A DNA stretch of 63,525 nt, filler included, from Choristocarpus tenellus KU-1152 (Eukaryota > Protista > Phaeophyceae), in the NCBI GenBank assembly GCA_964200185.2. It is 11 parts of 11 records of this genome, joined end to end, with 100 filler letters (N's around TTAATTAATTAA, not from the genome) between each part and the next. Parts side by side here need not be neighbours in the genome. Positions count along the whole stretch, not along the records: positions 60,991 to 63,525 come from CAXNAD020026979.1; 10 more parts are not named here. One strand, given 5' to 3'. Numbering within the stretch: position 1 is the stretch's first letter; each line of letters begins with the position of its first letter. The position numbers were made by a program, and so were the translations under genes. Shown piece by piece: positions 1-63,525 of the stretch. The notes beneath the pieces were generated by a model, which saw only the letters and a program-made list of their open reading frames with translations, was not told the DNA's origin and ran no database searches.

Positions 1-41
1 CCAAATGGACAGCCCCCACCCCCTCCCAGATACTTTGAGCC
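1..41 (-). mobile_element. MITE family B terminus
   Basis: CCAAATGGACAGCCCCCACCCCCTCCCAGATACTTTGAGCC is the reverse complement of the family B left end. Confidence 0.8.
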
Positions 42-1353
42 TTTCCATCACATGCCACGAACAGGAAATTACTCTCGATACATCCTAGAGCCGTTGATAG
101 AGAGCACAGCCAAGATGTTAAGGAACAGGCAGCGATGGTGTTCGATCAACTCAAGGATTACTACCCACTCAACTACAGTGAGTATCGTATTTATTGTCCT
201 GTCTGTATCTTGTTGTGTGAGTGCTCACTCCTGACATTGTTGTATTTCAGGTTAACCAAGTGAAGATATATCTTCTCCTTGCTAGTAATGATCCCATATC
301 CTCTTTCTTGTATACCCTTGTGCAAACACTACTACTACAGTAACAGGTCCTCTACTGCTTCTACATACATTCTCCAGCGTATGTAGGAAGGTACTACTTC
401 ATGCATAACCAATAATCCCCTCCTTTTCCACCAATACTAGCACTACTACGAGCATTATTGCAAAATTATACTCTTGATGACGGTTACTTTTCCTCCAACA
501 CATTATATGCATCCATTGTGGCGTATCATCGTTTTATCCATGCAATGCCTTTTCCATGTAAATATCCGTGCAATGCGCCTATATCTTCGTCCTCACGGCA
601 ATTCCTGCCTTTCCATTGTCGTCCATAACTACACATATTGGCATCTATATGTCATTTTAAAAGGTTCCAGCCATTGCTACTGTTCGTATAGTACTAGCCC
701 TACTTAATTTTTCTGGAGTCCTATTAATTAATAACGAAAGCTAAAACATTCTTATAATTCAAAGTTTGCTCTACTTTTCGAAAGGTTTCCTCCAGTCTCC
801 ACACACAATGATACTAACCCATAGTTTATACGCACTAACAATAACATCATTATACTTCACCAACATCATGGTTTTGATCTGTAACAATAAGGAAAATGCG
901 ACTACCCCTTCAGTTCGAACCCCCTACAGAGATAACTGAAATCGTCGCTATCCAGGAGGCTATAATGGAGCAAGCCGAGCAAACTCGAGTGCAAAGCTTC
1001 GGTCGACTCCAGCCTCGATACCCGACTCTACAGGGAAAACAGCTCTTTTGATCAAGAAGAGGACACCATCAACATGAGAAGGACGACCGAACTGTGCTGA
1101 TGGTACATATATTCAGCGGTGAGGTGATCCAATGGCGACACTTATGCTCAGAGGGAACCCAAGAGGATTCACAAACGTATTGTTAGTCGTGGGTCATCCT
1201 ATTTCAGAGAGGAAGAGGGGTCTATTCACGTTGGACCTTTCGAATAGTATGTAGAACTTTTTAAAGCCTTCGGTGAGACACCCCATTCCCATGCATGCAA
1301 TGCAACTAGCCAACCACCATTATGATACTGTGCCAACCAAAGAGAAAACAAAT

Positions 1354-1611
1354 GACCCAAACCAATCAAGAGGTAGGCAGGTTTGGACGTTTTTGCATAC
1401 TAAATCATTTTTTGAATGCTGTGCAATACATGCTATTCCATTACTTTCTGTACACAAAGTGTACGCAAAAATAATCCTCCCCCCTCTACACACGAAGCAA
1501 CACCACAATCCAACAAGGGCCGTTTCTTCGATTGTACACAATGGCATCCTTTTACCCCTTTCTCAGGATCCTAAAAATGCAACCCTGCCTAATTCTCAAT
1601 TGGTTTGACTC
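1354..1611 (-). mobile_element. MITE family C, full copy (258 bp, TSD AAT)
   Basis: ~28-bp TIRs GACCCAAACCAATCAAGAGGTAGGCAGG / CCTGCCTAATTCTCAATTGGTTTGACTC; inverted homologue of 7604-7861. Confidence 0.85.
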
Positions 1612-3105
1612 AATGTCCCACCACATCAATTATCGAAAAGAAAGCATATAGATGAATGAATCAGAAGACAGTCACAACCCCAAACAATCAACACCCCTCG
1701 CTATGAGAGGATACCTCAGTGTGGAGTGACGGGAAATGACTGTCATTTTCTTGTATGAGTGCCATGATATTAGTGATAATGAATACTATCATTGTTGTTT
1801 ATCCTCCTGTCATCATATATTTCTCCAGCCATTTACACCGTCACTATTACTACTACCTCTACTACTCCTGTGAGTAAGTGAAGAATACAAGCCGTGTGGG
1901 GGGTGCTGGAGGTAATAAACCACATACATTAAAAACTGTTGACATATACACACACTTGAAGAAACAGTCTCAATCACGACAACACTGAAAGACGAGCACA
2001 CTGTCCTCTCCAATTCCTCGAAATGCAGTAGTATAGATGCACACACGCATGACACCATGCCAGCAGAAGCCTTATTTTGCCCAGGCTCCTTGTCGGCAAC
2101 ACAACCCCTTCCAACAAAAAATGCCCAATCTTATTGTTCCAACCCCAAAACTATATGCTTTTTCAGATTTCAATGTTTGAAATCTCAGTCTGGTCCTAAA
2201 AAAATGAGTCTGCATTTATTTAAAGATTCAATATTCTGTTACTCTCAAGACGAGCAGGTAATCTCCCCAATGAAAATTTGCACAGAGTATATAGTCATCC
2301 ATTGTCCTCGGTTCACCCCAGTCCACCACAAAATGTTTGCGGTGACTTTGACTGTATGTTCTATGGAACACCTATGCTCCGCAAATACCCCCCCCATCTC
2401 CCCTTGTGTAAGATATGATCACACATAACATCCAGGGGATGCTGTTTCTGTAAAGCATGTGCCATGACTGACTGTAAAATCTACCACTATATCGAGGCCT
2501 CAGCCAGGAGAGACTCTTAAAACCATATTGTTAATCGGTCTAGTACCTCCCAGGATTGTTCTATTTATCATTCCAACTAACCACCTCTCTGCTTCATCAC
2601 CAGGTTTATTCACAATCCAGAGAGTTACACAACAATCAACTGCCTCTTTTTGTATTGAGCATCTGCATTTGAAGCCATGACAAACAGCCTTTCCGATGCA
2701 AGCAAACAGGAGAGAAACTTTGCCTTCTCAAACCCCCTACTACAAAGGTCGCGATCATATCCAACCCTACAACTTACCCTTTGCTCACCATCCAGAATGC
2801 TTCCCCTATCTAACCCTAACCCTAGACATGTACTTGCCTGTTGATGTTATCTAGTTCTATGGTACAGCTGTAGGGTAGTCCCGGGAGCAAGGGGAGGGGG
2901 ATATGACAAAAAACCTCCAACTTATTCACAAACTGGTGAGGCTTGTACCTAATACTGAAGTACATTATAAGATACCTTCATCCTGCAAGCCTGACTAATC
3001 CTAGCACCAAGTATTATTTATCTTGACAAGAACTAACGAGTGTGCGGTGCTGCTTCTTATGCCTATTGTTGCTGGCGACCATTCTTATGACGACTAGTTT
3101 TTGAA

Positions 3106-4441
3106 TCAAGACCGTTGGTCTGCTGCTTCTGCAGTCCTATTGCCTCCATCGAAGAGCTGATGTACTCCTCCCCTCCCCCTTGCCCCACCAACAGCATTCT
3201 CCTGACGTCTTGAGGAGGTGTGATCCCTTTCATCAGCGGGTACTTTGAAGGTTGTTGCATGCTCAGAAGAATCCGTCCTAGGTGTTGCATTGGACAATTG
3301 TCTCCGCAGAGATAGCCTCCTGTGAGAATTCGTGACTAGACCTGCCGCAGCCAGGCTGGGCCTAATGGCAGAGGGATTAGTTGTGGAGCTGGTGGTGGTA
3401 TTGTTCGCAAGCAAATGCGGTCTCATTCGCACCTCCTCTGATTTTTCCGTGCTGCTGCCCTCCTTGATCTTGTCCTCACTCCTTCTCCTACCCCTTGAAT
3501 CTTTATCCTGTTGTGTTGAGTTAGGGTTGATCAGGGAGGAGGAAGCAAGTCAGGGGATCGAACCTCTGAAGTAAGTACCCACTGGCTGCAGTGTGGTCCA
3601 AGTGTTGTAAACATGTTAAGACCGTTTGATTGCTGTAGCTTATGTTAGTCTAGACATGAGGCAGAGACTAGAACATACACCACTTAGAGGGTAGCATCTA
3701 TATATGCTATGCAAAGGTACGTCAGAGGTGTCCAAGGGTGGAGATGGAGTAATCCACTTGACTTGACTGACTGATTGATTATCACACATAAGTTCTAAGT
3801 ACGATGCAGTGATGTTGAAGGAAGCAGCTTAAAGCAAATTCAACAAGCGGTCAGAAAGGCAATGCAAATGAGATTTCAATAAAAAAGACACACCATGTGT
3901 GTCAACAACAGGCAGATTTTTAGTTGAGTAAACAGATACATGACATTACAATATATATGAGTGAGTCTCTCAGCATAGTACCAACTATGCGACCAGTATA
4001 GTGCAGCTCAATTTCCCGTTGTGAGCATTGGACTGCAACGTTACAAAAAGCAACTTAAAAGAGATTATGCACAGTAAGGATCTGGTGCATGTGTCTGAGG
4101 TCAAGTTACGGTCCTACTCGTATCAAATCTACCTTTAAAAAGGTGATGCAAACAATACTGTCCTACTGCACAACAGAGGCCCCACAGCCAATTGGCAACT
4201 GAGACCACAACTCCATCTCAAACAACACTGAGCATTGGAGAGCTCTATGTAGCTAAAGGCGGAAACTAAGCCCAACACTCACCTGTCTCTCCACGGCAAG
4301 CATGGGATTGAGTGTGACACCGAGGTCCGACCCCTCCGAGTCCGAGGGCTGTTCCTCACCCCCCTTGCCCCCAATTTCAACACCAGAAGCCCAACTCTCA
4401 CTGTTGCCGATTGCACTGAAGCGTCGACTGCTCCCCCCCCC
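3106..4441 (-). CDS. Last two exons of an unknown low-complexity protein
   Basis: Open exon 4441-4283 ends in CAG|GTGAG. Acceptor CAG with an upstream CTAAC at 3508 leads to exon 3507-3106 (DKDSRGRRR...AADQRS*), phase 0. Confidence 0.5.
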
Positions 4442-4541
4442 NNNNNNNNNNNNNNNNNNNNNNNNNNNNNNNNNNNNNNNNNNNNTTAATTAATTAANNN
4501 NNNNNNNNNNNNNNNNNNNNNNNNNNNNNNNNNNNNNNNNN
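4442..4541. other. Artificial contig linker (N44-TTAATTAATTAA-N44)
   Basis: Identical 100-bp linkers at 4442, 10230, 22702, 28534, 36564, 39178, 51417, 54257, 57243 and 60891; the core has stops in all six frames. Confidence 0.97.
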
Positions 4542-5724
4542 ACCAAGCAATCTCGCCAGGTTTATCACCTTTATGTTCTTTGATGATTTTGGGGATACTT
4601 TAACATCCTCTTCCTTATCCTTATCCCTTCCCATGAAATGGTCACATTTTTTCAAACCCTCTTGACTATAAAAAGTATTATATTGTATTGTTGATAGTAT
4701 CACGTTCGCCCAAGGTTGGTTCCACTTTCAACCATGTTGACCTGTTGATGAGAAGACCGAAGTGACTGTTGCTTCCCCTTGTAAGAGCTGGAGGGACCCT
4801 ACACTTCATCTTGGTACATGGGTATTTCTATCTTACATGGAGATACGAAATTGGCAATGGTGGTCACAAATCCACTCATTTTTCTTCCACCCATTCCAGA
4901 ATATTCTATTTTAATCATGAAATGCACGCACTATCATTTTGCAGATGTTATCACTGGGGAAAAAGAAGCTACACAGACAAGAGAACATAACACAACCGCA
5001 GACTCTATATTGCCGACGGTTTTGCAGTATATGTACACCAACTATACACCAATATTGACAAACAAACGTGTCCGTACAACTGCATGCAGTATTTAAAATA
5101 AGGTCTTCGCGCCAGTCTGGAACACATACCACAGTCCCAAATGTGTAGCATGAACCCCAAAAAACTAGTGCCAACAAAGGTTCCTACTGCTGTTGTAAAG
5201 CATAACTCCAGGAAAGTATTAGAATCTCTTTAATGGGCAGCATCAGGAGCCAACCAGCTACTAATGAAACGTTCACAAGACACAATTAAGTGATCAAGCA
5301 GCAACATATTCTATCACTATTCTAGTTCACTGAATAATGCCTCCGATACCATAAACCCGTAATTTTTGCACAAGGAGTTTAGACGAGGTACATTAAGAAC
5401 ATATCCCACGATTTATTGTTGCTACATGATTTCAAACAGTCCCAAATCACTCAGTATTCAATGTTTATTTTCCCCTCCACCCTACTCCATGCAAGTTTCT
5501 TCCATGGCAATGGAGGGTTAGCTCTAGTTTTTTTATGGTCAGACTCAGATACACTATTGGAGAATTGGAGCTACAGAAAACAGTGTGGAAGTAGAGGAGA
5601 TTTGTGCTTTTACTTAGTACACATCTTTCTTTTGTGACCCAATTAGAAGCACAGTTAGTCCTTACATTTGTGAGCTACCTGTACATGATTTCTAGCGCGT
5701 TGATTATTTTTAGCAGTATAATAC

Positions 5725-5966
5725 GAGGGTAGAGCCGCGTCCATTTGGGGACCAAAATCCAATATTGGAATTTTGATGTAATTTTGGCTATAATATTTGT
5801 TAGGAGATGTCAATATCTTTGTTCTGGACACATCTTTTCATAACGTACGCATTTTACCTACTCCGAAACATTTTGGAGTAGGTAAAATGTCCTTAAAAAC
5901 CCGTGGGAAGCCAAGCCCCAAAGGACAAACAGGGAAAAACTCGTACCCTCTAAGATACTTTCACTC
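5725..5966 (+). mobile_element. MITE family A copy (left end truncated)
   Basis: Colinear with 6522-6780; right TIR TACCCTCTAAGATACTTTCACTC; internal 15-bp-stem hairpin at 5850-5889. Confidence 0.85.
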
Positions 5967-6521
5967 ATAACATGTACTACTACGTAGTTGGGAACTGTAA
6001 TTCTCAGTAACTTCAGAGTCACACTCCAGGCTACTACTGGCTGGAGCCTCACATACAAATTAGCAGACACACTGGACTCCTACAGACTGTCAGCGGAAAT
6101 AGTGGGTACACAGCCAACAGCACACAGTTGAAGTCCTCCAGACACAGCCGAACACCCACCCATCCTACAAGGTATCAGGATTTTATTAGCCAGCACAAGT
6201 CAAGCTTTCGTTGTTCCTGTAATGCAAGCATACCTATCTCCAATACACACACACTGTGTGGTGGAAATGTAGACAGTGACTGCCTCACATGATTGTGTCT
6301 TTCGACCCTTGGATGGGAAGGACATACCTCTGCTGCAGGGACCTCTTGCAGCAACACCTAGACTCCTGAAGAAATAAAATCTTGGCGATAGAGACGTGTG
6401 GATAACCGCAGAGGTTACCCAACTAGTTGAAAATGATTTTGATGGGCTCGACAAGAAGATTCCAAATTGGAATCAAATGTGGATGTCAGAAAAGGGAAGT
6501 GGCAAAACGGAATATTGGAGT

Positions 6522-6780
6522 GAGTCAAAGTATCAGAGAGGGTAGAGTCGTGTCCATTTGGGGGCCAAAATCCAATGTTGCAATTTTGATGTAATTTTGA
6601 CTATCGTGTTTGTTAGGAACTGTCAATATCCATGTTTCGGACACACACCTTTTCATGACATACACATTTTACCTACTCCGAAACATTTTGGAGTGGGAAA
6701 TTGTACTAAAGAAGCCCATGGGAAGCCAAGCCCAAATGGACAGGCAGGGCAAACTCGTGCCCTCTAAGATACTTTCACTC
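6522..6780 (+). mobile_element. MITE family A, full copy (259 bp, TSD AGT)
   Basis: TIRs GAGTCAAAGTATCAGAGAGGGTA / GCCCTCTAAGATACTTTCACTC; AGT at 6519-6521 and 6781-6783. Confidence 0.9.
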
Positions 6781-6959
6781 AGTAGTACGTGTCCCAAATC
6801 CTGCCGAAACACGTCTTCACATCCAAAATGACGTGATCTTCGTCCAAAATGATGTCAACACCACTCAAAAATGACTCAATCGTGATGATAGTACTCTAGT
6901 CGGCGTTGAATATAATAGCATGTACCGAGTATTGTTAGTTGGTAACAACAATGACATAA

Positions 6960-7263
6960 GGCTCGAAGTATCTGGGGGGAGGGTGGCGACTGTCCATTTG
7001 GGGGCATTTTTTTCATGTTGCGATTTTTGGGTGATTTGGTTGCGTACGTCAGATGGATAATGGAAATGCGCTTTTCGTGATTTTGACCCCCATGGACACC
7101 CTGGTGTAGACTCCCCCCCCCCCCCCCCCCCCCCCCCTCCCGCCCACATGATACAGAACACCCCTCTTATTTTCGACCANNNNNNNNNNTTTTTTTTGTT
7201 TTTGCCCCCCCGTACCCCTTTGGTGTGGCCCCCCCCCCCCCCCCCCCCCAGATACCTTGGGTC
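6960..7263 (+). mobile_element. MITE family B copy (TSD ATAA; contains an assembly gap)
   Basis: GGCTCGAAGTATCTGGGG...CCAGATACCTTGGGTC; ATAA at 6956-6959 and 7264-7267. Confidence 0.85.
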
Positions 7264-7603
7264 ATAATGTCATAATGCCCGCTGATATTTTGCAGGCACA
7301 TACGAGTTGTAATAGGGAAGAAAGCGAAACTTTTCACTGAACTTGGTAAACATGATGGGACCAGGACTGGGGTTGGTCCAGGTGAAATGTTTCAGGAGAC
7401 GGTTCTATAGACGGTTTTATACAAGGCAGTATGAACTTGTTCTATTGTGAAGATTTGGATAATGAGGATATATATATATATGTTTTTCACCATTTTATTT
7501 TTTCAGTCCTGCCCTGCCCACCCCTTTTAGGTCAGTGCTATGAATCTGATACTATAATGTATATCAAATATAGTAATCCAAAAAGAGTGTGACTGAGCAT
7601 CAA

Positions 7604-7861
7604 GAGTCAAACCAACTGGGAGATTGGCAGGGTCGCATTTTGACGATCCCGAGAAAGGGCAAAAAGAAGCCATTTTGTATAGGTACAGAAAGAATGTTCG
7701 CTGAATTGTATTGTCAATTTGTGTGTGGAAATGGGGAATATAATTTTTTGTACACTATTGTGTACAAAAAGCAGTGAAATATAGTGTATTGCACAGGGCA
7801 AGAGAGATGGCTTGGAATGCAAATTGGTCCAAACCTGCCTAACTCTCAATTGGTTTGGCTC
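7604..7861 (+). mobile_element. MITE family C, full copy (258 bp, TSD CAA)
   Basis: GAGTCAAACCAACTGGGAGATTGGCAGG...CCTGCCTAACTCTCAATTGGTTTGGCTC; CAA at 7601-7603 and 7862-7864. Confidence 0.85.
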
Positions 7862-9076
7862 CAAGGTGTTGTCTACCCCCTGCGTTATTGAACATTGGGG
7901 TCACATGATCCCAACTAGATAAATTCAGCTCGGTTCTGCAACAGAAATACGTAGTAGTGTTTAAAGAGACCAGTGCAAGGCAGCCAGGGAGTACAACCGG
8001 GCCTGACTGTGGGATGACCCAGCTTAAATTTGTTATCTGAACCAGGCCGCTGACACACAAAAACGAAATATATGTAGTTCGAAGCTTCAAATATGGTTAA
8101 ACACGACGGATCTGGAGTCATCAGTGAGTACAAATGAACCGGACCACAAATTGATCCGGTAAAACGATATCTTATCAAGTCCAGACCCAGGCCATTGAGA
8201 CTGTACAGACCAGGCCACAGCCCTAACCGCGACCCCCGGTCCAGTATGTCGGCCCTATGTAGAGCTGTGGCGTAATGCTTTCAGTGCGTAACAGGGAAGG
8301 ACTGTGCTGGGGAGGAAAGAGGACGTTAACCTCCGGCGGATAGTGTCCACTGTGCTCCTTCAGCAGCACAGAAGAAAATGTAAAGTGGGGAAATTGTGTT
8401 TGGGTAATCCTGTGGGTGCTGTGCTGGTAGAAAAGAGGAGGAGAACATCTGCCACTAAGCAGTCACAGTTCTTGAGCAGCACAAGCAGGAAATGCGAACG
8501 GGGGGACGATGTGGTCTATTCCTGGACGTAAAGAGGAAATACTCCAGCATCCAGCAGTCGTGGCACTCCATCAGCACCAGGAAAAGAGGCAGAGAGCGGG
8601 CATTGCCTTTGTACAAGGGGTGGGCTATGTCTGGGGGGGGTCTGTGCCTGCCTGTGCAAAATTTTATGATTGAGCCGAGCGTACATGTATACCTGTGGGA
8701 GTCTATGCGTAATGTGGACCTTTATTGTCGCCAACAGAGAATCCTAATATGCTCTGAAGTGGTAATTAAGGTATATCACTGGCCAGGGTCTTGCTTAGAC
8801 AAGATACAAAAAGTTGCATTTTGGGCCATCAGTCCTCGTAACAATGTGTTAACGAAATATTGTTGAACTACAAGTACAATTTCGGGCGAGGGTTTTAGGA
8901 GGAATGGGGTGCGTGTCTGACGATAGTTAAAATTATTAAGGGAACACTTTTTGATTGTTGATGATCTTGGAAACTTCCCAATTCATTGAACCGAGCCAAT
9001 GATTGTACTGATATGGTTCGCAACTCTACTATTTTCCACCAACGTGTATTATGATGTAGTAGTAGTAGTAACACCA

Positions 9077-9335
9077 GGGTGAAAGTTTCTTAGAGGCTAC
9101 GAGTTTTGCCCTGTTTGTTCATTTGGGGCTTGGCTTCCCATGGGTTTTTTAATTACATTTTCCTACTCCTAAATGTTCAGGAGTAGGTAAAATGTATACG
9201 TTATGAAAAGGTGTGTCCGAAAGATAGATATTGACACTTCCTAACAAACACGATAGCTAAAATGATATCAAAATCGCAACATTGGATTTTGACCCCAAAA
9301 TGGACGCGGCTCTAACTTCTAAGATACTTTGGCTC
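9077..9335 (-). mobile_element. MITE family A, full copy (259 bp, TSD ACCA)
   Basis: Reverse-complement of family A; ACCA at 9073-9076 and 9336-9339. Confidence 0.88.
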
Positions 9336-9416
9336 ACCACCTGGAACAGGAAAATACATAAGAGGCGAGACAATGTACCCTTTTCTACAATCCTGACCTC
9401 AACAAAGAATGTTTTG

Positions 9417-9615
9417 ATTTTGATGTAATTTTGGCTATCGTGTTTGTTAGGAAGTGTCAATATCTATGTTTCAGACACACCTTTTCATAACATACATATT
9501 TTATCTACTCCGAAACATTTTGGAGTAGGAAAATGTCATAAAAAACCCATGGGAAGCCAAGCCCCACAAATGGGCAAACAGGGAAAAAATCGTACCCTCT
9601 AAGATACTTTCACTC
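9417..9615 (+). mobile_element. MITE family A copy (5' truncated)
   Basis: Colinear with family A up to the right TIR ...TAAGATACTTTCACTC. Confidence 0.85.
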
Positions 9616-10192
9616 ATTGGCTGTCCTTAGTCTCATCCACCCCGTCGTCATCTCCATAATCGGTATTACCATCCACAGTTTCATCACCATCAACCCATGT
9701 AGCTTCAGATTCATCACCATCACTTAATCCTCCATCAATCCAGGAGATTCCATCATCATCATCATCACATTCACCCCCCATCTCCTGGATTTCACTAGTC
9801 CTTCTACGTGCATGTGGAGGAAGAACGTACCCTGGAGTGTCATCCAAATTTTCATCATCCCATTCGAAATCAGAAATTGGAAATCGTACGCTGCCATCTT
9901 TGATGGCGTGCCAATGGATGTTGGCTCGCTGAAGTACACGATTAGTTGTGAAGTCCAGGACGCAGAAGTTGCCACAGGGCTGGTTTTCTGATATGACAAC
10001 CATAATGCATTGCTGTCCACGGCTCCCAAGCTTGTGTGTCCTGGGTTGGACTTGTAGTATCCAGGGCTGCTGAATGCCAGGGCACCCATCAGCAATCCAA
10101 CTTCCCCATAAAGTGCGCGATAAGGTGAGATCCCCTTATTTGCAGCAGTTGAACTTCTGTTGAGGATGAATGCTGAATGACTATACGCCTCT
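9616..10192 (-). mobile_element. Ty1/Copia retrotransposon integrase remnant
   Basis: EAYSHSAFILNRSSTAANKGISPYRALYGE...LAFSSPGYYK resembles the Copia EA..A..I.NR......SPY...G...F motif. A frameshift then leads to ..FTTNRVLQRANIHW and an acidic linker. Confidence 0.7.
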
Positions 10193-10229
10193 GACCCAAA
10201 GTATCTGGGAGGGTGGGGGGGATCTACAC
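10193..10229 (-). mobile_element. MITE family B terminus, inserted in a Copia remnant
   Basis: GACCCAAAGTATCTGGGAGGG...TCTACAC is the reverse complement of the family B right end; the contig ends here. Confidence 0.75.
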
Positions 10230-10420
10230 NNNNNNNNNNNNNNNNNNNNNNNNNNNNNNNNNNNNNNNNNNNNTTAATTAATTAANNNNNNNNNNNNNNN
10301 NNNNNNNNNNNNNNNNNNNNNNNNNNNNNCTCTCCCACCTTATTTATTGAGGAGCCTCTTGTATACCACCGCTAGCCCCCATCTCTCCCCCCACATGTTT
10401 GTCCCCATCAGCGCCCATAG

Positions 10421-10637
10421 ACTGCAAGAGGACGTCGAGCGTGCAGTACAGAACTTGGAAACAAGGATAAGAAGGCTCCTTGTTGCTTCCTTTCAGGATC
10501 CTGTGAGTAGGGGAGAGCAAAAGGAGGAGGTGCCTGGGTCAGTTTCAGCACCAGGGACCGGATCATCAGATTCAGTTCAAGCCGATACTGAGGTTGAAGC
10601 AGTGTTGCCACGTAGAAGTGGGACATACACAGTATAG
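10421..10637 (+). CDS. Probable terminal exon of an unknown protein
   Basis: Pyrimidine-rich acceptor ...CCCATAG followed by LQEDVERAVQNLETRIRRLLV...SGTYTV*. Confidence 0.45.
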
Positions 10638-12366
10638 GACGTTTGTATTTTGGATAGGAGCAATTCCCCATCAATCTTGGTAGTGCCTGATACAAGTAGT
10701 TGTGGCTTTTGAAGAAGAATGGCAAGCAGTGAGGTAGGGTGTCAAGGGAGGTATCATTGAGGGCAGAAACTGCCATTTACTTTTTTATGTGCCCCTCGAT
10801 ACTTTATATACATGTATTTGTGTGTATGTGCATTGGCCTACTAATGCATGTGCAAGAGTGTGTGCTCCTGGCACCTCGTTTTGCGGAACAATGCCTACGT
10901 TGAGTTTTCGAAGGGTTCAACCTTTGAGTACTACCTTCCACCTCCACTTTGTGCAGGATCTGAAATGTAGATATACAAATTTCACTATTTTAATTTATTG
11001 GTTAAGAATGAAGACTGATAAGTAAAGAAAGTCCCATGTAGCATGCCCACATCATTTTGTTTTGTGCTTATGATGCCTTCCATCATACAAGTGACCAATT
11101 GGTGGTGTTGCTTCTAGGTGGTGAATGAGAGTAGGAGGCTGTGCAGGGTGTTGGATTAATTGAAGTAATGATTCCTTCAGATGACAGCATCAACCTTTCC
11201 TGTGTTGTTGATTCCACTTTTGACTGTGCTTTTTTTACACTCGCTTCAGTATGCCTACAAGCTTCCCGTCTATTCAGGTACTCTAGGTTACTCCGAACAA
11301 TCTTCAAGGGATAGTTCAGAGCTAATGATTGCACTATATGTAGAGCCTTGCGTAGGGCTCACTTGACCTTTTTCATGGAGGTTACTGTAGGAAGTCTGCA
11401 ACGTTTTTCTTAACACCACAGTCGTTGGTCCTCTGCTTGGACATTCCAATCATTAAGCATATTATAGTGTGTATATGCAACATATCTATCTGTTAGCACC
11501 AGCAGCGGTCAAGTTACCTTTACTAAGAAGGATCTGAGATAGCATTGATCGATCAGCAATGTGCCCTCCTGCTCACCTCAAGTCATACCATGTACCACAT
11601 CTTGCAAAGGTTTCCTCTCAAGATTGAGTTTGGTGCTATGTCCATCGTGGTTGTCATGCTGCTTACAGTAATTACTCCATGTTGTGAAGTGAAACTTATT
11701 TTGTGACTGGATAATCCTGGACATCTTTGTATGCAATACACTCCTTGTAATTGCCTTGGTCCTTGTTGTCCCAGTTTTTTTTTTGGCACAAGCAAGCAGG
11801 ACCATCTATCCCCAAGACTTTCCTATTTGTACACTAAGCGGGCAATTGTGCTTACATGTATATGTTTGAGTACTCGAAACATTGTGAAGGGAGGGTTTGG
11901 CTGTTGGTGCAGAAGTGTTACCTTAGTTTGAGGACTTCCTTGTCAGTATCATCATACTTCAAAGAAATTGTGAGCCATACTTGATTTTTTTATTGCTTTC
12001 TTACAGTCGTAAGTATTATTAAGTAGTGCACTTGTTGTGCGGCTGTACTCAGGAGAAAGAAAGTTGCGTTGCCAGTGTCTTTTTATTCTGGGCAGGTAGG
12101 TGGGTAGGTTTCCATCTGTGTGACCTGCCTGTGTGTGTCTTAAGTGAGCACTAGCTTAACCAGTACTTATTTCTCAGTGAGGTTTATTATTATTGCTTTT
12201 TGGTTGTATTTCATGTTGCAGACAGATTAATCTGGTTCTTCTGTAACAGACCATACCTCTTTGAATGATAAAGGATCGCTGCAGTGATTGGCGCTAGGCG
12301 TAAACTCGGGTATTAGGGATAAGGTCGCATTAAGTGCCATGCTAAATATGCACACACAAAAACCCT

Positions 12367-12539
12367 GGCTCAGAGTATCTGGGAGGGGTGGCGGCTGTCC
12401 ATTTGGGACCAATTTTTTCATGTCATGATTTTGGGTGATTTGATTCCATACGTCGGATGGATAATGAAAGTGCACTTTTCCTAGTTTTGGTCAAAATGGA
12501 CACTCTGGTGTAGACCCCCCCCCCGAGATACTTTGGGTT
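12367..12539 (+). mobile_element. MITE family B, full copy (~173 bp, TSD CCT)
   Basis: GGCTCAGAGTATCTGGGAGG...GAGATACTTTGGGTT; CCT at 12364-12366 and 12540-12542. Confidence 0.87.
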
Positions 12540-15139
12540 CCTTTCTGTGACTGAGTGAGTGTGTGTGGCGTTGTGGGCTGACAATTGTAACTTTTTTTTA
12601 TGAATACTCTTTTGACCGAATCTTTTTCCTTTTTGTGGATACCATTACCACTCCATACCTTGGCACATGAATCTTGCACTTCGGAAGCTGGTCGTGACTG
12701 AGTTTGACCGCCTACAACTAATTCCATTGGAAGTCACTCATCACAACTAGCTGAGGATTCACTACAAGCGGAAGTACACACACCTGCCTCTATTAGTCGA
12801 CCATGTGTGCATCCCCTGCCTAGTGAGGAGGGGAATCAACTAGATGCATCACAAGAGAAGGTGGCAACAAAACGCATGTACCACTATGTAGTAAGACATC
12901 CAGCTTCGTCTTTGCACTACCTCAATACCACTTGGTGTCATTTAAGTCAGAGGTGGACGAGTGGGAAGTAAAGAAACACACTCAGAAACTGCCTGGAAAG
13001 AGTTGAGAAATGGGGAAAGAGAGGACTTCACGCCTACAACCATACATGGTACTTGACCATCATCACAATTATTTCAATACACGAAAGCCTGTATCTCGAC
13101 AACAAAGTGCCCAATCATTGTTCTTACTGCTCATATCGTAGAGCTGGTTCTTACTTGCTGTTTGTTGAACATTGGTATATATACTACAATTATCCAATAA
13201 TAATATGTGCTTCCTATCTCTTGATTCTGTGTGACTAGACAAATAAGGCTGACTTTGTATGTATATGCCCTCTCAAGTCACTCTGTTGCTGTTCAATTCT
13301 TGTTCAAGCTTAGCCCCTTCTCCTTCAGTATGGTTGTACTGAGTTGGATTTGGGGCTAGTCCACACAGAAGACGTTTTCTAGGATTAGGAATCCAACCTT
13401 CGTGATAGCTAGGACTTTAAACTGAACCAGCAGTTAACCAGGCTTGTCCGCAGGTCAGTCCCGTCGCATTTCCTGAACTGCCCGCTTGGGTCAATCAAAA
13501 GACACAGGACTCATGCTGGCCTGTGGGCCGATCCTATCTATTTACTTCACCTCGACTTGGTCCAAGAAAATCACTCTTTTCCAGTGACACTCCATTCAAA
13601 AAATGTTTAGATCTCTCGGAGTCATGACCCAGGTTGCTGGAAGAATGATCTATTGACAATTGATCTAATACTCCAAAAAGTTACCAAAGTATACAAGTAC
13701 TACTACTGTAGTACAGGCGTTTTCCAAAAATATGATACCAAATGTACGCAATAGTAGTAGTAGTATATACTTTGTGTAACAGACCAAAGTCAGAACACAC
13801 TTTCATTTATAATATACTTCCAGAAAAAGTAGATTGTATACAACCCTACATATTTTTCTACTTCCTCCGTTCGGAATTAAATTTTAAGCCAAGTGTTGTA
13901 AATCGTTTCACATTACAACGTATATAGCAAGCATTTATCTTTTGACTGAAGAATAAAATTATTTCACTTGTTAGTATACCATGTTCTTACATTGTTTCAA
14001 CACAAGAATTTGTTTTGAAGACGTGAGAATTCATTACGCCTGTCAACCTGGAAAATTAATAGTTGTATTGTCGCACGTTTTGCACTTCTTACTTTCTGCG
14101 CACATTCATGCATGCAGTCGGACTAAAACTGGGATCCGGCCCACACCTCGGCCCTGCCAAAAATTCCTACAGCCCTGGCTTGTCCAACCATGACAAAACA
14201 AATATTCCAAACCAACTCAAGGCCCAGCCCCATCACAACAACCTGTAAAGTCCTACAAGGTACACTTGAACACACACATGAAATACACACAAGCAAACAA
14301 TACAAGAGCCAGGCACCTTTGGGAAAGAACATCCACCTCTTGCAATGTGGTACATCCAATGGATGCAACGAACCTCAGAAAAAGGTAAATCAAACGATGA
14401 CACCTGCCCTGAACTATAGAATGTGCATAATTTCCCCTACAGCTCCAGCTTGAAACTGAACCAGCCCTATAACCCATATGCCTGAAGGGCGCTCTAAAAT
14501 ATTCCATGCGGATTATACTTCAAAAAGAAACAAAAACCATCAAAAATCCTTAGTACTAACTACTGTACTGTTTTGTTGAAAAATACACACAATACAAAGC
14601 AAGAAAAAAATTGTATACTACTCCAAGAAAGGTCCATAAAAGAGTATGTAACCAATCTATTGCCATTGTTTCCTGCATCTTCCTAATTTGAATCAAAGAA
14701 CAAAAGAGACAACACAAAAGCACACTAAGAGGTGCAAGCTCTGCTGTACTACATACATACTGAGAGCTTGTGCCCACACTTGACTTGAGCATAAAAAGAC
14801 TACTCTTGCCACATTCCATCTAACTACTTGAAGTAGGGGGGCAATACACAACACTCAGTGCTATAATGAACGCCCCCTGTCCTATGGGAACATTCTCTTG
14901 CTGTGGGAGGCACAGGGCATGCACTCCTCCGCAATAAAGCAACAAACAACAGATTTGCAGTAAGCTGAACCCTTCATACTGCTCCACCACACTCCTTCAA
15001 CTACACAAGATGTTGACCGCTCTGTGTGTAGGGTTCCTGATGTATCACACAAAATAGGACTCCATGAGCACCACAAAAAATTCCACCTTGCTTCTGCCTC
15101 ACTCTCAGGTCTACCCTAGCTCAACACCCCTTGACACAC

Positions 15140-15182
<43 letters not shown>

Positions 15183-15346
15183 CTTCGTCTCACCCCTCAT
15201 CACTAATACAATCCTCACCNNNNNNNNNNCCCCCCCTCATCTCCACCCTACCTCCCCACCCCCTGCCCCACACCCCCCCCCCCCCCCCTCATGCTTCCAC
15301 TCTTCAGCATTGTTGATGCTCTGATCAGTCCTAATTACCTCTTGCA

Positions 15347-22404
<7,058 letters not shown>

Positions 22405-23676
22405 CTGCAAGTGGGCAGGTAAGGAGGTTAAAAAGGAGTAGCATTGCGTGTGTATCTGACCCACGGAGCCGTGGGCTGGTGGCGATGTGTGTCACACAGG
22501 GGAGGAGGGCCAGCATCAATAACAGTACATCCTACCTTTGAACTTCTGCTTCACCAAACCAATTCCTGTTCTACTACACTATGGCCACCGTAAGGAGAGC
22601 TTATCATCTAATGAAGAAATATATAATTTTTTAAATCCCCCCCCCCCCCTCCCCCCGTACCAAAAAAAAAAAAACAAAGGATCGGGTCACAACAAGCTCA
22701 TNNNNNNNNNNNNNNNNNNNNNNNNNNNNNNNNNNNNNNNNNNNNTTAATTAATTAANNNNNNNNNNNNNNNNNNNNNNNNNNNNNNNNNNNNNNNNNNN
22801 NGGGAGTTGAACAGCATTTCAGGGATGGGTATGGGTATGGTGTATGTATCTGTATCTATATTGCACAGGGTTTATAAAAATATCATCAAAATAAAAAAAA
22901 GGTCAAAACTGACCCTTCCCTTAGATGTTTTTGCCCACTACCACACCAAACCACACATCACCAAAAAATAAATAAAATACAGGAGGAAAGACGGTAATAA
23001 AAAGAACAATAAAAAAATGTAATTGTTTTTTTGTCACCTACCTCTGTTCTGTAGCAGTTACACCAAAGAGTATCACAAGCAGCAAAAATAATAATAACAA
23101 TAATATTGATACAATTCATCGTGTTGTGGTGTTGCGTTAAGATACCAGATAACATGTACATATAATACAACATATTATTATTATATTATTATTCCTGTGT
23201 GTTGTACTCCTTTTGCTGCCAAGTTTGACATCTCTCGTGAATCTATATTTTTCTTTATTTCTTGCACGGCTTGCTGCAGAGAAAATAATAACAAAAAATA
23301 CCATCCCCTTTATCAAGACCCTGGCCCTGGCATGAAAGAACTTTTAACCCTCCAGATGTTAAAAAAAAAATTGATAGTACCATAACCACAAAAGGGGCAA
23401 TGCCAAAGGGGGATAATCCCCCACAGGATTGGGTTGTTCTTTCCAAGGACTCCCCAATTCAGACACCAAAACGAAATCATTGCTTGAAGTAGGATTGAGG
23501 GGGTGAAGGTTGAAGTTGAAGTTAGATTGTCAAGCGCGCAGGTGCATGGCGGTAGGCATTATACATACTATCGTACCAACAAATAAACATACTTCACACT
23601 TACCACCAACTTTCAAAAGTCACCTGATCACACCAGTTGTGTACAATGCTCTTCACTTGGTTCAAATTGAGCTCAC

Positions 23677-23762
23677 CTCAGCTGTTCATCCAGGTGTAGA
23701 ATGAGGTTGTTCAGCAGTATTGCCTTGAGGCCCATGTTGGAGATGCCTGCTGTCTTGCAGAC
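23677..23762 (-). CDS. Isolated internal exon, unknown protein
   Basis: CAG|VCKTAGISNMGLKAILLNNLILHLDEQL|GTGAG. Confidence 0.4.
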
Positions 23763-25639
23763 CTGTTCATTGAAAGTACATACAATGTTCATAATACATG
23801 GGCAGACACATTTTAACAGCACAAGAGAGTGAGTGTAACGCCCACCACAACAAAAACAAACCAGAGGTAAGAGAAGGTGCAGGGGATCAGGCGAGGATCA
23901 AGCAGTGCCTTAAATAGTTCTAAGGGGGAGTGTGTGTGTGTGTGTGGGTAGGTGGGTGAGTGTGTGAGTGCTGAGACAATCCATAAAACTTGGTACGACT
24001 TCTACCAAAAAATGAGAAACGAAGAGGAAAAGAATGTAACACGAGAGGAGAGGTACAATGTCGTATTTGCTGGAGGTACAGATAGTCATACCTATATTGC
24101 CAATGGTTTCTTTAATTGTGACAATAGACATACCAATAAGTACATTGCAATCCTATTTTAAAATGAGAGCAGTATTTATGTACAAAAAATCTGTATTAAA
24201 AATATATTTTGTAATAAACTCTTCCGCGGTTGTGTGCTTGGAAAGAAAATTAATAGTCAAGTACCAAGACTGACCGGGCCCTATTACCACTGGACTGTAT
24301 ATTCCCTGTCTTTTTGTTACTTATCCTCTTCCCTTTTTGTACACACACACACACACACACACAGCAGTTCACCTCATACTGGTATCCTTCACAGGCACAC
24401 TGATTTCATTCAAATCATACGCAAACAAACAGGGTCAAGTGCATTACTGTGTTTGTCCACACTTATTTTGCAAGGTACTATATACACAAATGTTTTTTTG
24501 TGTATGGTCTATTGTTTCTATGCTAGTAGCAACACTCTCGCACACACACACAAAGACAAGGGCATTCTCCTCCCTGTCCTGTGCATTTGCATGCCGCCCC
24601 AGGGGTTCTACAGCAATCTCTTCTATTGCATACGAGAGAATCGAAGAGCTTCCATACCAATCCATCCGAATACCTTTACCACATTCGCTAACCAAGAGGA
24701 AAGGACGAGGACTCGTTCGCATTGGAATATCAATATCCAGTGACTAGAGTTGACTGAATGAAAGGGGTGGAATCTGATCGCCTGGATTTATCCTTCAACA
24801 AGGGAATCTCAACATCATTGATAGGAAGCAGTTGAACCATGGACTAGTTAGTGACGAAACCGATTGGTGAAGTGCGTACATTGACAGAGAGGTATTGGCG
24901 GGTCTCATCGATCGCACTACGCGGGCATGCAGCTTTTCTGAGGTAGCCAGCAAAGCGACCACTCGCAATTTCCCCCCAACAAAATGTCTACGGCATACCA
25001 TCAACTTGGAGTATTTCCACAAGAACTGGTCCTTCTCGTTTGAGTAACGTTCCGCAAACTTAAAATTCTCTTGCCTAATGTATGCCCCATCCCTACCTCC
25101 TCAAGCTCCCCCTTGCGGAGCTTCTTTAGCTGACGGGCACAGACCTCTTTCATCGTACGGTATTGCATCACTTCCCCGTCTGAAATAAGGCGTCCACTCC
25201 CAGACCCTCCCACTCCCCCACCATAATGCATCATCCTGGAGACCACCGTTCACACTCCACGGTCTATGACCACAGTGCCAACCCCGTTCCTGTCCCCATT
25301 ACAGTCCTCACTGTGAAGTACCCAAAACCTACTATTTTCCCCCAGATGTCTCACAGCGTTAAGGCTCCGGGCCTGCAGGAGCGCGCTAAACTGTGCCTAT
25401 TCAAAAGGAGTAGTGAGATTAGACACAACGGGGTGGATAATAACCCGCGAAGTGTATCCTCCAAGGAATTCAATGTGTTATGTAAGCCTATTCCTTCAGA
25501 CGTTCCTCGAGATACGGGTTCATCCAGTGCATTGTAAGAGACTTCAGCAGCACAGGGGGCAAGCGTGGGATAAGTAATTGCGGGGCAAGATTGGGTAGGT
25601 GTTGTCAATATTTAACAAGTATCCAAAAAGGAGCAAAGA

Positions 25640-26290
25640 ATGTGTCCATGAAGCACACTCACCCAGGAGAAGTGCCAGTATAGCAAGGATAAGGTTCGGG
25701 TTCTCGTCCGAAAGCGCAGTGGGAGATCACTTCCCCTCTATCTGTTTGAACACTTTCAAAAAGAGAGAGAGACTATGAGGAGGTTACTTCTTTTAGGGTT
25801 AGGGTAGTGTTTCCTCTCATCGTGATATTTACAACTTCATTGATTTCTTGACAGAGTTGGAGACATCAACAAAACCTGTAGCACGTGGGAAGAGGAAGAA
25901 GTACCCTGCTGGCACTCCTAAAGATTCTCACTCATCGGGAGGTGTTGCACCAAATTGAGAAGCGTACGGCGTTGTCGAGAGGTTATGGTTCGTCTTCTGA
26001 TTGTTGGCATGATATGTGGCATTGGAACACCCATAGCAAGAGGGTTTTGTGTCAACCGACCAGCAGCCCTCCTGAATAGATTGTGCGCGGTCGGAATAAG
26101 GGACAATGCGGTTTCCAAGGTATCCGGGTGAGTGGAAAGGCTTCTCACTTGTTGTATTTAGTCATTAAAGTTCAATCCTTTGCCTTCAACTATCATACCA
26201 TCATTCTGTCTTGTCCTCGGTATTATCAACGAGTGATGTATGGTTCCTATTATCTACGGACTTCTAAGATACCCCCCTGATGATATTGCT
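25640..26290 (+). mobile_element. Possible highly decayed LINE reverse transcriptase fragment
   Basis: Scattered GEVP, DY..(NYRG-like), QCGF and ..DDIA peptides in the expected order across several frames. Confidence 0.3.
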
Positions 26291-26357
26291 TTATTTTCTC
26301 ATTTCTCTTTCCCCATACCTCAAGTTCCTTCGTCAAATGCCATTGCTGATTGTTCAG

Positions 26358-26427
26358 ATATCGTGGTGGACGGACATGGATGAGCGATGCGAGTGCTGAG
26401 GCAGTAGCCAAGCCTATGGATGATGAG
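26358..26427 (+). CDS. Possible isolated exon
   Basis: TTCAG|..YRGGRTWMSDASAEAVAKPMDDE|GTACG; GC-richer than its flanks. Confidence 0.3.
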
Positions 26428-28648
26428 GTACGCTCCCATTCAATTTAATAAAACCATCGCCCTATATATTGATCGAATTAGATTGTTGCACTATTACACC
26501 TACCACGCCTTGGATGCAAGGCTGAAGTTTGGAATGCTCAGTCTATGACCAGTATTTAGCCACCTTTTTCGATTTGAAAATGTGGTGGAGGAACCTCCCT
26601 ATTCAATCGTCTCTCGTCTTAATACTGCCAGTCCCATTCCGCCCTTTTCGTGAACAAGGGAGAATTCTAATTTCGTTGCCCTTCCTCAACATAGTTTCGT
26701 TATCCAATGTACCCGAACAAGATCAGCCCCCACATAAACACTCTATGCTCCGAAGAACTTAACTCGTTGTGCACACATGCTCATCGAATCTACAACTTAT
26801 CTCACCTCTCTTTGCCCCCCTTTAAAACACAAAGAACCGATTCAAAAGCTATCCCTTTGCATCTTTCTGAAGCCAGGCAGTTGTGATCGTACAACAGTTC
26901 AAGTACCTCCAATGATACCCTAGTGGTCCTAAGCCCTGCGATGGGGTGGACTAAATTTTTCATGCTCTGCCTAATCCATTCTCCCTGCTCTTTGGGGTAG
27001 GAGAGGAGCAGAAAAAGTCAAGGGCGTTACTACGACCCCAGGGTTATAGAGATCTTAAACCCGATTATCTATGTTTCGTGTGCCTTTTGATCCAGGAGTT
27101 TTACTAGTATTGGAGTATGTGAGGGTCGCAGTGGTAGTGAAGGTCTGATGTTCTCAAGATCTGGTTTTCAACTTGAGCCCCTATTCGTGCCATCAATGTA
27201 TAGTAAGTTACAGGTTGCACTTGTGTGCACTACACTTTCGTGTCATCGGTAGGAATATCTTCCTGAAATATGCAGTGTGAAGAGTAAGAGTAAGAGTAAG
27301 AGTATTACCTATTTTTTTATTTACACTCTTAATAATTGTCATATGCGATCATATAGTCATATGCGAGTAACCCCTCCCGGCACACACACCCAAAAGATGA
27401 TCATCGAACGCGTCAAGAAAACAAAACAAGAAAAAATATATATTGGGGAGTGGGGGATTGGGTCCTATTCACTTGGCGTGAAGTCCTCGTAGTACGCCTA
27501 CAGGGGCAAGTTACCTCTAGGCTTTGACTATGCCCTCTTTTCTAAATATAGATAATAGTTGGAAGATGAGGTATCTAGCCTTTGATAATGTATCCACAAC
27601 CACTGTTGTAGAATGGGAGAGAGATCTACTTCAGAGAATGTTGCTAGCAAATAGATGATGACTCAGTGAAGAGTAGAATGCTGTGATACGTCTGATACCA
27701 CCTACACTGCATGCTCTGCAAGTAATGTGCCTCAACTGAGGGCGGGTAAAGTTTGGGTGAGGGGCAAGTGTTCCGCAGGTCTTTCTACCTTGTGCCCCCC
27801 ATGTGATTGATAGGTGAGGATCCAACAGACATGGGGAAGGTGTAGGTCCAGAGCTATATACAGCAAGCAAGCTCTGCGACTTTGTACATCCATTTTGTGG
27901 AGTTGTCCCTCCCAATGTGTCTTTTCCTCTTCTTGTATCTACCTGAAGATGTTTAGGATGTTACCTTTTGTCCCAACCCCCACTACCTGCCTAACTCCTA
28001 TGTCCTCGATAAGGAGAAGAGCAGTTATGTTATGTATAGAATGTGTGATTTTAGAGCTCTGCCCCCTCTCCTCTTCGGCGAGGCGGTTGTCCCTATGTGG
28101 CACCTGCGCACTAAGTATGTCTACTTTTATGGCATGTTTCTCCGATATGTACTCCATTTGTCAAGGCTCTACCAACATGCTTAGTTGCAATATTGATTGA
28201 AATCAAGACTATCGAAGGGGGGCTCTCATTTTTGTCAAATGTCAACACAAATGTCAACAAAAATGTCAACACCAACAGAATCAGTGCAATAGCCTAATTA
28301 ATATGTGTCACTTTTTTTTTCTGGGCAGTCACAACAAATCGTTTTTCTTACTCCACTTCTCCCCCCACCTCCCACCCCCCATCCCCTCGCACCCAACCTG
28401 CTCGAAATGTAATGCCTTTGCGCCTCTCGCATCCGTCTTCTTTCGGTTACATCAGTTACACTTTATATCCTCCTCCCCCCTCCCCCCCCAAAAAAAATAT
28501 ATAACTATGACATCACAAAAAAAAAAAAAAGGGNNNNNNNNNNNNNNNNNNNNNNNNNNNNNNNNNNNNNNNNNNNNTTAATTAATTAANNNNNNNNNNN
28601 NNNNNNNNNNNNNNNNNNNNNNNNNNNNNNNNNGGGGGGGGGGCTTGC

Positions 28649-30980
28649 CTGCCAGAAGTCAACAAATTTAGCTGTCTCCAACGCCTCCGAACATTGCTTC
28701 AAAGAGCTCACTGGTCCACAGCGGTGCAGGGGTGGTGGTACAAGGTACATGAGTGCAATAAAGTCTGTACTGGGAACATTCATCAATGCCTGGGGCCATC
28801 GGTAGAATAGAGAGCAAGTCACAAGATTTGCTAGTGGGTTTGAGTGGGTTTGTCCAGTGGATAGTAATATTTGGTTGGTGTGATGATGGCTAGTGAGAAC
28901 TACGAATTGATAAAGCACTACAAGACTGGGATCTCAGAGTCATGTCTCCACTGTTTGACCACTTGCAGGGAGCAAGTGGTCCGACTATCTACGGAGAGGT
29001 TACCATGGGGGATTCAACAAATAAAAAAAAGTGCATTTTTTTTCCGTGCATGCACTTAAAAGAAAAATACCATGCAAAGGTCAAAGAGTAGTTTGCAGTC
29101 ATGTTCACAAGTAGAGCAACAAATAGAAAGCAGTGTATATACAGATCAGAATGGAGGGGGGGGAGTTGGACCACCTAGTACCGTAGTGTAGGTGTGTATT
29201 AAATCAACAAAAAAAAGACCCTGATTGCACACCTTGGCCAAGATAAGAGATACCATATCGTCCTTGCACAGGTCAGGGAAGAAGCCATACAGCTTCAGCA
29301 GGGCCTTGTTCGCCTCGAACTCGTAAGTCTTAGACCTCACCTGTGAAAGTATGTTGAAGAAAAAAGAAAAACGCTTGAGAAAGGTGCACCTGTACCGATT
29401 CTGGTCAAAACTGTTCTGGGCACGTAGTATTCGATTGACTCACACGAACAGGTACTGACAAGAAAAAAAAAGACTTGAGGAAAATCGTCTCCTTCAAACA
29501 TGCCAGTAAAAAAAAAAAGAAGACCGAACCGTACAGCCATTTGTTGTTCCAACTTCCACTTTGTTAACACTCTCTTCTTGAAATCACTGTCTTCGATTGA
29601 GATGGTGAGAAATCATGCACAAGATTACACGACTCTGTTGGGACGTGCAATGCTCTGCAGGTGGAAAGAGTACCGGTCTGTTGCTACAGATATGATGCGC
29701 ACACGTACAACGCGGTGGAAGACCAAGAAGGTAACACAAGAACAGTTCTTAAAGGGGTAACCCACTTCAGTCATGGGATACTAGCCTCATACAATTATTC
29801 TGCTCATGTGGGGTTTCCTTTTGTGCCCCCCTGCATTACACCTCGTTACAAGTGTTCCTTCTCATGCAGTATTCAAGATTTTATTGTCCTGTGCATAATC
29901 GATTTCTAAATTGACACAGCAAAGCAAATGTAAAGCATCATCACTGGATAATGATCCTTTCAGTGACCCACTCTAAACATCTTTGAAATTTCAAGACCTG
30001 CCATAGCAAACACCTCTCCTAATCCCACAAGGCAAAGAGCAAAAACAGTAGTTACGTTTTCCTGTTGTTGAACCACCAAAAATAAAAATAAGACAAGTGA
30101 GGCCCCAACACAAGCACCTCTATCCCTTCAAAAAACGCACCTCCCTATTGCCCCAAGAACGGGAACATTTCAAAAATATTAGCAGGACACTCAATGCTCT
30201 GTTTCTTGCGGACAACCCTCAAACCACAGGTCCAGAGGTGATAAGCAATTTTTCGTGCTACAGTACCCAACAAACTAAGGTTCAATTCAAATCTCATTTG
30301 GAGCAATATACATTGACCAAAGCCGAGCAAACCAAAATCCTGAGATAACCAACCCTGTTCAAAGAGTCCTTGACCCTAGATAAATCTGATGACCCCTCAT
30401 CAACTCTCTGTGTCATACTCCTTGTTTAGTCAAGACCAAACAAGATATGCATGGAGGCGGCAAGAACGTACACTAGAATGTATAGGCAAGAACATACTAG
30501 ATCAACTACGCAAACTACAGCTTACTACGGTGTACAAGATGGGGCAAAAGATAGTCTAAATTTTCAAGGGAACTCGGAGGTGGGACAGAAATTGAAGCTG
30601 CAACCACTCGTCAAGGTGAGAAATCTCTCGTTTAACTATTATGAAAAAGAAGTGCACAGTTGATGTGCAGTTTACGACTCCATTCTAACACATTTCACAT
30701 CAGCTTGAAGCCAACAAGCCCTGAGGAAGACCTGGCCAAGGAAGCCACATCATTTATCTTCTAACCAGTACTAGGGCAAGAGACCTACAATTTAATCGGC
30801 CTGCTCAGTCCCGTATATTGCTTCGTCCCATTCCAAATTCCTGGCTACATTCCCGAGATTGACCTGCTCTTCCAGGTAGTCCTCAAGTTGTGATACAGCG
30901 CGGTGGTCGAAGAATTCGTGCTCAACCACAGGCCTCAACGCCTCATACGACGCTGGGAAATCCATCGCCTCCAAAGGCAT
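28649..30980 (-). CDS. EIF3K: Eukaryotic translation initiation factor 3 subunit K, first 3 exons
   Basis: Exons 30980-30864, 29340-29233 and 28789-28649 give ...QLEDYLEEQ|VRSKTYEFEANKALLKLYGFFP...LILAK|ALMNVPSTDF...LETAKFVDFWQ, matching the eIF3k pattern YD.EAN.A.LKLY.F.P...LLKAL.N.P.TDF...LE...F..FW. Truncated by the contig end. Confidence 0.88.
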
Positions 30981-32179
30981 GGCGGTTCAAATCGCCAGGC
31001 GGTACCAACACACAACAGCACCTGTTCCTCAGTCAAGCAAAGTAAAACGTGGGTTACAACATACTACTGAAAGGAGAGGAAAAATCGATTAACGAGAAGG
31101 TACAGCACGATGTGTGCCGTACCTACAATGGTGTGTCAATCAGTTTGGTGAACAGGGCAGGGAAAAGGTGTTGCTTGATGTATGTAACATCGGGTGAGCA
31201 GGTTTGACATTTATAAGCTATACCTAAGGAAAACGATGCCATATCTGATTATGTAAGGCCTTTCTGTGACTGATCTTAAAAAACAAGCAGTCAGTCAAGG
31301 ACATACGTTTCCAGTATGTATGGTGCCCTCTCAACAAGGTTCTATTATGGTGAGTGGGGATCATTCTTCATTGAGGGGATGCCTAAAGTCTCAATCACAT
31401 CCCAATGTCACTTACCATTCCTTCAACTTGCGTCTTTTAGGGCAATGAGACAAAAACTGGAGGAGGACCCAACATCTACGTGAACACTTCAAACCCCTGT
31501 TCATTGATCCTCTTTCGAATTGAGTAAATGCACATCCAGACCTTCAATATGAACTATGAGAGCCGCCAACACCAAACACGTTGCTCATCTACTATAGTCC
31601 GTACTTTTTCGGCCATGCATATGGCAAAGCAATTCTATCCAGGTCCAGGCTAAGAGCATCCATCTTCACCTACAAGTGTTGGTTGCGGACCGACTACCAC
31701 CACAGTTGTGTTTTGAAAGCAGACCTAACCGTTTCTCCAAGTTAGTGGACCTGGGTCCCGGTAATCTCTAAGGTGTGTTAATCTAAGATGGACCCAACAC
31801 TTGTGCTGGAGGGTGATCGATTTATCGTAGGTTTCTCTCCTTGAGGAGGTCTTGGTGGAGGACATCCACTCCAACATAGTCTGCGCGCAACTAGTGCCCG
31901 CGCGCTCGTTCCAACCATCCTACCTCCAACACCACAATAAGTAACAACCTCTCTTGACCTCACACAACATTATCCTTAATAGAAAGTGTGTTATTGACCG
32001 CACCGAAGTGTACGATATCACCAATATCGCACTGAAAAAATCAAATACAATCGCAAGAGAAGTTGGCGTGTTGCCATTCTCATTTCGCTTTTCGGGTTGG
32101 TTCTCTGTCTGTTGACGGTTCAATTCAGAGAACACCATGCGGAGTGCGAGATTGTGCACGACAGTCACGAGATTGTGTA

Positions 32180-32400
32180 TCGTCATGCTTGGTACGACGG
32201 CATGTAGAGTTTCCTCATTCGTCCTGCACATGCCAAAAGCTCTCCAGTTTCAGGGTAAGGATTGCGGTGATATTGACCTTCACACATTGATATGCCTACT
32301 TGAAGTTGTGGAAAGCACTCTGGTTACTGTCCTGCGCCAACCTTCACCTCCACTGGTATGGATATTGAATCTCAGGTACTAAGCTGCCTAAACATGCAGA
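32180..32400 (-). mobile_element. Possible decayed Copia RNase H fragment
   Basis: TSSRHINV* and ..RTNEETLHA echo SKHIDVR and V.T.EQ.AD; frameshifted. Confidence 0.35.
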
Positions 32401-33090
32401 TCAATGTGTGCGCTACTGTGGGACAAGTGGGACTATTTCGACGACTGTGGAGAGGACCCTTAGCAAGAATGACCTAGAGCGAATTTGGAGGTTGAGCCCT
32501 ACGCAACCCACACCACTCCTCTCTGAAAGAGAAGTCACTCCACAGGTTTGTAATGGGTTGGTTCTGTGTTTGTTGATTTTACGGATATGTTGTTGTGTTG
32601 AGGATGTAGTGGGTGCTGGGATGTACTCGTGGACGCCAGTTTTGTGTGAGGTGGATACGTCGCTGACCGTGATATTGAAAGGGTTCAGCCGCGGGCGCTA
32701 TCATGCATGGTACTTATTACTAGATTGATATTGCTCGCATTGCAAGAGCTTTGATGGAATGACAACGAGGCACAAATAATGTAGTCCTATGAACGGCTGA
32801 CATCATATGGAGGGACTTTTGTTGACCACAGGTTATACTGCTGCCAGTAGGAGTAGGTACAGGGGTCTAGGGAATTTCGCTAGTATGTGTTATCATCGCA
32901 GGAGATTAGATCAAACAACTGATCATGAGATTGTGCATGTGTGTATAACGGTGCCCTATCGACTAGATCCAGCATGAGATTCACTGATCATCACTACACG
33001 CCATCAGGAACGTCCCTCATGCCTGAAAAGCTGGTGCTAACCTCTTTGCTTGATGTCGCTATCCCTTACGTGAATATTCCTGTTCTACAG

Positions 33091-33300
33091 AGTGTAAATA
33101 CTAGCCGGTGGCGGGTACTGAGACAAAAATCCCTCCATATGGAGGATTTTGAAGATCTGGGCAGTAGGCACGAGTGCATTGAAGATTATGACGACACATA
33201 TGTTGGGCCACAGCGCGACATGTACCCCAGATATTACAGCCAAGGTTTGGATGGAGATTATGATGAGGCTCAAGACCTGGGCAAGGAGTACTACATCTAA
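33091..33300 (+). CDS. Possible terminal exon, acidic/Tyr-rich
   Basis: TTCTACAG acceptor followed by ...MEDFEDLGSRHECIEDYDDTYVGP...LGKEYYI*. Confidence 0.3.
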   Translation, partial: SVNTSRWRVLRQKSLHMEDFEDLGSRHECIEDYDDTYVGPQRDMYPRYYSQGLDGDYDEAQDLGKEYYI

Positions 33301-36148
33301 GCCTGTGTGCCACCTTGTTTTTGCAAGGAGCGTGTTGTTCCTTGGGCAAGGCATTGCTATTTGAAGGCTACTGTCTGTGGGAGTCACTTGTGCTGTAAAG
33401 AGTGGATAGAATGATGTCCTGGCAAGCTAGGAACAAGTTTCGGTCAGAACATAAAGAAATTATTCGTCTCTGTGTTACGTGTTGTTTGTGTGGTTCTTAA
33501 TCGTGTTGGTTTCAAGCATGTCTGTGGCTAGTAAAAAAAGGGATCATATTCATTGTATAGAATGGACCATGCACATGGTGAACCTTTGCCACCTCAACTA
33601 CTATTGAGTGCATTTGTATTTCTGTCCCTGCTGAAAGGTGTGCCCAATGGCACCAACATGTGCTCTCAGCATTCACAAAATGGCACGAAAATAATATACT
33701 GTGATCAGAAGAAAATCGTCACTTTTCATTACTTTTTGTAACTGCCACAGAAAAGGTCAGTCCATTGTGGGATCAGTGACTGCTTCCACATTGGACCGCA
33801 GAAGATTGGGGGGGGAGGTGCGATTTAGCTCATTTTTGAGCTTGCCATGTCTTGCATTGAAGCAGGTTTGTAATACATTTGTGACCACGAGGTCCTCGTG
33901 GCTTGTCAGAGATTGACTCAAATTAATCTTCAACGTTTTGGAACAAAATATCTTGGTTGAAATCGAAACAGTTACGAAGTGTTGAAGAATGTTGCAAAAC
34001 TCGGTAACAGAATCCACATGTTGTAAACATGGTGTATTTCAAGTGTGTTCGCCTGATTACTCTCTTGATAATGTAAGCTCTTTCTCTTCTTGTTCCAATG
34101 TAGAAGTATGCTGGTACTAAATGTAGTATCAGTCATCATCCGATGGGAAGAAATGATGTCTATCTCACTACCTGTAATATATATCTACACTATGGTGCAC
34201 AAATGGATTTCTTGTATTTTGATCACGCCTTGAAATATTTGCTTCATCATCGATTATCAATAAAAGGCATAGTGATTTACTTCCTCTAGGGGTTTTGAGT
34301 AGTGGTTGGCCACTGAAGCAGATGCATGTTGCATGGAACATTGCTCCTTGAGCTTGAGTATCCACTGCAGTTGTTGGTTAACCTCCGACGCCACAACCCT
34401 ATGCAATCCCACCTATCTTGAATTTTTTCATGTGTTGGGGTTTAAGAGGTTGTGAGTTGTTTACAGGAAGCAGACCAAGGGGTGATTGTATCTCCTTGTT
34501 GTGGTTTAATGGTGGCAATATAGAGTGCTAAATGAACGACAAGTGTTCCAAGTTGTGCGAAATGGCATTGCTGCCCTTTGGATTTAAGAATACATCGAGC
34601 TCTCACTCTATGCCGGAAAAAATGGTGAAAAACAAGGGCACAAATTGATGTTCAAACAGGTACCAATTGAACCATAGCCTAAAAAAACTTGAGAAATATA
34701 AGGAGTTACGACATCACAGCTGGTCTGGTCAAGAAGAGTCTTGAGACCGAAACACCGATACTTCTTCCTGGCGATTACTTCTTATATTTGCTCTCAGAGG
34801 CAATGGAGCTTGACATGTAGAGCTAGCTCTGAGGTCCATGTTGTACAATATCATTCAAAGAAACCATCTTCCATGTATTTGTTTTTCCTGGAGATAAGTG
34901 GACTTCATACACATCAGTCGAAATATTACTGTGTAGCTTTTAACTAAGACAAAAAAACGAGGAATGGAAATTATCCTGGTAAGTGAGTGACTAATCGTTG
35001 CGCTTGATTTGGTGAACTTCTAGTGAAACAGTTTTGACCTCAGATTTGGATTAAGCTTTTGGTCACAGCACAAATGTTACCTTTAAGGTCTTTGGGAGGT
35101 TACTATTCCATATGGTGAAGGAGACAGTTGATCTATTTATTGTGACCGATTTGTAAAATTTAATCTATGTTTGGGATGTTACTTCCTTCATGATTACTTC
35201 TTTGTATAATGCTTCGTTTTCCCTTTTCTCAGAAAGACAGATGTTACAGAGAGTTGTTTCATATGGCAGTTTTGTAAACGCCTGTATACTACTGCTCTCT
35301 GTAAGAGGTATTCTAAGGACTCAGGATATTCGATGTCATTACATTCCACCCTGTGACGGACAGGCAAAGGGAGAGCAATGCACTGCTCTACCCACATAAA
35401 CACAAAATAAAAGCGGGAATCCATGTGAGACAAATCAACAACTGTTTGCAGGGCGGCTATTATCTCACAAAAGTGCTATTATTGTTGATACCAAGAGTTA
35501 ATAGATGAAATGCAAGGCAATGGCAAGAGCGATGCGGATGACTTAGATGAAATTGGTTCAACGTCTGTGTCCTTCAAGAAGCTGACTTCAAAAAAATAAT
35601 CCATTGTGGTTGACAATTGTCTCAAATCTTTGTAACTACATCTAATATGGCGTCCGCACTAAGGGATCTCACAACCCATTTGTAATCCTTCCATTGAGAC
35701 CGTTAAGGTCGGCATGAGTCGAAGTTCATGCTACAGATGTCAAAGTACCAAACGATTTGACAACAAGGCACTGCAGAGTGACTCACAGCAACTCAGGGAA
35801 GAGCTGTTACAGGCGATATGTCTTGATGGCGATTTCATAAACGCCATTATTGAAGTCCTAGATTTTATACATTTGTACTCCTTGGCTACTTACTATTTAG
35901 TCATTATGATCGCAATTGAGACCATATATCATTGCCGGTTCCTTTTAGATATGATAATACTTTTGAAGTGAATATTGAACTGAAAGATCCAGCATACCCG
36001 GCGACTTGCACACTCCCTCCATCCCTGATGAATCTTCTCCTCCTCCATGGTCCAGATTTTCCGTGTCCTTTATGTGGTTAGTGGAGGATAGTATGTACAG
36101 GTGTACCTCCCCAAACATTTATTTTTTTGTGGTTCATCAAAGTCAAAT

Positions 36149-36412
36149 GAGTGAAATTATCTTAGAGGGTACGAATTTTGCCCTGTATGTCCATTTGGGG
36201 CTTGGCTTCCCATGGGTTTTTTATGACATTTTCCTACTCCAATTTTTTTTTTGAGTAGTAGCTAAAATTTATACGTTATGAAAAGCTGTGTCCGGAACAA
36301 GGACATTGACACTACTTCCTAACAAACACGATAGTCAAAATTACATCAAAATCGCAACATTGAATTTTGGTCCCGAAATGGACACGGCCTACCCTCTAAG
36401 ATACTTTGGCTC
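36149..36412 (-). mobile_element. MITE family A, full copy (264 bp, TSD AAAT)
   Basis: GAGTGAAATTATCTTAGAGGGTA...TACCCTCTAAGATACTTTGGCTC; AAAT at 36145-36148 and 36413-36416. Confidence 0.9.
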
Positions 36413-38178
36413 AAATCTCCTAGGAAGAAAATCTGACCTCGACTGAGGTTGAAACCCTGACATTCCGTGAGGGACTACCACCTGAGGTAGGTAGACAACC
36501 TGATACAGACAGTAACTACAGATAACAGGGGATCCTCAAAATTGAGGATGGCGCGGGACTATGNNNNNNNNNNNNNNNNNNNNNNNNNNNNNNNNNNNNN
36601 NNNNNNNTTAATTAATTAANNNNNNNNNNNNNNNNNNNNNNNNNNNNNNNNNNNNNNNNNNNNTCTTTTTTTTTTTTTTTTTTTTTTTGGGGGGGGGAAA
36701 GAGGGAGACATCAAGCCACACGTAAATAAAAAAGATGGCGTGGCGGTTACAATCGGAACTCGCATTGACAGTTACATTTGACAGTTACATTTCAGACGCG
36801 CTTTTTTCCCATGCCTTACTGTGTTGGACTTGTGACTCCTGTAGAGCACCCCCCAGAGAGAGAGAGAGATCGAAGATTGCTTTCGGATACATTTGACAGT
36901 TACACTGACAGTTACGTTTCATACACACTGTGCCTGGGCTCTTCTTGCGTAGTGTTGTTACTCCCTCCTGTGTGCATCTGTTGTAATTGCATTAATAGAT
37001 TAGGAATGCACCTACATACCCCAAAAGTATTCGGGATGTACCACACCCAAGCAATGCATTCTCCAGATTAGGAATGATTAGGAATGAGTCGAGTATGTAC
37101 CACCACGGATGTGAACTACAGATTAGGATGTGAACTACAGATTAGGATGTGAACGGTATTGACTGTCTGGTGTACATAGTGTAACTACAATTTTTTTCAT
37201 GTTTTTTTTTTTGGGAGGGGGGAAAAAAAACTCCTTCAGCAGGTGACCAAAAAACAAAAAAGGGTATGTGTGCGCAACAGTGAAACTCCACAACCAACTT
37301 TGTGATCTGGACAAGAGCCCCTTGAGCAAAGAAAAATAATAAATTAAAATCTTCATATAAAATAAAAACAATAATGTAAAATCTTCAGATAAAATAAAAG
37401 CATGTATAATCTAAAGATAAAATAAAAACATGTAAATTTTCAGATAAAATACAAAAATAAACATGGGGTCGACAATAAAAGAATATTCAAAAATTCAACG
37501 ATACCTACTGTGAGAACATCAACCGACTTACTTATTGACTACTCCTTCATGAAAATACTGATTACAAGCATCAGTCTCTTTGGTTATGACAAAAAAAGGG
37601 TGTATGTGACTCTCTTGAATAAATAAAAATAAAAACTCCCGCTGCCGAAAGTGCCAAGTAATAAATAAAAATAAAATCTCGATGCCAAAAAATAAAAAAA
37701 TAATAGCGCCAATAAATAAATAATAAATTTAACTCTCGAAAAAACGCCAATATAAATAAACAACATAACAAACCAAATGCCACGACTGATCTTCTGAGGG
37801 ATTACTCTCCCTTTTTGACTTATCTCTCTTTGATCTTGCCTCCTGTGGGTCTTTCCGCTCCCCTTCATCACGAAGAACATGTCGGCTTGTTTTTTATCTG
37901 TTTCACACTAACCCTAACCCTTAACTAAATATCCACCTGTTTCACATTGGCGACTTATCTACCCTTTTCTTTCTTTTTTAACACCCCTAATGCACAAAAA
38001 ATATAGAAGTAAAAAAAAAGTTCTGTTCCAAAAAAGAAATTTACGAGAATAAAAAAAATAACCCAGTTCTTATTTCTTATTCTGAAAATAAAATAAAATA
38101 ATCCAGTTCTTATTCTGAGCCGCCATTGAGCCGTCCCACCACTACAGGACGCTGCTATCCAACACGATCGTACAATAT

Positions 38179-38210
38179 AACCCTAACCCTAACCCTAACC
38201 CTGACCCTAA
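38179..38210. repeat. Interstitial telomere-type (CCCTAA)n repeat
   Basis: TAACCCTAACCCTAACCCTAACCCTGACCCTAA. Other short arrays lie near 43066-43093, 46249-46275, 44336, 48008, 51549, 52265, 56277 and 2811. Confidence 0.85.
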
Positions 38211-38435
38211 GAAACACAACTGATATTGAAGAAACGTAACAACAAATTGATTGCAACCTTACACCTTTCCTGAAAAATATAAATATTCATGTCTGTATGT
38301 CTGTATGTCTGTATGTATGTATGTATAGTTTGTACAGTGTCCCCCGAAAATATAACCCTCATTTATTTTGATAATAATAATAATAATAAATCTTGTTGTT
38401 CCACATATAGGGCAGTTACGCCACATAGATCTCAC

Positions 38436-39090
38436 CTTGGAATCATAGGCAGCACCAGGTGTGAGCTTAAAGAAGGTATTGACCAATGGTGGAATGGGCT
38501 TGGAGATCTATTATTATTATAGCATAAAGGAAAAGTGGACATAACGGCAAACACACAAGCAAGCAGACAGGCAGACAGGCAGGCAGCAGAAGGCAGAACA
38601 GGAATTACTATGTATCTATTCATTCCTCGGTAGAAACACATCTCAATTGAAATATCTAACAAGGGTTAGGGTTAGGCAATGAACTGGTGAAGGCTTTTGG
38701 AAGAATTTAAAAAAAATAGAGTTTGAAAATGATCTGCGCAGCACTGGTACCAAAGCCCCAATCCTAACCCCCAACATCAAAAATATGTATACACAAAAAT
38801 AAATAGTAACCTACCACTGTCTTACATCAGGAAGACTCAAGTACATCAATCAAGTACATCAGTAACACTCATGAGTACATCAATAGTACCACACAACCTA
38901 AATGTATCAATAAATGTATCAATGGTCCCGTCAGTACCTTGGCAATGAACGATGACGTGGAGATGAGGGAGAAGGTCACTGTCCCTGGCTCATCCTCCAT
39001 AGCACGTTCTGTGCGTTGCCTCTTGATGGCCCTGTTCCCCATCCACTCATACTCCCCCGCAGAACCATTCCAACCATTCCAATCAGCGCT
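38436..39090 (-). CDS. Two exons of a probable HARP-domain protein (SMARCAL1-like)
   Basis: Exons 39090-38938 (153 nt) and 38507-38436 (72 nt), AG/GT bounded and phase 0: ...VTFSLISTSSFIAK|ISKPIPPLVNTFFKLTPGAAYDSK. This resembles the HARP pattern (LIS.SRF...FK.IP...YD). The following exon was not found. Confidence 0.45.
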
Positions 39091-39642
39091 CTTAACAAAA
39101 AAAAAAGGAAGGACATTTGTGTGTGTATGTATGTATGTATGTGTGTGTGTATGTATGTATGTATGTATGTATGTATGNNNNNNNNNNNNNNNNNNNNNNN
39201 NNNNNNNNNNNNNNNNNNNNNTTAATTAATTAANNNNNNNNNNNNNNNNNNNNNNNNNNNNNNNNNNNNNNNNNNNNCGCTCTTCCGAGCCCCTACACTT
39301 CCCGAGGAACCTGATGGTGCCCCCTCTTCCCCCCCCCCCTTCCCATTCTGATTTGTCCTGTGGGAGGATGCCATTTAGCAATTGTTAGTGCTGATGATTA
39401 GAACTACACTGGTGTCAATATGTTTAATTACTAGTATTATGATTAAACAAGAACTACTTGTATTAACTATTATATCAACTATTGGAACCTTTGTTTGATG
39501 TTTGTATGCCACACTGGCTTTGTTCATCCTGTTATTGCTGTTCATGCTGGTAATACTGTTAATGGTGTTAATACTATTAATGCTGTTAATGATGTTAATG
39601 ATGTTAATACTATTAATGCTGTTCATGCTGTTGCTGCTATAG

Positions 39643-40801
39643 CGCTGTCAAACTGTTCTGGGTCCCTTTAAGGTCAGCGGCAGTAGTGCTGAAGCCAAGC
39701 CAGGTTCATGTCCTAGCTGCCAGTCTGAAGACTCATTCACCATGGACCAGGAGCAGTCCCTATACCGAAACTACCAGAAGATAACACTGCAGGCATGATA
39801 CAGATAGTTGAGATACAATAGATGATAGATGGGGCATGACACATTTAATATGTGATAATTTCCACATACATAGTTCATTAGATGTATGGCCTATATATAT
39901 GTAAGATATTCATTGTCATGAAGGGTGTAAGGTGTAAGATAGAACATTTAAGATATTAAAGATGCTGGTGTAATATATAACCTTTGTATTCTGACTTGGT
40001 TACTTCAATGTGAAAAATCGTGCTGTCTGGCCTTGTCGAGATAGATATAGGAATAATATATACACATAGCATGTACTCCAAAGTAGGGCATATTATGTAG
40101 TTTTAGTAGATTCCGATATTGAAGGTGTTGCCTGTATGTTTTGGTATCTTCTTTTTCTTAAGGAAGGCAATAATACCTGTGCTGAAAAAAAGGATCAAGT
40201 TATTGTTCATTCTATCAGTGTGTAAGGAAGAACACGGCCAGCACCTGTTTACAATCCTATACGATTTTTGTTTATTTTCATTTTTTTCAAGAGTACAAGA
40301 TCGTTATTGTTCTATTGTTAAGAATTTATTAATCTGATGTTAATATTACACGGTATCAAATTATTCTGAATTTATATTTGTTCTTATGTGTTGGTTGAGG
40401 TTTGGAGAAGAGCTTGGGGGCATTATCTGTTACTATTAACCTTGCTGCCAAAGGTGAAGATAAAAGAAATATCCAGTGCTTGGTTGGACCCAACTCTTTT
40501 TATTTATACCATGCAAATACAATAAAGAGATAAAATGCGTCGTTATGGTTCTTTTCCTCTACAAAATGCGATTGTTCAACTATTGCCATTGTGATCACGA
40601 TTCAGAAGAATAGTCGACATCATTTGAAAGGTGAGAAGGCACAGTGTGTTTCTTGTTCATGATCACCTACAATATATTTTTCTTACTCCCAGTTTTTTTT
40701 TCTTAAAAACCTGCTAAACGAATGACATTTGATTAAAAATTAAAAAAAAAAGGTTGTCCTAGAAAAAATGATGACAGGATATTCTGTATCACACGGGGAA
40801 G

Positions 40802-40851
<50 letters not shown>

Positions 40852-43800
40852 ACATCCCCCGAGTTTGCTGAAGGGAAGTCCTGGGTTCGCATCTCTCCGT
40901 GAGCAAGTACTTATTTTTTTACTAGACTCTGGTTCAAATGGCAGACTGAGAGTAACACGAACCTGATCAAGGTACCACTTTTCCGGTACCAGGAGGACCG
41001 GACCTGGTTGGGTGACCCTGTGGAATGCCTGGACAGGTCCTAGTGCAAAATCACTCTTGGTATAATTGAAAGGAGATTATATATATATATAAGAATTGTT
41101 AGAACTCAATTTGTGTGATATCTAGTTCCTATATTATGGTCTAGGTTTTATATCTAGTTTATAACAGGGACAAGAGATCAACGGGGGTGTGCCTATAGGT
41201 ATGTCTGTCTATATGCTATTTGAACCTGTTTTTTTTTAGTAAGGGTCAATAAAATAATAAAAATCAACATGCCCTTACGTTGCACTGGGCATATTTAATG
41301 GTCCAGTCTGTGGACCAGTCTGGTTCCAGTGTTTTTTGACCAGACCTTTCCGAAACAGGTAAAGAACAAAAATAAATTTCAGTGTGGTCCATGAGCCCAT
41401 CCGTTTGCAAACTTTTTCTGACATGTCCAGACCGGATCCACCAGAGTACTTTGCAGTCTGGTCTGTCTGCAGACCAGACCAGTTCCAGTGTCTTTTGCAG
41501 GGCCGGTCAAGACCTGTCAAATGTTTTTGTGGTCCAGTACTCGGGTAGACCTTTGTAATTCTAAATCGGCCAGAGTCTAGTGGACTGTTCCTATTGATTG
41601 GGCAGGTCCACATGTGAATTGTGTGTAACATGTCAAGAAGGGCGACTGCAGGCGATGTATACATGTATATATGTATATATGTATATATGTATAAATATTA
41701 TATATATACATATAGGAAGAGTTACAAAAGGCCCTGGATAATTGTTCTTTTCCACACTTCCCAACAAAAAAAAAATGTTTGGCAAGAGGAGGTACTTTTA
41801 ATTGTCATTTACTTCCTCTCAAGGTTGTGTTGATGCCTTCTGTTGCTGAAGTTTTCGGAATTAGATTCTCTTCCCACCGTTTTTGATTGAATACTCAGTT
41901 TGGGATTGAGTTGATGTCGAAGAAGACAATTGTGTTGTTTGAAAACAAGAAACGTACGCCTTCCACAATATACAACAGCAACTTTGTTTCATCTGCAGAC
42001 AACGAAACAATCCATTAATCGTTGTAATTATTCTTTGTTTTTAATTATTATTGTTCTCATTATTATTGTCTTTTTTCTTTGTAGTAGCGTGCAACCTGGT
42101 GTTAATTGGTTGAAATACTACTGTTTATTTTAAACGTTATCCTTGCAAGAACTTTTCCAAGAGAATAATTTATTTCTCACAATGCCTATTCCAAGAGGAT
42201 ATTTTTTTCTCACAATCAATGACCATTCCAAGAGAATCATTTCTCACAAACAACGACATTCCAAGAGAATTATTTCTCACAATCAACGATTTTTCCAAGA
42301 GATTAATTTTTCTCACAATCGATAACAATTCTGACAGATTTTTTTTTTCACACGATAAAGGACTACATTCCAAGAGTATAATTATTTCTCACAAACAACG
42401 ACCATTCCAAGAGAGTAATCATTTCTCAGGATCAAACGAAACGAGGTGAAGCTTTCACAGTTCTGACCCTTGAGGTGCCCGCAATTAATAGCAAGTTTTT
42501 TTTTTTTCGCTTGTTGGACATCCTTCCTATTATCGCTATATATATATATATTATATATATATTGCTGGTACACTTGACCTATTTTGAATAGTGGCATCAG
42601 ATTCTTGTGTGCACCCCCCCACCTTTGCACCAACAGTGACATCAGAAAATTGATAAGTGCTTTGGAGTTATTGATGCCTCATGCCCCTAACCCTAACACC
42701 AGACTGTAAAATTGTTAAGCACTGCTGACTTCCTTACAGTTTGAAGGTTTTTAGTTGGTTAATCCTGTTGGTGTCCGTTTTTGGTGTGGGTGTGCGGATT
42801 GATGGAAGTGGACGCACAGTGTCTGAAGTGGATACGGCGTGTACACAGGGGGTTTCCTCATCTATATTAAGGCGTTCCTAGTGGTCACGGTCCAGCAAAA
42901 TGCCCTTGTCTGTCCACTGACGGATTGAGGATTTTACCACTGACCCGTCACCTTACATCTTTGCTCACAGAGCAGGTCACAAGAATAGTAATAACAGTTG
43001 ACCAACGAACTGCTGTGGAGTTAGAGAGGTCATCTTTACAGTTCATTTTGTCCTTAAACCGCCCCCAACCCTAACCCTAACCCTAACCCTAACTCCAACA
43101 CGTGGAAGATGTTTATGGTGATAAGATTGAAAAAAGGCAATATCATTTTTGGTTTATAACTCACACAAAAAGCAGTTACGACCTGCACCTTCCGGTAATG
43201 ATGTTTGCTGCTTCCAACTCTTTTGTTTTGTTTACTTACTTGCTCACAACACAACACGAGGGCATGCATTTATAAGACTCGTTTGACTCTTTGTTGCCAT
43301 GGCGTAGAAGCCGTAAACCTTTGTTAAACCAAGTCTCATGAGTTAGAGAGTCATTGAGACATCTCTCTTCTCAGTACCCTAACCCCTTGCCCAATCTTTC
43401 CCTCGTATTGAACAGGAGTCTCCTGGGAGTGTACCACCAGGACGGGTTCCAAGGTACAAGGACATCATACTATTGGCGGATCTCATTGATCGGGCGAGGC
43501 CAGGTACTATATACCCTGTTATGAATCGTAGATTCGCGGATTATACACAATAAATATTGTTATTACCCATTCATCTTTGATAAAACAAGTCAATATTATT
43601 GATGTTGAAAAAAGTAGGATGCTGCGGAAATAAGGAAGGGGTTCCCTTCCAGCCCTCTTCTTGGTGCTATTGCTGGTGCTGATGTTTAGCATTGGTGTTA
43701 CTTTTGTTATTACTATTGTTGTTACCCCTCTTACAAGTATGTGTGATTATGTTACTATTATTGTTACCCTTCTTACAAGTATATGTGATTATGTTACTTT

Positions 43801-46800
43801 CATTGTTACCCCTCTTACAAGTATGTGTAATTATGTTACTATTGTTGTTACCTCTCTTACAAGTATGTGTGATGATATGTTACTATTACTGTTACCCCTC
43901 TTATATGTATATGTGATTATGTTACTATTGTTGTTACCTCTCTTACAAGTATGTTTGATGATATGTTACTATTATTGTTACCTCTCTTACAAGTATGTGT
44001 GATTATGTTACTATTATTGTTACCCTTCTTACATGTATATGTGATTATGTTACTATCATTGTTACCCCTCTTACAAGTATGTGTGATTATGTTACTATTG
44101 TTGTTACCTCTCTTACAAGTATGTGTGATGATATGTTACTATTATTGTTACCTCTCTTCCAAGTATGTGTGATTATGTTACTATTACTGTTACCTCTCTT
44201 ACATGTATATGTGATTATGTTTCTATCATTGTTACCCCTCTTACAAGTATGTGTGATTATGATCATGCGCACTTCTGTTCAAGTATCACAATGTTGTTGT
44301 CATGACAGAAAAAGTGTTTTTTTTCTGGGGATATAGTTAGGGTTAGGGTTGGTATTCCGGTCTGGTCTTGTAGGTTGTATGGTACACTACAGCATACTAC
44401 AAGTACATTACGATATACTACAGTTACACTATGGTACATTACGGTACATTATGGTACACTATGTTATGGTATGACTACCTATCGTTGGTTATATGTTGGG
44501 CTTAGCTATTCGTCAGTGATATTCCTTATTCTATCATGCCTACCCCAACCCACCACATTGAGCCTGTGGCAATCTTTGTTTCCTTGGCAGGGTTGCCAGG
44601 TTGGTTGCATTTTTTAATTATTGTATTTGTACCCCTGGTCCTTGGTTTGTCTGTACTATCATGTTCTGTAGACTGTATTACTGTATTCCAAGGATGGAAA
44701 TGGGGATAAGGCCTTAGTTGGTAGTATGATATGATGTCTTCAAGTTATTCTGTCAGGGTTGTGCCTTCCATTGTGCCATTATACTGACCCACACACCCCC
44801 TAGCATGTGTTCAGTGGTAATCTTTGATTTGTCATTGATATCATTGGGTGAAACTTACTTCCCTGTTATATGTAGTAATATGGAGGTGTACCTCTATTGA
44901 ACAAAATTCATGCCCGTACTATCCATGCACTATATGTAGAATTGTTGAGATGTACCTCATTTTGACAAAGACTCTGTCAGACCTCTCGTACCGTGTGGCA
45001 CTAATATAGGTGTACCTCCTCCCAAAAAAATCTTTATCCCCACCACCGTCATATGTCATGAATAACTTAGCAATACTGAGATGTACCTCATTTTGACAAA
45101 ATATGTATCCGCACATTCACACCCTCTGTACAGTAGCAATGCTGAGATGCACCTCAATTTGACAAAATATGTAGCCACCCTCTGCACGGTAGCAAGACTG
45201 AGGTGTACCTCATTTCGACAAAACTAATGACAACGATCATTTTGCAGGAGAGGAGATCGAGGTGACTGGGATGTACACTCATAGCTATGACACCAACCTG
45301 TCAAAGAAGACGGGCTTTCCTGTGTTTGGGACGCTGATAGAAGCCAACTACATCCAGAAGAGGCAGGATGAGTTCAACATCCACAGGCTAACAGATGACG
45401 ACAAGCGAGATATACTTGCCTTGGCCAGAGACCCACAGGTTAGCTTGCGTACAGACATGCAACGGCCATCACGTTGCGGATCCAAAGCTTTTAATTATTT
45501 TTGTATGAATAGGTGGTATGCTGAACTGGTCTCGATGTTGTGTTGTGTTGTGTTGTGTTGTGTTGTTGTGTGAACAGTGACGGTCCGATTGAGAGTCAAC
45601 ATTGATTTTTTTTTTATTGAAGGGCAATCGAGGTGTGATGGTAATTGAAACTTTTTTGATTACTTCAAAGAATGATGGTCAATTGCTTGCTATTATTATT
45701 ACTATTACAATTATTATTATTATTATTATTATTATTATTTGACTCGTGACTGATTATGTTATTGTTGATTTCATGTTTGTGTTACTATTTTATTATAGTT
45801 GATTTCATATTATTATGATTATGATTATTATTATTTTGTTACAGTTTATTATTTTCTCGTGCGTATGTGTTCTGTGATGCGATTTGATTCCTTACTTCCT
45901 TGTGGTATCCTGAACTGACCTGACCTCAATTCAATCAAGCGCGCTGAGGTTATAACTAGAGACCTTATGGGGGCAGGAGTACAGGTGGATGATACGATAT
46001 GTAGTATGATACGAGCAGATCAATTCTTACTCAGGTTTTGGAGAGCTGTGAATTTTTAATCCTGGGAAATATCTGACTGAATTGAGAAAGATATGTTCCA
46101 AAATGGAATCAGGGGGTTCGACTGGATCGTCTGCCTTTCTGAATTATATTGCTGCCAGCATAAGGTATACCCACATTTATTACAATCGAAGAGCTCACTC
46201 TGTACTTACAAACCAGAATCTGAATATATATATTTTCGTGTATCTTTTGGGTTAGGGTTAGGGTTAGGGTTAGGGATGTGGTATCAGAATTGTACAGTGC
46301 AGTACAGTGTAGTAGTATTGTTGTTAGTAGAAACACCACTAGGAACACCCTTAGTCCTTAGGCACATAGGACTGCATTTCGTATCGATGTATGTACGGTT
46401 AGAGTTGGGCAGTCTAAGACTGGTTATCTTATTGGATATATGCCCTGACATTTTGGGCGGGTTGTAGCTGTGCCGGGACCATCTCGTTTTTTGAGACAGG
46501 TGTTACTTGTGAAACATGTCAGAACATCAGCTTAAATTCAATACAAGTATAAACATAAATATTAACATAAATATGAATATAAATAAACAATATAGGTATA
46601 TTGATGGTAGTAGAGTATCTAGACCTTTGTACTTGAAACACTACTAGTCCTTAGATTGGCAGGGAATGTGCAGGGACTTAGGGTTAGGGTAAGAAAGCTG
46701 TTCTAGCTGGATGGTGGCGATGAGAAGGTCCTGTCCAATAAACCGATTTTGACAACAGTAATTGCACTGAATGATTTTGACAACTGAATGTTGATACTGT

Positions 46801-48549
46801 TATGGTTATTGTTATGGTTATGACTACCTATGTTTGTATGTATGTATGTATGTATTATGTTTTATGTATATGTATGCATGTATGTATTATATTTTATGTT
46901 TTATGTATATATATATATGTATGTATGTATGTATTATGTTTTATGTATGTATGTACGTATGTACGTATTGTGTTTCGAGTGTGATGCCACGGTGCTTGCT
47001 TCATTTTTTTCTGCAGTACACAGGAGTTTGTAATACACAGATGGCTTTTGTAGTGATGACAAGATGGCCCTAATCCTAGCCCTGACCTTGATGACGATTG
47101 ATGTTGTACACCTGTGAAGTGTTAGTGTTCAGTGTTTATTGTTGAAACGCTAGTGTTAGTGTATAATATACCGTTAGAGTTAGGGTTGTGGTTAGTTTTG
47201 AACGTTTTCCCTTCCTTCTCAGAACAATTTTGCACAAAATACAGTTACCCTACACAAAAGGTAAAAGTCTTACAATGACCTTTCTGTGATGATTGTTTAA
47301 GGCTTTTAGCTTTCTCCTTCCTCTTTACTTCTGCGCTACCGCTGTCTGTACCTTCATTGGCCAACGCCTTACCTATATCAACATCTATTCAAATGGGTAA
47401 GTGCACTGCTGTTCGATGATACTACTATCGAAACCATACAAGTCCAGGTCAGGCCCTTCAGGTTGTACTTCAACTTTCTAGTCAAGATAGCCTCTCTCTA
47501 GTATGCACACTACCGAGACAGGTGCCTTAGAGTTGGCCACAGGGCCATATCACATTTGTCAGCTTTGAAAATTTCTGTATCTATCGATCCATCGATCAGT
47601 ACTTTAATTAGAGACCCAACAACAGTGAGAGTGTGTCATCTGTTGTATGTACTTAGTGCTAGGTTCCTCCTGCTATGCCAACGAAGTACTTCTAACTGAC
47701 TAATGAGGTTCTACTATCACATCTAATTTTCTTAGTGTTTTTTTGTGTATGTCCACGTACTGCTTTTACATCACTTTTTTTTTTACTGGTATATATTTTT
47801 ATTTTATGTAACGGTAGATTAAAAAAACAGTTTTGCAATGCCAGCGTTTCTAAAAAAAATAATGCCCTTTTCCTACCCTCTGCCGACTTGGAAACGGGCA
47901 GTCAGTGGATCGGTATGACAGTGTCCACTTACCATGAACGGTATAAGGAGTGTACTATATACCGTCAACAGTTTCTTTCCTTCACATGAGCTGCGGGTAC
48001 CCCAACTAAACCCTAACCCTAATTTATTCCACTCCTGTTGTTTTCTATATTCTTAATTTTTATAGGTTATATAGCTTTTTTGTCGTAGTTGGATTTATTT
48101 GTTTTGCTCTTCTGTAAGTGTGTGTGGAGTGGTTGATTCGAAGCAATTGTAGAAATATTATTATTATATTTTATTTTCTTAATTTATTTATCTTGAGTGA
48201 TAGTCGTGCCTGAGATTATTGAAAGCAACAATCACGCTTGAGCTTTTCAGTTACACCTCAGGTAGAATAACATTAGTATGGTAGTATATGCTGTGAAATA
48301 TGGGATGTATGTTTGTATATGTAGCTAAATATTCGTATATTTCTCTGTGTACATTTGAACAAAACTTGAATTGAGCGCAAGAAGAAACCTTGCAAACAAA
48401 AACACTAACAAATACATACCCCTATACAGTACCAAGTATGATAGAATACAAAACAATATAATATGGATAGGAACAGATTTATCTTGACTGCTGTTGTTGA
48501 CTTTCAAACACCGAACAGAACAGAACAGCAAAAAAAAAAGTAAAATTGT

Positions 48550-48588
<39 letters not shown>

Positions 48589-51049
48589 AAAACAAAAAAA
48601 AAAACAAAAAAAAACAAAAAAAAAAAAAAAAAAAACAAAAACAATCTTGACTGCAAACACTGCACCAAAACAACAAGAGTGGAAAATGCATACACACACA
48701 AGAATTAAAAAACAAACAAAAACGGAACAGGTCGGTCGCCGCATCGTCAGCTCCATCGCACCTTCCATCTATGGGCATCAGCATGTCAAGACTGCCATTG
48801 CTCTGAGTCTGTTTGGTGGGTGTGCAAAGGATGTGAACAGTAAACACCGAGTTAGGGGGGATATCAATGTCCTCCTCCTTGGAGACCCAGGCACTGCCAA
48901 GTCACAGGTCTACATCCATACCGCTTGAAGACGTTATAGTTGAAATGTGTGTGAATGCACGTGTGTCATCGCGTTGTGCATGTTTTGAACTACGTGCTTA
49001 CAAGAGGACTTTTTTTTTTTTGACATCGTGACGAGGAATGCCGGTGGAGCAGTGTTGAACTGTGAAAGTAACAATTCAAGACTGTGCACTTGCGAGAGAC
49101 CTTTTTTTGATTTAAAAAAAAAATGTCATTGATTATGTTTGTGTGATCGATACGCAGTAATTGTGATTTAATTACCGTAATAGTGTATGCGATGTTCTCA
49201 ATGTTTATTTTTTATTGCTTGGTAATTTTTTTGCCCGTGATAGGAGGAGGGGTACAAATAGAAACTTGATGAATTTCATGCTGATTTAATTAGTCAGCAG
49301 CATGAGGTGGTCTGACTTGACTTGTCTTGGCTTGGCTTGACCTTGATTGATTTATTCAGGAAACGATCGACAGTATTTGGGAAAACTCATAAAGTTTTTT
49401 TTTTTAAGGAGCGAAGTGGATGCATTATTCCTTTTTCTTTTATTTGTAGTAATTCCAAGTCTCTCTCTCTGTATATTCTTTTTTAGGGTTTTTTCTGATG
49501 ACGTTTTAAGACGATACTATCTTTTTTGTTTCATTTTATAATTTTTGAAACTTTTTGTTTGTTTGCAAATTTGTAAAATCAATTTGAAACACCCATCATT
49601 ATCATTGCAAGTGTTCACATAGCACAACAATCAGTATGCACTCAAATCAAACACACCCTAACCCTAGCATTGTTTGACTTGTCAAAGGAAGGTAGACCCT
49701 GCAATCACCTGTACATGTGTGTGTGTGTGTGTGTGTGTTTAGGTGTTGAAGTACTGTGAAAAGACTGCACCAAGGGCTGTCTACACCACAGGCAAGGGCG
49801 CATCTGCAGTAGGTCTAACAGCTGGTGTGCATAAAGATCCCCTCACAAAAGAGTGGACACTGGAGGGCGGTGCTCTTGTTTTGGCAGACAAGGGGATGTG
49901 TCTCATTGATGAGTTCGACAAGGCGCGTTGATTCTTTTACTATATTGTTCTCGTACTTTTATCTTTCCTTGCATGGTTCGATTGTTATATTGTTCTCGTT
50001 CTGACTTCTTAATGTACTATTTTGTTACATTCTTTCTCGTGTTTTTATCTTTCCTTGCTTGCATGGTTCGATTATTATATTATTCTCGTTCTGACTTCTT
50101 AATGTACTATTTTGTTACATTCTTTCTCGTGTTTTTATCTTTCCTTGCATGGTTCGATTAATTTATTGTTCTCATTCTGACTTTTAAAAATACTGTTGTT
50201 CTTGTGTGGTAGTTTTATTATACCGTTTTCACGTTTTAATCTTTCCTTGCATGGTTGGATTGGTTTATTATTCTTATTAAATTTTAAGATACTATTGTTC
50301 TTGTGTGGTAGTTTTATTACACTGTTTTCATATTTCGATTTTTTCTTCCGTAGTTAGAGTTATATATTATTCTCATTCTGACTTTTACAATATTGCTGTT
50401 CTTGAAAATATGTTTTTTTGTTTCGTTTACATCATGGTCTTGGTTTTTGTGTTACTATTGCTATGTGCAGTAATGATACTATGATTTTTGTGCACAATGT
50501 AGTTACCATAGTCAGAAATAAAGCCATGCATGGATGATATATGTATGTGTGAATGAGCTTGTGTATATATTGGAGGTCTCAGTTGTGGATTATTATACCC
50601 CTCTTTCATGTCATCGAGTCAAACTTCCTCTCCCTTGTTTTTTGGTAAAGTGCATGTTGGCATTTAGCACTTGGTGGAATAAACTTGCATGTTGGCACTA
50701 GCAAGATATCAATCTCCTTAAGACAATATTATTATTATTATTAATCAAAGTAGTAGTAGTAACATCTAGTTTTTTCAATCAGTTTTTTTTTGTAAGGAAG
50801 AGGGAGGGGGTTGAGATGACATATTGGAACACATTTTGAAAGTGTGAAATAATAAATAAGAAAGTGTATGAAAGTTGTAAAATGTGATGCTGCTGAAATG
50901 AAAAAGATCAATGATATATGTGTGAATACTTGTGTTATGTTGTCTCTTCACCAGATGAATGAGCAGGATCGAACTTCTATTCACGAGGCTATGGAACAGC
51001 AGAGCATCTCTGTCAGCAAGGCTGGGATAGTCACCTCACTGCAGGCCAG
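39643..51049 (+). CDS. MCM2: DNA replication licensing factor MCM2, internal 6 exons
   Basis: Exons 39643-39792, 43416-43503, 45248-45438, 48731-48907, 49743-49922 and 50955-51049. Zn finger (..RCQTVLGPF...CPSCQ), [10 protein letters not shown]|[28 protein letters not shown] (Walker A), [19 protein letters not shown]|[46 protein letters not shown] and GFPVF.T.IEAN point to MCM2. Confidence 0.95.
42155..42428. repeat. Minisatellite, ~33-39-bp unit, ~8 copies (MCM2 intron)
   Basis: Unit TTCCAAGAGAAT(N)ATTTCTCACAA(N)CAACGACCA. Confidence 0.85.
43700..44260. repeat. Minisatellite, ~42-44-bp unit, ~13 copies (MCM2 intron)
   Basis: Unit GTTACTATTATTGTTACCCCTCTTACAAGTATGTGTGATTAT. Confidence 0.92.
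44873..45223. repeat. Spaced repeat array with palindromic core GAGRTGTACCTC, 6 copies
   Basis: Cores at 44883, 44947, 45007, 45078, 45144 and 45200; consensus TAGCAATACTGAGRTGTACCTCATTTTGACAAAA. Confidence 0.8.
49930..50405. repeat. Degenerate tandem repeat, ~85-95-bp unit (start of a GC-AG intron of MCM2)
   Basis: Recurring TTTATCTTTCCTTGCATGGTTCGATT...TTCTCGTTCTGACTT. Confidence 0.8.
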
Positions 51050-51516
51050 GTTGGGTCAATACAACCTACACACTCAATTGCCGGCATCCAATATTTTATT
51101 ATTGATATTATTGTTGTTGTTGTGCTTCTGTAGTAAGCAAGACCTTTTGACTTCTACAAAACCCTCTAACTCTAGATATTGCTATATTTCGAAATCATGA
51201 AGAGATTCATGTTTCCAGTGTTTTCGCTGCTTGTACAATTATAATTTGAAGACTTAAAAAAAAAATGGATAAGGGCATGTAACATATACATGCCGTAATG
51301 ACGATAATACGATATACTGAAAAATAATAAAACATTCAAACATACCACATAATTCACTTTTTTTCTGTCTCTTCGTGTAATAAGCTCAAATGCATTTTTT
51401 TATTCCCTCCCCCCCCNNNNNNNNNNNNNNNNNNNNNNNNNNNNNNNNNNNNNNNNNNNNTTAATTAATTAANNNNNNNNNNNNNNNNNNNNNNNNNNNN
51501 NNNNNNNNNNNNNNNN

Positions 51517-51548
51517 CCCTTCCCCCCCCCCCCCAGATACTTTGAGTC
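51517..51548 (+). mobile_element. MITE family B terminus
   Basis: Poly-C then CAGATACTTTGAGTC at the contig start. Confidence 0.65.
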
Positions 51549-51699
51549 TAACCCTAACCCTAAGTAGAGTAAAAGACCACTATAAGATACAAAAATAGCA
51601 CTCTAAAAATTGTGTGCGAAACCCTTTTGTGGTGGGACGTGATGCTCTGAATAGGTGGAACACTTCCTTCTCTAACCCTAACACAGCCGTGAAGCGCAC

Positions 51700-53991
51700 C
51701 TGCTGGCAAGTGAGTCCATGGAGAGAGTCTGGGGAAGAATAGACTCCCTTCATTTCATTGAACACAACACCCTTGTATGTGAGTGGGTCGCTGATGTTCT
51801 CCAGTTCATAGTGCCATCCCTCCTGCTCCATGACCTGGGAGGATTCACATTGGGGTTAAAAATACTTAGGAATGAGTCAAGTTACTTTTTGTACATGGAA
51901 AATGGGGGGGGGGAAGGGAAGGGGATAAGGGAGTCAGAGGACATGACAAAAGAGAGCAAAAGTGATAAGTTCTTGTCAAGTAAAAGAGGGTATGACAAAC
52001 AGAGGGTACTTAGTTCCAAGGACACTTGCTGGGCCTTTCATAATCCTCTCTTTCAAGTAAGCACTATTTACACCTTACAGGGGAACAAATGAAAAAGTGG
52101 ACCAGTCCAACTGAATATTGGAGACTAAACAAAGGACATGTGGCTACGTCCAGTTTCAACCTGGAAATTTCCGAGAAACTGCTTGTGCAAGGTAGGGGGA
52201 GGTCTAGTTACTCTTTGCAACTTTCCTATCAAAAGCATTACCAATTGCTGATGGGGCTGTTTACCTAACCCTAACCCTATCTTCTACCATTAAGTACAAA
52301 AGGTTCTTCAGACCACTTCCCCATCACAGATTTTTTCTTCCCTGTGAATGATACCACCTCCGCATGGTGCCTCCGCAACGGCTTATTCATAACAGAGAAT
52401 TTGCTGCTCTACAATTTTTCGTCATACACTACACTGTGATTATTTGTCGGGACAAACGTTATGGCATTCTTGATACACCCTGAAGCCAAAGGTCAAGCAC
52501 TTATAAGTGAGTGACAAATGGGCTAAGGACATTTGTAACTGTCAAAATGTCCCTCAAATCAAACAGGGTCATAACCACAGCTTCAAAAGACAAGTAGACA
52601 CAGACATTAGCTAACCTGTGGGTCACGTACAGCTCTGGGGAAGAGAACTGCATCAAGATACACGTTGATGAGATTGTAGAAGTCCTGAGAAAAGAAACAT
52701 AACAAAAATATAGCAAAAGAGTTGAGAACATGTAGCAGAAGGGTTGAGAACATGACCACAGTGTCGGTCAGAGGAGAAGCAGTATGTGAGAAGTACCAAA
52801 CCGACTACTAGGGATAGGACCATCATCAAAATAAGCGAGACATCCTTAAGTCTACCTTTATCAACCAGGTAACACTGCCCTCACCACCCTGGATGACACG
52901 CCAACAATCATCAGGGCAAAGAAGCACTACATCCACCAGTATGCAAAGACGATTGCAGCAGCGCTAACTTCTGCTAACATTTCCAATCTCCTATTTCATA
53001 CAACATTCCGACTCACCTTGAGATTCTGAGACGCAACAGGGTAGCAGGTGCGGTCTGGATACGTGAACGCGTTCAGAAATGTCTGCAACGACCCCTTGAG
53101 AAGATCCACAAAGGGTTCCTTCAAGGGAAACTTCCGGCTACCGCACAACACAGAGTGCTCAAGGATGTGCGGCACACCAGTGCTGTCCTCTGGTGGTGTC
53201 CGGAAAGTAACGCCAAAGACCTTGAGGTCGAGGGTGCCCAACACGCGGAGAGAGACGTGATGCGACAAAGTGAGCCCAAGTGTCGAGAACATGGCATACG
53301 TGGTTAGGTGTTGGGAATGGAATAGGTCGGACTTTCAAAAATAGGTATATATATATACTACACGGAGATCCGACTATGATGACAGTGGGTTAGCTATGCG
53401 GAACGTGGGACATACGCGAAATCCATCATTTCTCGTCTATCCGTCACGTGGACCTCGAGATAACAGTGATATCTGCTGATATCAAAGTCCTCTAGCACTC
53501 AGCACCCTCTACTTCTACGCATTAGCCATTGGTTGTAGTACTGACACCCTTAGAAACAACTGTAGGTAGGAACAGGGATAGGTGACAACAGTTCAGCACC
53601 CGTTCTAAGTTCACACCTTGTTATCATCGTCAATTTGTACGCTAAGGACCTCGGCACCAGATTTCTTGTGTCGGTACAGCGTTGTTGTGGCCCCATACTC
53701 TGCCACGAAGTCCTCCTCAAGGACATCGTAAGCTGGGTGCAGTGCAGAGGACACCTTGCTAAATGATGCACCTCGCTCGTCCTGAGAGGTGCTCATGCTA
53801 GCCCATCTCGATTTTTGACGAGGAATCCTAGAAGCCCCACCACGGAAGGATAAAGCGCCGGATTTAGGTGCAACCAACCCTCCCCTGGCAGCCAAAGACC
53901 CCGCCCTACGAAGAGCAGAGGAAATCATGCCAAAGCCCTGCGTTTGCGGAGCTAGAAGCACGACAGAAAGAGCGCCAATTAGACGCATCAT
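51700..53991 (-). CDS. PREP: Presequence protease (peptidase M16C, PreP), first 4 exons
   Basis: Exons 53991-53617, 53220-53017, 52684-52616 and 51834-51700. HKKSGAEVLSV..DDDNK|VFGVTFRTPPEDSTGVPHILEHSVLCGSRKFPLKEPF (inverted HxxEH zinc motif), NAFTYPDRTCYPVASQN.K|DFYNLINVYLDAVLFP, QEGWHYEL...YKGVVFNEMKGVYSSP. Confidence 0.95.
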
Positions 53992-54369
53992 ATATAGTTA
54001 ATTATTTGTTACCCAAACAGTGCTTCCCTTGGCGGTGCAGGTTAAGAGCTTGTAGCTCTTACCTGATGAACGAGGAAGGTGAATCACAACACAACCACCT
54101 TGCATTTAACTACTGTGCTGGTCATATGCTACGGTACCGTATAGCATATCTTACAACTCGAAAGAAACGTATATAGGAGTAAAAATAGTTTTACTAGTAC
54201 TACTACATATATATTTTATATTATTATGCCCTCTGACATTTTGCAGATGTGTCAGGNNNNNNNNNNNNNNNNNNNNNNNNNNNNNNNNNNNNNNNNNNNN
54301 TTAATTAATTAANNNNNNNNNNNNNNNNNNNNNNNNNNNNNNNNNNNNNNNNNNNNGGGGGCGGGGGGG

Positions 54370-54412
<43 letters not shown>

Positions 54413-55441
54413 GGGGAGGAAGGATGAACTCTGAGAGTCAGTACTATTTCCATCACTATCACCAGCAACTCTAGAGGTTGGGTAATGAACCAAATGAGTC
54501 CCATTGGCATTTAAACATAAAAATAATATATATATATATATTATAATGCAGTGGTCCTTGGATGAGGACAAGGACTACAGCTAAAGAAAAAAGGCAAGCT
54601 AAGTCAGGAATTCAAAGGTGTCTCTACATCGTCCTTGCCCATACCAGCTGGTCCCGAAACACTACTGAACATTTCTAAAATATACTGGTACATCAAAAGT
54701 CTCATTCTTCTCACCAGAGTCTCACATATCGCATCAACTTAGAATCATTCAAAGATAAAATTGATAAAAAAAAAAACATGCCCAGGAAACATGTCCCAGT
54801 AAACACATAAATACAACTGAATAAATATACGTATATTGGAGGTGAAAATATGGGTGGGGGAGCCACTCACACACTACTTTTTTGTTTTCCTCTTGAGAAA
54901 ATCTGTTCCTCCACAAAATGAATCTAAGATTCAGGACCACTACTGTTCACAGGGTCAACCTGCAAAGCGTCTTGTAGGAACACAATCAGCCAACCTTGAC
55001 CTAACCTTTAAAGAAAACTTTGTTGATCCAGGAACAAACCTTCAAGAAAATGCTATGGCCTTGGAAACCAAACCATTAAAAAAAAATAATGCACTTCCTC
55101 TGTCAAGCAACAGTTCTAACAGTTGAAGTAGATGAGACAAAAATATTGAACTGATCCTGAACAGAGTAAGTAGGAAATCCGGCTGAAGTCTGTACCGGAC
55201 CTTGCACATTTTCTGGCTAAAACTAACTGAAATGATCCCCGTCGTCACCCACCCCACGTGAGTCACTGCTCTATTCTAACACCTCCACCTATGCAAGCAT
55301 CAGTTCCAAAACAGTTCAAAAGAAAAATATAATAAATAAATCTACAAAGGGCCAACCTTAACATTCCAAAACATCTAGGCAGAGTCCACAACCCAGATTA
55401 TCTACAAAAGGATTTTCATTTTTTCGAGGCCTAGAGAGCAC

Positions 55442-55521
55442 CTTGATGACAGTAGCCTTATACACCTTGGACTTCTGCAACTGCTGCAGCTCACGCATTG
55501 CTCTTGTCTGGAAAGGGGCAT
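55442..55521 (-). CDS. Single exon, probably of a UBX-domain protein (ASPSCR1/PUX1-like)
   Basis: CAG|..APFQTRAMRELQQLQKSKVYKATVIK|GT resembles the T.AMRE...Y....IRV segment leading into a UBX domain. Neighbouring exons were not resolved. Confidence 0.45.
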
Positions 55522-56618
55522 CTGCATAGGCAGAGAGTTGACAACAAACATCGACATCGCTGAGAAGGCTGCTGAGACACGGGAATACAACTGTTGACTG
55601 CTCATAGGTTTGTTCAAACACTGTATAAATTGGACAAAACTTGTGGTGCCTTGATCCCAACTATACTCTACACAGGCTACTACAACATAATTGAATGATC
55701 AATGCATATGTAGCAATGAACTCAATTGTAATTGCTTGAATATATATATATATAGAGAGAGATTTGAAGTATATGATAAAATTCTTAGTAATACTTCTAG
55801 TATTACATACTACTGGTGTACTTTGCATTGTAAGAAGCAATAAAATCGGTCACTCATAAAAAACAAAAAATCCAATGCTGACTACAGACTCACCATAACT
55901 TGATCAACTTGAATAAACCATAAACCATCATTACGTGCATATGGTACTCTGAGCGATCCTATCCTATTTTGAAGTACTGTGTAATAGTTCACATAAACAG
56001 TCACCCATCATTGTGATACCCTTAAGAGATACCATACCAACCAGAGTCAAATCGGTATACCAAAACATGGAAAAATAAACAGGGACCAGGGGTAGGGGAG
56101 GAGGGGCAGGGCTACGGTACCAACACCCCATCGTCACTTCAACTATGATACTTAGTAGTACAATATTGGTTTAAGGCAAAGCCCTACCCTGGCAACTTGT
56201 TGTCAAGACACACACTCTTCAGACATTGCCAACAACGAAATCAACCCAGTCGTACCCTCTCCAGTATGTTCCTCCTAACCCTAACCCTAGCAAAATTATG
56301 GAAAACACCACCGTACACCTATCAGAATATACAAGACAAGTTAAATGGCAGTAACTGATCTATGATGGCTTATAAGGACTCCATCCCAGGTTGGGGCTTA
56401 CAGCGCCATATAAGCCATCATAGATCAATTACTGCCATTGAACCTGTCTATTATTCAATTGAATTTCCAAGACCTGATCATAGGATCGATAATAGCACTA
56501 TAATTGGATTGAGGACAACACGTGATCACAGGGGCTTGCTGGAGCTTGAAGTGCACACAACCACGCAGAAACCAGCATAGTTGATGGACAGGGTCCAATA
56601 TGTTGAGGAACGACGGAG

Positions 56619-57242
56619 ATGTACCTGACACTGCCTGGGGGGGGCTTGCGTGAGACCGATTGGTCTAAGCTGCAGATTGCGCAGCATGTTCAACTTCCAC
56701 GGGTTGAGAGACTGGCAGAGAAGGAGGTGAGGGAGTTTCCGACAGCTCGACGCGGATACGAGCTGAGCATTAGGGTGCAATACTCAAAAGGAGGTATGGA
56801 AATTGCATTCATGATGTTGTCCGAGTCCTTAACCGTTGATCAGAGACGAGCACTGGTGTGGGGTGAACTCAAAAATAATTGGGCTGCAGCAACAGAGGAG
56901 CAAATCCTAAAGGCACTCAAGAAGGTGGCGAGAGTCGATGACAACTGCAGAAACTTCGACATTGGTCGAATCCAAGGGGACTTGCAGAGGTTGGGTCGGA
57001 TGGGAAATGAAGGGTCTGCCACTGATCGGGTCATGGGAGTGATTCAAGACATCGAGGGTTTATCTGGAAGATAACAATCTGGATGGTGCTTTCCGCCAGA
57101 ATGCAGGACAAGTAGTGGAGACTTGGAAGGCAGGGCCGGGGAAGGTACTCTCAGAGGCCTTTATTGAAGGGCTCAAACCCCCTGCGTTCAAGGCAGAAAT
57201 TAACAACCATGTATCATGGGACCCTGAGCTCAAAAAGGATCC
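56619..57242 (+). mobile_element. Probable LTR-retrotransposon (Gypsy-like) gag remnant
   Basis: Intronless 151-aa ORF that continues after a frameshift as LEDNNLDGAF...LSEAFIEGLKPPAFKAEINNHV. The gag-like helical pattern is the only support; no pol motifs appear before the contig end. Confidence 0.5.
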
Positions 57243-58699
57243 NNNNNNNNNNNNNNNNNNNNNNNNNNNNNNNNNNNNNNNNNNNNTTAATTAATTAANN
57301 NNNNNNNNNNNNNNNNNNNNNNNNNNNNNNNNNNNNNNNNNNCTCGGTGTATTTGAAGGCATCTTGCAGAGGTTTCCCGCGGCACAAGGCATGGCTTCCA
57401 CTTTCTTCCCCTACCAGCAACGTACTGTACTGCTGTGTGGTCATGACTCAGGAAGAAAGGGTCGCGAGAATTTATTACGCGCGCGCCAAACTCACGTGAA
57501 TATCTCCCCGATTCTGTACCTAATCGCCCGAATACGAAAATTCCGGTACAAAAACCTTTTTTATTATGTCGAAAAAAGCGGTACAAAAATGGGGTTGGTA
57601 TATAATATTTGGTATAAAATAGGTGTAGGTACTGTAATATATTTCTGAAATACATATACTAAAATAGAAAATAAAATGCAAAACCCATAATTACAAAGCA
57701 AAGCACAATAGCAATTTGGTTAACACTCTCCTGCAAAGGAACAATGTACAGGATGCAATGAGTGATAAGCTCTATATCTAACTCAGTTGCACCCTGCCAC
57801 TCCAGGTTCTAAAACAAAACAGCACGTACTAAACAGCTCGCCCTACTATGATGCCAGACTAGCTAACAAAATCAATATCCCCTACCAACCCTTTGAACGT
57901 AAAAATGAAAAACACACAGGGAAAAGACACATTTACTGAAAGGTTGTGGCAAGCTCAAGGCAAGCACACAACACGTAAACGACATATGCACAACCGGGGT
58001 CCATCTACCCCTTGAGAAATAGACAATGATTTCACTCAAAATATTACTCTCCAAAATTCGGCAGTGCACATTGCATACCTACTTGTCCTATTTACACCCT
58101 ACTCCTAAGACTGACGCCAATGTTCCCCTCTGATTGAGAAGCTCCAAGGTATACCTATTCGATGGAATGGCAGGGGAGAGAATGATGCTTGTAAGTAGGG
58201 GCAGGGGAACCCAAGTTGACACCAAAACGATCGACAGCATATACAGCAGTTCACAAAGGGTCGGCAAGACGTGATGCATGAATATGGCAAGCGGTGGAAT
58301 TGATGGTGTCCATTTGCACTTCATTTGGTTCATCTATTCGAGTTATCTCAACAAAAAAATACCAAACAAACATGCGGCTGATTTGTCTATGCCTCAACGT
58401 GTGAAACTTCTCACAACAACCTGTTGCTGCCTTACAGAGCTACCTACATATCTATGGGTGTCATCTTCAGTAAGGTGCAACTTTTCATCTACAAGATATG
58501 CAGTCAGTAGTGTACTTTGACACTAAATGTTTTTTCCTTCCTCTACGGAGCCCACAGCAGTGTATCAGCTCCCAGTAATGTACAGGCAAGCAGTTAGAAC
58601 AGCAGGGTATGAATTCTACCATAACATGGCATGGATAATGTTGGATCTACGTTACTTGCAAGTGGGAGAACCAATATCACACACCACCTTCTCCGCACC

Positions 58700-59850
58700 C
58701 CAATTCTCACCCAAAGACACCATCCTCCAGGTCCATGGCGGCATGCCCCCAATCCGAAGGGGCGTACATGATATCCCCTGGGCCTTGCGCGCATTCCATA
58801 GGCTGCTCCTCCTTGCTCAATCCTGGATACTCCCCATCCACCCATACAGAAATGTGTTGGCAACTGAAGGACGCCTGTCTTGGTGTCACCATCCACCATC
58901 GCTTTGTACCCGACAAGAGGAGGTTGATGGCTTCTGAATGGATATGTAACGGGTCTCCACTATCCTCCCCGCCTATGTAGTAGTGAACACTATCGAGGCC
59001 TCTTTGTCCACTAGTTGGTGTGCACACCAAGGACTGGGGGCTAGCAGTTGGAGAGCCGCCCTGACAAAATGATTCATAAAGTCATACCCCTCCTTGCAGG
59101 TCTCTGAGTCCAGCTGGAATACATACTTTGGAAATGCGAGATTGTGGCACTGTTTGAGCTCTCATCTGCCCTCTCAACCTCACCCTCCTGAACGGATAGT
59201 GCATCATCATCGACGCCCAGTACCAGGTTAGCAAACCCCTTGAGCGTCATATTGGATACACCAAGGTTAAATACTCGGGCGTACGGCACGCTGCCTACAT
59301 CAACCATATATGATGTCCCCAACTTTCTATGGACGAGGTTGAGTCTCGATGTTTGGCTCCACTTTCTGGGGTTTTGTCCAGTCACGCACCGGCGTTGCAC
59401 ACTGTGACTGGCTCACCCTCGCTAACCAGACAACAAACCTCGGCCAGCGCTCGCTCTACGCCCCTGCTGTCTTCATCCTGCCCAACCTCTGACCCAAGAG
59501 GGATCACCACCTCCGGAATCTCACAATTTCCTCCCTTCTTCACCGCTTCACAACCTTCCTGTTTTGATGGAGAAGTTTAGGAAAGCTCAGGTTGCTTAGC
59601 TTGTGCCCCACAAAATCGTGTCTCAGGATCTGCACCGATGGAGAGGAGATACTCCATGAGGTTTGTATCCCCCTATAGCTCCACCAGATGTAGTGGTGTC
59701 ATCCTGAACTCGGGGGTCAATTTCGTTAGCGATCGCATCCCCGCCTCTCGCACAGTTCCTGCACCATGCTCAGCATTTCAGATGTCAGAGACAATCACAC
59801 CGGGGCTATGTGGATGTCCTGAAACCCGCCATTCCTTCCCTTAATTCCGT
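58700..59850 (-). pseudogene. Ankyrin + JmjC (JMJD8-like) pseudogene
   Basis: Near-continuous frame with stops: MTPLHLVEL*GDTNLMEYLLSIGADP (ankyrin), ...EGEPVTVCNAGA*..., frameshift, VDVGSVPYARVF, frameshift, YYIGGEDSGDPLHIHSEAINLLLSGTKRWW...MECAQGPGDIMYAPSDWGHA (JmjC HxH...H). At least 4 in-frame stops and 2 frame changes. Confidence 0.75.
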
Positions 59851-60534
59851 CCTTTCAACACGAAGCTATCAGGAAAGGATGAATCCGTCGGTGAGCAGTC
59901 TTTTCGCGAGTAGAACGGTTGTGCTGATTGGAGCAGGGGTCGTGCTTTTCCACGAATCGAAAGCCTGGAAAGCAAATACTTCTAGGATGCTGGTACCCGA
60001 AGGGCGAGGGGTAAGAACCTTTCAGGAGCATTTCCCTGGCAACACCCAGTACAGCGAATGCCGCAAAGAGCGGAGTCGCCAAAGTATATTTGTAATGCAG
60101 TTCCCGTATCCAACTCCATAGAAGACAACAGATTAGGGCTGGCATTGGTGCAAACTGATAGGAGTAGTAGTTTGGTGGCTGTTGTTGTGACCTGAGGGTA
60201 TTCAGAGTGATTTCCTAATCCCAAACGCCCAACCCCTACTATAATGTATTCCGCTCTCAAACCTCTCACTCTGTCTGAACATACTGGTGAAGGTGGGATT
60301 ATTTCTGGTCTCTGTGCTCTTAAATGAAATTGAATTATATCATGTATATCTTATCGTTCCTTCAACGCACAATCAGTTTGAGCCTTCAAAAATGGTAATT
60401 TGCTGGAAATATTTTGGACAATGAAGATTGATGAATTATTCTATATATATTTTGTTTTGCTCACGAATCCTCGATTATTACTATTTTATTCTATGTTTGC
60501 ATTCCCCCCTTTTCCCTTTTCTCCCCACATTTTG

Positions 60535-60890
60535 AGACCAACCAGTGCGACCTCTTCTTCGCCACTGATTTCCCATCCTCTCCCTCACCTTTGCGATGAC
60601 CAACCAATGCGAACCCCTTTCACCACTGATTTCCAGCCAACGCCCACCTCTGACGACCAACCAGGGCCAACTGCCTTTGCCACTGATTTCCAGTCACCCC
60701 CAACATCTTATGACCTATAAAAATCAGGAGTATAAATAAAACAAAGTGAATAAAATAATAATAAAGAATCTGAAATAACGTGGGCTGAAGACCCACCAGG
60801 GCGAACACCCTTCGCCACTGATTTTCAGTCACCCCCCACATCTGATGACCAGCCAGTGCGACCCTTTCGCCACTGATTTCCAGTCACCCC
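60535..60890. repeat. Tandem repeat, ~58-bp unit, ~5 copies
   Basis: GACCAACCAGTGCGACCCTTTCGCCACTGATTTCCAGTCACCCCC, interrupted by an AT-rich insert at ~60715-60785. Confidence 0.8.
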
Positions 60891-61370
60891 NNNNNNNNNN
60901 NNNNNNNNNNNNNNNNNNNNNNNNNNNNNNNNNNTTAATTAATTAANNNNNNNNNNNNNNNNNNNNNNNNNNNNNNNNNNNNNNNNNNNNTTCCACGTGA
61001 GAACCTGAAGGTGAAATGCAAGCAAGTTAATTTCGAGGCGGGGGCGAAAGAAGCGAAGTGGATAAGCAGGATATATATGCAGGCACATGCTCTGATGCAT
61101 GTATATGGAAAAATCAATATGAAATTTCGCGATGCGTACATTTTTTGTTCATTGTTTTGTTTCGAGAGTATGTTACGAAACAGTTTAGGCAGCTGCTCTG
61201 GTAGGTAAATTTCGTTGTGGGGAAATCAAAAGCCAATCGATCAATTACAGTGTGCAACCATGAACCTTCCAGGAATGCAACAAGCGTGGGCTGCAAGACT
61301 CGAGGCTTTATCTGTCCGTATAAGAACACTATGTGGCTATCGAACTTGCATATATATCTTGCCTAATTAC

Positions 61371-63145
61371 CTTGAGAACATAGGATCGATTTTGATGTGC
61401 GTGTGCCCCACCATCATAAAATGTATCTCGACAACACGAATGACACTCACCGCAACCAACAGCCCCGCGTATCCGAGAAAGAAATTGTTCTTGTTCTCTG
61501 AGACGCAGTTGTCGACCTGGCCAGTTTGGGGAGTTGGGAGCGAGGGAGGGATGAGCGTGAGGCCAATATGTCAGCCCATTTCGCCGCGTTTCGTGGAGGA
61601 ACAGGGTAGGTTTCCAGTATTGCAAGGGCGCAATCTCTACATCACCACCATAATACATGCAGGTTGCAATACACAAACCAAAACTAAAGACCGTGCAGTT
61701 AGTTACTTGGTGACTGGTATTCAGCGAGTATGTGTTGAGTAGGTCGTGTCAAGATGAAACCTTCTTACCTGCCAATGCGCGTGCTGGATGATGCAATTCC
61801 CCGAGTCATCGAGGCTGTTGCGGTACTTGTCGATAAGCCTTGTGAGGGCAAGGTGGGTGGCTGTGCAGACAAGGTTACAACCTGCGCGAACAATGATGTT
61901 CAACAACTGTTGGCAAAAAGTACTCTGCTCATTTACGCATTGTTTATTTGGAGCTAAAAAGAGGGGTAATGTAATTTGTTTATGCAATGTAGAGGACATA
62001 CACCCATACGGCTGATGTACATGTCTGCGATCTCCACTACCCGTTGATTAGCTCTTACACTACTCTACAGTACGTACCTCCTCCAAGATTGATAGGAGTG
62101 AAGAACACCTCCGCGAACTGGCCTTCGACGTGTGCGGCCATGATCTTCTGGCGCTCGGAGTAGCCCCTCATAAGGGGGACATGAACGAAAGGAACATGTC
62201 AAGAAAGGTCATCATGATGAACGGAATAGGTAGTGGAATTATGTGCGCTTGTTTTGGCGATTATTTCTTTGGACTTTGCACTCATTCGTAGAGTAAAACA
62301 TGGTCGTCTATTCTGTTCCACGTGCGGCTGCAATGTTCTTGTCGGATGGACTATGCGTGCATGTGGTTACCTGTCACCGCCGTGGGTAGGTGGGTAAAGT
62401 GCTAGGAGGGCGTGTGCTGTCTGGTTCGCGGCGTCTACGGACATGAACACGAAGCCGAGAGGTTTGCTGTTGGCTTTGGCCAGCATGGCGTTGCTGGTGC
62501 TGTTGGCAATGACCAGCCGATCTGCTTTGATAATCTGGCGAATGGGGGACAGCAACATCACGTGAAATAATCAAATAAATTTGCTCAAAGCTTTAAAAAA
62601 AAAATGCCGCTTGTTAACACGTATCAGGTTAGTTAGTAACCTAAATGTAGTCTGGGTAACAATAGATGTTAGTATTGGGATATGTTTTTATTGCTGAGTT
62701 CAAGACAAACACAGTGTTATCGGGATGGTAGGAAGTACGCACGTACCGGGCCGGGAGACCACTACATGACCTGTCCCTCCCACAGCCCGTTGTACACTAC
62801 CAGGAAGCAGTCTGTCTTACAAGGTGTTTGGGCAGCTAATTACAGCAAGTTTCGCGGTGAGTGAGGCTACTGCTGCTGCCATAAACACCTACGTGGGAGT
62901 CTTCATTCGCGAAAGAGGACACGGATTTACTTCAAAACGGAGGGCAATGACGGTGACATGTTGTCACTGTACCCTTGTTGCAAAATTTACGCTGGACACC
63001 TACCTGTCGATGGTCTGACAGCTCCTTATCGATGGACTCGAAGACGGTGGAGTCGTTCGTGGGTTTTTGCATCAGGTGCACCATGCCGCTTCTCTTTTAA
63101 CGTGGCACATATGTCACATTTCATAAACTCGCCTCCTACTCTTAC
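61371..63145 (-). mobile_element. Intron-containing DDD transposase (Sola/DUF7869-type), probably inactivated
   Basis: Exons 63145-63004, 62534-62371, 62166-62078, 61881-61769 and 61516-61371 join at GT-AG sites with consistent phases (0,2,1,0). Product: VRVGGEFMKCDICATLKEKRHGAPDAK(frameshift)PTNDSTVFESIDKELSDHRQ|IIKADRLVIA...FVFMSVDAANQTAHAL...|GYSERQKIMAAHVEGQFAEVFFTPINLGG|GCNLVCTATHLALTRL...HAHWQ|VDNCVSENKNNFFLGYAGLLVAVSVIRVVEIHFMMVGHTHIKIDPMFSR. The FxKCxxC, QxDNCxxENKN and VGHTHxxID motifs match this transposase group as I recall it. Confidence 0.82.
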
Positions 63146-63364
63146 GAGTTGAAGTATCTTAGAGGGTACGAATTTGCCATGTTTGTCCATTTAGGGCTTG
63201 GCTTCCCATGGGTTTCTTAATGACATTTTTCCATTCCAAAATGTTTCGGAGTAGGTCAAATGTATACATTATGAAAACGTATGTCTGGAACAAGGATACT
63301 AACACTTCCTAACAAACATGGTAGCCAAAATTAAATCAAAATCGCAACATTGGATTTTGGCCCC
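63146..63364 (-). mobile_element. MITE family A copy, interrupted by a family B copy
   Basis: Starts GAGTTGAAGTATCTTAGAGGGTAC and is colinear with family A until ...GGATTTTGGCCCC, where family B begins. Confidence 0.88.
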
Positions 63365-63525
63365 GACTCAAAGTATCTGGGAAGGGGTGGCGGCTGTCCA
63401 TTTGGGGCCAATTTTTTAATGTCGCGATTTTTGGGTGATTTGGTTGCATATGCCGGATGGATAACGTGTGTGCACTTTCCTGGTTATGATCCAAATGGAC
63501 ACCATGGTGTAGACCCCCCTCCCCC
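63365..63525 (+). mobile_element. MITE family B copy nested in family A (cut by the window end)
   Basis: GACTCAAAGTATCTGGGAAGGGGTGGCGGCTGTCCATTTGGGG...GGTGTAGACCCC, colinear with 12367-12539. Confidence 0.88.

Follow-up and report, generated by a model that had tools for sequence, protein, structure and literature searches.

The closest described relative of the locus analysed here comes from Ectocarpus, whose curated transposable-element library contains the transposase Sola1-1_Ec32_tpase#DNA/Sola-1 (Genome Biol 2025, PMC12477816). The element itself, Sola1-1_Ec32, is 21.5 kb long, with 282-bp TIRs (AACCG..CGGTT) and a 4-bp TSD, and its label reflects the authors' best blastp match, to Repbase Sola1-1_PPa (PMC12477816). 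The same 2025 study reported Sola-1 elements and intron-rich transposase genes for Ectocarpus, and such intron-rich genes are normal in brown-algal DNA transposons (PMC12477816). The summary of one further paper lists Sola1 among RNase H-like families. Also relevant is the Pfam family PF25273 (DUF7869), to which Pfam assigns no function; the name 'DUF7869' was not found in the literature searched.

Choristocarpus tenellus is a phaeophyte. The window, a stretch of 63,525 nucleotides from its strain KU-1152 (assembly GCA_964200185.2), ends with a part of contig CAXNAD020026979.1 (positions 60991–63525), which we read on the minus strand by three-frame translation. This part very probably contains the central third of the gene for a Sola1-type transposase, in a non-functional copy belonging to a multicopy, intron-rich DDD family. 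It is a further member, from an early-branching brown alga, of a Sola-1 kind already known in brown algae. A preliminary description of the locus had considered a poorly described lineage, a label at odds with the Sola-1 elements and intron-rich transposase genes reported from Ectocarpus in 2025 (PMC12477816). Because these were already known, and because the copy in the window is judged dead, the current picture is unchanged; what is added is a broken member from an early-branching alga and an explicit link between DUF7869 and Sola1.

Exon–intron structure

On the minus strand, GT..AG sites of matching phase connect five open segments, and a fifth intron leads into the start of a sixth exon:

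63004–63145, minus strand: remnant of exon 1, reading VRVGGEFMKCDIC...LSDHRQ and including GEFMKCDIC, frameshifted by +1 in the A-run at 63064–63068
62535–63003, minus strand: intron 1, 469 nt, GT..AG, skipped by a contig of run X3
62371–62534, minus strand: exon 2, IIKADR...SVDAANQ...GGD, with the first putative catalytic Asp
62167–62370, minus strand: intron 2, 204 nt, X3 joint 62165>62370 (cut +1), same junction in gene model P0003
62078–62166, minus strand: exon 3, GYSERQKIMAAHVEGQFAEVFFTPINLGG, with GYSERQK...FFTPINLGG
61882–62077, minus strand: intron 3, 196 nt, X3 joint in two contigs, same junction in P0003
61769–61881, minus strand: exon 4, CNLVCTATHLALTRL...HAHWQ, with CNLVCTAT
61517–61768, minus strand: intron 4, 252 nt, X3 joint in two contigs, inside the catalytic core
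61371–61516, minus strand: exon 5, QVDNCVSENKN ... VGHTHIKID, with the second and third putative catalytic Asp
61005–61370, minus strand: intron 5, 366 nt, GT at 61370 and AG at 61006–61005
60991–61004, minus strand: start of exon 6 (14 nt, ..FSRG), ending at the edge of the part

Exon 5 reads QVDNCVSENKNN..FMMVGHTHIKIDPMFS, with VDNCVSENKNN. The motifs FMKCDIC, DHRQ|IIKADR, SVDAANQ, QVDNCVSENKN and VGHTHIKID, which the preliminary description had singled out along with three candidate catalytic Asp, lie at family-conserved positions in both a profile of 25 relatives and an alignment of 69, and all three Asp of the DDD triad are kept in this copy. The intact protein would have about 700 residues, of which the analysed part would cover roughly residues 265–530, and its gene contains five or more spliceosomal introns. 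The N-terminal ~260 codons, and everything beyond the first codons of exon 6, lie outside the analysed part.

Four public runs of one study contain parts of the sequence, and we aligned their Logan contigs at ≥90% likeness. Contigs of run X3 skip 62535–63003, 62167–62370, 61882–62077 and 61517–61768, which are exactly introns 1–4 (GT..AG, minus strand), and X3 depth on exons is 10–100 times that on introns; from this depth profile and the joints we infer that X3 is RNA. Runs X1 and X2 show flatter, DNA-like depth and none of the intron 1–4 joints, and the intron 5 joint is absent among the 15 joints listed for the contigs of the X runs against the window. As contigs were accepted from 90% likeness, the spliced forms may derive from paralogues rather than from the copy in the window. 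Nevertheless, these exact junctions are found in spliced sequences of an RNA-like run, so some copy of the family in the genome is probably still being transcribed and spliced correctly. The five GT–AG exons with consistent phases had first been put forward from the sequence alone, with RNA junctions named as a check, and the X3 contigs, taken as RNA, bear them out by removing introns 1–4 exactly. Short-exon, intron-rich transposase genes of this kind, which ORF-based scans miss, are recoverable and checkable via spliced contigs.

A further donor had also been noted beyond exon 5. This GT at 61370 pairs with the acceptor at 61006–61005, and the resulting exon 6 junction is backed by the paralogous gene model CAM9909099.1 (P0003; FSR|FSRG) and by an Ectocarpus relative (P0022; ..FSRFSVG..). 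We considered whether intron 5 might be an 'introner'-type insertion with target duplication (GTTCTCA at both intron ends) and rejected this reading, given that relatives read FSRFS there (P0022) and that the entire intron is common to the paralogues. The intron contains a 19-nt inverted repeat (61063–61081 and 61347–61365; 89% complementary) with TTA on both flanks, and, inverted repeat included, is 88–90% identical to two further C. tenellus contigs, L001 and L002. This inverted-repeat unit, of about 300 bp, resembles a Tourist-type MITE. A recent MITE insertion was likewise rejected, the repeat being present in both L001 and L002 and its depth not above that of the gene; the inverted repeat is old or non-mobile.

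Intron positions in other brown algae

Intron positions across brown algae had been named as a second check, and introns 1, 2, 3 and 5 are found at matching positions in three further brown-algal lineages. Just the exons align to a 698-kb ENA contig from another organism (L003), at 74–87% DNA and 69–90% protein identity, while its introns are unalignable; introns 1–5 all stand there at the same positions as in the window. Exon 2 has 69% amino-acid identity to L003 9152–9316 (E 3e-22), and exon 3 reaches 90%. Ectocarpus sp. 12 (L004) and Sphacelaria (L005) have introns 1, 2, 3 and 5 at these positions and lack intron 4, with exons 4 and 5 contiguous at L004 3271–3522 and L005 9229–9501. This contiguity marks intron 4 as lineage-specific, present in Choristocarpus-type copies and L003, which implies a gain or loss within the transposon lineage.

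Inverted repeats with arms of 109–120 nt (88–96% complementary) bracket the Sola1 gene of L003 at 2115–3064 and 13367–13670, ~10–11 kb away from each other, and the left one consists of three tandem units. These repeats are candidate termini of a large element comparable to the 21.5-kb Sola1-1 of Ectocarpus; no clear TSD was found at these long inverted repeats.

Family membership

Similarity searches were run on each exon separately. Exon 5 alone matched PF25273 at 68.1 bits (E 9.8e-19; profile positions 65–113 of 192), far above the curated gathering threshold of 26 bits, in agreement with the DUF7869 membership proposed in the preliminary description. In the paralogue L002, exon 6 (1604–2041) carries on the DUF7869 match over profile positions 113–190. 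Pfam gave no match for exons 1–4 individually, nor for the L001 and L003 equivalents of exons 1 and 2; the PF25273 model spans only the C-terminal half of the core.

The remaining exons were placed through relatives. A phmmer search of 1.84 billion representatives with exon 5 returned 573 proteins at E ≤ 1e-3, the best named matches being unnamed proteins of C. tenellus, Sphacelaria rigidula and Ectocarpus sp. 12. Against a profile built from 25 long relatives, exons 1, 2, 4 and 5 are collinear (positions 182–215, 233–256, 302–314 and 329–377); exon 1 matches at rFakCdvC (E 1.3e-4), and SVDAANQ of exon 2 aligns with the family motif siiiDgaDQ. Exon 3 is matched by a Sphacelaria protein (P0021; tblastn, E 1.2e-4), and exon 4 by the stretch immediately before the DNC motif in 12 relatives (phmmer, E 6e-10 to 8e-4). 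In one distant DUF7869 protein, the 681-aa P0060, an OTU-like cysteine protease domain (PF02338, E 1.7e-7) lies at the N terminus.

Compared by eye, motif by motif, the five exons are all collinear with the Sola1-1_Ec32 transposase:

Exon 1: GEFMKCDIC in the window, GDFMLCKIC in Sola1-1_Ec32
Exon 2: SVDAANQ in the window, MMDGANQ in Sola1-1_Ec32
Exon 3: GYSERQKI..FFTPINLGGG in the window, GYGERAKV..FFAPQILGTG in Sola1-1_Ec32
Exon 4: CNLVCTAT in the window, TNLVATAL in Sola1-1_Ec32
Exon 5: QVDNCVSENKNN..FMMVGHTHIKIDPMFS in the window, VQVDNTVAENKNN..FMMVGHTHIQIDQIFS in Sola1-1_Ec32, with 26/49 residues identical by eye

The shared order is F-x-x-C-x-x-C, D-G/A-A-N-Q, GY.ER.K...FF.P, NLV.TA, VDN..ENKNN and FMMVGHTHI.ID..FS. 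Both copies also have a brown-algal host and an intron-containing transposase gene, and exon 5 identity is ~53% by eye. The two differ in that Sola1-1_Ec32 reads VDNTVAENKN where the window has VDNCVSENKN, indicating a diverged lineage, and in that its TIRs and TSD are known, whereas the copy in the window is broken and fragmentary, with its ends outside the analysed part. Nor does the 2.5-kb part show a ParB-methyltransferase accessory gene.

The collinearity of motifs points to DUF7869 as the C-terminal half of the core in Sola1 transposases, with the collinear placement of exons 1, 2, 4 and 5 on the 25-relative profile as supporting evidence of a formal kind, and the DUF7869–Sola1 link made in the preliminary description gains an Ectocarpus protein with the same motifs in the same order. 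Homology to a Sola1 transposase is carried here by that by-eye match, to a protein classed by its authors' blastp. A DDE/D transposon of DUF7869 would also account for the exon 5 match if DUF7869 were broader than Sola1 or distinct from it, so that the Ectocarpus label could not be transferred, and this reading draws on the fact that the link was made by eye, not by formal comparison with Repbase Sola1 proteins, as well as on the absence of the DUF7869 name from the papers searched. We nevertheless regard it as unlikely, since a curated library calls a protein with the same motifs Sola-1 (blastp to Sola1-1_PPa, 4-bp TSD; PMC12477816) and since the placement of Sola1 with RNase H-like families, as given in the other paper's summary, agrees with the structural model described below. 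Under the Sola1 assignment, DUF7869 would gain a concrete reading as the core of Sola1 transposases, with an RNase H-like DDD fold.

Conservation and predicted fold of the catalytic core

Across the 69-relative alignment, the Asp of DNC and the motif GHTH are invariant, the Asp four residues further on is nearly invariant, and DGxDQ is conserved upstream. An AlphaFold2 model of a full-length relative, P0052:309-704, built from this alignment (pLDDT 91.4, pTM 0.87), has the fold order beta1-beta2-beta3-alpha-beta4-alpha-beta5-alpha. In it D92 (VDGADQ) falls on beta1, D177 (VDNC) immediately past beta4 and D219 (HADID) on the helix that comes next. Foldseek matches of the model to the PDB are weak (best E 4.8e-4) and all RNase H-like, and the best 40 hits in VIA-align are without exception integrases, transposases or nucleases of the RNase H-like type. 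Retroviral integrases, Mos1, Metnase, IstA and TnsB form the group with Z of 9.6–8.1 (SIV integrase 9.6, Mos1 9.3, IstA 8.4), and Hermes scores 6.9.

With Mos1, SETMAR, IstA and HIV/SIV/PFV integrase, the modelled core shares the RNase H-like fold and the placement of acidic residues (on beta1, past beta4 and on the helix after it), at a sequence identity of just 4–14%; what sets the family of the window apart from these solved DDE/D enzymes is an N-terminal helical/Cys region and a beta-rich region at the C terminus. Together, conservation of the Asp residues, the model fold and the VIA-align matches place a DDD triad on an RNase H-like core and argue that the family is a DDD transposase. By this model, PF25273 corresponds to the part of the core from beta4 to the C terminus.

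Carried over to the gene of the window, exon 2 supplies the Asp of strand beta1 (VDxxxQ), and exon 5 supplies both the Asp that comes right after beta4 (DNCxxENKN) and the one on the following helix (GHTHxxxD); a conserved F-x-x-C-x-x-C / His-Arg helical region lies ahead of the core (exons 1–2). Catalysis by the three Asp is predicted from fold and conservation, and if the enzyme works like other DDE/D transposases, it would use a two-metal-ion mechanism to cut the element ends and rejoin them.

Paralogues and the question of a host gene

The contigs L001 and L002 of the same assembly match the gene at 91–94% DNA identity, introns included. Counting substitutions only, identity to the window is 94–95% in exons and 92–93% in introns, a near-neutral divergence. 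Seven distinct products match exon 5 at 71–90% identity (phmmer), and thousands of contigs in X1–X3 match at ≥90% likeness, giving the multiple dispersed copies expected of a Sola1 element. Two annotated proteins, CAM9909099.1 (contig CAXNAD020017192) and CAM9835172.1 (P0001), share exon junctions 2–3, 3–4 and 5–6 and the MITE family with the window; the former, annotated on L001, is an independent spliced gene model that joins the equivalents of exons 2|3, 3|4 and 5|6 at the same places. It also uses a dubious mini-exon within intron 4. Gene models such as CAM9909099.1 can be flagged as transposon fragments.

Once-domesticated status had been offered in the preliminary description as an alternative to an autonomous element, and a transposase-derived host gene that recently turned into a pseudogene would explain the host-like intron density, the intron positions conserved across brown-algal lineages and the existence of spliced sequences. 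However, being rich in introns is normal for the transposase genes of DNA transposons in brown algae (PMC12477816), thousands of contigs reach ≥90% likeness, and at least two further contigs of the same assembly are 92–95% identical, with exons and introns diverging alike. MITE insertions differ between the copies, and each copy has its own defect. In L001, for instance, introns 1 and 3 each hold a MITE, the third Asp is replaced by N and the frame changes upstream of GEFMKCD, lesions unlike those of the window. (The coding sequence upstream of GEFMKCD at L001 858–1002, ELYKDFCKEAIQVYPDDPSERVSKEYFLRLLREDRPKSG, is in another frame than exon 1.) The combination of a single locus, an intact ORF and exons kept more than introns was not found here. 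Many copies, near-equal exon and intron divergence, and differing MITEs and lesions form the pattern of a mobile element rather than that of a host gene; the copy in the window belongs to a multicopy transposon and is no domesticated gene, and we give the domestication reading very little credence.

Lesions of the copy in the window

Two features follow exon 1 towards the end of the analysed part:

63146–63364, minus strand: 5'-truncated MITE copy, inserted in exon 1
63365–63525, no strand assigned: partial MITE copy, inverted relative to its neighbour and cut by the edge of the part

The A-run at 63064–63068 has one extra A compared with L001 and L003, both of which read exon 1 in one frame (L001 905–1129, ..GAPGVKPTNNSTVLNSIDKELSDHRQ; L003 8765–8905). 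Exon 1 is further interrupted by the MITE at 63146: homology to L001 ends at 63145, and the same stretch is continuous and in frame in L001. The start of an upstream ORF (MDKHGK..) therefore falls in MITE sequence. Judged from the +1 frameshift and the MITE in exon 1, the copy is dead and cannot make a transposase. Extra base and MITE had both been cited to this effect from the outset and hold up, but the third point, IDP in place of the usual IDQ, is weak evidence of decay because the position is variable (Q in 105/139 relatives, and P also in the Ectocarpus relative P0022).

The two MITE copies meet head to head at 63364/63365, forming a large palindrome at the edge of the part. At 63364/63367, 90 or more contigs per run depart from the window, and the palindrome may be a rearrangement or a mis-assembly. 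Were the extra A and the MITE junction also assembly errors, the copy could still be functional; the frameshift does sit in a homopolymer run, and the palindromic MITE arrangement could be mis-assembled. Yet the MITE junction at 63146 lies within conserved coding sequence, the copy has diverged by 5–8% from the paralogous copies without any excess of exon conservation, and among the contigs listed none has this copy without the extra base. A functional copy is therefore highly improbable, and we treat the copy as dead.

The 257-bp MITE family

In its full form the MITE is 257 bp long (GAG..CTC), with terminal inverted repeats of ~45 nt (GAGYCAAAGTATCTTAGAGGGTA...TCCATTTGGGGC). The copy at 63146–63364 is 79–84% identical to L001 1469–1688, L001 2474–2693 and L002 3064–3277, and that at 63365–63525 matches a reverse-orientation MITE at L001 1469–1726 (inverted repeats I6 and I10). 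L001 carries two MITEs (1469–1726 and 2436–2692), in introns 1 and 3, at sites that are empty in the window (~62650 and ~61940), and L002 carries one at ~3040–3300. The terminal motifs of the MITE were found in none of L003–L005.

It is conceivable, though doubtful, that the family, strongly transcribed and correctly spliced, is still active, that intron 4 was gained or lost since the Ectocarpus/Sphacelaria split and that the 257-bp GAG..CTC MITE is its non-autonomous partner. If true, this would offer a tractable case of intron turnover and of MITE–autonomous pairing in a Sola1 transposon. The MITE's TSD is 4 bp (GACT) at one clean site and 3 or 4 bp at two others, and its summed contig depth is ~10–20 times that of exon 5, the deepest bin of the gene (runs X1–X3). 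Insertions of this MITE recur among the Sola1 copies.
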